Shown here in pieces: positions 1 through 64,000 of a stretch of DNA of 64,000 nucleotides. Below the pieces are notes generated by a model. It searched no databases. It saw only the letters and a list, made by a program, of their open reading frames with translations, and had not been told where the DNA came from. Origin of the DNA: Spirochaetia bacterium (lineage in GTDB: Bacteria > Spirochaetota > Spirochaetia > DSM-27196 > Salinispiraceae). Each line of letters begins with the position of its first letter. Within the stretch, counting starts at the first letter, position 1. The position numbers were made by a program, and so were the translations under genes. The stretch lies in NCBI GenBank assembly GCA_038204425.1, contig JBBRCZ010000005.1, forward strand, positions 64,001 through 128,000, in the 5' to 3' direction.

Positions 1-187
1 CCAGATAGTTGCCTTCAATTGGCCGAGTAAGAAAGTAAATTACGACAAACGAAACTATTTCTAATATCAAAACCAAGGCCACAACAAATGCCGAGCAGTC
101 TCGCCGCAAAAGAAAACTGACGCTCAAAATCACCAAGACTCCCAATAAGGGAAAAAAGGCAACTAGCATCCACAAGGCGTCAAACAT
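1..187 (-). CDS. Probable Mrp/Mnh antiporter subunit D-like membrane protein (N-terminus only; runs off the left edge)
   Basis: Manual translation from ATG at 187 gives MFDALWMLVAFFPLLGVLVILSVSFLLRRDCSAFVVALVLILEIVSFVVIYF... It is hydrophobic, open to the window edge and overlaps the mnhC stop. Subunit identity is inferred from position after mnhC. Confidence 0.6.
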   Translation of the reverse strand, partial: MFDALWMLVAFFPLLGVLVILSVSFLLRRDCSAFVVALVLILEIVSFVVIYFLTRPIEGNYL

Positions 188-503
188 TGCCAAGCTCCGA
201 GACCAAGACAGTCCCTGTCTGACGATAGAGCCTGACTATGACCGCGCATGCCAAGGCATTAAAACACATTCCGATAACAATTGCCGTCAACATGAGGGCT
301 TGCGGTACAGGATCTACAACAACACGCTGGCTAACATTGAGTATGGGAGCTGCGCCACTGGCAACAAATCCAATCTTTAAAAACTCAAGGATTAACATGC
401 TTTCTACTATCGAAAGGCACATTACTTTTTTGATCAAATTGTCCACCACAATCAAGCCCCAAACAGCCACAAACAAAAGCCACAGATCAAGATTCATGTG
501 CAC
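180..503 (-). CDS. mnhC: Na+/H+ antiporter subunit C (MrpC/MnhC)
   Basis: DNLIKKVM and VDPVPQALMLTAIVIG signatures; 3 TM; 107 aa. Confidence 0.92.
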   Translation of the reverse strand: MHMNLDLWLLFVAVWGLIVVDNLIKKVMCLSIVESMLILEFLKIGFVASGAAPILNVSQRVVVDPVPQALMLTAIVIGMCFNALACAVIVRLYRQTGTVLVSELGNV

Positions 504-1213
504 TTCCCAAGATGCTTCATACCCACTACGGTTAAGACTACAACCATTGCTTCCATCATGGTGTCAAAAACCCTTGGTCCTAGATAAACAAGCGTTACCA
601 CATTGTTTATTCCCACATGCTGAGCAAGATCGAGCCAAGCTTGCTTATCAGCTCGAACACTAACCTGGCCTGGACTCAAGAAGTAGACAATGAGCATTAT
701 TGCAAGCAAAAGTAAGCCCAAAACGATGCCGGTAACGCAGCGCTCAATACGACGCCAAGATAAGTTATTTTTTGCCAGAACTATTGGATTAAGTTTCGGG
801 GCTTGATCCCAAAACAAGAAATTTCTAAAAATTAGCACCATCGACCCCGAGACTTCAAGAAAAATCGCCAGAGAAAGAATAGGAAAAACCGCGTTTGACC
901 AAATTAGACCTTCAAGTCTCAACTGATAAAGGCCGCCAAACGGTCTTCCTGCAAAAACAAAACCTGCTATTGCTAGAGCAAACAAGACAACAATTCCGCT
1001 CAGTTCTATCTTTTGAAAAACCATGTCCGAGTACATACGGCGCTCCATAACCAACTCCACCACTACCATAATCGATCCAAGCATAACGCCAGCCTGAAAA
1101 CCACCACCGGGAAACGACGCACCATAGGACGCCACATACAGAGAAAAAACTACCGCAAAGGGAAATATCTTGCCCAAAGTAGTCGTAAAAATTGGCGATT
1201 CTCTCAAGTTCAC
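494..1213 (-). CDS. mnhB: Na+/H+ antiporter subunit B (MnhB domain) with C-terminal MbhE-like segment
   Basis: PGGGFQAG MnhB motif; C-terminal NNVVTLVYLGPRVFDTMME. Start set to GTG 1213, which overlaps the upstream TGA. Confidence 0.85.
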   Translation of the reverse strand: MNLRESPIFTTTLGKIFPFAVVFSLYVASYGASFPGGGFQAGVMLGSIMVVVELVMERRMYSDMVFQKIELSGIVVLFALAIAGFVFAGRPFGGLYQLRLEGLIWSNAVFPILSLAIFLEVSGSMVLIFRNFLFWDQAPKLNPIVLAKNNLSWRRIERCVTGIVLGLLLLAIMLIVYFLSPGQVSVRADKQAWLDLAQHVGINNVVTLVYLGPRVFDTMMEAMVVVLTVVGMKHLGKCT

Positions 1214-1551
1214 AAACTGTCTCCGTTGCTTCCATCGTAGATTTGACAAGGAAGCGTCATTAGACAAGCTTTTTCTGGGTTGGAAAAATCGATGCCTTCT
1301 TTCTGACAAATATGGAGAAATACTTTGATGTCGCGCGCATCGCCGACCGGAATAAACAACGTTCGATTGTAGCTGTACTCTTTCCCAAACAGCGACTTAA
1401 ATGATGCAAACAGGGGCAGTCCTTCGTCGCTAAGGCTTTCTATGCTCTCGCCGTCTAGTACCGAACTATCAAAAAGACCAACTTCCAGGAGGATGGACGA
1501 AATTCTATCAAGCAAACTTTCATCCTTTAAAATAATAATCATTAGCTTCAT
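1210..1551 (-). CDS. PII-like signal transduction protein
   Basis: 113 aa with MKLMIIIL..., LPLFASFKSLF, YNRTLF and C-terminal LMTLP. This pattern recalls PII-like proteins encoded beside cation antiporters in anaerobes. Confidence 0.7.
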   Translation of the reverse strand: MKLMIIILKDESLLDRISSILLEVGLFDSSVLDGESIESLSDEGLPLFASFKSLFGKEYSYNRTLFIPVGDARDIKVFLHICQKEGIDFSNPEKACLMTLPCQIYDGSNGDSL

Positions 1552-1554
1552 GGT

Positions 1555-2040
1555 TTAGGCACTCTCAAAGGCGCTAATATAGTCGATTATGATTTTTGCG
1601 CATTCGTTGCTTTCACCAGCTACAAGCCTATCACGAGCCTCTTGAAAAACTTCTACGGCATCTTCTTGGTTGAGCAAGCGCCCAAGCCGCGCCAAAAGAC
1701 TCAAGTACATTCTACTTTTTGCGTTCGGGAGGATGATACAAAACAGCGCTTGCACCAAATCACCTTTTATCAAATGGATTGCTTTTGGTAAAAGACCCAA
1801 ACTCATTGTGATGTCTGACGCCTCGTCACTGCGAGCATGCACCAGCGCAAAACCCTTGCCAAGATTGATGTCCTGGGGTGCATTGGTGCGGCTTGACGCT
1901 TTGATACTTTGCAAAACATTGAGTTCCAGCTTGGCATTTCCGGCGCACAAACTAACTGCCTGCTTTAGTATTGATTCGTAGCCACTAGCATCCAATAGAA
2001 TAACTCGATCTGGCTTTAAGTAGTCCAAGAGATCAACCAT
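1555..2040 (-). CDS. PTS EIIA domain protein (fructose/mannitol/Ntr type)
   Basis: LGKGFALVHAR matches the G.G.AIPH phospho-His motif; YLSLLARLGRLL C-terminal helix; RBS GGAGG before ATG 2040. Confidence 0.85.
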   Translation of the reverse strand: MVDLLDYLKPDRVILLDASGYESILKQAVSLCAGNAKLELNVLQSIKASSRTNAPQDINLGKGFALVHARSDEASDITMSLGLLPKAIHLIKGDLVQALFCIILPNAKSRMYLSLLARLGRLLNQEDAVEVFQEARDRLVAGESNECAKIIIDYISAFESA

Positions 2041-2344
2041 GGTCCCTCCCCTTATCTTTTTGTGTATCGCCGCTTTTTTTGTCTTGGTCCTTTTCGGCAG
2101 CAGCATGACCATGGGTAAACTTAATTGCCGTCAAAAACACTAGGCTCGACAAGCCAGCACCAAGTGCTGCTTCAGTTATCGCTATGTCTGGAGCTGAGAG
2201 CAAAAGATAACGCACGGTCATTATCATACCAAAGGCACTCAGCCACATTAATGACCGCAACAATTGCTTGCAAGCCAGAACACCACAAATACAAGCGCCC
2301 GTGAATATCGTCATCAGGACATCAAACACTATCATCGTTATCAT
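2033..2344 (-). CDS. Mrp/Mbh subunit, DUF4040 (MbhD-like) domain
   Basis: YLLLSAPDIAITEAALGAGLS signature; position in the mnh operon. Confidence 0.88.
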   Translation of the reverse strand: MITMIVFDVLMTIFTGACICGVLACKQLLRSLMWLSAFGMIMTVRYLLLSAPDIAITEAALGAGLSSLVFLTAIKFTHGHAAAEKDQDKKSGDTQKDKGRDHG

Positions 2345-2633
2345 CTCGCACTCTTTCGTCCATGCGTGAGACTGCCAGGACGTGGGCAACAATCGGAGCG
2401 GTAAAAACCAAAAAAATTACGATCACGACAAACTTCAAAGAAAAGTCAGTCTGCCGTGCGCCAAGGGCCAAACCAATAATGATCGAAATAGAACCCGAAA
2501 CACCGCATTTGGTCGCGGCATGAAACCTTTGAAACAAGTCTGGCAAAATTATGCTGCCGAGACTTCCAAAAAACACAAGAACAAGGCCGCTAATCAGAAA
2601 GAAGCCTTCTAATATTTGCAGTAAAATAGTCAT
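2322..2633 (-). CDS. mnhG: Na+/H+ antiporter subunit G
   Basis: LPDLFQRFHAATKCG and FTAPIVAHVL motifs; ATG 2633 overlaps the mnhF stop. Confidence 0.92.
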   Translation of the reverse strand: MTILLQILEGFFLISGLVLVFFGSLGSIILPDLFQRFHAATKCGVSGSISIIIGLALGARQTDFSLKFVVIVIFLVFTAPIVAHVLAVSRMDERVRDDNDDSV

Positions 2634-2893
2634 TCTTTTACTCGATCTTGCATGAGTTTGCGAATACGTACAAACGCGACAATTTCGCCAAAGGCCAACA
2701 AAGCATAGACCATTGCAATATCGAGGTAATAACTGGCATTTTCGATCACCGCAAGCGTGCATAAGATTAAGACAATACCAGACGACACCAACGACAAAGC
2801 CATTAAACGATCCTGAAAACTCGGCCCCCTCAGCAAGCGAAAACTAGACATCAAAGTTATTAACCCAAGCACAACCAAAAAAAAATGCATCAT
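2630..2893 (-). CDS. mnhF: Na+/H+ antiporter subunit F
   Basis: RLLRGPSFQDRLMAL and YYLDIAMVYALLAF motifs. Confidence 0.92.
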   Translation of the reverse strand: MMHFFLVVLGLITLMSSFRLLRGPSFQDRLMALSLVSSGIVLILCTLAVIENASYYLDIAMVYALLAFGEIVAFVRIRKLMQDRVKE

Positions 2894-2897
2894 TCTG

Positions 2898-3386
2898 CTA
2901 TCCCAAGACCCGCAGAATCACCGACTCAATCGTGTCTTTGATTTGCCGCCCAGCCTCAACACTGTGGCGAGACTTGAGATCAAAACAATGTACATAAAGA
3001 TAACGACCACTTAACCAAAGCGTTATGGTTCCAGGCACCAAGGTGATACTGTTAGCAAGCATTATTCGCCCCATCGGTGACCTAATTCGCGTCTTGATAC
3101 GCACTACTCCTGATTTGTACTTGCCACCTAACATTCGCCAAATCAAAGAAAAACTTGCTTGGTAGTTTTGGACAATCAAGAGAATAAAATAGATAACAAT
3201 CAAGTCAATCCGGTACAATAGACGACCATGCTTAAGCGTGTTACCTTCCCAAAAAATTCGCCAAGAGAATATGCTTACCAATGCACTGAGCACCACACCC
3301 CAAAGTAGGGAAGTCAAGATCAACTCTTGTGAAAACAAGAGCCATGCCAAAAACAATGCGAACCACAAGCTCAAAAAACGCGCCAT
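2898..3386 (-). CDS. mnhE: Na+/H+ antiporter subunit E
   Basis: LANSITLVPGT and LYVH motifs; first gene of the operon. Confidence 0.93.
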   Translation of the reverse strand: MARFLSLWFALFLAWLLFSQELILTSLLWGVVLSALVSIFSWRIFWEGNTLKHGRLLYRIDLIVIYFILLIVQNYQASFSLIWRMLGGKYKSGVVRIKTRIRSPMGRIMLANSITLVPGTITLWLSGRYLYVHCFDLKSRHSVEAGRQIKDTIESVILRVLG

Positions 3387-3474
3387 AGTACCTCGTATTC
3401 TCGATTTTCCGCTGCCTGCAGGCTTATGTCAAGCACAGACCGGTCTTCACCATATATCGGTGTATCACGAAGCA

Positions 3475-3503
3475 TTGATATAACCTTGCGCCGGCAGTAT
3501 ACT
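3475..3503 (+). promoter_or_regulatory. Sigma70-type promoter of ahcY
   Basis: TTGATA-N17-TATACT followed by RBS AGGAG. Confidence 0.7.
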
Positions 3504-3522
3504 GCTGCTAGGAGACCCAAAT

Positions 3523-5025
3523 ATGCCACAAACTAAGCCACAAAAAATTATGGGCAAAACTATTGATTATGCAGTTCGAGACCTCGCACTTGCCGAACTT
3601 GGTCGCAAGGAAATAGAAATCGCCGAGCACGAAATGCCAGGGCTTATTGCCACCAAAGAAAAGTATGGACCCAAAAAGTCCCTGGCTGGCGTAAGAGTTT
3701 CTGGCAGCCTCCACATGACCATCCAGACTGCGGTTTTAGCAGAGACACTTGCCGCCCTAGGCGCCAATGTGAGGTGGGCCAGTTGCAATATTTTTAGCAC
3801 CCAAGATCAAGCCGCTAGTGCCATTGCTGTAGGACGACCAGAATCGGGCGGCAGTATCGCCCAACCAAAAGGCATTCCAGTCTTTGCTTGGAAGGGCGAA
3901 AGCTTAGAAGAATATTGGGACTGTACACTCGACGCCCTAACCTTTCCTTCCAAAGATGGCAGTTTTGCACCCGGCAAGACGCTCGGACCAGAGCTGGTAG
4001 TAGACGACGGCGGTGACGCTACTTTGCTCATCCACAAGGGATACGAGCTTGAGAATGGATCTGGCTGGGTCAACGAAGCCTCCGATCGCCACGAAATTGC
4101 GGTCATTAAAGCACTATTAAAACGAAAGCTTGCCGAAGACAAAACCTTTTGGCATCGCGTAGTTGCCGATTGGAAGGGAGTGTCCGAGGAGACTACCACA
4201 GGCGTAAAGCGCCTTTACAAAATGGCAGCAGAAGGCACTCTCTTAGTGCCAGCAATCAACGTAAACGACTCAGTCACCAAGTCCAAATTTGACAACCTCT
4301 ACGGATGCAGAGAGTCCTTAATTGACGGCATCAAACGCGCCACCGACGTCATGCTCTCCGGCAAAGTAGCAGTAGTTTGCGGTTATGGTGATGTTGGAAA
4401 AGGTTGTGCCCAAAGTTTAAGAGGACAAGGTTGCCGCGTGGTCGTAACCGAAATCGACCCCATTTGTGCACTGCAAGCCGCCATGGAAGGCTACCAAGTT
4501 TTAACCATTGAAGACACGCTCGGCTGGGCCGACATCTATGTAACTACCACCGGCAACTGCGATATCATTACGCTCGACCATCTACGTAAAGTCAAAAACC
4601 AAGCAATAGTCTGTAATATTGGCCACTTTGATGATGAGATTCAGGTCGACAAACTCAACAAGGCCAGCGACATCAAACGTGTCAATATTAAACCTCAGAC
4701 CGACAAGTACACCCTGCCAAACGGCAACGAGTTCTATCTGCTGGCTGAAGGTCGCTTAGTCAATCTTGGCTGCGCCACCGGGCACCCAAGCTTTGTAATG
4801 TCCAACAGCTTTACTAACCAAACCTTAGCCCAGATTAAGCTCTGGACCGAACGCGCAAGCCTAAAACCTGGCGTCCAAACCCTACCCAAAGACCTTGACG
4901 AAGAAGTAGCTAGATTGCACTTGGCAAAAGTCGGCGTCAAGCTCACCACCCTGAGCAAGGCCCAGGCCGACTACCTCGGCATCCCCGTACAAGGCCCCTA
5001 CAAACCAGATAGTTATCGTTATTGA
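3523..5025 (+). CDS. ahcY: S-adenosyl-L-homocysteine hydrolase
   Basis: [44 protein letters not shown] and GHPSFVMS motifs. Confidence 0.98.
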
Positions 5026-5029
5026 TATT

Positions 5030-5125
5030 GGTGGGGGCGAGCCCGCCCCCTGGAGCGCACGCAGTTGCGCTCCACCCCCACCTACGGGGGTCTACGAAAA
5101 GCCAAAATGTTGACCCCCGGACCCC
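5030..5125. repeat. GC-rich multi-hairpin palindromic element (REP/MITE-like or structured RNA)
   Basis: Stems GGGGGCG/CGCCCCC, TGGAGCGCA/TGCGCTCCA and GGGGGTC/GACCCCC, plus an alternative GGTGGGGG/CCCCCACC pairing. Confidence 0.5.
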
Positions 5126-5179
5126 ATTTTGTTCGCTTAATCGAGTAATTGGTTATTTCTCTCTTGATAGTATAAACTA

Positions 5180-6781
5180 ATGTCTGTGGATAAAGAGACT
5201 GGGATAGAACCCCAAGTAGAACTTGACAGACTGACAAAAGCTCTAAAAGACCGAACGACGCACCTAGACAACCTGCCTTACTTGGTTTACTCGGTAGCGG
5301 TGGAGACAGAAAGAGGCGGCAAACTACGCTTTCCGTTTGTATATGTTAACCTTGCCCATGTTGCCACCGTCGGGGCAGACAAACAAGCTGATCTTATCGG
5401 CAAGACGGACTTTTCAATCTTCAAAAAATCCTCAGCCAGTAAGGCTTATCTTGACTATTGTTATGTGGTGACCCACGGCCAAGCTGTCGAAAAAGAAGAA
5501 ACACTCGCAGACCAAAACGGCAAACAGCATGTCTTTCAAGTAAGCAAAAAGCCTGTTTTGGACGACCAGGGCAAAGTAACGCGTATTGACGGGGTTTCTA
5601 TTGATATCACCCACGAAAAAGAACTTGAGGCCGAACTCGTCTACCACCAAGCCTTGACCAGCGCCGCCTACCTCAACAGCCCTGATGGCATTGTTCAAAT
5701 TGACTACGAGACCGGCGACATAATTTTGGCAAACAAGCGTTTTCATATAATGAACGAATATTGTGTCGAGCTCAAAGGCGTCAAGCTCAGCCGAAAAGCT
5801 TCTCAATTTTTGATGGGTTCACAGGGCATGGATTGCAGCAAAACGGGAGAATACTCCAGAGTTTTTTTGACGCCCTTAGCCACAAGAGTGGAACTCGATG
5901 GTTTGCTCTCCTACGTAAAAGACGAGGAAAAGCCTCTCTTTGTCTATGCCTTTGATTTGGTTCAACACGATGACTACCGATTGATTGGCAATCCAATCTC
6001 AGTTATCAATTTGCACAATGCCAATCTAAGTGACAGGAAGAAGTACTTGAGGCAGCTTGAGGACGGACCGCTCTGCTCGGATATTCAACACATTACTAGA
6101 ACCAAACAAATTATCTTAGTGCGGTCCAATCACCATATTGTAAATTTGCGCGCTAAGAAGATTGTCATCGGCAATGACCGCGATATCACCCAACAAGAGC
6201 ATGACCGTGATATGTTAGAACGCAAGACTCGCGAACTCGCTGAGGCCAATAAAAAACTGGAACAATTGGCATTGCAGCACCCCGTTTCGGGCCTGCCAAA
6301 CAGGCGTTTGTTGGAAATTAATGCCTGCAATGCACTCAATGGTGCCAAACGTTCACGGGACTCGGCGGTCTACGTAGGGTTGATCTTTATGGACATGGAG
6401 CATTTTAAAGAGGTAAACGACAACCACGGCCACGAGGCTGGCGATATAGTGCTCAAAGAAATTGGGCGCCGTTTACAATCTGTCATCAAACGTAAAACTG
6501 ATACCGTGGCGCACCTAGGCGGTGACGAATTTTCCATTCTCTTGCCCGACTTAAAAAACCCCGCACTCTTGCTTAGTCTTGTAAACGAAATCCGGAACAC
6601 AATAGAAAAAACACCCTATGACATTGGGGGCAAGACCGTTCGTCTGGGCGTTAGCATTGGCACTAGCGCCTTCACCGTTGATGGCGAACATCCTCATTCT
6701 TTAGAGCGCTTTAGAGAGCTCTTAAACATCGCCGACCAACGAATGTATACTGACAAACAGACTCGGCGAGTTTCTGAGTAA
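5180..6781 (+). CDS. PAS-domain diguanylate cyclase
   Basis: PAS/PAC motifs (LIGKTDF, SKKPVLDDQG, DIT); SGLPNRR; FKEVNDNHGHEAGD; RKTD I-site five residues before GGDEF. Confidence 0.93.
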   Translation: MSVDKETGIEPQVELDRLTKALKDRTTHLDNLPYLVYSVAVETERGGKLRFPFVYVNLAHVATVGADKQADLIGKTDFSIFKKSSASKAYLDYCYVVTHGQAVEKEETLADQNGKQHVFQVSKKPVLDDQGKVTRIDGVSIDITHEKELEAELVYHQALTSAAYLNSPDGIVQIDYETGDIILANKRFHIMNEYCVELKGVKLSRKASQFLMGSQGMDCSKTGEYSRVFLTPLATRVELDGLLSYVKDEEKPLFVYAFDLVQHDDYRLIGNPISVINLHNANLSDRKKYLRQLEDGPLCSDIQHITRTKQIILVRSNHHIVNLRAKKIVIGNDRDITQQEHDRDMLERKTRELAEANKKLEQLALQHPVSGLPNRRLLEINACNALNGAKRSRDSAVYVGLIFMDMEHFKEVNDNHGHEAGDIVLKEIGRRLQSVIKRKTDTVAHLGGDEFSILLPDLKNPALLLSLVNEIRNTIEKTPYDIGGKTVRLGVSIGTSAFTVDGEHPHSLERFRELLNIADQRMYTDKQTRRVSE

Positions 6782-6879
6782 GACGAACGCAAACGGCGTC
6801 ATTAACATTTTTACCAATGGGTAGACAAACAAACTACTTCGATTTTCAGCTTCTGCTGCTTCGCTCAGCGTTTTTGTAA

Positions 6880-7425
6880 CTATGGCTTAGGCGGTAAGTC
6901 AAGTAGGTCGAGCAGCTCAAGCGGGTCGTCGTGAACATTGAGCAATGAGCGAATTTCTTGTTTCATAAAGTCTTCTTCAACCATACGATCAAACATAGCG
7001 AGCAGCGGATCAAAATAGCCAGCAATGTTTAAGAGTCCCATAGTTTTTCCGTGATACCCCAATTGCCGCCAAGTAAATACCTCTGCCATCTCGTCCAGAG
7101 TACCGATGCCTCCCGGCAAGACCAAAAAGGCGTCTGCCCGTTGGTACATCAAGGCTTTGCGTTCGTGCATACCGGGCGTCACCACCAGCTCGCTCAGTTC
7201 TTCGTGGCTCACTATGTCGCGCAAGCGCTCGGGAATAATGCCAGCCACATGGCCGCCGGCAGCCATGACCGTGTGGGACAAAATACCCATCAGACCTTGG
7301 TTGCCACCACCGTAAATTAACTGGACGCCACGCCGAGCAAGTTCCAAACCCAGACTTTTTGCTGCCTGAGCATATTCAGGTTTTTGGCCCAAATTGGCAC
7401 CGCAAAATACGCAAACACTAGCCAT
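6880..7425 (-). CDS. LOG family (TIGR00730) nucleotide 5'-monophosphate phosphoribohydrolase
   Basis: SVCVFCGA, YGGG..GLMG, MHERK and PGGIGTLDE motifs; ATG 7425 lies 4 nt after the glyA stop. Confidence 0.93.
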   Translation of the reverse strand: MASVCVFCGANLGQKPEYAQAAKSLGLELARRGVQLIYGGGNQGLMGILSHTVMAAGGHVAGIIPERLRDIVSHEELSELVVTPGMHERKALMYQRADAFLVLPGGIGTLDEMAEVFTWRQLGYHGKTMGLLNIAGYFDPLLAMFDRMVEEDFMKQEIRSLLNVHDDPLELLDLLDLPPKP

Positions 7426-7429
7426 ATAT

Positions 7430-8674
7430 TTAGTCGTCAAGTCCAGGTACTTTAAAGTCTTGGCACAAATCTGCAACTTCAGTTGCTATTTGTGCCAAAC
7501 GTTGTTCGTCCTCTGTTTTAGCAACTACTTCGTCCATCCAAGCTGCTATCTTGACCATTTCGCTCGGTCCAAAACCACGGCTTGTAACCGATGGCGTTCC
7601 GAGTCTAATGCCCGATGGATCGCTGGCCTTACGGGTTTCCCCGGGTACGGTGTTGTAGTTGAGCACTATGCCCGCTTTTTCCAAGGCTATCGAAGCCACT
7701 TTGCCAGTTACGCCCTTGTTGCTCAAATCCACAAGCATCAAGTGATTGTCGGTACCACCAGACACTAAGGAAAAACCTCGGGCAACTAACTCTTTGGCAA
7801 GCACCTGCGCATTTTTAACCACATTGTGGGCATAGTCTTTAAACTCTTGGCTGGCAGCTTCCTTAAGTGCAACTGCAATACCTGCAGTGGTTGCGTTGTG
7901 TGGACCACCTTGTAGTCCAGGAAAAACAGCCTTGTCGATGGCCTTAGCGTGGACTTCTTTACACAATATTATGGCGCCACGTGGACCTCGCAGGGTCTTG
8001 TGCGTAGTAGTGGTAACAACGTCGGCATAGGGGATAGGACTGGGATGGGCTCCACCGGCAACTAGTCCGGCAAAATGAGCCATGTCTACCCAGAGTATGG
8101 CGCCACATTCATCGGCAATAGCCCTAAACTTTGCAAAGTCCAACAAACGGGGATATGCAGAATGTCCAGCAATTAAGATTTTTGGCTTGTGTTCAAGAGC
8201 CAATCGTCGAACTTCTTCGTAGTCAATCAAACCTGTTTGCGGATGCAAATTGTAATGTACTGCGTTAAACCATTTACCCGTGGCGCTTACTTTTGAGCCA
8301 TGCGTTAGGTGACCACCATGGCTTAAGTTGAGGCCCAAGACGGTATCCCCGGGTTTGGCAAAAGCAAGGTAAACAGCAAGATTGGCTGGTGAGCCAGAAT
8401 ACGGTTGTACGTTGGCATGTTCTGCCCCAAAAAGTGCCTTTGCTCGCTCAATCGCCAAAATTTCCACACCATCGCAGTTAATCTGGCCTTGATAAAAACG
8501 AGCACCGGGATACCCTTCAGAATACTTGTTTTGAAAAACAGTGCCGCAGGCTTCTAGAACTGCCTTGGAAGTGTAGTTTTCGCTAGCGATAAGGCGGATA
8601 GTTGCCCTTTGATAAGCTTCTTCAGATTTGACTAAGCTATAAATTTCTGGATCTTTGTTTTGTAAGGCACTCAT
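7430..8674 (-). CDS. glyA: Serine hydroxymethyltransferase
   Basis: LIASEN, KYSEGYPG, HGGHLTHG, TTTHKTLRGPRG (PLP lysine) and SGIRLGT motifs. Confidence 0.98.
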   Translation of the reverse strand: MSALQNKDPEIYSLVKSEEAYQRATIRLIASENYTSKAVLEACGTVFQNKYSEGYPGARFYQGQINCDGVEILAIERAKALFGAEHANVQPYSGSPANLAVYLAFAKPGDTVLGLNLSHGGHLTHGSKVSATGKWFNAVHYNLHPQTGLIDYEEVRRLALEHKPKILIAGHSAYPRLLDFAKFRAIADECGAILWVDMAHFAGLVAGGAHPSPIPYADVVTTTTHKTLRGPRGAIILCKEVHAKAIDKAVFPGLQGGPHNATTAGIAVALKEAASQEFKDYAHNVVKNAQVLAKELVARGFSLVSGGTDNHLMLVDLSNKGVTGKVASIALEKAGIVLNYNTVPGETRKASDPSGIRLGTPSVTSRGFGPSEMVKIAAWMDEVVAKTEDEQRLAQIATEVADLCQDFKVPGLDD

Positions 8675-8698
8675 GGGCTGCTCCTAGCATGGATAGTT

Positions 8699-8771
8699 TG
8701 CCCAGACGCGCGGCGAGTGCAGGTTTTGCACTCCCCCGAGGTGCTCCCCGTGTGCGTCAGTCATGCAAACC
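8699..8771 (-). ncRNA. ZMP/ZTP (pfl) riboswitch
   Basis: Minus strand reads GGTTTGCATGACTGACG...GGGGAG...GCCGCGCGTCTGGGCA. It has the conserved GACUG, the GACG/CGUC pseudoknot and the 3' CUGGGC. It lies directly upstream of glyA, a typical ZTP-regulated gene, with an extended -10 (TGCTATAGT) just upstream. Confidence 0.9.
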
Positions 8772-9235
8772 ATACTAACTATAGCATACAAGGTCAGGCT
8801 ACGTACACAGTAAGCAGCTCTATTTTTTGGGCAAGGCAGCCTCGGGACTGGCAAACAAACTTTTTGCCCAAAGAGTCTAGGGTGCTATCAAAACGAGCCA
8901 CAAGCTGACCCTTGTCCATTAGGATGGATGTTTTTTCCGGTAACGTCGATTCTTCTAAACATTGGAAAATTGACCCTGTATTGAGTGGTGCAAAATTCCT
9001 CAATGGCTGCCTTGTCACTATACTCCTTCCCCAGAAAGTTGTCGGGTGGAAACCCTAATACCACCAGACCAACGTCTTTGCAACTTTCTTACAGTGACAA
9101 TTGTTTGGGGAACTTGCTCATTAAGCCCAAGCGAAAACCCAAAAGAGTTCTCCTTAACTATAGCTTTATCTTACGAGTGAAAATAAGATATCACAAAGCT
9201 TGTTTTCGGTGTTTTTGCTCCCTATACTTACTAAT

Positions 9236-9667
9236 GTGGAAGACCTTAGTTCAAAAACAATACTGCTTGTCGAAGACGATCCGATAATGGGAATGCTGGA
9301 AACTCGGCACCTAAAACGGGCTGGTTTTGGCGTGATTCATCTACTGCAGGGACAAGAAGCAATCGACTTTGTATTCTCTGAGCAAACTAAAGTTGACATA
9401 GTTTTGATGGATATAGATTTGGGCCGTGGTATTGATGGTATCGAAACAGCCCGTGAGATTTTGGCCAACGCTAGGATCCCGATCGTGTTTCTTAGCTCGT
9501 ACGGTGGCAGCGAGGTTATTGAGCGTAGCAAATCGGTGAAATCCTACGGCTATGTGATCAAAAACAGCAGCGAGAAGGAATTGGTTTACATTATCAAGTT
9601 TGCACTCAATGAATTTGCAGCTGAACTGGTTTCATTGGAATCTGGCATCGCCAAACCAGGCGCTTAG
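9236..9667 (+). CDS. Single-domain response regulator
   Basis: ILLVEDD, VLMDIDL (phospho-Asp), IVFLSS and YVIK. GTG start at 9236 is uncertain. Confidence 0.9.
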   Translation: MEDLSSKTILLVEDDPIMGMLETRHLKRAGFGVIHLLQGQEAIDFVFSEQTKVDIVLMDIDLGRGIDGIETAREILANARIPIVFLSSYGGSEVIERSKSVKSYGYVIKNSSEKELVYIIKFALNEFAAELVSLESGIAKPGA

Positions 9668-10767
9668 GGGTGCTCCTGTTCAGGTCTTAGCGCCTCAATT
9701 CTAGACAAAATATAGTCCAGAGACTCGCGCCTCAAAATAAAGCGCCAGCTTTGTTCGCCAACTAATGTGGGTTCTTTGTACTCGTTAAAGTCAAGATGTC
9801 GCCCAACTCTCTTGGTGTCTGACCAAAATACCAAATAGAGCTTCTCTTTTTTGAACTCAAGCATGGTAATGCCACGTTTGCCGATTCCGCAACCAGAATT
9901 AAAGAGGCAAGGAGTCAAGACTTCGCCATAGATGCTGTCAGCAATAGCGGGCTTATGTTTGCCCGTAATTTTAAGAAAATCGTGGCGTAGCACCTGGATG
10001 CTATCCCTGATTCTCTTCCGACGATCGTCGCTGGCTTTGGAGTAAAGACGGCACAGCCTTTCTATCTGGAAACCAAGTGACTCTCGTTTTGAAATTGATT
10101 CAAACAGTGGTCTATGCGTGTGTCCGATTATGGACAAAAGATTGTTGTGGCGCGCAAACTCGTAGACGGCTTTTTCTATCTTAAGTTTCTTTACCGAGTC
10201 TTGGGCTACCTCGTAGTTGCCTATGCCCAAAGCGTTGGCAAAAACCCGCAAGCCCCAACCAATCCAAGCGTTTTGCGAACCATTGTTGGCAGTGCCTGCT
10301 TGGTGACCGTGAAAAATTAAGAGCTTTCTTTTTTTCCAATTGAGGCAAAGAGACTCCCCATCAAATTGATCATTGTAGTAAGGGTCTTCTGCCTTGTCAG
10401 GACGTACTTCGTGGTTGCCGCGCAACCAAAACAGGCGTTTTTTGGCTCTAAACTGGTCAAAAATATCATAGAGCTGCTGCCAGTTTTCCACAATCTTCTC
10501 CCGCCTAAACCGCAACAACTCTTCGATATCACCGTTAAGAATTAAAAAATAACCTTTGGGCAAATAGTAATCCCGTAGTGATTCAACAAGCAATGGGCCG
10601 TTATGCTTAAAGTCATCGTTGCGACTGCCATCGCCCATGTGAAGGTCGCTAAGTATGAGAAGCTTGTCATCACTGTTAAGAGTCTTCTGAGCGGCGTCAT
10701 CGAGCAGAGCCTGCAGTTGAACCAATATTTTTGGTCGGACGCCGTTGATCGTGTTATTTGATTGCAA
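9664..10767 (-). CDS. Calcineurin-like metallophosphoesterase
   Basis: SDLHMG, NGDIEE, GNHE, FHGH and GHTH motifs. Confidence 0.9.
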   Translation of the reverse strand: MQSNNTINGVRPKILVQLQALLDDAAQKTLNSDDKLLILSDLHMGDGSRNDDFKHNGPLLVESLRDYYLPKGYFLILNGDIEELLRFRREKIVENWQQLYDIFDQFRAKKRLFWLRGNHEVRPDKAEDPYYNDQFDGESLCLNWKKRKLLIFHGHQAGTANNGSQNAWIGWGLRVFANALGIGNYEVAQDSVKKLKIEKAVYEFARHNNLLSIIGHTHRPLFESISKRESLGFQIERLCRLYSKASDDRRKRIRDSIQVLRHDFLKITGKHKPAIADSIYGEVLTPCLFNSGCGIGKRGITMLEFKKEKLYLVFWSDTKRVGRHLDFNEYKEPTLVGEQSWRFILRRESLDYILSRIEALRPEQEHP

Positions 10768-11122
10768 AAGGTGTATCTCTATTTAACATAGCTGCAAAAG
10801 TATTTTTTGGTAGCCAATTGCTAGCCAAGATAAGCTCACCTTTATGAAAATAGCGCAGGTAGGGGACTTCAAAGTTTTTGAACGTCGTTTCTTTAAAACT
10901 CATAAGTTTCTGAAAATCTTTGCGAGTATTGTAAACAAGAAGATAAATCTTTGCTTGAGAGCTAAACGAATCTATCCAAGTCTGCATTTCTTTCCACTGC
11001 GAGCACCAGTCTTGCGTCAAGATAAAGACAACTTTTTCCGCCGAATTTCTTAGGGCCACAGGTAAATCGTTCCCATGCAAAAACTGCTCAATCTCTTCCT
11101 CGGTTAACGTTTCAATTGCCAC
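10754..11122 (-). CDS. Thioredoxin-fold hypothetical protein (single Cys)
   Basis: TQDWCSQW and EVPYLRYFHKG; overlaps the downstream gene; RBS GAGGT. Confidence 0.65.
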   Translation of the reverse strand: MAIETLTEEEIEQFLHGNDLPVALRNSAEKVVFILTQDWCSQWKEMQTWIDSFSSQAKIYLLVYNTRKDFQKLMSFKETTFKNFEVPYLRYFHKGELILASNWLPKNTFAAMLNRDTPFAIK

Positions 11123-11263
11123 TTTTAGACCTCACCTTCATCCATCCATGGTACCTGAAAAATCTGACCATTGACCAGAGCGCCAAGGCATGAGGAACTA
11201 TATTTGGCTATTTGCAGTGGAATTTGTTATGTACCTTGTTGCATGCCACCTAATGCTTGGGCC

Positions 11264-11300
11264 AAAAAAAGCGCACGACGATAGCTCAACTTCGTGCGCT
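11264..11300 (-). terminator. Rho-independent terminator after the GH130 gene
   Basis: GCGCACGA/TCGTGCGC stem followed by T7 on the minus strand. Confidence 0.7.
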
Positions 11301-11322
11301 CGGATCCTAAAAAGGATAGAAC

Positions 11323-12270
11323 TTATGCGTTTTCAATACAAGCTTGAACAATTTTTGACAAAGAACCGGTAGCTAGACAAACTCTGGTGTCGGCCGCACC
11401 GTAGTAGATGTACAGTTCGTCCTTGTCGGGAAATGCTAATGCACCTGTTGGGAATACGACGTTGTTAACTTGTCCCAGAGCTTCATAAGGCGCTTCTGCC
11501 GCCAAGAGGTAGCTTCGTGTCTTGCCGATAATCTTTTGTGGATTGTTGGCGTCAAGTAACATTGCTGCAATAAAATAGTGCATGCTGTTGTCGGGCTTGT
11601 CCATGCCGTGCACGATCACCAACCAGCCTTCTTTGACCTTAATTGGTGGTGTTGGCCCAATCTTTAGGCCGTTCCAGATCGAGTAGCCTGGCGCCAAAAG
11701 TGGGCGATAGCATCCCCAATGCACGAGATCAGGCGATGAAGAAATCCACATGCCGGATTTAGTGTCACCCTCGCCAGGTCTGTCGATCTTGTAATATTTT
11801 CCGCCAATCTTCTCGGGAAATAGTGAACAACCACGCTGATGTGGCAGTGTCAAAACTTCGACAAATTCTACTTTTTTAAAGTCCTTGGTCTTATAGAGAA
11901 CACCTACACATCCACAATGTCCAACTTCCCAGGTTCCTTGCGGGCTAATCACGTAGTACCAATCGTCAATTTTGGTAATGCGGTTATCGATGATGCCGCC
12001 CATAGCTCGGACAACTTCGTCAGAAATGGTGCTGCGGTCCACAAAGGGCTTGTCTGACAAGCTAAACTTTACGCCGTCTTCGCTTGTTGCCAAGTAGGTC
12101 TCGCGAAAATTATGCGCGGGGTCAATGCTGGTCGTCGAAACCAAGAGGCAAATTTTGCCATCTAAAATAAAGGGTGATGGATTAAAACAGGCGACTTTAC
12201 CGGGGTAGTCTTCTGGTTTAATCAAAGGATTGGCTGGGTGCCTCTTGAGAATGGTACGGGGATCTATCAT
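11323..12270 (-). CDS. Glycoside hydrolase family 130 (mannoside phosphorylase-like)
   Basis: RHPANPLI, FNP, LFPEKIGGKY, SPDLVHWG, KIGPTPPI, NVVFPTG and YYGAADT. Confidence 0.9.
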   Translation of the reverse strand: MIDPRTILKRHPANPLIKPEDYPGKVACFNPSPFILDGKICLLVSTTSIDPAHNFRETYLATSEDGVKFSLSDKPFVDRSTISDEVVRAMGGIIDNRITKIDDWYYVISPQGTWEVGHCGCVGVLYKTKDFKKVEFVEVLTLPHQRGCSLFPEKIGGKYYKIDRPGEGDTKSGMWISSSPDLVHWGCYRPLLAPGYSIWNGLKIGPTPPIKVKEGWLVIVHGMDKPDNSMHYFIAAMLLDANNPQKIIGKTRSYLLAAEAPYEALGQVNNVVFPTGALAFPDKDELYIYYGAADTRVCLATGSLSKIVQACIENA

Positions 12271-12427
12271 TTCCTACTTCCTTGGGAATTATGCTAACGT
12301 CTGCCGTCAATTAAGACACAGGCGCGCAATAGTAACACAGTCAATCTGAGCCTTCAAGCCAAGAGCTCTCATTGCAAATTTGATTTTTGGGGTGGTTTAC
12401 CGATACTTTTACTCTGAGGTGTCTGCT

Positions 12428-14581
12428 ATGGTGTTTGACGTTAGTACCGGTGTAAAAATTCAAACTGGTCAAGATTATTCAGTACTCTTTGGTTGCCCGC
12501 CTGAGGTGATCAAATTTATCATAAACAAAGGTATGGTTTTTCCAGACTACCTTGTTATTCCCGATACAATTGAACGTTTTGGCATTCTGCAAAACTGCAC
12601 CGAGTTTCCGCTCTACTATTTCTTGTTTGTGCTGGGTCAGTTTTTTAAAGGCAAAAAGCTGACAATTATTGGCAACGCTGATGAGCTCCAACGTAATCGA
12701 GAACTGCTCAAACTCACTTTACTTGGCCCAAGTATGGACGAGTATCGCGCCATTGATCCCAAGAGCCAGTATTTTGAAGAACTGTATAAAGAAAGCAGGT
12801 TCTGTGCGGTCAAAGACAAAAATGGCAATGAGATTCCTATCGACGGCTTCATTGACTTTGTGCCTTTTGACGTTTCTGGTATTGCCCAGACTAAGTACTT
12901 TACCGTTAAACACTTAGGAACTGACAGCTACGAAATTGCTGGCGAACACATTGATATTGCATTTGAACAAGCCCAGTACCCTGCCTATGATCTCAAAACC
13001 CAGTTTATTCCTTTGATACCCCAGCGCTTTGGCATAGACGTACTCGGTGGCGGTTCTGGATTTACCCCGTTAAAGCCAAGCTCCGCGGTCATTCTCAACT
13101 ACAACTCAGATTGTATCTTGGTTGACTGTATGGCTTATGTTGACCAACACTGCGAATCACGCGGCATTGCCAAACGTCAGATAAAGTCACTTTTCTTGAC
13201 CCACATTCATGATGATCATTGCAACATGTTTCCACTAGTTCGCTATGGCGATAAGATCAAGTTTTTGGGAACCAAAGAGATTTACTGGATGGCCATGAAA
13301 AAACTGGCCTTGCAAACCGATCTACCTATCGAAGAATTTATGGCCTACTTTGATTTTTGCGAGCTTGTGCCCTTTGATCACAATGATTTCTTTGGCTTGG
13401 ACATTGTCCCCCACTATACCGTCCATTCTATCCCAACTATTGGAGCCACTTTTAGCCTCAAACATCAGGGAAAAAACCACTCGGTTGGGTATGGTGGTGA
13501 TAATAAGTCGCGTAAAGACATTGACGACATGTGCGCTAAGGGCATAGTAAGCCAAAAGAAGTCCGACTATCTGCGCCAACTTTACAACAACCACTACGAC
13601 TTATTTTTTGCTGATGGTGGACTGGGCATACTCCATGGTGATCCCGAGGACTCTCTCAAATCGCATGCTGAACGAATTATCTTTTTGCATCTCGAAAACC
13701 TGCCAGCCAAGTTTGATGCTATTTTTTCTATGGCAGAAGGCGGCAAACGCTACACCTTAGTTGAGGCCGACTCAGATGCCTACATCATCAAAACTATGGA
13801 GATATTGCGCGAGCAATTTCCGGGCATGTCACCTGATTGGTCACGCACGCTTTTGTCGAGTTTGCAAATCGTTACCTACAATGCAGGGGACGTCATCTTC
13901 CGCCAAGGTAGCCCTCGCAATGGCTCGCTCTATGTTATTATCACGGGAATTTGCTCAGTCATGTTTCACGATGGTAAACAGTTGCGCGAGATCGCTCACA
14001 AAGAAGCCGGTGGCATAATTGGCGAAATGTCACTCATTCGTGACGAAGCCACACGAAGCGCATCGGTCGTTGCCAAGACCCCGGTTACCTTGTGTAGTTT
14101 GGAGGAACAACTTTTTTTGTCTTTTGTTGCGGCCGAAGACAGAGTCAAACAGCTAAAAAAGATGTGGGAAATTCGTAGCGCCCTTGAGAAACACTACCCA
14201 TTTTCCTTTTTTTCTGATAACGTCAAAGATCGCCTTGCGCGCAACTCTGTAACCAAAAATGTTAAGATCGACACTATTTTCTCGCCACTTGAAACGTCGC
14301 TCGAACATGCCTTTATTCTTCTTTCCGGTTCAGTCGCCATGAAATCAAGTGACGGATACGAAGCTATTATTGACCAAGCAGGTTCTTGTTTTGGTAGCTT
14401 GGGTATCAAAGACGCTCACGAGCGCTTTTCCCAAGCAGAATACCGATCTCTTACCGATAGCCAGATTCTTGTCGTACCTCTTCATGCCTTTGAGAAGATC
14501 ATCAACAAAACCCCAATTCTGCGCTATTATATCTATCGGATGCTTAAGAGGCACTTTAAGAACCCACACATAATAATTTAG
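12428..14581 (+). CDS. MBL-fold hydrolase with two cNMP-binding domains (putative cyclic-nucleotide phosphodiesterase)
   Basis: THIHDDH (HxHxDH), HSIPT, and GEMSL..ATRSASV cNMP pocket; RBS GAGGTG before ATG 12428. Confidence 0.85.
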   Translation: MVFDVSTGVKIQTGQDYSVLFGCPPEVIKFIINKGMVFPDYLVIPDTIERFGILQNCTEFPLYYFLFVLGQFFKGKKLTIIGNADELQRNRELLKLTLLGPSMDEYRAIDPKSQYFEELYKESRFCAVKDKNGNEIPIDGFIDFVPFDVSGIAQTKYFTVKHLGTDSYEIAGEHIDIAFEQAQYPAYDLKTQFIPLIPQRFGIDVLGGGSGFTPLKPSSAVILNYNSDCILVDCMAYVDQHCESRGIAKRQIKSLFLTHIHDDHCNMFPLVRYGDKIKFLGTKEIYWMAMKKLALQTDLPIEEFMAYFDFCELVPFDHNDFFGLDIVPHYTVHSIPTIGATFSLKHQGKNHSVGYGGDNKSRKDIDDMCAKGIVSQKKSDYLRQLYNNHYDLFFADGGLGILHGDPEDSLKSHAERIIFLHLENLPAKFDAIFSMAEGGKRYTLVEADSDAYIIKTMEILREQFPGMSPDWSRTLLSSLQIVTYNAGDVIFRQGSPRNGSLYVIITGICSVMFHDGKQLREIAHKEAGGIIGEMSLIRDEATRSASVVAKTPVTLCSLEEQLFLSFVAAEDRVKQLKKMWEIRSALEKHYPFSFFSDNVKDRLARNSVTKNVKIDTIFSPLETSLEHAFILLSGSVAMKSSDGYEAIIDQAGSCFGSLGIKDAHERFSQAEYRSLTDSQILVVPLHAFEKIINKTPILRYYIYRMLKRHFKNPHIII

Positions 14582-14641
14582 TGGCTTTGGCAATTCGGTC
14601 CAATGTGGTCCTTTATTGATCACTTTAGGAGAGGAAGTTCT

Positions 14642-16240
14642 ATGAAACCTACCAAGCACCGCGCCTTAGTTTTGTGTGCCATCGGTGTTTTATTGTCGCT
14701 CACAAGCATGGCTTGTGGACAAGCAAAGAAACAGACTGGCGTCCTAGGTTTTAGTTGGTACATTGCCTACGATTGGTTTTCTCCCCCCAACGCGTGGGGT
14801 GCCGATGTGGTTTCTGGCTGGATAAAAGAGAATAAAAACGTTGATATTGAGTGGGTCTACCCTAGCGGTTCGGGCAGTCACAAACTCAACTTAATGATCG
14901 CCACTAAGGAATTACCTGACGTGATTTGCATAGACCGTGGCGCCCGAGTCGAGAGCCTTATTGATGCAGGAATGCTGCTTCCACTCGATCCCTACCTAGA
15001 TCTACTACCCAACTTCAAAAAGTGGGCCGGCAAGACCAATTTAGATCTTTTACGACATAGCGACGGCAAACTCTATCAGTTGCCCAATTGGTACTTTAGT
15101 CCAGACTACAGTATCGGCAATGGCAACTCTGGCTGGGCGGTCAATTCTCAAATCTATAAACAACTCGGTTCCCCTATACTCAAAACTTACCAAGACTTAG
15201 AAGCCTACCTTATCAGAGTCAAACAGGCTTATCCCGACGTTATCCCGCTGGAAGCAGGGGACAGTTTTCAGACCATCACTTTGGTATTCCGTGGCATGGC
15301 TGAGCAGCTTTCCGACTACATGGGAAACCTACTTGGAACACCAAAGAACGGCAAGTTTACCAAGGTTTTTAAGGACGAGAACGTTCGCGCAACGCTGGTT
15401 TTCATAAACCGCTTAATGCGGCAAGAACTGATCACGCAAGATGGGTTTACGCAGACACGCGATCAAGTGATGGAAAAACTCATTAACGGGCAGGTGGCCG
15501 TAATGGCAACTTGGGACGTGGGGGCATTGATAACCCCGGCAAACGACAACAATAAAATTGACCCTTTGCTCTACCACATAATTTGGCCACCGGTTGCACA
15601 AGGTGTTGATCCAAATAAGGTTGCTCTTAGCGGTTACTCAACCATCGGTTGGAACGTCAATGTTTTTACAACCGCTGCCGAATCTAAAATTAGACAAATT
15701 CTCTCGTTTCTTGACTGGGCAACCGGCGAGGATGGACAGCGAGTGCTCATCTATGGTCCTCAAGGTTACTTTTGGGACGACAAGGATGAGTTTGGTATCC
15801 CGATTTACAACCAACGCTATGCCAAGGCCAGTCAACAGGATCGCAACCAAGCTCGCTTGTACAACTGGGACTGGGTGGGCAATGCATCTTGGGTAAACAT
15901 GACCAAAGGCGTGGCCAACGACCGATTGGCACCCGAAGAGCGCGATGGCATGATTGAGTTCCAAACTCAAATTTTATGGAAGACAGTCAAGAACGAAAAC
16001 GAGTTTACCTACAACAAGCCAGCGCCAGATAGTGAGCTGGGAATGACCAACACTCTGATAGCTGACTACTACGACGAAGCTATTGCTTCGGCCCTGTTTG
16101 CATCGGATCAAATGACGCTCTTGAAAATCCTTGACCAAGCGCAGGCCGAAATGGACCAGATTGGATACGATTTGTTCTTGCAGTACCACAATAGAGAGTG
16201 GCAAAAGAAACGTGCTCAGCTCAAAAAGCTTAGTCAATAA
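14642..16240 (+). CDS. ABC transporter extracellular solute-binding lipoprotein (carbohydrate type)
   Basis: Signal peptide with SMAC lipobox; KLNLMIATKELPD, DGKLYQLP and FLDWATGEDG. Confidence 0.88.
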   Translation: MKPTKHRALVLCAIGVLLSLTSMACGQAKKQTGVLGFSWYIAYDWFSPPNAWGADVVSGWIKENKNVDIEWVYPSGSGSHKLNLMIATKELPDVICIDRGARVESLIDAGMLLPLDPYLDLLPNFKKWAGKTNLDLLRHSDGKLYQLPNWYFSPDYSIGNGNSGWAVNSQIYKQLGSPILKTYQDLEAYLIRVKQAYPDVIPLEAGDSFQTITLVFRGMAEQLSDYMGNLLGTPKNGKFTKVFKDENVRATLVFINRLMRQELITQDGFTQTRDQVMEKLINGQVAVMATWDVGALITPANDNNKIDPLLYHIIWPPVAQGVDPNKVALSGYSTIGWNVNVFTTAAESKIRQILSFLDWATGEDGQRVLIYGPQGYFWDDKDEFGIPIYNQRYAKASQQDRNQARLYNWDWVGNASWVNMTKGVANDRLAPEERDGMIEFQTQILWKTVKNENEFTYNKPAPDSELGMTNTLIADYYDEAIASALFASDQMTLLKILDQAQAEMDQIGYDLFLQYHNREWQKKRAQLKKLSQ

Positions 16241-16293
16241 TTGTTAAGGCCTACACAAAAAGTCAGGCCACCGGTTAGCTGTTGCAAGGATAG

Positions 16294-16947
16294 CTACCTG
16301 GTGGAAAGCTCCACCAGCACTTCGTCGAGACTGACCTCAGTAGCTGCCAAAAGCACCATAAGGTGATAAAGCAAGTCCGCCGCTTCGCTTTTGATTTCTT
16401 CTTTGCTCTGCGCCAGAATCAATTCCACCGCTTCTTCGCCAGTTTTTTTGCGAATTTTCGAAAGTCCAGCCTTAAACAAATGGCTAGTATATGAACCTTC
16501 GGGCATGGTTTGCTTTCGTTCTGCTACCAATGCCTCCAGCTCGTGCAGGACGCTCGAGCTCCTCTCAGTCAAAGTACGCGCAGTTGCTTGCTTAGTTCCC
16601 TGTTCAGTTTTTTGCATAGTGCCGGCCTTGCCCGGCGAGTCTCGCAAAAATAAAATAGGGTTTGCTAGGCTCGTCAGTACTCGACTGTAGGCAAGATAAA
16701 GCTGATTGGGCCCATTTAGTCGTACCATTTCAATGCTATCTAGATATTTTTTGCGTGGAAAGCGTTCATCATGGTCAGCTAGCGACAATAGTTTGCCGGT
16801 CTTGTTGTCGAGTGCCCAAATTTCGCCTTGTTCAAGGGATTTTTTATAACCCTTCTCATTGGTTATGCCTGCCCAAATTAGGTGCTTGTCGAGAGTCAGT
16901 AGGATTAGGGGCAAAACCTGTCCGTCTTCCTTACGTGTTTCCATCAC
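16294..16947 (-). CDS. hisE: Phosphoribosyl-ATP pyrophosphatase with degenerate HisI-like N-terminus
   Basis: PEGSYTSHLF, KKTGEEAVE and EAADLLYHLMV. Confidence 0.9.
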   Translation of the reverse strand: MMETRKEDGQVLPLILLTLDKHLIWAGITNEKGYKKSLEQGEIWALDNKTGKLLSLADHDERFPRKKYLDSIEMVRLNGPNQLYLAYSRVLTSLANPILFLRDSPGKAGTMQKTEQGTKQATARTLTERSSSVLHELEALVAERKQTMPEGSYTSHLFKAGLSKIRKKTGEEAVELILAQSKEEIKSEAADLLYHLMVLLAATEVSLDEVLVELSTR

Positions 16948-16962
16948 AGTCCTCTTTTGTCA

Positions 16963-17709
16963 TCAACTTGTCGTTTGACGCTGTGGGTATCGATCGCACA
17001 GTTCTTTGAGGTCTATCCTATCCTCGTACCAAGCTTTGCCAATTATTACACCTGCTATACCCGCTGAAGATAGGTCCATGACGCGATGGACATCATTCAT
17101 TGAACCAATTCCGCCCGATACGATAAGTCCAAGCTTGCCCTCATCCGCAATACGCAGGCAAGCGTCAATATCAGGACCGGTTAGCGTACCGTCCCGACTT
17201 ATGCTGGTATAGACGACAGCCGAAAAACCCAAACTTGCAGCCAACCGTACCGCGTCAGTGTCAGACATTGCTGCATCAGCTTCCCAGCCGGCCACCTTAA
17301 CTTTGCCTTCACGCGCATCTATTCCGGCAATAAACTTTTGTGGTGCCAAAGAAATCCAACTAGCCACTTCATCCGGATTCTTCACCAGAGCTGTGCCTAC
17401 AATCAAATAGTGCAATCCTTGGTCGAGCAGTTGTTTGACGTCTTCCCTGCTTCGAATGCCACCACCCAACTCTATCTCGCAGGAGCTCTGCTTACAAATA
17501 CTGCCTAATACCGCTCTATTGTTCTTCCCTTGCCCGCGTGCTGCATCTAGGTCGACAATATGAATTCTACGCACTCCCTGCTCTTCAAGACGTTTAGCCG
17601 TCTCCAGTGGATCATTGTCATAAACGGTGACCTGCTCATAGCTGCCCTGCAGCAGCCTAACCACTTTGCCATCGAGGATATCGATTGCAGGTATCAAAAT
17701 TTTGTTCAT
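16963..17709 (-). CDS. hisA: ProFAR isomerase
   Basis: IPAIDILDGKVVRLLQG, HIVDLDAA, GGGIRS, RDGTLTGPD and SGGIG. Confidence 0.96.
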   Translation of the reverse strand: MNKILIPAIDILDGKVVRLLQGSYEQVTVYDNDPLETAKRLEEQGVRRIHIVDLDAARGQGKNNRAVLGSICKQSSCEIELGGGIRSREDVKQLLDQGLHYLIVGTALVKNPDEVASWISLAPQKFIAGIDAREGKVKVAGWEADAAMSDTDAVRLAASLGFSAVVYTSISRDGTLTGPDIDACLRIADEGKLGLIVSGGIGSMNDVHRVMDLSSAGIAGVIIGKAWYEDRIDLKELCDRYPQRQTTS

Positions 17710-17717
17710 GATTGACC

Positions 17718-18749
17718 CTATTCTACTAGCTTCCAAGCCAATGTTTGACCTGCGGCCAAAGGTACGATGTTGTCGATGAGTTCTGGAACTTGCCAGGGTT
17801 CTTTGACCAGTTGTACCTCGCGCCCCTGTGGAGCCGGTATTCCATAAAAGCGAGCGCCGTGACTGGCAACAAAGCCGGGCATCAAATCAAGCTCGCCTGC
17901 AGCATCAAAGAATTGAGCCAAAAGAGCCAAGGCTACCGGTGCAGAATATATTCCAGCCGCGCCACAACAACTTTCTTTTTGATCAACTTCGTGCGGAGCA
18001 CTGTCAGAGCCAAAGAAAAACTTATGGTCGCCTGAAAGTACTGCCTCTGCAATTGCTTGCCTGTCTTCTGGGCGTTTGAGTAGTGGTTTACAGTAAAGGT
18101 GGGGATTAAGATGCTTACCTGCCATATCATCCAAAGTAAAAAGCAAGTGATGCACGGTGACGGTAGCTGCCACATTCCTGCCCTGACGACGAACCCAGGA
18201 TACTGCGTCAGCACTAGAAACATGCTCGAGTACAATTTTTAGCTGTGGAAAAGTTCTTACTATTCGATCTAGCTGAGGCAAAAATGCCTTCTCGCGTTCC
18301 ATAACAAAAGCTTGTGGATCTTCACCATGAATCAAAAGCAGCAAGCCTTCTTGTTGCATTGCCTCAAAAAGTGAGAACAATTCTTCGATCTCGCTTACAC
18401 CATCTTCTGAGTTGGTTGTTGCGCCAAGTGGATAGAGTTTACCGGCCACAGCACCGGCCTTCTTTAGCTCCTGCACTTGTTCAAGAATTTCTTGTTTGCT
18501 TAAGCCTTTCTCCGGAGCAAATACCTTAAAGGTCATTAAGGGCTCAAAGTCAGGGTTAACAGTATTTGCAGCCTCTTTGATCTCTTGGCAATACGCGAGC
18601 AATTCGCTTGCCGTTTTGATCGGTGGCAAAGTATTGGGCATAATCAGAGCTCGACCAAACGAGCGCGCAAGGGTTCGCACATAGTCTTTGAGAACTGCAC
18701 CTTGTCTGACGTGAACATGAAAATCATCGGGTAAAGGAAATTTCAACAT
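17718..18749 (-). CDS. pyrC: Dihydroorotase (homodimeric type)
   Basis: DDFHVHVR, MPN, KLYPLGATTNS, HGE, LEH and GSDSAPH. Confidence 0.96.
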   Translation of the reverse strand: MLKFPLPDDFHVHVRQGAVLKDYVRTLARSFGRALIMPNTLPPIKTASELLAYCQEIKEAANTVNPDFEPLMTFKVFAPEKGLSKQEILEQVQELKKAGAVAGKLYPLGATTNSEDGVSEIEELFSLFEAMQQEGLLLLIHGEDPQAFVMEREKAFLPQLDRIVRTFPQLKIVLEHVSSADAVSWVRRQGRNVAATVTVHHLLFTLDDMAGKHLNPHLYCKPLLKRPEDRQAIAEAVLSGDHKFFFGSDSAPHEVDQKESCCGAAGIYSAPVALALLAQFFDAAGELDLMPGFVASHGARFYGIPAPQGREVQLVKEPWQVPELIDNIVPLAAGQTLAWKLVE

Positions 18750-18824
18750 AGGAAATTAGTATAGCAAAAATCACTTGCCTACCAAAGCCCCCGATCGTTA
18801 GAATATAAAAATATGGAGGTAAAT

Positions 18825-19529
18825 ATGTCTAACCTTAATGAATTTGCACTTAATCGAAGCGCTAGCATGCAGCGCAACATACTAAGAAATGTCTATGTTT
18901 GGATGACTCTTGCGATTGCGATAACCGCTACGGTTGCATACGTTGTTTCACAAAATGAGGGTTTGGTTGAATATCTTTTTCTTTCCAACCTTATTTGGCC
19001 AATTATTATAGTCGAAGTCATAATGGTGTTTGCACTGTCCGGCTTTGTAATGAAGATGAGTCCCTTGGTGGCAATAGTAGTTTTTGCCGCCTACTCGATT
19101 CTCAACGGACTTAGCCTCTCGTTTATCTTTTTAATTTACGATGCCTCAGCGATTCTGCGCGCTTTGGTGATTAGTTCTGGCCTATTTGCTGCTATGAGCA
19201 TCTATGCGGTTACCACAAAGCGTGACCTTTCTGGTTGGGGACATTATTTGATCATGGGCGTAATTGGGCTTTTGATCGCTGGCGTTGTCAATATTTTTGT
19301 TGCCTCATCCGCTTTTGACTTTTTGATAAGCATCGCTGGTGTCGTAATTTTTACTCTACTGACTGCCTATGATACTCAAAAAATTAAACGCTTGAGCGAC
19401 CAATTAGGCAGTGATATTGTCGAAGCCGACTATATTAGGCTTTCAATTGTTGGCGCATTGTCTTTATACTTGGACTTTATCAACATTTTCATCTTTCTTC
19501 TGCGCTTTTTTGGTGGCAGTCGCAACTAA
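18825..19529 (+). CDS. Bax inhibitor-1/YccA family membrane protein
   Basis: TTKRDLS, AYDTQKIK and ALSLYLDFINIF; 7 TM; RBS GGAGG. Confidence 0.93.
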   Translation: MSNLNEFALNRSASMQRNILRNVYVWMTLAIAITATVAYVVSQNEGLVEYLFLSNLIWPIIIVEVIMVFALSGFVMKMSPLVAIVVFAAYSILNGLSLSFIFLIYDASAILRALVISSGLFAAMSIYAVTTKRDLSGWGHYLIMGVIGLLIAGVVNIFVASSAFDFLISIAGVVIFTLLTAYDTQKIKRLSDQLGSDIVEADYIRLSIVGALSLYLDFINIFIFLLRFFGGSRN

Positions 19530-19550
19530 AGTCCGATTTCGGGCAGATAG

Positions 19551-19580
19551 AAAGCCGTCCTCAAGAGGGCGGCTTTTTTT
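19551..19580 (+). terminator. Rho-independent terminator
   Basis: AAAGCCGTCC..GGGCGGC followed by T7. Confidence 0.8.
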
Positions 19581-19667
19581 GCGGACAGATTGGCGTATAT
19601 CGACTATAGTTCGTGCATGACAGCGAGTATTTTTGCCAGAATCAAGTATTCTGACTTTACCGATAGA

Positions 19668-21479
19668 ATGAATCAACTCTATCCGGCCAGCATAGCACCA
19701 AACAAAGGTATCACTCTTGCTCAGAACAAGATCAGACAGCTAAGTCCTATTGAAATTACTCAACTCAATAGCCAAGGCAACTGGGCTCAGGACTGGAGCA
19801 CCGTTTTGGTTAGCCATGATTTTGTGGCCGATAGAATCAGAAATTGCAGTTTTTTCGGTTATTGTTTGCTCGCTAGTTTTAATGGACCAGAAATCAAGAC
19901 TCCTGACGGAAGCATTTATCTGCCTGGCATATATTCCAGCACGTTGCGCGATTGCCAGATTGGCAAGGATGCTGCCATACATCGTTGCGATCTTTTGCAA
20001 AACTACGTCATCGCCAGCAATGTTGTGTGTGCTTCGTCGAGCTTAATCGCTGGTCACGAGCTCAATTCGTTTGGTAACGGTAGCTGGATAGATGTCGGCA
20101 TAGAAACTGGTGGGCGTTCTAGTCCAATCTTTGCCGACATTTCACTTGACATGGCTGAACACATATTGCTCAACCCCGGCGACAAAGAAATAATCAAACT
20201 GGCCCAGGACTTTGTTGAGAACTACGTTTCAAAAATATCACGATGTTTTGGCGTAGTTGACGAAGGTGCAATGGTTACCAACTGTCAGAAGATTGTCGAC
20301 AGCTACATTGGTCCTTGCGCTCAGTTAAATGGCGCGACATTAATCGAAAAGACTAGCATAATTAGTACCTGTGATGATCCTTGCCTTGTGGGGTCCGCGA
20401 GCATCATCAAGAAATCAATCATCCAAGAAGGCGCCTCCATACTTGACGGTGCCATTGTAGAGAACTCAATGCTCTTTGAGCATAGTCATGCAAGTCAGCA
20501 TGGAAAAGTAGTGCAGTGTTTGGTCGGCCCAAACTCAGGAGTCAGCAAAGGCGAAGCAACATCCAGCTTTTTGGGCCCATTTGTGGGCTTCCACCATCAG
20601 GGGCTCTTAATAGCCGCACTTTGGCCTCGCGGACGTGGGAACATAGGTTACGGCGCCAACGTAGGCTCAAACCACACGAGTCGTGTACCAGACCAAGAGT
20701 TTTGGCCCGGTGAGGGAACTTTTTTTGGTCTTGGTTGTACCATCAAGTACCCATCCAACTTTAAGGAAGCGCCCTATACAATCGTTGCCGCTGGGGTGAC
20801 CACGCTTCCACAGAAGATTTCTTACCCATTTAGTCTTATCAACGAACCGATAGGCTACTACTTGGAGGTCCCGCCCGGCTACAACAACCTTATTCCTGCT
20901 TGGTGCCTGACAGAAAACCTCTATATGTTGCAAAGAAACGAAGGAAAATATATCGCCCGCAACAAAGCCAAGCGCAATGTCTTTGAACTCGATGTTTTTA
21001 GGCCCGAGATTCTGGACTATATGCGAGAAGCTATTCGCAATTTGCGAGATATTGAAGAGAGAAAAACCATCTATTTGCCTGGCGACTTACCTGGTATTGG
21101 TAAGAACATGCTTACTGACGAAAACCGTCTAAAGGCAATTGAGGCCTACCATTTTTTTATCGATCTTGCCACTTTTCGCAAGGATAAAACTGCAATCCTC
21201 GAGCTTCGCGATGCCAAAGCAGGTGAGACTCTTGATGACCCAGAACGCCGACGCTTGATTGGGCATATGTCCAGACTAAAAGAAATGTTACCAAGTCTCG
21301 TTCAAAAAGTGGAAACCTCGCGTTCACGGGACTTTGAACGCGGTGCAGCTATTATAGATGACTATCATAAGACTCACGGCGCAGTTAAGGACGATACTTT
21401 TGTCAAGCAAACCAAAAAGGAAATAAAAGCAGAACTATCCCAGGTCCAAGAGGCATTGCGTTTTCTTCAGCAGGCTTAA
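19668..21479 (+). CDS. DUF4954 family protein (left-handed beta-helix containing)
   Basis: RQLSPIEITQLNSQGNWAQDW, ETGGR, GPFVGFHHQ and GANVGSNHTSR. Start codon uncertain (19590-19668). Confidence 0.8.
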   Translation: MNQLYPASIAPNKGITLAQNKIRQLSPIEITQLNSQGNWAQDWSTVLVSHDFVADRIRNCSFFGYCLLASFNGPEIKTPDGSIYLPGIYSSTLRDCQIGKDAAIHRCDLLQNYVIASNVVCASSSLIAGHELNSFGNGSWIDVGIETGGRSSPIFADISLDMAEHILLNPGDKEIIKLAQDFVENYVSKISRCFGVVDEGAMVTNCQKIVDSYIGPCAQLNGATLIEKTSIISTCDDPCLVGSASIIKKSIIQEGASILDGAIVENSMLFEHSHASQHGKVVQCLVGPNSGVSKGEATSSFLGPFVGFHHQGLLIAALWPRGRGNIGYGANVGSNHTSRVPDQEFWPGEGTFFGLGCTIKYPSNFKEAPYTIVAAGVTTLPQKISYPFSLINEPIGYYLEVPPGYNNLIPAWCLTENLYMLQRNEGKYIARNKAKRNVFELDVFRPEILDYMREAIRNLRDIEERKTIYLPGDLPGIGKNMLTDENRLKAIEAYHFFIDLATFRKDKTAILELRDAKAGETLDDPERRRLIGHMSRLKEMLPSLVQKVETSRSRDFERGAAIIDDYHKTHGAVKDDTFVKQTKKEIKAELSQVQEALRFLQQA

Positions 21480-21489
21480 GTTATTCTGC

Positions 21490-22803
21490 CTAAGATAGAT
21501 GTTGGTCCAGCCAGTTCACCAGATCCTGTTTGCTCGATCCAACTTTGTCGGCCATTTTTTGTCTGCGGGTGTACTCCGCAAGTCGTTGCGGAATATTTGC
21601 GGGTCTACCGCTGGCTTCCAAAACTATCTCTGAAAACTTGCCTGGATGCGCCGTGGATAGATTGATTACGATACCCGCTCCATCTAAGCCACCCGCCAAG
21701 AAACGCTCAGATGCAAGTACGCCTACTGCTGTGTGCGGACATATTTGTAAAGAATAGTCCTGGTCATAGCGTTTCATAGTTGCAAGAATATCGACATTCT
21801 TGACCACTTCTGGATAGAGCATGGCCTGCATTTGCAACAAATCGTTGGCGAACAAAGCTTGAAGTCTTTCAAAGTTTGACGGATTGCCTACGTCCATAGC
21901 GTTGGCGGGAGTGCTTACCGACGGCCGACTTGTAAAAATACCATTTTTTAAATATTGTGGAACCACATCGTTCTCGTTGGTAGCTGCAATAAAACCACTA
22001 ACAGGTAAGCCCCAGCGCCAAGCCAAAACACCTGCTGTTAGGTTGCCAAAGTTACCGCTTGGTACACAAAAATATATTTCTCCAGATGTCTTTTCTTTCA
22101 ATTGCGCAAATGCCCAAGCATAGTAGAATGACTGTGGAATCAATCGCCCGAGGTTGATGGAGTTGGCAGAGCTCAAAGGATAGCGTTCTCGCAATTCATG
22201 ATCCAAAAACGCTTCTTTTACCATGCGCTGACAATCATCAAAGCTACCATCAACTTCTAAAGCATGCACATTGCCACCAACCGTGGTCAATTGCAACTCT
22301 TGGCTTGGACTCACTCGGCCAGATGGATACAAAATTACGACATCTATGTTTTCTTTTCCAAAAAAAGCTTGTGCAACGGCACTTCCAGTATCACCGGATG
22401 TAGCCGTAAGAATAATGGCGTGTTGCTTATCACTCTTGAGATAGTGTTCCATCATGGTGGCAAGAAAGCTGGCACCAAAATCCTTAAAGGCACATGAGGG
22501 TCCATGGTAGAGCTCCATATCAAACAATCCTGGTCTAAGTGCAGTCAGAACTGGTACAAAAGGAAAGGCCTGCTCACAAATCTGGCTACAGGTCTCAGAA
22601 TCAAACTCATCACCAAAAAAACCATGCATAATCTCAGCTGCCAAACGAGGAAAGGACCAACTACTGTCGGCTCGCATAAACAACGAGCGCAGATCAGGCT
22701 CGGTAACTGGTAAGTAGAGGCCACCATCAGGTGCCAGTCCTTCAAAAAGAGCTTGTTTAAAGTCAACAAGACGCTCAGGATCTCTTGTAGAAGAAAATTT
22801 CAT
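21490..22803 (-). CDS. thrC: Threonine synthase
   Basis: GLAPDGGLY, HGPSCAFKDFG, ATSGDTG, SANSIN, VPSGNFGN and TAHPGKF. Confidence 0.97.
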   Translation of the reverse strand: MKFSSTRDPERLVDFKQALFEGLAPDGGLYLPVTEPDLRSLFMRADSSWSFPRLAAEIMHGFFGDEFDSETCSQICEQAFPFVPVLTALRPGLFDMELYHGPSCAFKDFGASFLATMMEHYLKSDKQHAIILTATSGDTGSAVAQAFFGKENIDVVILYPSGRVSPSQELQLTTVGGNVHALEVDGSFDDCQRMVKEAFLDHELRERYPLSSANSINLGRLIPQSFYYAWAFAQLKEKTSGEIYFCVPSGNFGNLTAGVLAWRWGLPVSGFIAATNENDVVPQYLKNGIFTSRPSVSTPANAMDVGNPSNFERLQALFANDLLQMQAMLYPEVVKNVDILATMKRYDQDYSLQICPHTAVGVLASERFLAGGLDGAGIVINLSTAHPGKFSEIVLEASGRPANIPQRLAEYTRRQKMADKVGSSKQDLVNWLDQHLS

Positions 22804-24225
22804 TTAAACCTCCGGAAAAAAAGCAGCATGCAGCACGTTAAGTGCTTGATGATGGTCTTTTTGCTCAATCACAAAAGACACATTCATTTCAGATGAACCT
22901 TGCGCTATTACCAAGACATTGATGCCAGCTAGGCCAAGCGCAGCAAATATTTGTCCGGCGACTCCCGGTAGCCCGCGCATATTGGCCCCGATCACGGAAA
23001 CGATTTCAACCGATTTGACCCACTCAACCGAACTAACAAGTTTGCCTTCCAAAAGGCTAGCCAGTTCGGTTTTGAGCGTTGCAACTGCCTTAGCGCATTC
23101 ATCTTCTCGCAAGACCACGCAGATGCTGTGCTCGCTTGAGGCTTGGGAAATCATAATAATATTTACGTCTGCTTTTGCAAAGGCCACAAATAACTTTGCT
23201 GCCACACCCTTGGTGCCCATCAGCCCTCCGCCAACGATATTTATTATGCCGACGTTCTGCATGCTGGCCAAACCTGTTATGCTGCTTAAGCTTGTTGGCA
23301 CTCCGGCCGCAATGCGCGTGCCGCGCTTTTGTGGATCAAAGGTGTTTTTGATCCAAATAGGTATATTTTTTTCTACGGCCGGAATGATGGTATAAGGGTG
23401 CAAAACTTCCGCGCCAAAATAACACAGTTCCATCGCTTCTTCGACCGACAAATCTGGAATCACAAAGGCCTTTTTTACCACACGCGGGTCGGCAGACAAA
23501 ACACCATCAACATCAGTCCAGATTTCAATGTCACTGGCCTTGAGTGCCGCACCAAAGATCGCCGCACTATAGTCGGAACCATTGCGACCAAGGGTGGTTG
23601 TAATGCCTTCTGCATTGGCCGCTACAAATCCAGTTACCAAGGCAACCTTACCCTTTCGCTCATGCCCCCAATGCCGATGAAAAAAAGATTGGATAGTATC
23701 ATACGTTCGACCAAAGTCCACAACAGCGCTACCAAAACTATCATCAGTTGCAATCAGTTCCCGCGCATCAACAAAAACCGCATCCAAATCAACCGTTCTA
23801 AAATACGCGGCTATCAAGGTGTTGTTTAGTCGCTCACCAAAACTCATCATTAGGTCGAGACTGCGTAAACTGCACTCCCGAATCAAAAAGACACCGTTGC
23901 AGATTTCTTGCATTTCACGGTACATGCTGGAAAGTAAGCCTTGAGCGGCAAGTTTGGCTTCCTTTTGATTCATGCTGGTCCCAGCAAAAAGATCATCAAG
24001 GGCCTCTTGTTGACGCTTCCATATTGACTCAAGCAGCTTTGCATAACTGAGCTCACCTGATTCGGCCAAGGTGGCGGCCTTTATCAAGTCGTCAGTAATT
24101 CCCTTCATCGCAGAACACACGACCACAAGGCCTTCAGTTAGATCCTGAGTCCTAACAATGGCTTCAACCGCTCTAATACGGCCGGCATCTTTGACAGAAG
24201 TGCCGCCAAATTTCATCACTTTCAT
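22804..24225 (-). CDS. Aspartate kinase (monofunctional, two ACT domains)
   Basis: KFGGTSV, TTLGRNGSDYSA, WTDVDG..SADPR, SQASSE and QGSSE; no homoserine dehydrogenase domain. Confidence 0.95.
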   Translation of the reverse strand: MKVMKFGGTSVKDAGRIRAVEAIVRTQDLTEGLVVVCSAMKGITDDLIKAATLAESGELSYAKLLESIWKRQQEALDDLFAGTSMNQKEAKLAAQGLLSSMYREMQEICNGVFLIRECSLRSLDLMMSFGERLNNTLIAAYFRTVDLDAVFVDARELIATDDSFGSAVVDFGRTYDTIQSFFHRHWGHERKGKVALVTGFVAANAEGITTTLGRNGSDYSAAIFGAALKASDIEIWTDVDGVLSADPRVVKKAFVIPDLSVEEAMELCYFGAEVLHPYTIIPAVEKNIPIWIKNTFDPQKRGTRIAAGVPTSLSSITGLASMQNVGIINIVGGGLMGTKGVAAKLFVAFAKADVNIIMISQASSEHSICVVLREDECAKAVATLKTELASLLEGKLVSSVEWVKSVEIVSVIGANMRGLPGVAGQIFAALGLAGINVLVIAQGSSEMNVSFVIEQKDHHQALNVLHAAFFPEV

Positions 24226-24329
24226 AATGCTCTATACTGCTACAAAGTTCGCCAAGAGTACAAGTGACCTTTGTCGCGACTGGACCCTTTCAGATTGACA
24301 TAAGGCTAAAAAGCAGAGAAACTCGGCAC

Positions 24330-25616
24330 ATGTACAAATACCATATAGAAGGCGGTTTTCCGATCAAGGGAACCATTAGAGCAAGTGGCAACAAAAACGC
24401 AGCTCTGCCCTGTATTTGCGCCTGCATTCTGACGGATCAAGAAGTGACATTGCGCAACGTACCCGACATTGAAGACGTTCACGTCCTCTATGACATAATC
24501 CGCTTTTTGGGTGGTAGCGTAGACAAGGGCAAGGTTCACGGCGAGTGGCACATTAAAGCAAGCGAAATCAAGACCCATGAAATCCCTATCGAGATGGCAA
24601 GAAAAATTAGGGCTTCAATCTTGCTAGCCGGCCCGATGCTGGCTAGGACAGGCAAAATTTCATTGCCGCCACCTGGTGGTGACGTAATTGGAAGACGCCG
24701 ACTAGACACTCACTTTCTCGCCCTGATGTCACTCGGCGCGCGGGTAGAAATTGACGGACAATACAAGATCAGCGCCAACAAACTGGTTGGCCTTGAGATG
24801 TTTTTGGATGAAGCCAGCGTTACAGCTACCGAAAATGCCATCATGGCCTCTGTTTTGGCCGAAGGTGAAACCATAATAGAAAACGCTGCCAGTGAGCCTC
24901 ATGTTCAAGATTTGTGCACTATGCTCAACCAAATGGGCGCTTCAATCTCGGGAATCGGCTCCAATATTTTGCGTATTAAAGGTGTCAAAAAGCTGGGTGG
25001 AACTGAGTTCAGAATCTCCGCTGACTTTATGGAAGTGGGAAGTTTTATTGGTCTGGCGGCCGTGACTCGCAGTGAACTGACCATTGAGGATGCTGCTCCA
25101 CACAACCTCAAGATGGTCAAACTCGGTTTTGGCAAGTTGGGTATCCATTGGGAAACCGAAGGCAGCACTATCCACATTGGCGCCAATCAATTGATGCGCG
25201 TAAGCCCAGACCTTGGCGGCATGATTCCAAAGATTGATGACGCGCCATGGCCCGGATTCCCACCTGACTTACTTTCGATAATCATAACCGTAGCTACTCA
25301 AGTAGAAGGCACCGTTCTTATTCACGAAAAGATGTTTGAGTCGCGTATGTTCTTTGTGGACAAGCTGATTGGCATGGGTGCCAAAATTATCCTTTGCGAC
25401 CCACATCGTGCGGTAATAAACGGCCCCAATCGCTTGAGCGGTGCCGATCTTGTCTCGCCCGATGTCCGAGCCGGCATGGCAATGGTTATAGCGGCCCTAT
25501 GTGCACAAGGCGAGTCAAATATTCAAAATGTCTATCAGATCGAACGAGGTTATGAGCATCTTGCGTCGCGGCTCCAGTCTTTGGGCGCGCGCATCAAACG
25601 AATACCTAAGTCTTAA
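24330..25616 (+). CDS. murA: UDP-N-acetylglucosamine 1-carboxyvinyltransferase
   Basis: SGNKNAALP, RASILLAGP, PGGDVIGRR, EPHV, PGFPPD and ERGYE. Confidence 0.97.
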   Translation: MYKYHIEGGFPIKGTIRASGNKNAALPCICACILTDQEVTLRNVPDIEDVHVLYDIIRFLGGSVDKGKVHGEWHIKASEIKTHEIPIEMARKIRASILLAGPMLARTGKISLPPPGGDVIGRRRLDTHFLALMSLGARVEIDGQYKISANKLVGLEMFLDEASVTATENAIMASVLAEGETIIENAASEPHVQDLCTMLNQMGASISGIGSNILRIKGVKKLGGTEFRISADFMEVGSFIGLAAVTRSELTIEDAAPHNLKMVKLGFGKLGIHWETEGSTIHIGANQLMRVSPDLGGMIPKIDDAPWPGFPPDLLSIIITVATQVEGTVLIHEKMFESRMFFVDKLIGMGAKIILCDPHRAVINGPNRLSGADLVSPDVRAGMAMVIAALCAQGESNIQNVYQIERGYEHLASRLQSLGARIKRIPKS

Positions 25617-26260
25617 AGTGCAGATAGGCCACTAAACCACTTGTCCGCGTAGCGATCTAGTGATTGTTCAACAATCGGTGAAGGAAAATTCCTTGCCGAT
25701 TGTTTTTTTTTGCCGGTGCTAAGTGATCGAACAATGGCTTGTTTGTAGCTTCGTGGGGACAAAACAATGCCTTGAGCCAGGTACTCCAGTCTCTTGAGAA
25801 CCAAAACATCGTCGTCCTTTGCGTAGACCAATGTTACGTAAAGAACTTGCTCAAACAATCTTTGCTTCTGTTTGTCGCCCAATTGTTTTACGGGAGCCAA
25901 TAGCGCGTCATCTCCCGCGCTCTTTGCCAAAAGATGGCGACTAGCGTCAACAAGCTTTTGAAACATCAGTGGAAATAGATTTAGAAAAAACAGTTTTCTT
26001 TTGATCTTTGCCAGTTCCTGTATACGTTCCAAATCAGTTAGTCCATGTGGTTCCCTAAAAACTAACAACAAATAACGGTATACCCAAGCCACGAGACGAC
26101 CAAATCCAAAGTAGACACCTTTACCTTGATAAAATCGGGTGATGGTCTTTTCCCAAATCCAGAAAAAAAGAACCTGATCCAAGAGAAAACCACCGACTAA
26201 ACCCAGTACTCTACCTGGAATATCAAAGACTGCGCCAACGAAAAAAAGAACTATAGTCAT
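25613..26260 (-). CDS. Hypothetical membrane-anchored protein
   Basis: 215-aa ORF in line with the two upstream minus-strand genes; N-terminal hydrophobic Gly-rich segment. Confidence 0.6.
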   Translation of the reverse strand: MTIVLFFVGAVFDIPGRVLGLVGGFLLDQVLFFWIWEKTITRFYQGKGVYFGFGRLVAWVYRYLLLVFREPHGLTDLERIQELAKIKRKLFFLNLFPLMFQKLVDASRHLLAKSAGDDALLAPVKQLGDKQKQRLFEQVLYVTLVYAKDDDVLVLKRLEYLAQGIVLSPRSYKQAIVRSLSTGKKKQSARNFPSPIVEQSLDRYADKWFSGLSAL

Positions 26261-26280
26261 TATTTCTAACAGAGGCCGCG

Positions 26281-28077
26281 CTAAGCCGATCGGCCAGCAA
26301 GATAAACGAAGGCCACAAAAGTCTGAAGTGTCTGTACGATTATAATGCCAACTATTGCTGCCACCATGCCCAGTCCCGTGAGCAAGGCCATATTAATTAT
26401 GCTCATTATGCCAAAATAAGCAGCGTTCATAAAAATGGTCATAATTGGAACCAAAACTAGCAAAGCTAAACTCGGCAACAATGGTCTGCTTAGATAACGA
26501 CTACGGTTGGACCATGCCCAAGCAATACCAAAAATACCCAAACTAACCATAGAAAGAATTTTTACCAAGTACATCAACAAAGACCTTTGCACGGGTCTAA
26601 GATCCAAATCTGCTTCTCTAACGATGTCCAATATGCTAATCAGCTCAGCTGCAGTCATAATAGACCATGAGCCCTGACTCTCCGCCAACGAGTAGAGCGT
26701 ATTGCCTTCGTATTTTATGGCCACATGATTCTGAATCTCTGGTGCAAATTCACCCTTCAGTATCCGAACCTCCGAGACATTCAATGGGTCTTGCTTGTCA
26801 ATGCTTCGCATAAGCAACTTCGATCCTATAATTTTGCCGCGTTCGGATACACGATGGGCGACAATTTTGCCTGCTTTGTCAAACGTAATTACTTCTGGTT
26901 GAATCAAATACCAGGAATATGCGCCGGGCACAACTGCCTTAGCGTACAAATATTCTACTAGCTCAGCGTTGCTAGCGTTCTTGACTAACAAAGAATTAAG
27001 ACTCCTGCCTTCTATTGCCCCTAAGAGCTCTTCAGAAAAGAAAACTTGTTTGTTTAACGCCTCAAGAACCAATGGCATCCACTCTCTAACATCCATGTCT
27101 AGGTAATCACCTAAGGGGCCTGCACGCTGACCCTTAATGTTATTTTTTTTGACAAACAGCTCAACGTCGAGCAAAGTATAGTAGGCTTCTTCAAAGCGCC
27201 CAGAAGGAAAGTCGGTCAAAATCGCTTTGTTTTTCATTCTATACAACTGTTTTGAGTAATCGTCATCTTTTTCAGAAACCTGATTGGCTAACTTGGTCTC
27301 AAGCAGGTTGCGAATCATTGAAACCTCGATGTCTTTCTGTGGACTAATTCTCTCCGCCAGTTCAATAAAGTAAAGTGCCGAGTAAAAGTCGTCTTGATCC
27401 ACGTACTGTTTGGACTTTTGAATAAGAGCCGCAAGGTCCATGCCAGCTTTCTCAATTGTAGTAACGCTGGCTTGGGCACTCGAACCTGCACCTACGAGAC
27501 CACTTTTTGGGATAGTTGCCGGACTAGTTGAAATCGCCGGCACCTTGATGCTCAGAACGATTGTATCTCTCAATTTCTTAAGTGACTCATTTTCAGGTGA
27601 CAATCGAATTGCCTCTTGTACATCTTGCTTTGCTTGCTTGGAGTTTCCGATCTTTTGGTTCTCGTTGGCAGATTTGATTAACTCCACTAGCCGAAGAGAA
27701 TTGGACTGCGCCAGTTGGTAACTGTTCCTTATTGGTCCATCAAGAAACGCCAAAATTAAAACATAGCCCACTGTCAACAGCACAAGAAATTTAAGACTGT
27801 TGGCAATCGCTGTGACAAAGTTTCCTGTTCCTGCAAAAGCGGATTTATAATTTTGGACGTTTACTAGACCAGAAAAAGCTAGAATAAAGGCAGAAATGGT
27901 TATAGGAAGGTAATATTCAACCCACAACGAAAACACCCTACCTAGTATCCAGGAAAACTGAAAATCCGGATGTATTGAAGCCGATGGAGTTATAAGTGTA
28001 AGAGCCAAAAATAGTGCCAGCGAAAGCAAATGAAACACTAGTACCAAGACAAACACTGACCGGTTTAGGCCTTTCAT
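26281..28077 (-). CDS. Hypothetical membrane protein (3 TM + large TPR-containing loop + 3 TM)
   Basis: 598-aa ORF; TPR-like AKQDVQEAIRLSPEN; overlaps the upstream stop. Confidence 0.8.
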   Translation of the reverse strand: MKGLNRSVFVLVLVFHLLSLALFLALTLITPSASIHPDFQFSWILGRVFSLWVEYYLPITISAFILAFSGLVNVQNYKSAFAGTGNFVTAIANSLKFLVLLTVGYVLILAFLDGPIRNSYQLAQSNSLRLVELIKSANENQKIGNSKQAKQDVQEAIRLSPENESLKKLRDTIVLSIKVPAISTSPATIPKSGLVGAGSSAQASVTTIEKAGMDLAALIQKSKQYVDQDDFYSALYFIELAERISPQKDIEVSMIRNLLETKLANQVSEKDDDYSKQLYRMKNKAILTDFPSGRFEEAYYTLLDVELFVKKNNIKGQRAGPLGDYLDMDVREWMPLVLEALNKQVFFSEELLGAIEGRSLNSLLVKNASNAELVEYLYAKAVVPGAYSWYLIQPEVITFDKAGKIVAHRVSERGKIIGSKLLMRSIDKQDPLNVSEVRILKGEFAPEIQNHVAIKYEGNTLYSLAESQGSWSIMTAAELISILDIVREADLDLRPVQRSLLMYLVKILSMVSLGIFGIAWAWSNRSRYLSRPLLPSLALLVLVPIMTIFMNAAYFGIMSIINMALLTGLGMVAAIVGIIIVQTLQTFVAFVYLAGRSA

Positions 28078-29042
28078 AATCCGACCTCTTTCTGCCAGTC
28101 TTTAACGGGCTGCAAAAACAAGTTCAGGCTCCAAAAGAAGAGTCCAAATAAACTGAGAACTAGCGGACCTGTATAGGTCAATACTGCATCTGGTAGAAAG
28201 GAGAAGTTAGCCAAGTTTTGGCTCATGGATAGCCATGCAGTCAATTGAAATAGTACCAAGAGCATAGCTAATGCACAAAAAAAGTTAAAGAGTGGCCATC
28301 TGCTCAGCCTAATAAAAAACCATAGCGAATGTAACGCCAACGACAGTGCGCTCGACCACATCAGAATTTGCAGCAAATTGAGCGTTTTAACTGACGAGGT
28401 CAACGAAGTCCTGATGGCGGTAAATGACTCAATAAACCATTCTACCATAAACCAGCCTGACTCTTGTTTACCAGGCGCTGGATCGAGACTAGAAAGTTTG
28501 ATGCTTTGAGCCCTTTGAGGCAGCAATAGTGCGCTTCCGTCATCAGATACCCTCATATCTTCAACTGGCTGCATTACACTGCCACTAAGGCCTTCGTGAA
28601 TATACCAAGCCTCTTTTTTTTCGTCGGTGGAATTTACTCTCAGCAAATAACCGCCTTCATATTTTAAAACCGATGACCCAGGAAGACCAGCTTTTTGAAG
28701 CGGAATACTAAGCATAGATACCGATGGAATGCTGTTAGAAATTACGCTGAAGCAAAAGAAGCCAAGAGCCCATACTATCGCATTCACCAGAAGTGCCCCA
28801 TAGCGATATTTTTGCAAATGAAGAACTCTAAACATCATTACAAACCATGTAATAACAAGCGCAGGCAACAATATATCAACAAATAGTGCAATGAAAAATA
28901 GAAAAGGCTCTAAGCTCAGCTGCAGTCCAATCCACGTTGCGTTGAAGGAATACAGCCACAGCAAGCGTAGCCCTGACAAGAGAACAATCGCTCCAATTAG
29001 AGATAGACAAAACTGCAAAGGTAACAAGAATAATTTTTTCAT
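28074..29042 (-). CDS. Hypothetical membrane protein (3 TM + loop + 3 TM)
   Basis: Long ORF starting MKKLF, preceded by TTGCCA-N17-TACGAT. Confidence 0.75.
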   Translation of the reverse strand: MKKLFLLPLQFCLSLIGAIVLLSGLRLLWLYSFNATWIGLQLSLEPFLFFIALFVDILLPALVITWFVMMFRVLHLQKYRYGALLVNAIVWALGFFCFSVISNSIPSVSMLSIPLQKAGLPGSSVLKYEGGYLLRVNSTDEKKEAWYIHEGLSGSVMQPVEDMRVSDDGSALLLPQRAQSIKLSSLDPAPGKQESGWFMVEWFIESFTAIRTSLTSSVKTLNLLQILMWSSALSLALHSLWFFIRLSRWPLFNFFCALAMLLVLFQLTAWLSMSQNLANFSFLPDAVLTYTGPLVLSLFGLFFWSLNLFLQPVKDWQKEVGL

Positions 29043-29108
29043 TACCACAAAATCGTAACACGCCCGCAAATACTTGGCAAGGAAGGTTACTAGATCATTT
29101 TGCCTAAT

Positions 29109-29352
29109 GTATCCCCATGTTATCCACAATCAAAGCTCGGTCTCTCAAGTGCAGAAAATTGAAAATCTCCATTACGATATGTAAAGCCAGAATTCTCCAA
29201 AAAAATCGATCCTATTTAAATCGTTATATTAAAACAAATTATACGGACAACCAGCAATCAAATTTTCTTTAGCAAATCGCGAGTTCGTCTCTGCTATAGC
29301 GTAATTGTATTCCATACAGGGATGTGCGTGATTTATACCCAAGTTATCCACA
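29109..29352. promoter_or_regulatory. DnaA-box cluster with AT-rich core (oriC-like or DnaA regulatory locus)
   Basis: Perfect TTATCCACA at 29120 and 29344, each preceded 11 bp earlier by an imperfect box (GTATCCCCA 29109, TTATACCCA 29333). AT-rich tract at about 29213-29243. Confidence 0.55.
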
Positions 29353-29375
29353 ACAGAATTCGATGGCTAAATTTA

Positions 29376-29984
29376 CTATTTTATTATGGAGTAACCTTTT
29401 CTGCTATGCGAGACAATAATGTCGCATCCGATGCCCGCGGAGAAAGGCTTTAGCTGCTTCCTGATATTTGAAATCTGCACATCAACTAGCCTAGAATGCA
29501 GGTTTCGCATACCGATGACCAGCTTCAAGTGCTCGCGCAAAATAGGTCTCCCGCAGTTCCTTAAAAGGCACTTAAACAACAAGGCAGCTTGCATGGGTAG
29601 ATCGAGATTGAGTCGGTCTACAGAAACAGTGCTTTCGCCAATATGGACGACACCCCAGGTAAAGTAAATACCTTGAACGCCAAGCACTTTTTTGCTTCGT
29701 GCCACAAGTTCGCTCATGGAAAAGACATTTCTAAGGTATTCAGCTGCACCTGCCAAGAAACAGCTGTCCATATCATCCCCGTCACCATATGTCATAATCG
29801 GTGAGTTGACCTTGTAGAGCAAATCAGTAATAAAAAACGAAGGGCAAAGGTAGAGATCTCCATCTATAGCAAAGTGGTCGAGGTCGCACCATTCAAAGTT
29901 CAATTCATCAAATTCTAAAAGTGGGTAGCGCAGCCTGTCAACAAAAGGCGCCTCAGATAAGCAAATGACGCGGCATTTTCTCAT
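29376..29984 (-). CDS. OmpR/PhoB-type winged-helix regulator with degenerate receiver
   Basis: SRLVDVQISNIRKQL and RKGYSI wHTH; AGAAEYL receiver remnant. Confidence 0.75.
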   Translation of the reverse strand: MRKCRVICLSEAPFVDRLRYPLLEFDELNFEWCDLDHFAIDGDLYLCPSFFITDLLYKVNSPIMTYGDGDDMDSCFLAGAAEYLRNVFSMSELVARSKKVLGVQGIYFTWGVVHIGESTVSVDRLNLDLPMQAALLFKCLLRNCGRPILREHLKLVIGMRNLHSRLVDVQISNIRKQLKPFSAGIGCDIIVSHSRKGYSIIK

Positions 29985-30020
29985 GAGCTTCCAAAAACAT
30001 CCATAGTAATAGCGGCCGGA

Positions 30021-30572
30021 CTACCCTAAAAAGATCTGCCCGCTATTGTCTATTGCCAAAATTGTCTTGCAGTTAGAACACCTAAATCGGCCAGCTTTGG
30101 AGGCCTTCAACTTAGTGGCACAAATAGGGCACTTAAAAATTCGAGGAAATATTGACCCTGTTTCGGGTTCAGCGCCTTTTACGAAGAAGCCAGTCGCCTC
30201 GTCGAGATTTTCTTTGATGTTGAAAAACTGAGAGAATCCAAGTAGTTGAAATACCTCATATACTTTGGGTTGAATTTCCAAGAGAACGAGATCACCACCT
30301 CTTGGCTTTACGGCTTTTAGAAAGGCGGTAAATGATCCAATACCTGTACTTGAAACGTAGTTCAAACTACCACAGTGGAAAATAAGGCGGGTAAAGCCTG
30401 ATTCTATAGCCTTGTTGACCCTTTTTTGGAAAAAGTTAGAATTGTACGTATCAATATACCCAGTGAGATACATTACTAGGCAGCCATCGGCGCCATCTAT
30501 TTTTTGAAGACGAATCTTGAGACTTTCGTCTTTCTCTTCGTCAAATCCGGGTACAATCTCGTTGTTACTCAT
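30021..30572 (-). CDS. STAS anti-sigma-factor antagonist with C-terminal zinc ribbon
   Basis: LTGYIDTYN, LNYVSSTGIG and VYEVFQLLGF; CPIC...CSNC. Confidence 0.92.
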   Translation of the reverse strand: MSNNEIVPGFDEEKDESLKIRLQKIDGADGCLVMYLTGYIDTYNSNFFQKRVNKAIESGFTRLIFHCGSLNYVSSTGIGSFTAFLKAVKPRGGDLVLLEIQPKVYEVFQLLGFSQFFNIKENLDEATGFFVKGAEPETGSIFPRIFKCPICATKLKASKAGRFRCSNCKTILAIDNSGQIFLG

Positions 30573-30623
30573 AGTTCACCTTCGTATCCTGGCATTATTC
30601 ACCCATCATAAGAGATACTTAAG

Positions 30624-30652
30624 ATAGTATGCATTGGTTTTGTCTTTGTCAA
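30624..30652 (-). promoter_or_regulatory. Sigma70-type promoter of the STAS gene
   Basis: TTGACA-N17-TACTAT on the minus strand. Confidence 0.7.
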
Positions 30653-30670
30653 ACACGTGTTTTACTTTTT

Positions 30671-31417
30671 TCATGATAAATCACTCAAAGATGTCAATAT
30701 CGCTCCATTTACTACCTTGGCCGGAACAGCTAGCATTATCTCTATCATTTTAGCCCAATCCCCAGGGTTTTGCAGGGTTTCGACTGCTTTTTTTTTCTGG
30801 GAACCTTTAAACTCTTCTTTAGTATAATACTCTGTTTCAACATATGCTGGGCATAATCCAATGATTTGTACATTACTGCGGCCAAATTCTCTAGCAGCAC
30901 TTTTAATCAGCACGCTTAATCCGGTTTTGGCCGAGGCGTAGGCTGCTGTTTGTCGATATGACCGAATAGTGTCAGAGTTACTGGAGCCAAACACAAATAT
31001 CTTTCCGAATCCTCGTTTGGCCATATGTGGCGCGTAGGTGCTAATTAAGGCGCCTGGCAGCGCAAGGTTAGCACTAGCCATCCATTCCCAATCGGCGGGA
31101 CTAGTCTGAGCCAGCGATCCATAGAGTACCGGTCCAAAAGATATAACTAAAATATCTGGTTCGAGCTTTGGAATTGCCTCTATAAAGTCAGTAGCTCCAC
31201 TAAAAGGCCTAAAAATACCTTGAGTTTGACATTTTCCACTGTTGAGTTGTTTTGTGAGTTCATCTAGTTTTGCCAGATCTTGCCCACCATGGATCCAAAG
31301 CTTCTGACAGTGTTTGGCCAAAGTACGAGAAACGGCGGCGCCAATGCCACCACTACCCCCAATTACTAAGGCGGTGAGTTTTTCTTGACCAGAGACTGAC
31401 AACATCATATCATCCAT
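30671..31417 (-). CDS. Short-chain dehydrogenase/reductase
   Basis: GGSGGIG and YASAK motifs. Confidence 0.88.
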   Translation of the reverse strand: MDDMMLSVSGQEKLTALVIGGSGGIGAAVSRTLAKHCQKLWIHGGQDLAKLDELTKQLNSGKCQTQGIFRPFSGATDFIEAIPKLEPDILVISFGPVLYGSLAQTSPADWEWMASANLALPGALISTYAPHMAKRGFGKIFVFGSSNSDTIRSYRQTAAYASAKTGLSVLIKSAAREFGRSNVQIIGLCPAYVETEYYTKEEFKGSQKKKAVETLQNPGDWAKMIEIMLAVPAKVVNGAILTSLSDLS

Positions 31418-31433
31418 AGTTGAGAGGTTAAGA

Positions 31434-31892
31434 ATGAAATTATTTTTGTCAATGTTAATGTTCCTTTTTGTTGCTGCCGGCCTGAATGCCGATCTCTACT
31501 CTGACTTTAGGGCCTTGGTTGATCTTAACGCAAGCATAAAGAGCCTTGCTAGCCAACCCGAACAGATTCGCAAAGACAAAATATACCTTTTAGAAGGCAC
31601 GATTGCCAGTCTCCAGGTTGTTGATAAAGATCCACAACGATTCTACGCCGAAGCCGTTTTTATTAGCGCAGAATGGAAAGACAAGAAGCAGCTCTTTGGT
31701 TACAAGGTAAGTCTAATCTTCAACCGGAACGAGTTTTCTAGCCGTATTTTTAATAGACCTCAAGGAGCGCAAGACGAGATTGTCTCCAATAGTCGTGGTC
31801 TGGCACTGGTAAAGTATGAAGAAACAATCACTTTGCCTGACGGAAGTCGCTCTCCAGTTTTTTCGGTCTATGACTTTAAGCTGTTAAAGTGA
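31434..31892 (+). CDS. Exported hypothetical protein
   Basis: Signal peptide MKLFLSMLMFLFVAAGLNA; RBS GAGG. Confidence 0.75.
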   Translation: MKLFLSMLMFLFVAAGLNADLYSDFRALVDLNASIKSLASQPEQIRKDKIYLLEGTIASLQVVDKDPQRFYAEAVFISAEWKDKKQLFGYKVSLIFNRNEFSSRIFNRPQGAQDEIVSNSRGLALVKYEETITLPDGSRSPVFSVYDFKLLK

Positions 31893-31912
31893 GCTTCCCA
31901 CGATTCGTTGGG

Positions 31913-32875
31913 TTAAAACAGCGCGGAACCACGTAAGTAAAGTTCTAGTTCAACGAGATTTCCCGGCCATTTATGTTTAAAAAGCGCTTTCCAATCTATG
32001 GTATTGTGATTTGATCCAAGCTCGAGAACTAAGGAATAGAGTTCTTCTATTCTTTCCCTTAGCGGTATCATGGTCAAAAGACCGCAGTCTTCTCCCAGCA
32101 CATATCGATACTTATTGGAAACCATTGTTCCCCAAGGTATGGTAATTGTTGCTATTAGTTTGATTGGTCTGAGCGAAATTCTATCGTGTATCAGTGACCC
32201 TATCCTCAAGAGGTTCCTCTTATTAAAGTGACTCAAGTTCTCTAGTACTATGCATGAACTTCTTGAAAGATGCTTAAGATCGGCCAATTTATCTTTCCTT
32301 CCATCAAAACAGAGTGGAATGCCCAAACGGTCGTCGCAACTAGCCAAGGCAAGGGCCAAAGTGGTTTTTCCAGTTCCCGACTCCCCTGCTATGAGAACTG
32401 GGCCCCAGTCTTTGCTGACATATAGACAGCGTTTGGGGTCTTTTACCTTAATGATTCTTGGTAGTTGTTTGATTCCCTGCAAACCATTCTTTGTCTGGCT
32501 AAATGTCCTTTGGCTGCGAGCCAAGACTGACCATAGTTCCACTTTATTGATCGGTTTACAATTGAAGTGTTTTGCGCCTGATATTATTGTACGAGATACT
32601 AGACTAGGTTGATTGCTATATGAATATGCAAGTATGGGAAGACATGGAAAACGTTGGGCAAACATACTTAGCAAAAGCAATCCATTGCCGCCTCGATAGT
32701 CCGGATCGATGACAAGTAGGGTTGCATCTAGATGATAGCTTTCTGTTTGTAGAAGCATAGAATAGTCGCAAGCTTGCAGATCATACCCGTCTGGTAGAAT
32801 CATGTCCAAATAGGACATTGAATCACGGTCGTCGTCAATATAGAGGACAATTTTTTTCGTGCCAAAGCAACCCAT
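31913..32875 (-). CDS. Degenerate NtrC-like protein (receiver + truncated AAA+)
   Basis: LYIDDD...KP receiver; VLIAGESGTGKT, PLRER and WPGNLVEL; no GAFTGA and no HTH. Confidence 0.7.
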   Translation of the reverse strand: MGCFGTKKIVLYIDDDRDSMSYLDMILPDGYDLQACDYSMLLQTESYHLDATLLVIDPDYRGGNGLLLLSMFAQRFPCLPILAYSYSNQPSLVSRTIISGAKHFNCKPINKVELWSVLARSQRTFSQTKNGLQGIKQLPRIIKVKDPKRCLYVSKDWGPVLIAGESGTGKTTLALALASCDDRLGIPLCFDGRKDKLADLKHLSRSSCIVLENLSHFNKRNLLRIGSLIHDRISLRPIKLIATITIPWGTMVSNKYRYVLGEDCGLLTMIPLRERIEELYSLVLELGSNHNTIDWKALFKHKWPGNLVELELYLRGSALF

Positions 32876-32899
32876 ACTTAGATTATTACTTGCTTTTTG

Positions 32900-33421
32900 A
32901 TGAATCGCAACCGTTTTCCGCTTGCTTGTACATTTTTATTTATCTCAACTATACTTGCGCCAATGCTCGGGAACCTTATTTTACTAACGCTTTTAAAGAA
33001 AGAAAAACTCTTTTCTCTGGTTATGGCCGTTATGGCTTACAGTTTACTATTTTTTGCTGACAGTTTTTTTTCCATGTGGTTGTCGACCAAATTTGGAGCC
33101 TATCTCACGATTGCCTTGGTCGCCGCGGCAACATGGCTTCAAGCGTTGGTGATTCTCAGTGGTATCTTAAGGTACCAAAGGTTATTGAACATCAGAATAA
33201 AAATCGCTGACTACCCACGTATGGAGTTTATTCAATTGAGCGGATTGGGTATTTCACTTTTGCTATGCTTGAGCCCTGGTTTTCTGAGCGACGCACTTTG
33301 CTGGCTGATCTACTTGCCGCCTTTTAGACTCTTGCTTGGCCAAGCCTTGTTTAAGAAATATCAAGCCAGCTACACAGCCACCTACGAATTGTTAAGTAGC
33401 GAAGACCATCCAAAACTATAA
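32900..33421 (+). CDS. FxsA-like membrane protein
   Basis: LLLCLSPGFLSDAL matches the FxsA PGF.TD motif. Confidence 0.65.
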   Translation: MNRNRFPLACTFLFISTILAPMLGNLILLTLLKKEKLFSLVMAVMAYSLLFFADSFFSMWLSTKFGAYLTIALVAAATWLQALVILSGILRYQRLLNIRIKIADYPRMEFIQLSGLGISLLLCLSPGFLSDALCWLIYLPPFRLLLGQALFKKYQASYTATYELLSSEDHPKL

Positions 33422-34186
33422 CTCTCTAACCGCGCGTGTCCATAATATGAGCCAATGGAAGTACATATAGATAACCAAGCGCGTGATTCTCCATGGCCTT
33501 TTGACACTCTCGCGATAAAACTCGCGACCCTTTCGGAAAGAAACCAAGCTGGGTCTTTTTTTTCTCGCAATAATATAGTCAAAGAACTCAGAACTCCAAA
33601 GTTGAATGCCGCGTTGAAAAAAACCTCTATTTCGATAAATCCATAACATTTTCCCTTTGATTCCTGGTCCACACAAGAGCAAGTTTGGAGAAGACTTATT
33701 CACCGCGGTGACAATATTTCGTTCCATCTGTCGTGGATAGTTTCCAGTGTAACGGCCAAGTATAGAAGAGCCTGGAAATGTGTGCTTGATGTTATTTTCA
33801 ATATTCTTAAGCGATGGTTGGCGATCTCCAAGCAGAAAAATACTGCCCTTGATCGACTCGAGAACGTTTAAGACTCTTATCAAGAACTGAAACGGTGGAT
33901 AGCGTGGAACATCTAGGTGATGAAGTTTTTTGGCAGCATGTTTAAGTCCCATTGAAACTGGAACAACCAAGGCTGCATTGTTGAGACACGTCAAGAGTTC
34001 CGGATTTCTCCTTGCTCGCATAAGGTCCAGGGTCCTTAAATATACTATCTGATTGCTCCCTGGCCTCTCCAAAAGAATTTTGATGACAGCTTCAAGGCTT
34101 TCATTTGGAACTATGTCTACTGGCACTCCCAGAATTCTAACTCTCCTGATCTGAGACAAGACCGGTGATGTTTCAACAACTTTCAT
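33416..34186 (-). CDS. WecB/TagA/CpsF family glycosyltransferase-like protein
   Basis: RILGVPVD, IFLLG, FPG..I.G and PWR near the C-terminus. Confidence 0.75.
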   Translation of the reverse strand: MKVVETSPVLSQIRRVRILGVPVDIVPNESLEAVIKILLERPGSNQIVYLRTLDLMRARRNPELLTCLNNAALVVPVSMGLKHAAKKLHHLDVPRYPPFQFLIRVLNVLESIKGSIFLLGDRQPSLKNIENNIKHTFPGSSILGRYTGNYPRQMERNIVTAVNKSSPNLLLCGPGIKGKMLWIYRNRGFFQRGIQLWSSEFFDYIIARKKRPSLVSFRKGREFYRESVKRPWRITRLVIYMYFHWLILWTRAVREL

Positions 34187-34188
34187 GT

Positions 34189-34992
34189 TTAGTTTAACTC
34201 CCGCAAAATCCAATCCGTACGCTCTCTTGAAAGTGCATTAATAGTAGAAAGGGCAGCTATCGCTGCTGTTTCGGTCCTCAAAATAGTGGAACCCAGACTA
34301 ACACAATAATATCCATAGGACAAAAACAATTCAACTTCTCTTGTGGAAAAACCACCCTCGGGTCCAATAAGCGCCATCACGCGAGTCGGAAGGCCATCAA
34401 GATATCGGTGTAGACTAGATTGAGCAAGATTGTTTTCGTAAAAAAGCAAGCCAAGATTGTTTTTATCGCCCACGAACTGGCGAGCGAAGTCATCTGACTT
34501 GAGTGGACGGTTGATAAACGGCAGCCTTGGATTGTTTGATTGTTGACAGGCCTCTCTGGCAATGGCTACAAGGCGGTCGTGCTTACTCTGCCAACGTGCA
34601 TCAAAATCGGCAATTGCATAGTCAGATTGTAGAAGGTGAATACCAGTTACGCCCAACTCCGTGGCCTGCCGAACTATGTCATCGAGCTTTTTTCCTTTTG
34701 GTAGGGCCTGTACCAACTCAAGAGAAAACGGTACTTGCTGGGATTTTTTTTTATCCGAGCTTTGATTTGGGGTTTGATCTGCGTCTATAACTGGTCCACT
34801 GCTGTTTTCTAGTAGGCACCATTTGTCTTCTGCGTTTACCAAACGAGCTTCAAAAACTCGCCCGTTTGGGTCCCTACAAACAAGTACCGTGCCCAACCTC
34901 GTTCTTCTAACATTGACCAAATAGTGGGCCGTCTTCTGATCAAGAGTCCAGAGCCCTCCTGTTGGGGCTCCGACTAGTAATAGTTGTTTCAA
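34189..34992 (-). CDS. rsmE: 16S rRNA m3U1498 methyltransferase
   Basis: HYLVNVRR, QATELGV, EACQQS, IGPEGGFS and ILRTETAA. Confidence 0.95.
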   Translation of the reverse strand: MKQLLLVGAPTGGLWTLDQKTAHYLVNVRRTRLGTVLVCRDPNGRVFEARLVNAEDKWCLLENSSGPVIDADQTPNQSSDKKKSQQVPFSLELVQALPKGKKLDDIVRQATELGVTGIHLLQSDYAIADFDARWQSKHDRLVAIAREACQQSNNPRLPFINRPLKSDDFARQFVGDKNNLGLLFYENNLAQSSLHRYLDGLPTRVMALIGPEGGFSTREVELFLSYGYYCVSLGSTILRTETAAIAALSTINALSRERTDWILRELN

Positions 34993-36548
34993 GGATTTCG
35001 GGGACTGGGCAAGGTGCTTCTTGTGTCTACTGTGCTGCTAGTCTTTGTGGCAGCTGGTCTAGCACGAATTAATTTCTCAACATCGCCTGCCTTTATGATC
35101 TCCAAGGCTTTTTGCAGTTCCAAGTCGTATTCCAGATCATAGACTGGATTCTGATTGTTCTTGCGTTCCACTTCTAGGCGTATGAGCCGTTTGATAAGGC
35201 GTTCGGGAACCTTAAGTCCTTGTCGATTTAAGTCAACGACAAAAGCATTGATAGTAGCCGAACTAGGTTGCTGATTGTTTTCTACAAAATTCTTTACTAG
35301 ACTCTGTTCTTGAATCTTGACCAGAGCGAGTTCTTCGTCTCGACTAAGCACTGGTTCGACAATTTCTACATCCGGTGATATTCCCACTTTATCAATGGTA
35401 ATGTCCGCCGGAGTGTAGTAACGAGCTATGGTCAATCTAAAGCCACTTGCTCCGAGATCTCTAACACTTTGTACTGATCCTTTGCCGTAGGTCTTGCTTC
35501 CCACAAATAGGGCACGATTGCGATCCTTCAGTGCACCTGCCAAAATCTCAGATGCTGATGCACTTCCTTTGTTAATCAAAACAATCAAAGACACGTCAGA
35601 AGCAATCATTTGACCTGCCGTCGCTCGGAACACTCTATTCTCACTCGCTATTCTGCCCTTGGTGCTAACCAAAACACCGTCAGAAAAGAACAAATCGGCA
35701 ACATAGACTGCACCGTCCAAGACACCACCGGGATTGTTTCTAACATCAAAGATCATGGATTTGTAACCCTTGCTCTTCAACTCGGTGAGGTGCTTCTTTA
35801 ACTGTTCTATGGTTTTTGGCGTAAACTCAATTAATCGCACATATGCGACATCACCAATCATGGCACTCTTAACGGTAGGGATCTGGATGACCTCTCTAAC
35901 TAGAGTTACCTTAAAGTCCATCGACTTACCGCGAAAAATTCTTACCACCACGGAGGTGCCTACTCTGCCTCGCAGACGACTTACAGCTTGATCGGTTTCC
36001 AGCTCAGTGGTTGATTTATCATCTATTTCAACAATTAGGTCGCCACTCAAAAGGCCGGCACGGTAAGCTGGCGTGCCTTCTATAGGTGCGGAGACTTCAA
36101 TAAATCCATCCGGGAGTGCACTGCCATCTGGTTTTCTTTGTTTATTGATATAGAGACCCAAACCACCAAATTCCCCAGTGGTAACGTCGGTCAGACTGCG
36201 CCAATCGGCTTCGGGCAAGTACATAGAAAAAGGGTCGCCCAGTGCTTCAAACATTCCTTTGATGGCACCTTGTATTAGTACTTCTCCGTCAACCTTGTCT
36301 ACATAACTTTGTTGAATCAACTGATATATTGCCTGCAAAGTACCAAAGTAGTCTTGAATTGATAAGTTTCCGCCGCTTGCGACTTGGTCTTTATTACCTT
36401 CAAAAGCAAAAAGCACCGGGCTCAAAGCAGTAAATAGAATAACGAAAAACAATACGGCGCCAATGCCTACGCCGAGGACTGTTTTTCTTCGCTTTTTAAC
36501 GGCAACAATTTCATTGGATAATTCAATATCCTTGTTTTGATCACTCAT
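34989..36548 (-). CDS. ctpA: Carboxyl-terminal processing protease (S41, PDZ)
   Basis: FGGLG, DVRNNPGG, SASASEI and TYGKGSVQ. Confidence 0.95.
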   Translation of the reverse strand: MSDQNKDIELSNEIVAVKKRRKTVLGVGIGAVLFFVILFTALSPVLFAFEGNKDQVASGGNLSIQDYFGTLQAIYQLIQQSYVDKVDGEVLIQGAIKGMFEALGDPFSMYLPEADWRSLTDVTTGEFGGLGLYINKQRKPDGSALPDGFIEVSAPIEGTPAYRAGLLSGDLIVEIDDKSTTELETDQAVSRLRGRVGTSVVVRIFRGKSMDFKVTLVREVIQIPTVKSAMIGDVAYVRLIEFTPKTIEQLKKHLTELKSKGYKSMIFDVRNNPGGVLDGAVYVADLFFSDGVLVSTKGRIASENRVFRATAGQMIASDVSLIVLINKGSASASEILAGALKDRNRALFVGSKTYGKGSVQSVRDLGASGFRLTIARYYTPADITIDKVGISPDVEIVEPVLSRDEELALVKIQEQSLVKNFVENNQQPSSATINAFVVDLNRQGLKVPERLIKRLIRLEVERKNNQNPVYDLEYDLELQKALEIIKAGDVEKLIRARPAATKTSSTVDTRSTLPSPRNP

Positions 36549-36610
36549 TGTACCAATGTAACTTAGAGCACCTTGACTCGTCCAGTCTGTCAACCTACTA
36601 TCAGAGAATA

Positions 36611-37051
36611 ATGAGAAATCCTCGCTTTGCGCTTATCTTTACTGCTGTATGGAACATGGTTCGATTTACTTTGGTTTTTGTGTCCATCACCTGGCTATTG
36701 CCAAGCAATGGAATGGACTATCTATCGCTATTGGTTCTGTGGTTTGGGACACCCGGCTTAGTAAGTGCTGCACTTGCACTATTTACTCTGGCTAGGCCTG
36801 ACGGGACTGAAAACAGCGTGCAAGCTATTCGATTGGTACTTGTCATCGATTCTATTTTGACATTAGCGCTTTTGATTGTTCGCATGCTTAGTCACCTAGA
36901 CGCTGAGCTTTCTTATCGCTTGGCCCTAAACTCAGAATCAAGTATTTTTTCGCCTGATTTGGTGATCATGATTCTTAGCCTAATTGCACATTGCGTAAAT
37001 ATCATCCTACTTTCTCGATACCTTGCAAGAAAAACGGAGCGCGTTCAATAA
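36611..37051 (+). CDS. Hypothetical membrane protein (4 TM)
   Basis: Hydrophobic ORF with TTGACT-N17-TACTAT upstream; TAATG overlap with the next gene. Confidence 0.7.
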   Translation: MRNPRFALIFTAVWNMVRFTLVFVSITWLLPSNGMDYLSLLVLWFGTPGLVSAALALFTLARPDGTENSVQAIRLVLVIDSILTLALLIVRMLSHLDAELSYRLALNSESSIFSPDLVIMILSLIAHCVNIILLSRYLARKTERVQ

Positions 37052-38196
37052 TGCACATTATTCCTGTTGCAAGTGGCAAAGGCGGTGTCGGCAAATCATT
37101 GTTTTCTGCCAACCTTGCTATTGCCTTAGGACAAGCGGGCAAGAAAGTCATCTTAGTAGACCTCGACCTTGGCGGCTCTAATCTTCATTTGATTTTGGGC
37201 ATTCGAAACGTCAAAAAAGGGATCGGCACTTTTCTTACCGACCAAAAAGGTGGAATTGAAGACACCATTTTGGATTCGGGATTTGAAGGCGTTAGCTTTA
37301 TCCCTGGTGACGCTGAGATACCCGGAATCGCCAATCTCACTCAGACTCAAAAGAAGAGACTGATAACTAAACTGAGTGCGCTAGATGCGGACTATTTAAT
37401 TTGTGACCTCGGCGCGGGCAGTGGCCTCAATACCATAGACTTTTTTTTGACGGCTGCGCGCGGCATAATCGTGACCAATCCGAGTCCCACTGCTTTGGTC
37501 AACGCTTACTTGTTTTTGAAGAACTCGGTCTTTAGAATCATCCAATCTGCCGTAAAAAAGGGCAGCAAAGCGGATGTCTACTTTAAAAACTTACAAAAAG
37601 AAACGGGTTCGGTCCAAAGGGTCTATATCCGCGACGTAATGGCAGAAATTGCCCGCGTTGACCCCGAAAGCCATGCCAAAATCAGCAAAACCCTTGGCAA
37701 ATTTCAGCCGCGTTTAGTTTTGAACATGTTAGAAGATCCAAAGGATGCCGACAAAGCCCACAAACTAAGACGTTCTTGCCAGCAATATCTCGGAACCGAG
37801 ATGGAACATTTGGGCATAATGTACCGAGACGAGCTCCAAGACACGGCACTAAGGTCGGGGCTACCAATCATCAAATACAAACCCAAGGCTGTTTTATCTC
37901 AAGCAATCTATCGTATTGCTGAAAAACTTCTGCAGAATGAACTTGAATATACAGAAGAAAGCTTGGACCTCGACACCTTTGACCTCAGTTTTGATACTGC
38001 CGAGATGGAAGCCGAAGTCGACTTTCAAAGCCGAGTAGAATACTTGGAAGACTTGCTCGATACAGGTACGTTGAGCACCGCCGACCTTATGGAAACAGTT
38101 AAAACTCAACAATTGGAAATAAGTCACCTAAGAAAGGAAAATATGTTCTTAAAATCTCGTATACTTAAAGCTGCAGATCAAGGCTTCAAACTTTAG
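37051..38196 (+). CDS. MinD/FlhG-family P-loop ATPase with C-terminal extension
   Basis: SGKGGVGKS deviant Walker A, VDLDLG and DLGAG. Confidence 0.9.
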   Translation: MHIIPVASGKGGVGKSLFSANLAIALGQAGKKVILVDLDLGGSNLHLILGIRNVKKGIGTFLTDQKGGIEDTILDSGFEGVSFIPGDAEIPGIANLTQTQKKRLITKLSALDADYLICDLGAGSGLNTIDFFLTAARGIIVTNPSPTALVNAYLFLKNSVFRIIQSAVKKGSKADVYFKNLQKETGSVQRVYIRDVMAEIARVDPESHAKISKTLGKFQPRLVLNMLEDPKDADKAHKLRRSCQQYLGTEMEHLGIMYRDELQDTALRSGLPIIKYKPKAVLSQAIYRIAEKLLQNELEYTEESLDLDTFDLSFDTAEMEAEVDFQSRVEYLEDLLDTGTLSTADLMETVKTQQLEISHLRKENMFLKSRILKAADQGFKL

Positions 38197-38214
38197 ACAA
38201 CAGGTACAATGTAA

Positions 38215-40986
38215 ATGGCAAAGCAAGATTTAGAAAACCCAGCGAGTCTATCTCCGGAACTCGATGAACAAAAAAAGCCTGCTGATTCAGATGCCATTGC
38301 AGGCCAAACCCAGGAAGCCGCAGCCAAAGCGATAGAATCGCCAACCCAACAGTTTGAGTGGGCCGAAACAAGTGTTCCTGAGAACTTAAAAGCTATTCTT
38401 GGCAAGGCACTAGAATCAGCCGCGGCACCACTTTTTGAACAAGAATTTGTCTCAACAAAAGAAATTGAAGTAAGCAGAGTTGTCAAAGGTCGACTGCCTT
38501 TTTTGCCAAGCAAAGAAGAAAAGGTAAGCACCACACTTAGTGAGACCAAAAAACTAATTGTAGAAGTTAATTCAAAAGTGCTATCGCATAATTATTTTGA
38601 AAAAGGTGCCGTACTTGGTCGCTTTGCCGAGGCTCAAACTAGCCAACCAGAAAGTTTTCTTGTCGGCAAAAACTTAGAAAGAAACGGCTCCACTGTGCGG
38701 GCCTTAGTCTCTGGGATAGTAAGACTTGGTTCCAACTGGATTGACCTAGTGCCCTTAGTAGACCATTCTTGGTCATTGAGTCAGTCTGAAGACAAATCTT
38801 GGTGTTACTTTGATTTTGCACCAGGATCGAACCTTATTGAAGCGCCAAACGCGGATGCAGTTCTTCTTGCTGCTAGGCAACTTGGCTATAAGCCAGAAAT
38901 GCTTTTGCAGTCCGCTTGTCTTGGATTTTTGATCCAGAATGCAAGCTTAACTGGCAACGCTCTGGTCAAACACAACTTGGGCCTTAATCAAGACTCAGTG
39001 TGGCAGATCTGCGTCAGCAAGGACAACCTTAAAGCAGTCTTAAATTGCATGAAGGCCTTTGGCGATGGCAAGGCGCTGGAACTCAAGGCTCTTGGATCAA
39101 CACTCAATGCAAGCAATGTAAAATACTCAAAAGATAAAGTTAAAAAAGACATTATGAATTGGTACAGTTCTAACGAAAAGTACTTAGCCTCATATTTGTT
39201 GGCCGAAGGAAAACCTGCAGAAACGGCACCCGCTCAAACTCTCAGCATTAACGCCGACGAATTTGACAAAAAATTGGCCCCTCAGCTTTTGGAGACTATA
39301 AAGAAGTCTGGTCTACCACTTTCCCTTAGTTCAGTATTTCCTTGTTCTGCGATAGTGGGACTATATGCGGTGGCCAAGGATCAAAGACCACTAACTCTTG
39401 GTCCTTTGCTTGCTGGAAAGCCGGGCATGGATGTCTTTGGGAAGATAGTACCAGCACTTGAGACTAAAAAGGTTGACCTGAAGCTCTTTGGTAGTCTCGA
39501 ATTAATGGGAAGCAACTTGATCAGCGTCAAGAGCGCAGGGATTTTGGCCCTAGCAAAAGAAAACGACAGGTATTTTGCGGCCTGCTTTCCCCACGCGGAC
39601 GCAGAAGTTCAAGTTCAATTAAGTGATGATCGATTGCTCGCCTGGATTAGTGTTTTTGCGCGGCTTGGATTGGGCAAAGGCTTAAGTGCAAGTGACATCA
39701 ACGCTGCCTTGGATAAGGCGGGCGTAAAGAAAGGTATTAACCAAGAGGTTCTACAAGCAATTGTTTCAAAAGCAAGCACGGGTGAGGCAATATCCAGGCT
39801 TGAAATTGCGCAAGGAAAGGCGGCTTCTGGTGGTAGCGAAAACCAGATCAACTATCAGATTCAATTTGCTAGCGGTCAGAAGGTTCGCCAACGATCAGAT
39901 GGCAGCATTGATTTTCGCAACCAAGATCGATATACCACAGTAAGCAAGGACGCTGTAATCGCTGAGATGGCACCGCCCACAGAACTTCCAAGTCCTGGCT
40001 TTGACGTTACCGGCAAAGAGCTTGCTCCTGTGGTCGATCCAAGTTTAGCTCTGATAATTGGCAAGGGTATTAAGGTAAGCAAAAGAGAAGACGGCATAAG
40101 CATTTTGGTGGCCGAATATGACGGCGAGTTAATAAGAGAAAAAAATAGCATTAGCATAAACCCTGCGTTCACTATAAAGGGAAACGTTGACACCAGCACC
40201 GGTAATATTAAGTTTCCAGGCGCCGTTTCGGTTACCGGTGACGTAATGTCTGGTTTTAGTATCGTCTGTGGAGGTGAGATTAAAATCGGCGGAAGCGTTG
40301 AGGCAAGTCTCTTGAGTTCGGAGAGCGATATCTTGATCCAAAACGGGGTCAAAGGCGCCGGCAAGGCACTACTTCGTAGCAAAAAAAATGTCGGTGCCGG
40401 CTTTATCGAGCTTTGTACCATCATGGCCGTTGGAGATATCCATATCAAGAAGGCACTGCTGAGATCCAAGGTTAAATGCAATGGAAAAATAGTTAGTCCC
40501 GACGACGCCCACATATTTGGTGGTGAGATCAACGTCAGGTCCGGTCTGCACGTGGGCAACTTGGGCAATCAAACTGGTGTGAGAACCAAAGTATTTTTTG
40601 GCCAAGATATCTTAGTAGCCGACCAGATAAGTGTAGAGGAAAAGGAAATTGTAAAGATTCAGAACGAACTTGTCTCAATCAATTCATCGATGATCAATGC
40701 TCAAAAAAATGCCGACAAATCCCTGATGCAGTTGCTCATTAATCGAAAAGTTTTGCTTATGAAGGCCTTAGAAAAGAGAAATCTGCGGCTTTTTACGCTA
40801 AAAGAGCGCTACGAGCAACACTTTGACTCAGAAATCGTGGTAAAAGGTACCTTATGGCCCGGTGTGGTGATAGAAAGCCACGGTCGTCTTCATGAAGTTT
40901 CAAAACCGACCAAAGCGGTCAAAATCGTTTTTGACACGGCAACCGGTCATATTGTAGAAAGTCCCATCGGCCAGAAGCCCAGCTAG
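38215..40986 (+). CDS. FapA (DUF342) family protein
   Basis: DGSIDFR, PGFDVTGK, GNVDTSTGNIKFPG and GTLWPGV. Confidence 0.88.
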   Translation: MAKQDLENPASLSPELDEQKKPADSDAIAGQTQEAAAKAIESPTQQFEWAETSVPENLKAILGKALESAAAPLFEQEFVSTKEIEVSRVVKGRLPFLPSKEEKVSTTLSETKKLIVEVNSKVLSHNYFEKGAVLGRFAEAQTSQPESFLVGKNLERNGSTVRALVSGIVRLGSNWIDLVPLVDHSWSLSQSEDKSWCYFDFAPGSNLIEAPNADAVLLAARQLGYKPEMLLQSACLGFLIQNASLTGNALVKHNLGLNQDSVWQICVSKDNLKAVLNCMKAFGDGKALELKALGSTLNASNVKYSKDKVKKDIMNWYSSNEKYLASYLLAEGKPAETAPAQTLSINADEFDKKLAPQLLETIKKSGLPLSLSSVFPCSAIVGLYAVAKDQRPLTLGPLLAGKPGMDVFGKIVPALETKKVDLKLFGSLELMGSNLISVKSAGILALAKENDRYFAACFPHADAEVQVQLSDDRLLAWISVFARLGLGKGLSASDINAALDKAGVKKGINQEVLQAIVSKASTGEAISRLEIAQGKAASGGSENQINYQIQFASGQKVRQRSDGSIDFRNQDRYTTVSKDAVIAEMAPPTELPSPGFDVTGKELAPVVDPSLALIIGKGIKVSKREDGISILVAEYDGELIREKNSISINPAFTIKGNVDTSTGNIKFPGAVSVTGDVMSGFSIVCGGEIKIGGSVEASLLSSESDILIQNGVKGAGKALLRSKKNVGAGFIELCTIMAVGDIHIKKALLRSKVKCNGKIVSPDDAHIFGGEINVRSGLHVGNLGNQTGVRTKVFFGQDILVADQISVEEKEIVKIQNELVSINSSMINAQKNADKSLMQLLINRKVLLMKALEKRNLRLFTLKERYEQHFDSEIVVKGTLWPGVVIESHGRLHEVSKPTKAVKIVFDTATGHIVESPIGQKPS

Positions 40987-41041
40987 TCTCGGTGTTAACT
41001 GCAGACTAAACTTTGTTTCAAGCGAATAAGGAGAGAAGAGA

Positions 41042-42058
41042 GTGCTGTATATTAACTTTCCGGATTGGATAAAGCCCGAAATTATCCCCGGTCTTCCCAT
41101 CAGATGGTATGGTTTTATGTACTTAGTAGCATTTGCTATTACGTTCATGCTTTTTATGTGGCAGATTAAAAATAGAAAACTAAAGATCCCATCTGACTTG
41201 GTGGTGTCTATGTTTTTTTGGGCCATTGTTGGCATGTTTATAGGAGCAAGAATCTTCGCTGCAACTATCTATGACACAACTGGACGCTACTTGAGTCAAC
41301 CCTGGCTGATTTTTTGGCCCTTTGACGCAAAAATGAACTTTACCGGTCTGATGGGCATGAGCTATCATGGTGGTTTGGTTGGTGTAACAGCCGCCATAAT
41401 CATCTACCTCAAAATAAAGAAGCTGGATGTTCTTGACTGGGCTGATATGTTGGCCCAGGCTGTTCCACTTGGTTACACCTTTGGTCGCCTTGGCAACTTT
41501 ATTAACGGTGAACTCTTTGGAAGAGTCAGTGAATCGCCTTGGGGCATTGTATTTCCCAACGCCAGCCGTCTGCCAACTAGCGCAGTTTGGGTTAGAGAAA
41601 CAGCAGAACGAATCGGGATGCCAATCGAAGAAGGCGTAACCCTAGTTAATCTGCCTCGCCATCCAAGTCAACTTTACGAAGCATTTTTTGAAGGCATAGT
41701 GTTGTGGCTGATCCTTTGGTTTATTGTGCGCAAACATAAGCCTTTTAAAGGGTTTGCAATAGGTATTTACTTGATTGGTTATGCTTTCTTCCGATTTATT
41801 ATTGAATATTTCAGAGAACCCGACAAAGGCTTGGAATATGTAGTTCAGTTAGGGCCAAAGGACAATCCGCCCGAGTTGCTCATGAGCCTACTAAACTTTA
41901 GTACGGGCCAAGTTCTTAACTTTATTATGATACTGGCAGGGATAGCCATTTTGTTTGTATTTAAATATATACATGACAAAAGGCCACATGCCGAAACCTT
42001 TGATGCAGTGAGAACTAAGCCACAGAGGAAGTCGATACCCAATAAGAAAAGTAAATGA
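41042..42058 (+). CDS. lgt: Prolipoprotein diacylglyceryl transferase
   Basis: IRWYG, GMSYHGG, GRLGNFINGEL.GR, RHPSQLYE and RFIIEYFREPD. Confidence 0.97.
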   Translation: MLYINFPDWIKPEIIPGLPIRWYGFMYLVAFAITFMLFMWQIKNRKLKIPSDLVVSMFFWAIVGMFIGARIFAATIYDTTGRYLSQPWLIFWPFDAKMNFTGLMGMSYHGGLVGVTAAIIIYLKIKKLDVLDWADMLAQAVPLGYTFGRLGNFINGELFGRVSESPWGIVFPNASRLPTSAVWVRETAERIGMPIEEGVTLVNLPRHPSQLYEAFFEGIVLWLILWFIVRKHKPFKGFAIGIYLIGYAFFRFIIEYFREPDKGLEYVVQLGPKDNPPELLMSLLNFSTGQVLNFIMILAGIAILFVFKYIHDKRPHAETFDAVRTKPQRKSIPNKKSK

Positions 42059-42065
42059 ATCATCC

Positions 42066-42096
42066 AGCAGGTTCCGCTAGTTGCGGAGCCTGCTTT
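42066..42096 (+). terminator. Terminator between convergent lgt and TRIC genes
   Basis: AGCAGGTTCCGC/GCGGAGCCTGCT stem. Confidence 0.65.
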
Positions 42097-42716
42097 CAGT
42101 TCCCTGGAATCTTGGGCAAGTGCCAGTTTTTTAGTACTGCCACCATGCGAACTATTGCGATCACGCTTGCCGATACTAAAGCTGAGACACTGTCAGGTAT
42201 TATGGCCAAATAAGCCAAAGCCACATAAAGTGCAGCCCCTAACAAGCTAGCTACTGCATATATTTCTCTTTGCAAAACCAAGGGTACTTCGCCACTCAAG
42301 ACGTCCCGTATCATACCGCCGCCTGTGCCACTCACTATGCCCATCATAATCGCAGCAAACCAACTAGCGTCCATGCTTAGGGAAATCTTTGCGCCAATAA
42401 CCGTGAATATACCCAGACCTACTGCATCCATCACTCTCAGGGGTGTGATTAAGTGCCTAAACGATTGGTGAAACAATACCACTAACAGTGATCCAAGCAA
42501 AGTAGCTGATACGTAGAGTATATCGGTAAAAACCATCGGCGGCGTTCTTCCCAAGAGAGCATCGCGAATCAGACCGCCACCCAATGCGGTAACGAGAGCG
42601 AGCACAAAGAGTCCATATAAATCGAGTTTCTTCTTGACCGCGGTCAGAGCGCCTGAAGTTGCAAAAACCAAGGTCCCTATCAAGTCGAAGACATAAAAAA
42701 ATCTATCAAGATCCAT
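42096..42716 (-). CDS. TRIC/UPF0126 (YadS-like) membrane protein
   Basis: Twofold repeat TALGGGLIRD / GTGGGMIRDVL; EIYA. Confidence 0.92.
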   Translation of the reverse strand: MDLDRFFYVFDLIGTLVFATSGALTAVKKKLDLYGLFVLALVTALGGGLIRDALLGRTPPMVFTDILYVSATLLGSLLVVLFHQSFRHLITPLRVMDAVGLGIFTVIGAKISLSMDASWFAAIMMGIVSGTGGGMIRDVLSGEVPLVLQREIYAVASLLGAALYVALAYLAIIPDSVSALVSASVIAIVRMVAVLKNWHLPKIPGN

Positions 42717-42727
42717 AGTACCTGACT

Positions 42728-42761
42728 ATAAAATACCCCCAGGCTTTATTCAGGGGGTATT
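42728..42761 (-). terminator. Hairpin/terminator after the DUF4914 gene
   Basis: AATACCCCC/GGGGGTATT stem with a short T tract. Confidence 0.6.
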
Positions 42762-42787
42762 GAGAAAAAACACGAATGATATTGAGA

Positions 42788-44656
42788 TTAACCAGGCAAA
42801 ACGTTGCTATAGTCTTCAAGACTACCGTTGTCCAAACAAACTTCTATTATTTTCTTACCGAGAGGATGTAGGTCGGCTGTCAAATATTTGTTCAGTTCTT
42901 GCTTAAAGAAAGCGCCAAGAATCTGCGCTCCTTTGTCGTAGCCGTCGATACCTACTTCCAACTGCTCATGAACTTGCAACAGTCCACGAGGAATTGTCTG
43001 GCCATTTACTTTTAGTCCTGTTAACTCGTAACCAAGCAAGGGACAACGTGCCGGTTGCATTTGCCTAAATCTCAAGTTACCGCGGCGAGCCATTACTTCC
43101 CTAGAGACCCATTCTGGATTGAAGCCAACGTGATACGCACCAACATATTGATTTGGAATCAAGACGTAGCGCGTGCCGGGTGTCTGGACAGAAAGCTCAA
43201 GCAGCATGTTGGCTTGTGTCACCATTTTTCCTGTCGCAAATGGCCAGTACGTTCCAACTCCCTCACTCACCAAGCCTGTTCCAGCAACTAGCACGCTTGG
43301 ATTTGCATGTCCTCTGGGCGCTGCCAGACGCCACAACCAACCCAAGGCAGGAGGTAGAATATGCAAGATGCCCAAAATGCCATAACTTGGACTCTCACGG
43401 CTTGTTGGTGGACATCGAACGCCAAAGCTGCGCACGTCCACTTCTACTTCGCCATCAGTTATGTTTTCTATAAAGTGACGGGGCACTATTACTCGTGGGT
43501 TAGGACATGGTTTACCCGGGGCATCCATGGTGTGTTCCCAGATCAGGGCGGTTGCACCTGGCTTTCCATCTATGTTAAGGAAAATCAAAGGCTCGGGTGG
43601 ATTTATACAAAGTTTTTCCAAGCCTGGTTCTTTTCCATACTCATTTAAGTGGTCGACGCGTAGGAACCAGCCGTTTTCTGCATCTGAAACTTTGAGTTTC
43701 TTCTGCGGGCCAGTGTAGCTTGGATGAGCCAAAGACATATCGTCAGTGACGGGGTGGAGCTCGCAGGTATCTTGCAGCTCGAGGAAGTGCTCTTCTTTGG
43801 TAATAGTGTTAGTAGCCAACAAAATACGACCATCAGATCCACGGTGAATTGGCTGAGTCATTTCGGTTTTTCCACCACCGCTTGCGCCTTCATGAAGAAT
43901 CACAAACTCGTTGTCATAAGGTGTTATGACTCTAACGGCAGACGAGTGAAGCGTTATCCAGCCATCGTGTTCACCGCGATCAATCAAGATTGAATAAACG
44001 CCCTTTTTGGCACTTGGACCTGGATACAAGTTATAACAAAACAACTCGTGCAGATCTTCTTGTCTATCATGTACAACTATTTGTTTGCCTGCAAAGTGAG
44101 TATGTCTAAATGGTGGCGCAATATAGAGAATACCTACTGGCGTAAAATCTTCGGGAATTTCACTTGCTGGAATAAATCCCTGCAAATCCGCAAGACCCGC
44201 CACGAAGAACCCAGCGTTGGCGGGTGCGACCAAAAGAGATGGATAGCCTTTTTTGTCGTTTCCACTCAAAAAGGGCATTACAATCAATTCTTCTTGCGAA
44301 GCAAACCAGTCAAACGTTTCTTTTTTTACTGCATCAAAGCTGGTTCCGAATCGTTTCTGATAGGTGGTTTTATCTGTCGGCTGAGAGTCGGCAATGACCA
44401 TAGCTTCAGGATCTCGGCGCCTCATGTTTGGGTCTATGTAGTTTACTGCAGCGCCATTCTTACAACGAGCTACCGTAGCTTCCACTACTCGGCCTTTGCC
44501 GGGGATATCGTAAGCAACTTCAAAGACCTCGCTTTGCCCACCAAAGGCCAATTCAAACAAACTCGAACGTTCCACGGGAATTGTAATTTTGACTTTCTCA
44601 AAGATTTTGCGCAGCTCATCCGGCACGCGGATTTTTGAAAGTGCATTTTTGATCAT
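42788..44656 (-). CDS. DUF4914 family protein (PEP-carboxykinase-like motifs)
   Basis: MRRRDP, PPFRHTHF, YPGPSAKKG, HEGASGGGKTE and VTDDM. Confidence 0.85.
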   Translation of the reverse strand: MIKNALSKIRVPDELRKIFEKVKITIPVERSSLFELAFGGQSEVFEVAYDIPGKGRVVEATVARCKNGAAVNYIDPNMRRRDPEAMVIADSQPTDKTTYQKRFGTSFDAVKKETFDWFASQEELIVMPFLSGNDKKGYPSLLVAPANAGFFVAGLADLQGFIPASEIPEDFTPVGILYIAPPFRHTHFAGKQIVVHDRQEDLHELFCYNLYPGPSAKKGVYSILIDRGEHDGWITLHSSAVRVITPYDNEFVILHEGASGGGKTEMTQPIHRGSDGRILLATNTITKEEHFLELQDTCELHPVTDDMSLAHPSYTGPQKKLKVSDAENGWFLRVDHLNEYGKEPGLEKLCINPPEPLIFLNIDGKPGATALIWEHTMDAPGKPCPNPRVIVPRHFIENITDGEVEVDVRSFGVRCPPTSRESPSYGILGILHILPPALGWLWRLAAPRGHANPSVLVAGTGLVSEGVGTYWPFATGKMVTQANMLLELSVQTPGTRYVLIPNQYVGAYHVGFNPEWVSREVMARRGNLRFRQMQPARCPLLGYELTGLKVNGQTIPRGLLQVHEQLEVGIDGYDKGAQILGAFFKQELNKYLTADLHPLGKKIIEVCLDNGSLEDYSNVLPG

Positions 44657-44805
44657 AATGACTCCGTGGATTGTATATTTATGCAGAGGATACGATCTTT
44701 TTAAAAATTATTCCAGTATCACGAGACAGACCTTGGCCCTATTTCTTTAGTCTTTGTCAGACAAAAAAACATTTTTTGCCATTTTTAAGTCGAGGCCTGA
44801 TTCCC

Positions 44806-44834
44806 TTGACAATCCGAATCACTTACGCTACGGT
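44806..44834 (+). promoter_or_regulatory. Sigma70-type promoter of rpmG-rpmB
   Basis: TTGACA-N17-TACGGT; RBS GAGGTG downstream. Confidence 0.6.
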
Positions 44835-44863
44835 GTAGCCCTTCATAGTTACAGAGGTGAAAA

Positions 44864-45034
44864 ATGGCTAAGAGCAATAAGGGAATAACTCGTGTGCGCC
44901 TTCAGAGTACTGAAAGTCCACATTGTTACTACACTACCAAGAATAAGCGCAACCTTCCGAATAAAATGGAATTCAACAAATATGATCCAGTTGTTCGCAA
45001 GCATGTTTTATACAAAGAGACAAGCAAGTTCTAG
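44864..45034 (+). CDS. rpmG: 50S ribosomal protein L33 (not in ORF track)
   Basis: Manual translation: [56 protein letters not shown]. Confidence 0.95.
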
Positions 45035-45067
45035 GATTCGACAACAAGATAATATTTGGAGGACGTT

Positions 45068-45322
45068 GTGGCACGATATTGTAAGATTACTGACAAGAAA
45101 CCAATGGCAGCGAACAGCATTTCGCATGCCCATAACAAGAGCAATCGTTGGCAGAAACCCAACATGATCGAAAAGAAACTTTTTGATCCGGAACTTGGTC
45201 GTACAGTTCGAGTAAAAATTTCTACTCGAGCACTTCGAACGGTAACTAAAGTCGGCTTGAGTGCCTACTTAAGAAAGCTCAGTAAGAAGGGCAAGTTTAT
45301 CGCTCTCAAGGATCTCAAATAG
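45068..45322 (+). CDS. rpmB: 50S ribosomal protein L28
   Basis: ARYCKITDK, NSISHAHNKSNRWQKPN and VKISTRALRT; RBS GGAGG before GTG. Confidence 0.96.
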   Translation: MARYCKITDKKPMAANSISHAHNKSNRWQKPNMIEKKLFDPELGRTVRVKISTRALRTVTKVGLSAYLRKLSKKGKFIALKDLK

Positions 45323-45349
45323 AAACTGCCCTTAAATGGAGTTTTTGTG

Positions 45350-45380
45350 AAAAAAAGGCAGCTGAAAGGCTGCTTTTTTT
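45350..45380 (+). terminator. Rho-independent terminator
   Basis: GGCAGC-TGAAAG-GCTGCT stem flanked by A and T tracts. Confidence 0.8.
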
Positions 45381-45438
45381 ATTTTCGGTGTAGAAAATAC
45401 CGATAGTTCAATTCATACTGTGAACTGGATGGTAGTGA

Positions 45439-46680
45439 ATGGATTTTTTTAAGTCTAGTAAACAACACGGTTTTAGTCTTCAACATATTATCTCTCTCGA
45501 TTCAGAGCTCAACAAGATACAAGATCTTGATGTTTTGTTGGAACGTACGCTGACCTTTGCACGTCGAATGATAGGTGCAGACGCTGGTTCGCTCTATCTT
45601 AAGAAAGACTCTGGACTTCAAATCAACTATTCTCAGAACGATACTTTGCAGGCCAGCCTTAAGCCAGGTCAAAAATTGATCTACAGTATCTTCACCATAA
45701 AAATCAACAAGCACACTATGTCTGGCTACGCTGCGGCAACCAAAGAGATGCTCAATATTGAAGATGTTTACAATTTGCCAGAAGATGCTCCGTATAGCTA
45801 CGACAAAACCTACGATGAAGCCGCAGGATATAGAACAAAATCCACGCTTTCTATTCCCCTGGTGTCCAACCAAGGTGAACTTTTAGGCGTTTTACAATTG
45901 ATAAACAAAAAGCAAGAAGACCAAGTTGTGTCGTTTACTACCGAAGACGATGCCGTTGCTCGACACTTTGCCAATAACGTGGTCGTGGCCTTAGAACGTG
46001 CTCGCATGACGCGAGCCATATTGCTTCGCATGATTCAAATGGCAGAGTTACGTGACCCCAAAGAAACGGGACCTCACGTTAATCGTGTGGCCGGATTCTC
46101 AGTTGAAATATATGAACGATGGGCCATCAAACACAATTTGCCCGAAGAGAAAATTGCCAAAGACATTGACAATCTACGCATGGCGGCCATGTTACATGAT
46201 GTGGGTAAGGTTGCAATTTCTGACTTAATATTAAAAAAGAATGGTGGTTTTACCCCAGAGGAACGAGAGGTCATGAAGACCCATACCATCAGCGGAGCCA
46301 AATTGTTCTTGGCCGACAAAAGCGACTTTGACAAGATGGCCATGGCTGTTGCACTCAATCACCACGAAAACTGGGATGGAAGTGGTTATCCTGGCCACGT
46401 TGATCTTCTAACCGGCAAAGCACTACGGAAAGACAAAAAAGGCAATAGTCTTGGCAAAGCTGGTTTAGAAATTCCACTTTATGGCCGTATAGTTTCGATC
46501 GCAGACGTCTACGATGCGTTGAGATCAGCGCGTGTATACAAACAGGCCTGGACAGAAGATAATGTATTGGCGGAAATTAGAAAGCTTAGCGGAACAAAAT
46601 TTGACCCGGAATTGGTTGATGCCTTTTTTGAAGTATACCCAACTCTACAAACGATTGCAGATCGATACAAAGAAAACTGA
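45439..46680 (+). CDS. GAF + HD-GYP phosphodiesterase
   Basis: GAF (GYRTKSTLSIPL, GVLQLINK); ETGPHVNRV, LHDVGK, HHENWDGSGYP, ADVYDAL and FDP. Confidence 0.94.
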   Translation: MDFFKSSKQHGFSLQHIISLDSELNKIQDLDVLLERTLTFARRMIGADAGSLYLKKDSGLQINYSQNDTLQASLKPGQKLIYSIFTIKINKHTMSGYAAATKEMLNIEDVYNLPEDAPYSYDKTYDEAAGYRTKSTLSIPLVSNQGELLGVLQLINKKQEDQVVSFTTEDDAVARHFANNVVVALERARMTRAILLRMIQMAELRDPKETGPHVNRVAGFSVEIYERWAIKHNLPEEKIAKDIDNLRMAAMLHDVGKVAISDLILKKNGGFTPEEREVMKTHTISGAKLFLADKSDFDKMAMAVALNHHENWDGSGYPGHVDLLTGKALRKDKKGNSLGKAGLEIPLYGRIVSIADVYDALRSARVYKQAWTEDNVLAEIRKLSGTKFDPELVDAFFEVYPTLQTIADRYKEN

Positions 46681-46686
46681 TTTTAT

Positions 46687-46719
46687 AAAAAGGCTGCCTT
46701 AAAGTTGGGCAGCCTTTTT
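46687..46719. terminator. Bidirectional Rho-independent terminator
   Basis: AAAAAGGCTGCC/GGCAGCCTTTTT between convergent genes. Confidence 0.85.
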
Positions 46720-46727
46720 CGTTTAAT

Positions 46728-48191
46728 TTAAGCTTCTTTATAAGCTTTGAGAACTTCTTCCATACCTTTTTTTGCATCTGCAAAAAACATCAAAGAATTG
46801 TCATTGGAGAAAAGTGGATTGGGAATGCCCGCAAACCCTGGTGCCAGAGATCTCTTTACTACAATAACCGTACGCGCTTTATCAACGTCGAGGATTGGCA
46901 TACCGGAAATAGGGCTTCCTGTTGCTTGGCGGGCTATCGGATTGACAACATCATTTGCGCCAATTACCAAGACCATGTCAGTATTGCCAAAACTTCCGTT
47001 GATAAGATCCATTTCTTTGAGTTTGTCATACGGAATGCTTTCTTCGGCCAACAAGACATTCATATGTCCCGGCATCCGACCAGCTACGGGATGAATGCCA
47101 AATTCGACCTCAACTCCTGAAGCTTCCAAGAGCTCATAGAGCTGTCTAACAGGGGTAACAGCTCGGCCTACTGCCATGCCATAACCTGGTACGATTACAA
47201 CGCGCTGGGCAATCTTGAGCAACGAAGCTATCTCTTCTGCACTGGTTGACTTCACTTTACCAGCGTAGATGTCTTCTCCTTCTTTTTGCGCGACAAACGC
47301 GCCTACTCCACCAAAAAGCACGTTAGCTAGGCTTCGATTCATTGCTTTGCACATCAGCTGAGTAAGAATAATACCTGAGGCACCTACCAATGATCCTGCT
47401 ACGATCAAGACGTTGTTTGTTGGTGCTAAGACAAATCCCGTTGCTGCAGCGGCGATACCTGAATAGCTGTTAAGCAAGGCAATTACGATAGGCATGTCTG
47501 CTCCGCCGATTGGAAGAGTCAAGAGAAAGCCAAGTACACTTGCAATAGCCACTATGATCCAATAGATGACAACTTTATCTACAAGGTTTCCGATTGCGGC
47601 AGGTTCTACGTATGCAATCGCAAAATATAGTGCGGTCAAAGCAAAGATGACTTTAACTATTTGTTCGCCTTTGTAACGAAGTGGTTTTTCGGAAACCACT
47701 CCTTGCAGTTTGCCGGCCGCAACCAACGAACCCCAAAAAGTAACTGCGCCAATTACCGCTGTTGCCGCCGTGGCTATGGCACTGACGGTGGACTCACCTG
47801 TCGCTTGGGTGCTAACTATAAGAAGAGTTGCAGCGGCCACCAAGACCGATGCGATTCCTCCAAAGCCGTTCAAAAGACCAACCAATTGAGGCATTTCCTT
47901 AAAGTCGATCTTAATCGCAAGAAGCGCTCCAATTACCGCCCCAGCAAGAACGCCGGCCAGCAAATAGATGGCAAATGGTGCAATGTCACCACTAAAGCCG
48001 ATAGCTCGCAGTTGAAAGGCCACATCTACAACAGCGCCAGCAATCGCTAGCAACATACCGCCTGCCCCTATTAAGTTGCCTCTGACAGCAGTTTTTGGGG
48101 ACGACATACCTTTAATTCCGAGGATAAAGAGTATCGCACCTACAAGATAAGCAAGATCGATAGATATTCTCAAAAACGTATCCAAACTCAT
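46728..48191 (-). CDS. pntB: NAD(P) transhydrogenase beta subunit
   Basis: IGGADMP, LNSYSG, VPGYGMA, HPVAGRMPGHMNVLLAE and GANDVVNP. Confidence 0.97.
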   Translation of the reverse strand: MSLDTFLRISIDLAYLVGAILFILGIKGMSSPKTAVRGNLIGAGGMLLAIAGAVVDVAFQLRAIGFSGDIAPFAIYLLAGVLAGAVIGALLAIKIDFKEMPQLVGLLNGFGGIASVLVAAATLLIVSTQATGESTVSAIATAATAVIGAVTFWGSLVAAGKLQGVVSEKPLRYKGEQIVKVIFALTALYFAIAYVEPAAIGNLVDKVVIYWIIVAIASVLGFLLTLPIGGADMPIVIALLNSYSGIAAAATGFVLAPTNNVLIVAGSLVGASGIILTQLMCKAMNRSLANVLFGGVGAFVAQKEGEDIYAGKVKSTSAEEIASLLKIAQRVVIVPGYGMAVGRAVTPVRQLYELLEASGVEVEFGIHPVAGRMPGHMNVLLAEESIPYDKLKEMDLINGSFGNTDMVLVIGANDVVNPIARQATGSPISGMPILDVDKARTVIVVKRSLAPGFAGIPNPLFSNDNSLMFFADAKKGMEEVLKAYKEA

Positions 48192-48529
48192 TTATTTTCC
48201 GCCTTTTGCACTTTCTTGACCGGATGAAACTTGCCCAACATACGGTGGGTAACTATGAAGCCACCTACCACGTTTATGCTTGCAAATAAAACTGAAGCAA
48301 TAGAAAAAACAATCACAATAAGTTTGATTGTGGGCTCGTTGACTGCCTCGGCCAAGCCCAAGGCAAGGATAGCGCCAACTATCGAAATACCTGAGATTGC
48401 ATTGGATCCAGACATCAATGGAGTATGAAGCAGACTTGGCACTTTGTTGATCATTTCAAAACCCACAAAGATTGCCAATACAAACACAGTTACTATATTC
48501 AGAAAGGTACTAATACTAGTCAATTCCAT
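48188..48529 (-). CDS. pntA: NAD(P) transhydrogenase alpha subunit, membrane part (alpha-2)
   Basis: VPSLLHTPLMSGSNAISG and NVVGGF.VTHRML. Confidence 0.95.
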   Translation of the reverse strand: MELTSISTFLNIVTVFVLAIFVGFEMINKVPSLLHTPLMSGSNAISGISIVGAILALGLAEAVNEPTIKLIVIVFSIASVLFASINVVGGFIVTHRMLGKFHPVKKVQKAENK

Positions 48530-48574
48530 AAAAACGCTCCTTCTAGCTGCTTTTGCAACCAAGCTAACACCGGA

Positions 48575-49720
48575 TTAAATACCGAGTGTCTGACTATTCT
48601 TTTCGTTGGCACCCTTGCCAGCATGAGTCAGAATACAAGCTGCGATAATCTCATCTTCGAGATTGATCGAAAAATTCTTTTCTTTGTCAAAGAATAGCCC
48701 CAAAAAAGTACTGATGTTTTTGCTAAAGAGTTGGCTTGCAGTGTTTGCAAGTCTGGCTGCTAAGTTGAGTGGCGCCATTATAGTGACTCCATGTGCAACG
48801 ATGGTCTTGCCTGGCTGTGACAAAACGCAGTTGCCGCCACGTTCCGCTGCAAGGTCCATAATCACACTGCCCGGTGCCATCGCTTTTACCATTTCTTCTG
48901 AAATGAGTTTGGGCGAAGGACGTCCAGGAATAGCGGCCGTAGAAATTATTACGTCAATGTCCTTAGCATAAGCAATTAACTTTTCTTGCTGTTTCTTCTT
49001 TTGCTCGTCGCTCAGTTCTTTTGCATAGCCCCCTTGGCCTTCTGCAGATCCAAGATCAAACTCAACAAAGCGTGCACCAAGACTCTCAACTTGTTCTTTG
49101 ACGGCGGGGCGAACATCAAACGCACTTACAACGCTTCCAAGTCGCTTGGCGGTGGCCAAAGCCTGTAAACCAGCGACCCCTGCTCCCAAAACGAATACTT
49201 TGGCAGGAACGACGGTCCCAGCTGCGGTCATCATCATTGGAAACATTTTTGGCAGGTTTTCGGCGGCCTGTAAAACACCGAGGTAACCGGCAAGACTCGC
49301 CATAGACGACAAGACATCCATGCTTTGAGCACGAGTAATTCGTGGAATGAGTTCCAAAGAGAACGAACTGATCTGCTTCTCCTTGTAGATCTTAAAGCTC
49401 TCATGAGCTTGGTATGGATCCATCATTGCGATCAGAACCTGGCCTTCTTTTTGAATGGCCGCATCTTTTAGACTGTGGTCACCATCTGCAGAGCCAGCCC
49501 TCACGGCGAGCACTATCTCAGATTCCGACAAAATCGTTTTTCTGTCAGTTACATGTGCGCCTGCTTTTACATAAGCATCATCTGGAAATCCAGCGGCTGC
49601 ACCAGCGTTGGTTTCTATCTGAATTGCATGTCCAGCCTTAATCAGACCAGCTATGTGAGCTGGAACCAAAGCGACTCTGGTTTCCAAGGCATGTTGTTCC
49701 TTGGGTACACCTATTTTCAT
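48575..49720 (-). CDS. pntA: NAD(P) transhydrogenase alpha subunit, soluble part (alpha-1)
   Basis: IGVPKE, RITRAQSMDVLSS, GAGVAGL and DLAAERGGNC. Confidence 0.97.
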   Translation of the reverse strand: MKIGVPKEQHALETRVALVPAHIAGLIKAGHAIQIETNAGAAAGFPDDAYVKAGAHVTDRKTILSESEIVLAVRAGSADGDHSLKDAAIQKEGQVLIAMMDPYQAHESFKIYKEKQISSFSLELIPRITRAQSMDVLSSMASLAGYLGVLQAAENLPKMFPMMMTAAGTVVPAKVFVLGAGVAGLQALATAKRLGSVVSAFDVRPAVKEQVESLGARFVEFDLGSAEGQGGYAKELSDEQKKKQQEKLIAYAKDIDVIISTAAIPGRPSPKLISEEMVKAMAPGSVIMDLAAERGGNCVLSQPGKTIVAHGVTIMAPLNLAARLANTASQLFSKNISTFLGLFFDKEKNFSINLEDEIIAACILTHAGKGANEKNSQTLGI

Positions 49721-49733
49721 TAAAAGACTCCTT

Positions 49734-51239
49734 CTATTTGATCTTCTCAATCATATCAGCACATATTTTTCCCGAAAGAACCACCAGAGGCATTCCTCCG
49801 CCGGGATGCACGCTCCCACCACAAAAATACAAACCTTTGTAATCCCGACTTTGGTTAGGATGCCGCGCAAAGGCCGCCGTGCGAGAAATTGAGGAAGTTC
49901 CGTAGAGACTTCCTCGATAAGAACCAGTCTTACGCCAAATGTCGGCCGGAGTCAAACAGGCCTGCTGTTTAATCGCGTTTTGGAGGTCAAAATTTAGCTT
50001 TCGTGCAAGTTGTTCTTGTATCCACTGGCTCGTCTTGTGGGACTCGGTCTTCCAGTCTTGACCATTATCACAAGGAGCGTTAATCGAAACGAACCAGTTT
50101 TCGTGCCCAGGTGGCGCATCTGACAAATTGACTTTTGAACTAATGTTAACAAATACAGTTGGTTTGTCGGGGACTTGGCCGTCATCAAAAATTGCCTTAA
50201 ACTCGGCAGGATAGTCTTCGGAAAAAAAGACGTTATTGACTAACATTGACCTGTTGTTCTTATTTACGCCCCAATAATACACAAGACCCGAGGAAGAAAG
50301 CTGTCCCTCTTGGTGCTTTTTGTAGTCTCTACTTGTTTCATCTTCCAAGAGATTTCCGTAAGTGTTTCTCACATCGGTGTTACTTATCACCGCGTCAGCC
50401 TGATATACTTCACCTGCTACCTTAATTCCCTCGACCACGCTATCTTTTGTCAGAATTTTTTGAACTTCTTTACCAAAATGAAAACTCACACCCAGTTCTA
50501 TTGCAACTCGCATCAGAGCTTCGGAAATAGCATATATCCCGCCGTCGACACCATAACCACCACCATGCCACTCAATCGACGGAATAATCGCTAGTGTGGC
50601 GGGTGCCAAGTAGGGACTAGATCCATTGTAGCTAGCAAAACGATTAAAAAGCTGGACCGTTCGCGCATCGTTAAACCACGTGCGGTGGGCTTCATCCAAG
50701 CTACGAAAGGCATCGATGTGGCCAAGCTTAAACAAGTTCTTAAAGAACTCAGTGCTTAGATAACTGGAAGCCTTGTGCAAGCTCTGTTCAAGAAACAGTG
50801 TATGGGTAGTGCTCCATATATTTTTTGCATGTTTAAAATAAGAAATAACTTTACTTGGCTCTTCGCCCAATTTATCATGCAGTTCTTGAGCAAACTGATC
50901 AATGTCTGCAAATCCATCGACGACCGTGCCATCAGCAAAAAAATAGCGCGTGATAGGATCAAGTCTAATAAAATTTAGGTAGTCTTCTCGTCTGCGACCA
51001 ATTTCTTCAAACAATTGGTCAAAAACAAAGGGCATGGTTAGTAAGCTTGGTCCGGTATCAAATCGATAGGGGCCCAACCATTCAGAGCCCGCCTTACCAC
51101 CTGGATGGGACTCTTTTTCAAAGACTCTTACATCCCAGCCGCGATGCGCAAGCCTAATAGCTGCAGAAAGACCACCAAGTCCAGCGCCAATAATCAGCGC
51201 TCTTTTTTTTTGCTTTTGTTCTTTTGTGATCATGTCCAC
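49734..51239 (-). CDS. Phytoene desaturase family protein (CrtI/CrtD-like)
   Basis: IIGAGLGGL, RFDTGPSLLTMP and GGSVHPGGGMP. Confidence 0.9.
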   Translation of the reverse strand: MDMITKEQKQKKRALIIGAGLGGLSAAIRLAHRGWDVRVFEKESHPGGKAGSEWLGPYRFDTGPSLLTMPFVFDQLFEEIGRRREDYLNFIRLDPITRYFFADGTVVDGFADIDQFAQELHDKLGEEPSKVISYFKHAKNIWSTTHTLFLEQSLHKASSYLSTEFFKNLFKLGHIDAFRSLDEAHRTWFNDARTVQLFNRFASYNGSSPYLAPATLAIIPSIEWHGGGYGVDGGIYAISEALMRVAIELGVSFHFGKEVQKILTKDSVVEGIKVAGEVYQADAVISNTDVRNTYGNLLEDETSRDYKKHQEGQLSSSGLVYYWGVNKNNRSMLVNNVFFSEDYPAEFKAIFDDGQVPDKPTVFVNISSKVNLSDAPPGHENWFVSINAPCDNGQDWKTESHKTSQWIQEQLARKLNFDLQNAIKQQACLTPADIWRKTGSYRGSLYGTSSISRTAAFARHPNQSRDYKGLYFCGGSVHPGGGMPLVVLSGKICADMIEKIK

Positions 51240-51267
51240 AAACCTTTTTTGGCCGTCTATTCTTTCG

Positions 51268-52521
51268 CTAATTTTGCTTTTTTTTCAGTACATTCTTAAG
51301 CAGGTTCAAGTGTTGATTTGACCCTAATATTTCTGAAGGATTTTCCATAGTATGTGGATGCTCACTTTTTTCAAAAAACCCAAATTCCTTTTTAATTGTT
51401 AGGATTCTACGTACAGCATCGTTAACCAGCGATTGGCTTAAGCGTCCATCTTCTAGTGCCAATTGTAGTTCTTTGAGTACGACCAGTGGCCTCGCTGGCC
51501 CTAAGAGCATATCACATCCCGCTTGCAAACTTGCAACCGCGGCCTCTTGGGCACTTGTTAGACCAAGAATGCCATGCATATCCAGAGCATCAGTAATGAC
51601 AAGTCCACCAAAACCCATCTGCACTCTCAGCAAATCTTTAAGGATTATTTTAGACATGCTAGAAGGAAGATTGCTTGGATCCAAGAGAGGATAAGAAACA
51701 TGTGCCGTCATGATACCCGCTGCGCCGGCCTCAAAGGCACTTGCAAAAGGTTTAAGGTCAGTTTTGTTTAACTCGACGAGACCAACCTTGACACTCTGAA
51801 TGCCAAAGTGACTATCACCAGCCGACCTTCCATGTCCCGGAAAGTGCTTTACTATTGGAACTATCTTCTGGGCCTTTAACGCGGCCACTGCGACTGCAAC
51901 CATCTTTGCATTTTGGTCTATATCGTCTGAAAATGCCCGGTCGCCAATAATATCTGAGCTGGTCATACCGCCTAGATCAGCAACCGGCGCAAAGTTCATG
52001 TTGATTCCAAGTGCGCCAAGTTCGTTTGCAATTATAGTATAAGCTTGGCTGACCGCTTCCGGCCCTGATTGCCCAAGCCGCCTTGCAGAAGGTATAGGGC
52101 TGGCGTGCATTGTAGCCGACCTTTGCAATCGACTTACTCTTCCACCTTCTTCGTCTACCGCAATAAACGGCGGAATGGTCAAAAGCTCCTTTATTTCTGC
52201 AACTAAGTTTAGCGTTTGTTGGGGATCTACCATGTTTTCTGCATACAAGACCACACCACCGGGTTGCAGTTGACGAAGAAATTGACGCTCTTGTTCTCCC
52301 AGTCTGGTGATTGACTTGCCGTTTTGTTTCCAACGAATGTATACAATCAGCAACTGACCAAGCTGAGCATCGATTTCCAAATTTGAAACCATGGATTCAA
52401 TTTGTGCTTTTTGTTCTTCTTGTCCCTTTAAATGCAGACGGGCAGTCTGATCGTTGTTACAAGACAACAACAGCAACATCACCATTAAAATTAAAACTAG
52501 TATTCTGTTAAATTGGAACAT
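51268..52521 (-). CDS. nagZ: GH3 beta-N-acetylhexosaminidase (lipoprotein)
   Basis: LLLSC lipobox; VDEEGGRV, KHFPGHG...DSH and ITDALDM. Confidence 0.88.
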   Translation of the reverse strand: MFQFNRILVLILMVMLLLLSCNNDQTARLHLKGQEEQKAQIESMVSNLEIDAQLGQLLIVYIRWKQNGKSITRLGEQERQFLRQLQPGGVVLYAENMVDPQQTLNLVAEIKELLTIPPFIAVDEEGGRVSRLQRSATMHASPIPSARRLGQSGPEAVSQAYTIIANELGALGINMNFAPVADLGGMTSSDIIGDRAFSDDIDQNAKMVAVAVAALKAQKIVPIVKHFPGHGRSAGDSHFGIQSVKVGLVELNKTDLKPFASAFEAGAAGIMTAHVSYPLLDPSNLPSSMSKIILKDLLRVQMGFGGLVITDALDMHGILGLTSAQEAAVASLQAGCDMLLGPARPLVVLKELQLALEDGRLSQSLVNDAVRRILTIKKEFGFFEKSEHPHTMENPSEILGSNQHLNLLKNVLKKKQN

Positions 52522-52640
52522 TTGATTTACCAAAACATGTCCATGTGCTTTTGGGCAAGTACCCACGCTGCCTTTGAGCTCTCATCTTCGCCAAGAAATT
52601 GAACTCAAAGGCCTTCCGTAGACGAAAATATATACTATGC

Positions 52641-52772
52641 TGTATATTTTTTTATACACTTTAGCACCGAAGCACTTTCTTCACCAAACTCTCAGAATTC
52701 ACTAACTATATATATTACAGTATTTTAAGATTTAAATTAGTGTTCGACCAAGTACTTGGCACAGTTCGTGCA
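52641..52772 (+). promoter_or_regulatory. Putative sigma54 promoter with upstream palindrome
   Basis: TTGGCACAGTTCGTGCA (GG-N10-GC) at 52756-52772; TGTATA-N6-TATACA at 52641-52658; AT-rich spacer. Confidence 0.55.
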
Positions 52773-52786
52773 ATTATAGTACTACA

Positions 52787-53422
52787 ATGGCTGAATTACC
52801 GATTGCAAGCAGAAACTTAGGCACTTTACGACCAAACATAAGGTCAGAACTTAAACATGAAATTTTACGCAAAACTCTTCATGTCCTGATTGGCTTTACA
52901 CCGCTCTTAGTTCAAGTAATCGGTCAAGTCTATACTATTTCGCTGCTTGGAACTGGAATTCTGTTTTACACCTTGTCCGAGTACTTTAGAATCATTGGCA
53001 TTAGAATTCCCCTCATTAGTAAACTAACAGAGCTTTCTATGAGAGACCGAGATCGCAACAAGTTTGTCTTGGGTCCGGTCACACTTGGTCTGGGTGCGAT
53101 GTTAGCACTGCTTTTGTATCCAGATCCCGCAGCCTCGGCGGCAATCTACGCTTTAGCTTTTGGAGACGGGCTTTCTAGCCTTGCCGGCAAGGCCTTTGGA
53201 ACCGTCAAAATTCCTGGCACTGGTGGCAAGTCTGTAGAAGGTAGTATTACATGCTTTATCGCTGTTCTTTTCTCGATACTCTTTCTGGTACCAAGTATAG
53301 ATCCTTTTAAGGCAAGTTTAATTGCATTGGTTGCTACCGCTTTAGAAGCCTTGCCTAGCAAAGATTTTGACAATCTTATTTTACCAGTTGGCACTGGCTT
53401 GCTAACAATGCTTTTGACTTAG
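52787..53422 (+). CDS. Polyprenol/diacylglycerol kinase family (SEC59/DGK1/VTE5; CTP-transferase-like) membrane protein
   Basis: RKTLHV, FGDGLSSLAGK.FG, KSVEGS and DNLILP. Confidence 0.85.
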   Translation: MAELPIASRNLGTLRPNIRSELKHEILRKTLHVLIGFTPLLVQVIGQVYTISLLGTGILFYTLSEYFRIIGIRIPLISKLTELSMRDRDRNKFVLGPVTLGLGAMLALLLYPDPAASAAIYALAFGDGLSSLAGKAFGTVKIPGTGGKSVEGSITCFIAVLFSILFLVPSIDPFKASLIALVATALEALPSKDFDNLILPVGTGLLTMLLT

Positions 53423-53433
53423 TATTCTGGAAA

Positions 53434-54264
53434 CTAGTACCACATAAAGCTGGACATAAACCTGCGCGTTAACCAAACCATACTAACGGTTAGGCAGGTC
53501 CACGCCAAACTAAGTACCAGCCAATCGGTGGAGGCATACGCTAACTCATAGCCACCCAAGAGCAGTACAATTGGTACCAAAGTTACATAGTCGTTGATAT
53601 CTCGTGAACTTAGTGCGCTCTTTAGAAAATTCACAATACTTAGGATTCCGGCAATTATACGAAAGCTGTCCGTGTTGAGAGCGCCAGAAACCGAGTACAG
53701 CAAGGTTTGGTTTAGCCTAGTTACATCAAGCGGCAATAAGTAGGCTACTGCGAGAGAGATGATACTTATGCTGGCAAGTAGGTAACCTTGGTTCTTGATC
53801 TTGATTCCCGACGCATAGAGACTTGCACTGAGAATAGATAGTGACCCAAATACTCGAGCGGCCATTTCAAGTCTGGATAGGGCCATCCTTGTGCCAATAC
53901 TCTCGTGACTAACGATAGCATAAATGTTAATAATTCTGATGATTTCAAAACCCATTGATAGCCAAAAGAGCACCAAAAAAAACAACTGTGGAGAAATTAC
54001 TCTTCTAAAGTCTCTTAAAAAAATAAAACAGGCGATCCATGCCAATACTACAGAGGCTCCCGCGTTGGTTACATTTATGATGAGCACAGATGGTTCAATA
54101 GACCATTCTAAGTCAAGATACTGCCCCATTGCCTTTGAGTACTCAGATCCAAGATTGGCGTTTGCAAAGTCAACAGAAAGAACTAGAAATACGAATCCGG
54201 CTATGGCGAGGCAAAGCAGAACAAAAAATACTAAAATGATGATGTTGCGAGCTTTGAGAGTCAT
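53434..54264 (-). CDS. Hypothetical polytopic membrane protein
   Basis: About 8 hydrophobic segments; extended -10 (TGTTATACT) upstream. Confidence 0.72.
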   Translation of the reverse strand: MTLKARNIIILVFFVLLCLAIAGFVFLVLSVDFANANLGSEYSKAMGQYLDLEWSIEPSVLIINVTNAGASVVLAWIACFIFLRDFRRVISPQLFFLVLFWLSMGFEIIRIINIYAIVSHESIGTRMALSRLEMAARVFGSLSILSASLYASGIKIKNQGYLLASISIISLAVAYLLPLDVTRLNQTLLYSVSGALNTDSFRIIAGILSIVNFLKSALSSRDINDYVTLVPIVLLLGGYELAYASTDWLVLSLAWTCLTVSMVWLTRRFMSSFMWY

Positions 54265-54368
54265 GCCAACAAGTATAACAGATTGCAAGCAGAAAAATAA
54301 ACATTCTGCTTAAGACGAAAACCCTCAAGAAATTCCGCAACTGATCGATAAAGATTAAGGAGGCACGT

Positions 54369-55061
54369 ATGAAATCCCGTTTTTTTCTATCCATCATCAT
54401 CTTTTGTGCCGTTTGTGTAACAGTCACGGCAGGTGAAATCAGCACCTTTGTCAACCTCGGCTTCTCAAGCGACTCCACAAAGTTTATGTTTGGGATTCAT
54501 AGCTTGTCAGATAAGAATGCATACCCTAAAGCAGAAGCCTATATTGTCGATGTGATTAGTAACCGCTTCATAAACAAGGGACGAGAGTCGTTTACCGCTA
54601 CTCGACCTGCAAATCTCGGCCAAGATGGATTGGGTGCCCTATTTACCGTAACTGGCCGCTTGCAGAATGTCATTCAAACGTCGGGTATCGATCACGGAAG
54701 CTCGGGGCGCTTGGTGTACATACTGCTCAATGGCGACTTGCCTAAATCTAACATTGCTTTCAGAGACTTCAACACAGGCAATGCATTTAGTGTTGAACTG
54801 GCCCAATCAACTAGAAAAGTCCAAGCAAGCAATGAATCGGAGTTCTCTCTCAAAGTGATAGTCACGAGCGCAAGCAGCCAAGTCAAGACGTTTAACATCG
54901 GTAGACCTGGGTTTTACCGGAGCAACGTAGACCGCTACAAAGTTAGACAGATTGTTTTAAGCCCCGACGAAAGAAGTTTGGTTTTTGTTATCGAGAAAGA
55001 GTTAGACTCGGCAAACGGTCACAGTTCTCATTACATGGTAGAGACCGTAAGGGTATTTTAG
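54369..55061 (+). CDS. DUF2259-like secreted protein
   Basis: Signal peptide; FVNLGFSSD..FMFG and terminal YMVETV; RBS AGGAGG. Confidence 0.78.
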   Translation: MKSRFFLSIIIFCAVCVTVTAGEISTFVNLGFSSDSTKFMFGIHSLSDKNAYPKAEAYIVDVISNRFINKGRESFTATRPANLGQDGLGALFTVTGRLQNVIQTSGIDHGSSGRLVYILLNGDLPKSNIAFRDFNTGNAFSVELAQSTRKVQASNESEFSLKVIVTSASSQVKTFNIGRPGFYRSNVDRYKVRQIVLSPDERSLVFVIEKELDSANGHSSHYMVETVRVF

Positions 55062-55075
55062 CTTAGTAAATCACC

Positions 55076-55160
55076 CGGGCGCAAAGGGAAGCCGAATGTA
55101 AATACGATTGACCTTCTACTAGACGGCGCTCTACAATCGGGCGCAAAAGGAAGTCGTATG
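55076..55160 (+). repeat. 23-bp imperfect direct repeat flanking the proS promoter
   Basis: CGGGCGCAAAGGGAAGCCGAATG (55076-55098) vs CGGGCGCAAAAGGAAGTCGTATG (55138-55160), 20/23 identical; TTGACC-N18-TACAAT lies between them. Confidence 0.75.
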
Positions 55161-56612
55161 GCAGAGAAAATTACCCCCCGTTCACAAAACTATTCAGATT
55201 GGTATGTAGACCTGATTACTCAAGCAAAACTGGCCGACTACGGTCCTGTTAAGGGCTGCATGGTAATTAGACCACGTGGCTATGCGATTTGGGAGCAAAT
55301 CCAATCCAATCTTGATCGCATGTTTAAGGAAACGGGACATCAAAACGCCTATTTTCCGCTACTAATACCCGAGTCATTTATCACCAAAGAAAAGGAGCAC
55401 GTTGAGGGTTTTGCACCTGAACTAGCAGTAGTTACCCATGCAGGAGGAGAAAAACTAGAAGAGCCTTTGGTGATTAGACCTACTTCTGAGACTATAATTT
55501 GGTCAATGTACAAAAATTGGATCCAATCTTACCGCGATCTTCCTTTGCTCATTAACCAATGGGCCAACGTTCTTCGCTGGGAAAAGAGAACCAGACTTTT
55601 TCTGCGTACCACCGAGTTTCTTTGGCAAGAGGGCCATACTGCCCATGCTAGTGAGGCCGAAGCCCTCGAAGAAACTCAAAAGATGCTCGAAGTCTATCGT
55701 CAATTTTCTGAAGAATTTCTTGCAATCCCGGTTCTAACTGGAGTCAAGTCCGAGTCAGAGAAATTTGCCGGTGCTGTTGCGACCTACGCCATAGAAGCCA
55801 TGATGCAGGACAAAAAAGCGCTCCAAGCAGGTACAAGTCACTATCTTGGACAGAACTTTGCCAAAGCGTTTGATGTACAGTTTCAGAACAAAGAGGGCAA
55901 ACTCGAGTACGTATATGCGACCAGCTGGGGAGTTTCAACTCGCTTAATTGGTGCGCTCATCATGGCTCATTCTGACGACAGTGGTTTGGTACTTCCACCG
56001 CGAATTGCCCCAACCAAAGTCGCTATTGTTCCTATTTTTAAGACGGCCACCAAAGAACTCGTGCTTGAGTTTGCCGCCAAGCTGCAAAAGTCAATCGCCA
56101 ATATTATTGGTACTGGTGCACGCACTGTTGTGTTGGACGACGACGATACTACAAGTCCAGGATGGAAATTTGCCGAGTGGGAGCTTCAAGGCGTCCCCGT
56201 TAGGGTAGAAGTTGGACCAAGAGATATAGAAGCGGGCAAAGCGACTTTGTTTAGACGCGACACTCGTCAAAAGTTTGAAGTCGACCTTGGCGAGATAGAA
56301 TTGCGCATTCAGGCCCTATTGACCGAGATTCAAGACAACCTATTTACCCGTGCACTTAGTTTTAGGCAAGAAAATACTCATAGTGCTGAAACTTATGCTG
56401 AGTTTGTGGCACTATTGTCTGATGAGGGCAAGGGCGGCTTTGTTAAAGCCGCATGGTCTGGTGATGCAGCAATAGAAAAGAAGGTCAAAGAAGAAACCAA
56501 AGCCACCATAAGAGTTCTTCCCTTTGGCAATGAACTTGAAGCAGCTGGAAAGACCTGTATTTTTACTGGCAAGGCAGCAAAGTATATGGCTATCTTTGCT
56601 CGTTCTTATTAA
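55158..56612 (+). CDS. proS: Proline--tRNA ligase (archaeal/eukaryotic type)
   Basis: [41 protein letters not shown] and C-terminal FARSY. Confidence 0.98.
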
Positions 56613-56639
56613 TAGTTTAAGGAAGATTTGGAGGTCGCG

Positions 56640-57356
56640 ATGAAGACATATAGAATGGCGTTGCTCGTGCTCGTGCTGTTTTCTTTTTTCGGCCAACAAA
56701 TCATTGCTCAAGAACTTAGCTCATCAGAGCGCTTTGCACTTTTCATTTCTTATTCACCGCTACACTGGCTTGGTCAGGGTTATCCAACTACGCCAGATGC
56801 AGAACATCCCAATACCGATGGCATTAGGGCAAGCGGCCTGCGATCGATTGCGGGATTTGGGGTTGCAATTCCTTTGGCACGCGCCCTCACTTTACACCCA
56901 GCGATAGAGTTAACCTTTGACGAGTATGTCTTTAAGCCAAGCATTGGCAAAGCGTTTCCCACTTTCAAAAGTACGGGGAGTCAGGTAGAGCAAAACGCCG
57001 CCGTTGCAAGTGTAATGGGTTTGTTTTTTCAAGTACCATTAAATTTTGTTTTTGTACTCAATGAGTCAATCAATTTAGAACTTGGTCCAGGTCTCAACTT
57101 CTATTTCCTCATTCCAACTCAAGCTCTAGATGGATCTGAGAATATTGAACGTATTGGCGACTATCTCAACAAAGATCTGCGCTGGTTTTACCCCTCAGTT
57201 CATACAAGCGTTAGTTTTGACTTAGACACTTTGATTCAAGGCGCGTTCAGAATTAGGGCATTTCTGCCTTTATGGCAAGCTTGGTCAGGTGACGGCCTTC
57301 CGTTCTATGACCACTTAATGTTGGATCTTTCTTTTTTAGTGCGCTTCAAACTTTAG
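56640..57356 (+). CDS. Exported protein, possible outer-membrane beta-barrel
   Basis: Signal peptide; alternating amphipathic strands; terminal LDLSFLVRFKL. Confidence 0.65.
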   Translation: MKTYRMALLVLVLFSFFGQQIIAQELSSSERFALFISYSPLHWLGQGYPTTPDAEHPNTDGIRASGLRSIAGFGVAIPLARALTLHPAIELTFDEYVFKPSIGKAFPTFKSTGSQVEQNAAVASVMGLFFQVPLNFVFVLNESINLELGPGLNFYFLIPTQALDGSENIERIGDYLNKDLRWFYPSVHTSVSFDLDTLIQGAFRIRAFLPLWQAWSGDGLPFYDHLMLDLSFLVRFKL

Positions 57357-58606
57357 TTTAACATAAACTCATCGCGGAAACGATCAGTATGATCAACATT
57401 GACATCACCATCTTTCTCTGGTAGTGCACTCAAGAAACTGGTAACAAATACTTGTGTAGCTACGTCCAAAAAGGCAGCCAATGAGATCAAAAGCGGCGCT
57501 ACTGGCTGTAGAATGAGATAGCGTTCTCCCTGCCCAAACCAAGCACTTAGAAGCGAGATGCTCACCATAACTCCAGCACCGGGAACGCTTCCCATCATAA
57601 AGCTCACCATGGCGCTGGTAACGACCACACCAATAAAAAGCAAAAATGAGATTTCGGTGCCGGCATGTGACCGAACAATAAGAATGAATGCGATGGTACT
57701 AATCATTGCTGTACCGGCTCGACCAAGAATGCTTGCAAAGGGGTAAAACCACTGCCATGAACGTCTCGACAAAGCGTATTCGTCCTTGGCGTTTTGAATT
57801 AATATACCAAGCGAGACAAACTGACTACCAGAAAAAAATCCTACCAGACCCGAGCCAAGGAAGTGTTTTAACCATACATAAGGTCTTTTTACTTTGGCAA
57901 CCGTATACATTAAAAATGGGAAAACACCAGCTAACAAAATCGTCACCAAAATCAAGATGACTGCTAACAATTGTAAGAAGAAGCCGGGAGCCGGTATCTG
58001 GCGAATCATGACAACACGTGCCGATGCGACAAAAATAAGACCAAACATTAGCACGTTAACTATACCGGTGTTTATTGTTTGTAGGATTCGTGACATAGAA
58101 TCGAAGAGGTCCAAAGTCGGTTTGATGCCTGTTTTTTGTTTGTGCATTCCATAACCAAGCACGATGCCCAAGGCCAGTGCTGCTATAAGAAAGGAAGAAG
58201 GACCTGCAAGATTTTTGAGTACGTTCTCGCCAAAAATCGTTTTTACGAAAGTAAAAAAGTTGGGTGGATCAAGGGCCAACGACTCTTCATTCATGATTGG
58301 AATTCGATCGGGTGAAAAGAGAACAACCCCGAGCCCGCCAAGTAATGACATGGCAAAGGCAGTTACTAAAACCAAAGCTAAACCTCTAAAAACAAAGGAG
58401 AACCCGCCCTTTTCTTGTTTTAGCTCATAGGTGTTGGTAACTGTTTGGCACAAGACGAGTGGTATCAAAAGCCAAGTGCCAAGGCTGACAATGACTTCGC
58501 TAAAAGCGCCGAGAATTTTTAAGGTATCGCCACCCCCGAGTGGCAACACTACACCGGTCACAATGCCAATTGATGAAAAAATAATCGCCTTGACCCAAAG
58601 TTTCAT
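57353..58606 (-). CDS. Dicarboxylate/amino acid:cation symporter family protein (divergent)
   Basis: MKLWVK start, multi-TM, GSVPGAG, LAAFLD. Confidence 0.75.
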   Translation of the reverse strand: MKLWVKAIIFSSIGIVTGVVLPLGGGDTLKILGAFSEVIVSLGTWLLIPLVLCQTVTNTYELKQEKGGFSFVFRGLALVLVTAFAMSLLGGLGVVLFSPDRIPIMNEESLALDPPNFFTFVKTIFGENVLKNLAGPSSFLIAALALGIVLGYGMHKQKTGIKPTLDLFDSMSRILQTINTGIVNVLMFGLIFVASARVVMIRQIPAPGFFLQLLAVILILVTILLAGVFPFLMYTVAKVKRPYVWLKHFLGSGLVGFFSGSQFVSLGILIQNAKDEYALSRRSWQWFYPFASILGRAGTAMISTIAFILIVRSHAGTEISFLLFIGVVVTSAMVSFMMGSVPGAGVMVSISLLSAWFGQGERYLILQPVAPLLISLAAFLDVATQVFVTSFLSALPEKDGDVNVDHTDRFRDEFMLN

Positions 58607-58628
58607 GCTTAACCCTTTTTTAGTTTCA

Positions 58629-59285
58629 CTAACGACCGATGCCAAATATTCCGGACTTTCCGGTAAACTTGTGCCACTTGCCTCGGCTACGGGCGTTGTT
58701 TTCGTCAATGGTTTGAAGAACGAACTCCGCTATCTGCCTGTTTTGGTTCAATTTGGTTGAAATTCCCCGGATAGTAAACTCATCTTGTTCGTATTGCAAA
58801 AACATAGACTCTGCGAGTTTTTCAAAGGCACCGTCGAGAATTGCTTCCATAGGTGAGAGAATATCAGGACCGGTATTGTGGGACAAAAAGGTGATACTGC
58901 CTTTTCTTCTTGCCGAAAAATGTTGCACAAGTTCTTTCAGTAAAAAAATATAACCCTTGCAGTCGTAGTCGAGTCGTTCTTCTATGTCACCAGAAGAAAG
59001 GTCATGGACGGGCGTCTTGAGGTTGCGCGGTGTATGAATGATTATGGCGTGATCTATATCCAAATCTTGATTTGCAGCTTGCAACATCACAAATCGAGCT
59101 GATATCGGAGACCGGCGATTCCACTCGACATACTTGAGACCATCTTCTAAGCCAACCGGAATGGGCGCAAGTTCTGTGCCAGGGTCATTGGTGAGTAAGA
59201 CCTTTCTTTTTTGAGAAAGAGCTTCGTGGGCTAGATCAGTGTTAAGTTTTGAAGGGTTGCCAGCGATTAAAATGGTCGTTTCCAT
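58629..59285 (-). CDS. SDR-like Rossmann-fold hypothetical protein (no catalytic motif)
   Basis: TILIAG start, RKGSITF, IRG; lacks GxxxGxG and YxxxK. Confidence 0.6.
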   Translation of the reverse strand: METTILIAGNPSKLNTDLAHEALSQKRKVLLTNDPGTELAPIPVGLEDGLKYVEWNRRSPISARFVMLQAANQDLDIDHAIIIHTPRNLKTPVHDLSSGDIEERLDYDCKGYIFLLKELVQHFSARRKGSITFLSHNTGPDILSPMEAILDGAFEKLAESMFLQYEQDEFTIRGISTKLNQNRQIAEFVLQTIDENNARSRGKWHKFTGKSGIFGIGR

Positions 59286-59508
59286 GGTAGTGAGAGTCTA
59301 TAGGTGCAGGCTAGGTACGGTCAAGGATTTTGCAGATATAAAGCCAGTTAGCCGATCCTTGTTGTGGCAATAACGTAGATTTTTGGATCTCTATTGTAAA
59401 AAAGCCAGACTTGGTATAAAACTGCACATCCGATAAGAGCATTAGGTTTCTTGCTTCCACGCTTGCGATTACAAGACAAGCGACGTACTATTAAGACAGA
59501 CGGAAAAA

Positions 59509-60606
59509 ATGGCTAAAGCGCAACGAGGAAAAATTGACATTCCCATGAAGGTAGTTTTTACCGAAGATGGGGTTATTTATTTCACGTCTCAGAACAAAAA
59601 GATAAGCCGTTTTAAGCTTTCTGATGGCGCTGAAGAATATGGCATCCAAGTAGTGGATTTTTCGCCAGCTACTATTCAAAGAATGCAACTCTTGGGCTAT
59701 ATCAACAAGTTTGAACTGCCCGCAAATGACATTCTGCAAAAACGCAAAGAGTTTATTGACTTGGTAAAGCTATTGACTTATGGCATGCTTTACCGGCAGT
59801 TTGACACTACAGTTTTTGATGCGCTAGTGGAATCCGAACTAATCAAAACGTGGAATCGACATAACGTAAAGAACCCGATAGATCACAAAACTCGTATCAA
59901 CAATCAAGTCTTGTCAAACTTCTTAGAAAAAAACGAAGCGGCCGTCAATGAGATTAAACATTTGGTCCAAGAACCTGTGCTTCGTCGCATAAGCGCCAGC
60001 GAACACCTACAAGAGTCAGAAAAACGTATCCACGGTTTTCTTTCAGAAAAGTTTGTTTCCAACCTAAACTTACTGATTTACTTCATTCTTTCGGTGCACC
60101 ATGGTTCGCCATCTTACTTGCAACTAACGCGAATGATGCAGCAAAAGCTGGCTAACTATATGGATCGCTCGAGCATTCCCGAGTACCTTGCGCTTATGAT
60201 GGTCGAACTAATCACCAGTGTCAAAATGAGTAATGCGGGAGACTCACTCCAAAACTCGATTTTAAAAAATGACGACGAAGAAATTGTAGTCTTGTGCCGC
60301 ATAAGCAAAAAGAAGAACGAACCCGGTGACCGCGGCAAACTTCACTTTATGATTTCTAACCGCAAGTCTGGCTTTGAAAGCATTAAACAACAAATCAATA
60401 GTCGCATTACTACTACTGTAGCAGGAAAAAGTCTTAAGGACTTTTATGAAAGCAACTCGGATATGCAAGAAAGCATGCATCTGGGCTTGTACTACTTATC
60501 TTACCTTAATGAAGCATGCCGAAAAGTGAACATAAATTTTGAGTCGTTTATAAATCGAAACGAACGCGACAACCAAACTCTGATTCATTTGATTCTGTCC
60601 TTTTGA
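59509..60606 (+). CDS. Hypothetical cytoplasmic protein
   Basis: 365-aa ORF with TTGCGA-N17-TACTAT promoter at 59463-59491. Confidence 0.8.
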   Translation: MAKAQRGKIDIPMKVVFTEDGVIYFTSQNKKISRFKLSDGAEEYGIQVVDFSPATIQRMQLLGYINKFELPANDILQKRKEFIDLVKLLTYGMLYRQFDTTVFDALVESELIKTWNRHNVKNPIDHKTRINNQVLSNFLEKNEAAVNEIKHLVQEPVLRRISASEHLQESEKRIHGFLSEKFVSNLNLLIYFILSVHHGSPSYLQLTRMMQQKLANYMDRSSIPEYLALMMVELITSVKMSNAGDSLQNSILKNDDEEIVVLCRISKKKNEPGDRGKLHFMISNRKSGFESIKQQINSRITTTVAGKSLKDFYESNSDMQESMHLGLYYLSYLNEACRKVNINFESFINRNERDNQTLIHLILSF

Positions 60607-60664
60607 CTACAATGGCTTGCGGACTGCTTGAAGAAGCAGGGCATTAGTTTTAGAATGAGGAAGC

Positions 60665-62359
60665 ATGCATTTTTCGTCAGCTTCGTCTGAATTTAGGCAT
60701 AGTATCCGTACCTACCTCAATCACATAGTCGGATACGCTGACATTCTTATTGCCGATGCCCGTGAGTACGACAAGATAGAGTTTGTGCCAGCAGTTAACC
60801 AGCTTTTGCAGAATGCTGATGTAGTCAAACGTTTGATCTATTTTCACTTTGATCTTAACGATCTAAGCGGACAGGGTTCTACCTCAAAAGACATTAGAAA
60901 AGTGCTCTTTCAGCCTTTAATGCTACTTATCGGTGATACGCGCAAGTTGCTGCTCTTGTTTAGGCAGAGCGGAAAACAGTTTGTTAGAGACACCGAACAC
61001 CTGCTGAGTGAAGCCAATAAACTGCATGATCTGGTGGAATCAGAACTAATTGACCTAGAACTTCGCGAGTTGAGCACCCAACAAGAAAGCTCCACCTTCA
61101 ACAAACCGATTGCTGATGGCGGAGCTGAAGTCGAGATTGAGAAGTTGCCCTCAAGCCTTACTATTGTCCCTGATGAGAGCATCGAGGGCAGACGCGCAAA
61201 GATACCAGGCAGAATTCTCGTTATTGACGACAGTCCAGTCTATCATCGACTTATCAAGTTTCATCTAGAAGCACTTGGACACAAAGTTATCTGTTTTGAG
61301 AAAGTACTACCTGCTATAGAATTGCTCGAGTCCTCTCCCGAGGCTTTTGATATCATCATTTTGGATATTTTGATGCCGGACATGAGTGGCGCACACGCTC
61401 TAAAATTTCTGAAGCAACATGACACCTTGTACAAAATCCCCGTCATAATGATGTCGTCACTGGCGGATCCATCTGGTGTAGCGCGATGTATTCAATTGGG
61501 TGCTGAAGACTACATTCCAAAGGATTTTGACGTAATAATTCTTTGTGCGCGCCTAGATGCCTGTATGGAAAAAAAGCGTCTTCATGAGCAGCAGGCAATA
61601 TTTATTCAAGCCTTAATGCAGAGCAAACTCGACTTGGCTAACGAGCTTTCGGATGCGGCCGAATATATCGTCAGCCTGCTACCCCAGGCCTTAAAACAGA
61701 ATCCGGTCGCCAGTCTTGCCCTGATACCTTCTGCTCAGCTTGGCGGAGATTTCTGTGCCTACCATTGGCTCGATGAGAACAAACTCGCAATCTACCTACT
61801 AGATATTAGCGGACATGGTATTCGATCATCACTTCTTGCGGTAAGTATTTCCAATCTTATCCTTAACCGTGGCTTGTCCAACGTAGATTTTGGCGATCCT
61901 GGCTCAGTAGTGAATGGAATCAATCGCGCTTTTCAAAACGAAAAAGCTTACAGTTTGTTTTTTAGCTTCTGGTATGGCGTCTATGACAAAAAAACCAACC
62001 ATCTTGTCTACTCGAGCGGTGGAAGTCCTCCGGCTTGTGTGGTAAAAAAGTCGCAACCCGACCAAATTCTAGAACTGGAATCAGGCGATCTGGTCTTAGG
62101 AGCTGACGAAGGCTATGCCTATCCAAAGTACACTGTAGACCTAGAACCCGGTGACAAGCTCTATATCTATAGCGACGGTCTTTTTGAGATCAGTAAACCC
62201 AACGGAAGATCACTTGGTTTGGCAGAGTTTCACAACTTAATCGCCCTACAAAAAGGAAACCCCGAAGAAGACATCAACAACCTTATTCAATCGGTGCTTG
62301 CTCTTACTATGAGCGACGTTTTTGAGGACGACATTAGCATTATTTCTCTCCAGGTTTGA
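60665..62359 (+). CDS. HisKA-like + receiver + PP2C/SpoIIE (RsbU-like) phosphatase
   Basis: RHSIRTYLNHIVGYA; ILVIDD, ILDILMP and DYIPK; LGGDF, DISGHG, YSDGL and EDDISI. Confidence 0.92.
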   Translation: MHFSSASSEFRHSIRTYLNHIVGYADILIADAREYDKIEFVPAVNQLLQNADVVKRLIYFHFDLNDLSGQGSTSKDIRKVLFQPLMLLIGDTRKLLLLFRQSGKQFVRDTEHLLSEANKLHDLVESELIDLELRELSTQQESSTFNKPIADGGAEVEIEKLPSSLTIVPDESIEGRRAKIPGRILVIDDSPVYHRLIKFHLEALGHKVICFEKVLPAIELLESSPEAFDIIILDILMPDMSGAHALKFLKQHDTLYKIPVIMMSSLADPSGVARCIQLGAEDYIPKDFDVIILCARLDACMEKKRLHEQQAIFIQALMQSKLDLANELSDAAEYIVSLLPQALKQNPVASLALIPSAQLGGDFCAYHWLDENKLAIYLLDISGHGIRSSLLAVSISNLILNRGLSNVDFGDPGSVVNGINRAFQNEKAYSLFFSFWYGVYDKKTNHLVYSSGGSPPACVVKKSQPDQILELESGDLVLGADEGYAYPKYTVDLEPGDKLYIYSDGLFEISKPNGRSLGLAEFHNLIALQKGNPEEDINNLIQSVLALTMSDVFEDDISIISLQV

Positions 62360-64000
62360 CGTCCTTCTTTTTGACTGGTTTTGCCCTTTTGCTAGATATG
62401 CTAATTTGAGCCTTTAGTTCGTCAAACTTATAGTCTGACTTTTCCATCAGCTTTAACCACTCATGGTTTCGTTGAACTATCGATTGCATGTGTTCTGGAT
62501 CAAACTCACTCTTGTCAATCAAGATCCAAATGCTTGACCACCAAACCAAATCAATAAATCGCTCACGATTGAACCATCGCACGCCGTCGTAGTAGTTAAC
62601 TTGTAAGAACTCTTGCAATTCCATGTACGTCAGTGCGTCCAAAATATCGACGTTTTTGTGAGCTTCATTTTGCCCGCTGGGGATCATGCTCAAAACGACT
62701 GACAATGGACCTACTTGATAGCGGAAGTCACCGATCTGAGCAACTTTATACTGCAAACCCCACTCTTCGTTTTCTTCACCAAGACAGTTTAATAGGATCA
62801 TGCAAATAACTCGATAGCAAGCATCGGTCTTCTCTACTTGATCTAGAATATAGTGAGCGGCCTTCTTCAATTTGGCTTCTGTCTTGGGTGAATCCAAGTT
62901 CTTGAGGGAATCAAACAAAGTGCAGAAGTTTTTGAAGCGACTTTCAAACTTTTCTGGTATCTGAAGATAGCGACTTTGGTCTGGGCTGTAGGAAGATGTC
63001 TGCTCAATAAAGGCATGCAAGCCGGCGCTGAACAGGTCAAATTCTTCTTGGCTTCGTTTTACATTGTGAACCAGGTCCAGTGCTGCTTTCCACCACTCGG
63101 GTCCAAGTGTTTTGGCAAAACTATCATAGATTGGACCGAGCACAAGTTCTTTAATTGCCTCTTGGATGTCCTGAGTGCCAGCACCGCCAAGATGATCGTG
63201 CAGCTGTCTATAGTGCCGATAAGCATTGTCAGCTACTTCGTTGATCTCAAGATAGATCTGACTTTGGTAGCCGTTGAGGATAATGCCGAGTCCGTGTTCA
63301 CAAATATCACTAGAACGACGAATATACCAAAGATTACTGCGTTGCTCTCGCATCAGACAGTAAGAATCTTGGTCGTTTTTAAGTCCAAGCCCCTCACCCA
63401 GATTGGTCTGAATCGACTGTTTATCGGTACCGCCGGTTTTTTGTGCGTAGGGGACCGAAATCTTGATCGTGCCTTGGGCAGCCTCATAATTGTTGTTGTA
63501 AAGTATTAGACAGCGTTCTGGCCCAAAAGTATTGCTGTAGGCAAAAACATTTTCGTTGACCGACCCGTCAAAACCATTGAGGTCATAGATATAGAAGCTA
63601 TCCACTCCTGCAAACAGATAGCGCTTCTTCAAGAGAGGGAATATTTCGCGGTAGTGGCGTTCGATGAGATTTTGGTCTTCGGATTCTTCTTTATAGGCGC
63701 GGCGATACTCCATGCCATATTTTTCGGTGTAGCCTTCAATTTGGCCGTGCCCAAACATCGGTAGTCCTGGCATAGTTGCCATCAAGGTACACACACCAAA
63801 ATACTTGTCGCCCTTGCCAAACTGAGCTTCTGCAGTTTCTTCATCAGGGTTATTCATAAAGTTGACAAAACGCTTGAGAATATCTTTGTCAAAAGAGATA
63901 GTATTTTTGATAGTTTGACGATACTTGGCATTCTCTTCGGCTTTGAGCATATTCATAAAGGCCGAATTATATACACGATGCATACCCAGAGTGCGCACAA
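62340..64000 (-). CDS. Alpha-amylase (GH13) family protein, C-terminal part (runs off the right edge)
   Basis: RTLGMHRVYNSAFM, FMNNPDEETA and PGLPMFGHGQ. Confidence 0.8.
   Translation of the reverse strand, partial: VRTLGMHRVYNSAFMNMLKAEENAKYRQTIKNTISFDKDILKRFVNFMNNPDEETAEAQFGKGDKYFGVCTLMATMPGLPMFGHGQIEGYTEKYGMEYRRAYKEESEDQNLIERHYREIFPLLKKRYLFAGVDSFYIYDLNGFDGSVNENVFAYSNTFGPERCLILYNNNYEAAQGTIKISVPYAQKTGGTDKQSIQTNLGEGLGLKNDQDSYCLMREQRSNLWYIRRSSDICEHGLGIILNGYQSQIYLEINEVADNAYRHYRQLHDHLGGAGTQDIQEAIKELVLGPIYDSFAKTLGPEWWKAALDLVHNVKRSQEEFDLFSAGLHAFIEQTSSYSPDQSRYLQIPEKFESRFKNFCTLFDSLKNLDSPKTEAKLKKAAHYILDQVEKTDACYRVICMILLNCLGEENEEWGLQYKVAQIGDFRYQVGPLSVVLSMIPSGQNEAHKNVDILDALTYMELQEFLQVNYYDGVRWFNRERFIDLVWWSSIWILIDKSEFDPEHMQSIVQRNHEWLKLMEKSDYKFDELKAQISISSKRAKPVKKKDVKPGEK

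Follow-up and report, generated by a model that had tools for sequence, protein, structure and literature searches.

Why should an operon for a multisubunit cation/proton antiporter carry an EIIA gene of the phosphotransferase system (PTS) and a PII-like gene between its structural subunits? This question is raised by the start of a 64,000-nucleotide stretch of a Spirochaetia bacterium genome (contig JBBRCZ010000005.1, positions 64,001 to 128,000; hereafter the window), where an Mrp-type operon runs in the order mnhE-mnhF-mnhG-MbhD/DUF4040-EIIA-PII-like-mnhB-mnhC-mnhD with every gene on the minus strand. Pfam matches and coordinates bear out the gene order given in the initial annotation, with the two soluble genes between DUF4040 and mnhB. 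A sigma-70-like promoter match lies upstream of mnhE (TTGACA-17-GAAAAT, 3404..3432, minus strand, 10/12 matches); it is a consensus match only, from a scan that gave 2 sites against 0.3 expected in shuffles. The genes for MnhE/MbhA (2898..3386; PF01899, E 1.3e-29), MnhF/MbhB (2630..2893; PF04066), MnhG/MbhC (2322..2633; PF03334, with TIGR01300 above cut-off) and MbhD (DUF4040; 2033..2344; PF13244), the last with the motif APDIAITE and a C-terminal tail rich in charges, are followed by EIIA (161 aa, 1555..2040) and the PII-like protein (113 aa, 1210..1551). Next come MnhB (MbhF-like; 494..1213; PF04039), which is fused in one open reading frame to an MbhE-like part in the reversed module order B-then-E, MnhC/MbhG (180..503; PF00420) and the 5' end of mnhD (1..193), which encodes the single MrpD/MbhH subunit and continues outside the window (508 aa at full length; L001 16667-18193). 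The gene after mnhD encodes an AI-2E transporter on the opposite strand. The claimed tight coupling of the two soluble genes is present in all its parts, namely an 8-nt overlap (2033-2040), a 3-nt gap (1552-1554) and a GTGA overlap (1210-1213). An assembly frameshift that splits an MbhD-EIIA fusion at this site was rejected because region 1100-2500 shows zero substitutions or indels in contigs from three runs (two of which may be the source of the present DNA) and because the EIIA gene is preceded by its own purine-rich, ribosome-binding-like stretch.

The membrane part contains the complete module set of a group 3 stand-alone Mrp (CPA3), i.e. E, F, G, MbhD, MbhE, MnhB, C and D, while MrpA and a hydrogenase module are missing and the whole genome holds one PF00361 protein. 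A membrane-bound hydrogenase (Mbh/Mbx) operon was ruled out on these grounds, and the sequence places the operon among the stand-alone Mrp systems of group 3. We refer to operons with this gene order as embedded type and to those headed by the soluble pair as sister type. GluTM5, LysTM7 (K213) and LysTM12 (K375) of MrpD are retained in 10/10 embedded-type sequences. The TM8 lysine, in contrast, is replaced by phenylalanine in all ten, compared to lysine in 60/60 sister-type sequences, in which TM7 mostly carries arginine (54/60). The phenylalanine (Phe244) aligns with a lysine of MbsH, MbhH and MrpD that has been described as the sole protonatable TM8 residue of MrpD, joining the half-channels (PMC7419157); direct K250/K251 mutant data were not found in the available table of supplement 1 of that study. 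The TM2 aspartate of MrpF (D35/D38) is serine here and S/N/T across the embedded type, with an asparagine consensus in the sister type. In KNabc, exchanges at this position (D38A/N) were reported to leave 1-4% of the activity, and D38N retained activity in B. subtilis itself (PMC7419157 supplement 1). The D/T/E motif of MbhD, N/D/T/E of MbhE and GGGF of MnhB are retained. Since MrpD lacks the TM8 lysine, it is unsure whether the embedded complex would carry out ordinary antiport.

A search with the EIIA gene product gave a match to PF00359 (E 1.3e-12), the PTS EIIA family of the Fru/Mtl/Ntr fold. Its predicted model (pLDDT 93.7) had EIIA-Ntr structures as the top six Foldseek matches, along with weak matches to cytoplasmic domains of SLC4 anion exchangers. 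The protein scored 19.9 bits against TIGR01419 (PtsN), below the cut-off of 138.7, and lacks the motif RE..STG.G..AIPH and the second His found in solved PtsN chains; its best NCBIfam scores were to mannitol/fructose IIA models, all far under cut-off. PPR matches turned out to be repeat artefacts with no single significant stretch. The initial annotation had stated that the phospho-His is kept (ALVHAR), which holds for His68 itself, as the acceptor His is invariant in 119/119 EIIA rows, but not for the rest of the site: in the embedded clade, Arg is kept in 1/18 sequences and Pro in 0/18, and the second His is Tyr in 18/18. We take these residues around His68 to have catalytic roles. Phosphorylation of His68 is plausible but unsure because the surrounding site is remodelled, and the capacity may be lost. 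Genes for EI and HPr are present in the genome. The reported lack of PTS EIIB/EIIC genes in the window can be extended for EIIC, as no PF02378 match, the one EIIC family searched, was found in the entire genome (95.6% complete). The other four EIIA_2 domains reside on non-PTS proteins that we read from sequence as two CPA-like, one SulP-like and one CBS-like.

When searched singly against PDB, Pfam and NCBIfam, the 113-aa protein matched nothing. Its family behaved differently: 67 of 148 members match PF00543 at E<=0.01, and the family profile matches PII structures with a best E of 4.5e-5. The AlphaFold model (pLDDT 85) retrieved exclusively PII/GlnK/SbtB-type structures among the Foldseek matches listed (ranks 1-50), and the top four VIA-align matches, which cover 79-87 residues at Z 9.0-9.2 and rmsd 2.2-3.2, were PII-like too. 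The PII fold, on which the initial annotation had staked its proposal, is thus borne out by family profile, model and both structural comparisons. In the ESM Atlas, the protein matches three unnamed clusters (0.90-0.95) and a P-II cluster (0.89), which we treat as a lead only. The PII-like family is large (278 clusters at 50% identity). For comparison with GlnB/GlnK we considered Lys58, the B-loop GDGK, the C-loop arginines and the T-loop GxG, presuming the known roles of B-loop, C-loop Arg and T-loop residues. In the profile alignment, D, S, E and A occupy the four canonical pocket glycines, equivalents of Lys58, Lys90 and the C-loop Arg are missing, and Y61, A95-C96 and S36/E38 stand in place of canonical features; D33 and K/R63 correspond to an acid/base pair that is conserved in PII. 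Lys58 of PII is a 2-oxoglutarate ligand (PMC6908673). The protein shares its fold with SbtB/DarA/CPII but has a pocket that is degenerate by alignment. With the pocket glycines, Lys58, Lys90 and C-loop Arg gone, the adenylate or cyclic-nucleotide sensing initially proposed is poorly supported, and the PII-like protein of the embedded clade is probably an adaptor, or responds to a signal different from ATP, ADP and c-di-AMP. Two diadenylate cyclase domains and, elsewhere, two canonical PII genes are encoded in the genome. Literature searches for a published PII-superfamily classification and an account of EIIA active-site residues yielded nothing usable.

Is the arrangement a peculiarity of one genome? 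The neighbourhood survey showed that it is not. Eleven genomes (at least six family codes) and 4 metagenome contigs share the embedded order, and the sister order PII-EIIA-mnhEFG-mbhD-mbhE-mnhB-C-D is commoner and spread over several phyla. Among the best 80 PII-like loci, 50 adjoin at least three Mnh subunits (47 of these 50 with EIIA), and 25 have no Mnh or CPA gene nearby, some being cut by contig ends. Within 40 extended loci, those adjoining CPA exchangers carry EIIA in 10/10 cases, in eight of which it forms a fusion with the PII-like domain. Locus L098 was left out of the counts as a false locus. Five PII-like loci of another phylum adjoin VKOR-DsbA and have no EIIA. In 99 genomes of the order, 205 MrpF matches were found against about 65 Mnh-type PII hits (adjacency not verified per row), and the pair seems to be absent from the majority of Mrp clusters there. 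EIIA is lacking in 3/11 embedded operons. In G021, a 42%-identical copy is encoded elsewhere in the genome; in G370 (89% complete) and G372 (92% complete), one query found no close copy.

Embedded-type and sister-type operons consist of the same gene families. Alignment of 67 paired PII and EIIA loci of the sister type revealed that there, in addition to the leading pair, the retained TM8 lysine and the mostly arginine TM7, the EIIA site is canonical and PII keeps DSEGMG. In the embedded clade, three components have changed together: TM8 of MrpD, the EIIA site, and the pocket and acidity of the PII-like protein. The T-loop base of the PII-like protein in the window is acidic, and the mean charge of PII residues 33-44 is -3.4 in the embedded compared to -2.0 in the sister type, and that of the EIIA His-loop +2.9 compared to -0.9. 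In both the PII and the EIIA tree, a single branch separates the embedded-type sequences from the rest (FastTree support 81 and 73, respectively), and the charge shift counts as a single event in evolution. Inside the clade, the correlation of PII and EIIA tree distances is low (rho 0.26, n=11). PII of G370 and G372 keeps the acidic loop though EIIA is missing from the operon, which shows that the charge match is not specific to EIIA.

Among related proteins, in-frame MbhD-EIIA fusions were found five times (P0169-P0172 and P0175), in sequences of four source collections. They show a 2-aa linker indel that preserves the frame, and belong to one narrow clade (71-76% identical) with a retained internal Met; a tolerated stop loss may account for them. 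The fusion was not found among 400 genomes of the phylum and is known from protein sequences without genomic context. An MbhD search for longer proteins was insensitive: it recovered only a single fusion, of the type MbhD-MbhE-MnhB, and none of the EIIA fusions already known. The MbhD-EIIA and EIIA-PII fusions suggest a physical link.

What could the pair do at this complex? Our main reading, to which we assign a probability of about 0.5, is that a stand-alone group 3 Mrp carries EIIA and the PII-fold protein as accessory regulators at its cytoplasmic face. EIIA would dock at the cytoplasmic end of MbhD, a subunit with the Na+-loading Glu in its last helix, a site suggested because relatives fuse EIIA there; in the MbhD-like part of a studied complex, Glu687, Asp678 and Thr682 were assigned to a Na+-loading site and exit tunnel (PMC9568556). 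HPr would phosphorylate His68, and unphosphorylated EIIA would keep ion exchange shut, as PtsN does on YcgO. The PII-like trimer could bind, via its acidic T-loop, the basic loop around His68 or the membrane subunits and thereby gate the EIIA switch. As MrpA and the TM8 lysine are missing, ion exchange would likely be weak, electroneutral or unusually coupled. The earlier view that dedicated regulators tie the antiporter to the PTS is supported in part: it gains from conservation, the PII fold, EI/HPr, the fusions and a link between pair and exchanger that persists through rearrangement (embedded, operon-heading, CPA-adjoining), and loses from the remodelled phosphosite and the absent TM8 lysine. 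The pair is likely a control unit that links ion balance to metabolism. Only tentatively do we suggest that an Mrp lineage without the central proton-relay lysine, with EIIA (sometimes as part of MbhD), a PII-fold trimer and co-remodelled contact loops, would be the first case in which an Mrp brings along a gate or a signal output on the cytoplasmic side and acts as a cation valve or sensor coupled to the PTS. If true, the lineage would be a natural test of the role of LysTM8, and a soluble Mrp switch would explain how Na+/pH balance is coupled to PEP status in anaerobes that have a sugar-less PTS; the widespread, uncharacterised family of PII-like proteins would thereby gain a function. The Lys-to-Phe exchange in an MrpA-less complex bears on proton coupling in Mrp, MBH and complex I and on what drives stand-alone group 3 Mrp.

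We consider a different reading doubtful: the membrane part could conduct cations as a channel or uniporter, or sense ions, with EIIA and the PII-like protein as phosphorylation-independent structural subunits or as a relay of a membrane signal to the PTS. Phenylalanine in place of the only protonatable TM8 residue, the single PF00361 protein and missing MrpA, the MrpF substitution at a position where exchanges left 1-4% activity in KNabc (PMC7419157 supplement 1), the remodelled EIIA site and the weak resemblance of EIIA to SLC4 cytoplasmic domains all fit this idea. It has to be reconciled, however, with the three other charged MrpD residues, the intact MbhD, MbhE and MnhB motifs, an invariant His68 alongside EI/HPr, and the activity of MrpF D38N in B. 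subtilis.

The pair might also be a general signalling module that is merely co-transcribed and acts elsewhere, e.g. on the CPA-EIIA or SulP-EIIA transporters of the genome. EIIA-PII pairs without an adjoining exchanger in other lineages, the relocated EIIA of G021 and the many Mrp clusters without the pair point in this direction; yet EIIA is fused to MbhD in some relatives, the pair stays beside two unrelated exchanger families through operon rearrangement, and MrpD, EIIA and PII diverged in one and the same clade. We regard the idea as unlikely. That EIIA is an orphan sugar-PTS component with a chance PII-like neighbour is highly improbable because synteny is conserved; the mannitol/fructose IIA scores below cut-off are set against the fusions, nearest folds of the EIIA-Ntr type and a genome without PF02378 EIIC.

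Among literature outside subscription journals, we found no paper on an EIIA and PII pair in an Mrp operon, in line with the initial annotation, although a passing mention is possible. Published descriptions present Mrp as a purely membrane-bound complex, and the searched passages of a review (PMC5703873) name neither PTS nor PII nor accessory proteins. New here are the MbhD-EIIA fusions and the joint MrpD/EIIA/PII-like remodelling of the embedded clade. Unphosphorylated PtsN (EIIA-Ntr) inhibits the CPA1 K+/H+ antiporter YcgO of E. coli (PMC11808508), a precedent for phosphorylation-dependent control of a cation/H+ exchanger by a protein of the EIIA-Ntr fold; YcgO, however, is a single-gene CPA1 with CorC/RCK domains, the available account reports neither an operon-embedded ptsN nor a PII-like partner, and the phospho-site here is non-canonical. 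SbtB-SbtA and GlnK-AmtB likewise pair a PII-fold protein with a co-encoded transporter (PMC10710835, bioRxiv 2023.08.10.552651), whereas our protein belongs to another PII-like family (10-17% structural identity) with a degenerate nucleotide pocket, an EIIA partner and a multisubunit, non-trimeric target. The closest match of the membrane part is the Pyrococcus furiosus group 3 Mrp mrpEFGBB'CD (PMC8415708), which shares the module set, the E-F-G...C-D frame, a single MrpD and the absence of MrpA and hydrogenase. Its available description mentions no soluble subunits, whereas the present operon has an insertion of two soluble genes, a separate MbhD, an MbhE that lies behind or is fused to MnhB, and an MrpD in which the TM8 lysine is replaced.

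On the minus strand of the window, the gene order, the overlaps and the ALVHAR motif described in the initial annotation for an Mrp/Mnh operon were all confirmed exactly; this operon carries an EIIA gene (1555-2040) and a gene for a 113-aa PII-like protein (1210-1551), has a promoter-like site upstream (3432-3404) and is covered at 1100-2500 by contigs of three sequencing runs in agreement. Its last gene encodes a single MrpD (508 aa, ending just outside the window), the only PF00361 protein of the genome, and hence there is neither an MrpA nor a hydrogenase arm. The module set equals that of the stand-alone group 3 Mrp of P. furiosus, as given in PMC8415708. Within the mnhB reading frame an MbhE-like part follows C-terminally to the MnhB domain, while relatives encode both as separate genes in unchanged order.

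As a single query, the 113-aa protein matched no family. A profile search yielded 278 related clusters at 50% identity, PF00543 was matched by 67 of 148 aligned members, the family profile matched PII structures, and the predicted model resembled PII, GlnK and SbtB (Foldseek) as well as CPII, TM0021, DUF3240 and SbtB (VIA-align, Z 9.0-9.2). The proposed PII-like nature is thus borne out: the protein has a PII fold and belongs to an unnamed family. It falls outside canonical PII, and alignment revealed no counterpart of the B-loop Lys, the C-loop arginines or Lys58, the 2-oxoglutarate ligand of canonical PII according to PMC6908673. In P0128, a possible chimera, a ferredoxin-like Cys-rich part is joined C-terminally to a PII-like domain.

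The PII-like family is present in 27 of 41 relatives, 43 of 301 phylum genomes and 91 of 99 genomes of the order. Among 40 loci picked by hand for extension from 78 non-self matches (relatives and phylum sets), 25 adjoin at least three Mnh subunits, 23 of them with EIIA (one of the two without is truncated where its contig stops), 10 adjoin a PF00999 exchanger (CPA), with EIIA in all ten and fused to the PII-like protein in eight, and five are linked to neither. A scan of genome contigs returned 430 relatives; among the best 80, a ranking biased toward query-like sequences, 50 are linked to Mnh, 5 to CPA and 25 to neither, and EIIA accompanies 47, 5 and 15 of these, respectively. Mnh-linked records belong to Spirochaetota (37), Moduliflexota (3), Aerophobota (2), Bacillota (1) and Myxococcota (1), with 7 unassigned. 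In samples from two other phyla and one order (28, 16 and 3 loci, 1.5-kb flanks), the flanks contain EIIA at 24, 7 and 3 loci, CPA at 14, 4 and 3 and Mnh genes at 1, 1 and 0, respectively. Since the order genomes hold 205 MrpF matches versus about 65 Mnh-type PII matches (54 rows of the top tier and 10 genomes with the embedded order), most of their Mrp clusters probably lack the pair. Other neighbours occur: in another phylum (L250, L252-L255) the PII-like gene is followed immediately by a VKOR-DsbA fusion gene, with no EIIA, and L093 encodes a double PII-like protein, more distantly related, next to genes for a DUF1538 transporter and for a CNNM protein.

Two arrangements were found, the commoner 'sister' order PII-EIIA-E-F-G-MbhD-MbhE-B-C-D and the 'embedded' order of the window, E-F-G-MbhD-EIIA-PII-B-MbhE-C-D. 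A survey for co-occurring mnh, EIIA and PII genes placed the latter beyond the window's genome, in 11 genomes (10 of the 99 of the order plus G123) and 4 metagenome contigs. EIIA lies within the operon in 8 of these genomes and all 4 contigs; G021 keeps it elsewhere, and a search of G370 and G372 did not find it. Embedded-type PII and EIIA each form one group including L213 (support 99 and 98, 12-row sets), a locus (G381:C368) at which the remodelled pair adjoins a CPA exchanger, not Mnh. Genome G341 carries both arrangements (L209, L215), which suggests different roles.

The embedded clade is remodelled in all three components. In its EIIA proteins (n = 18, from 11 loci and 7 proteins, partly redundant; sister set n = 67), the phospho-acceptor His is kept in 18/18, whereas the second His is Tyr in 18/18 (sister: His in 67/67), the Pro preceding the phospho-acceptor is found in 0/18 versus 67/67 and the Arg of the RE motif in 1/18 versus 64/67. 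In the PII-like protein, G28 is Asp and G38 is Glu, each in 10 of 11 embedded-type sequences, and the window protein additionally has S36 and A95; from the alignment we take positions 28, 36, 38 and 95 to be the pocket glycines of canonical PII. Between the two types, net charge shifts oppositely in the PII-like and EIIA loops, and the acidic PII-like loop is still present in operons without EIIA. Embedded MrpD (counts from sequences of at least 480 aa) keeps GluTM5, LysTM7 and LysTM12, while LysTM8 is Phe in 10/10 versus Lys in 60/60 sister sequences, a loss borne out by alignment to three solved subunits. PMC7419157 describes LysTM8 as the central link and sole protonatable TM8 residue there, and part 2 of its supplement 1 mutant table has no LysTM8 entry. 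The MrpF TM2 Asp is missing in both types; two conserved Mrp residues are missing in the window complex. In sister-type operons (L106, L164 and others), MrpD TM7 has Arg for Lys in 54/60, and MrpG has Gln in place of a conserved His.

What might the two soluble proteins do? Beyond gene content, we infer with a probability of about 0.5 that EIIA and a PII-like trimer attach to the cytoplasmic side of the complex as accessory subunits. MbhD would dock EIIA, which HPr would switch and whose unphosphorylated form would close the exchanger, modelled on PtsN, which closes YcgO in that form (PMC11808508), and the PII-like protein would gate this switch in the manner of SbtB and GlnK. The predicted mode of action is that of PtsN-YcgO, supplemented by SbtB and built onto a group 3 Mrp. 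EIIA-PII fusions (P0045, P0133, P0156 and 8 loci) link the soluble proteins to one another, and of the 13 proteins matched by the window's EIIA, 4 join MbhD and EIIA in frame (37-38% identity to the query), with a fifth such fusion as a further cluster member; these are mutually 71-76% identical, vary in linker, keep the internal Met and form a single clade, which was not found in 400 phylum genomes. Read as a motif, APD.AxTE of MbhD may correspond to Asp678/Thr682/Glu687 of B. pseudofirmus MrpA, in which Na+ loads first at Glu687 and Asp678 forms part of the lining of the periplasmic exit (PMC9568556); the MbhD helix would then end in the cytoplasm and a fused EIIA would lie below the Na+ entry.

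The foremost alternative, although unlikely, is that the complex acts as a valve or sensor instead of an antiporter and carries a pseudo-EIIA; the lost LysTM8 and EIIA motif residues speak for it, the invariant phospho-acceptor His against it. That the pair is merely co-transcribed with the antiporter appears rather doubtful: EIIA can lie outside the operon, as in G021, which would fit this reading, and the MbhD-EIIA fusions count against it. An orphan sugar-PTS component is hardly credible as a reading of this EIIA: its model (pLDDT 93.7) has EIIA-Ntr proteins as six best structural matches, the protein itself differing from PtsN proper, and no PF02378 EIIC was found in the whole genome. EI and HPr are encoded in the genome. 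Four further EIIA_2 domains are each carried by a non-PTS protein, and from gene content the PTS looks purely regulatory. Read from sequence, the partners of these domains (C12:88051-90135, C5:47819-50308, C2:250042-252144, C6:87144-88082) are two CPA-like exchangers, a SulP-STAS-like transporter and a CBS-like protein.

The components taken singly are already known: group 3 Mrp, a cation/H+ antiporter under EIIA control, and transporters that PII proteins gate. No report of their combination was found in the literature searched, whose coverage excluded most subscription journals, and term searches of the accessible parts of an Mrp review (PMC5703873), a transporter-regulation review and a PII valve preprint gave none.

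Beside the operon lie a divergent adenosylhomocysteinase gene with an insertion (3523-5025) and a PAS-GGDEF diguanylate cyclase gene (5180-6781), which are not kept there in relatives. Just outside the window (L001:5342-8080) lies a gene for an ammonium transporter (912 aa) to which a CheA-like HATPase tail is fused; its neighbours are CheY/CheX-like and adenylate-cyclase-like genes.
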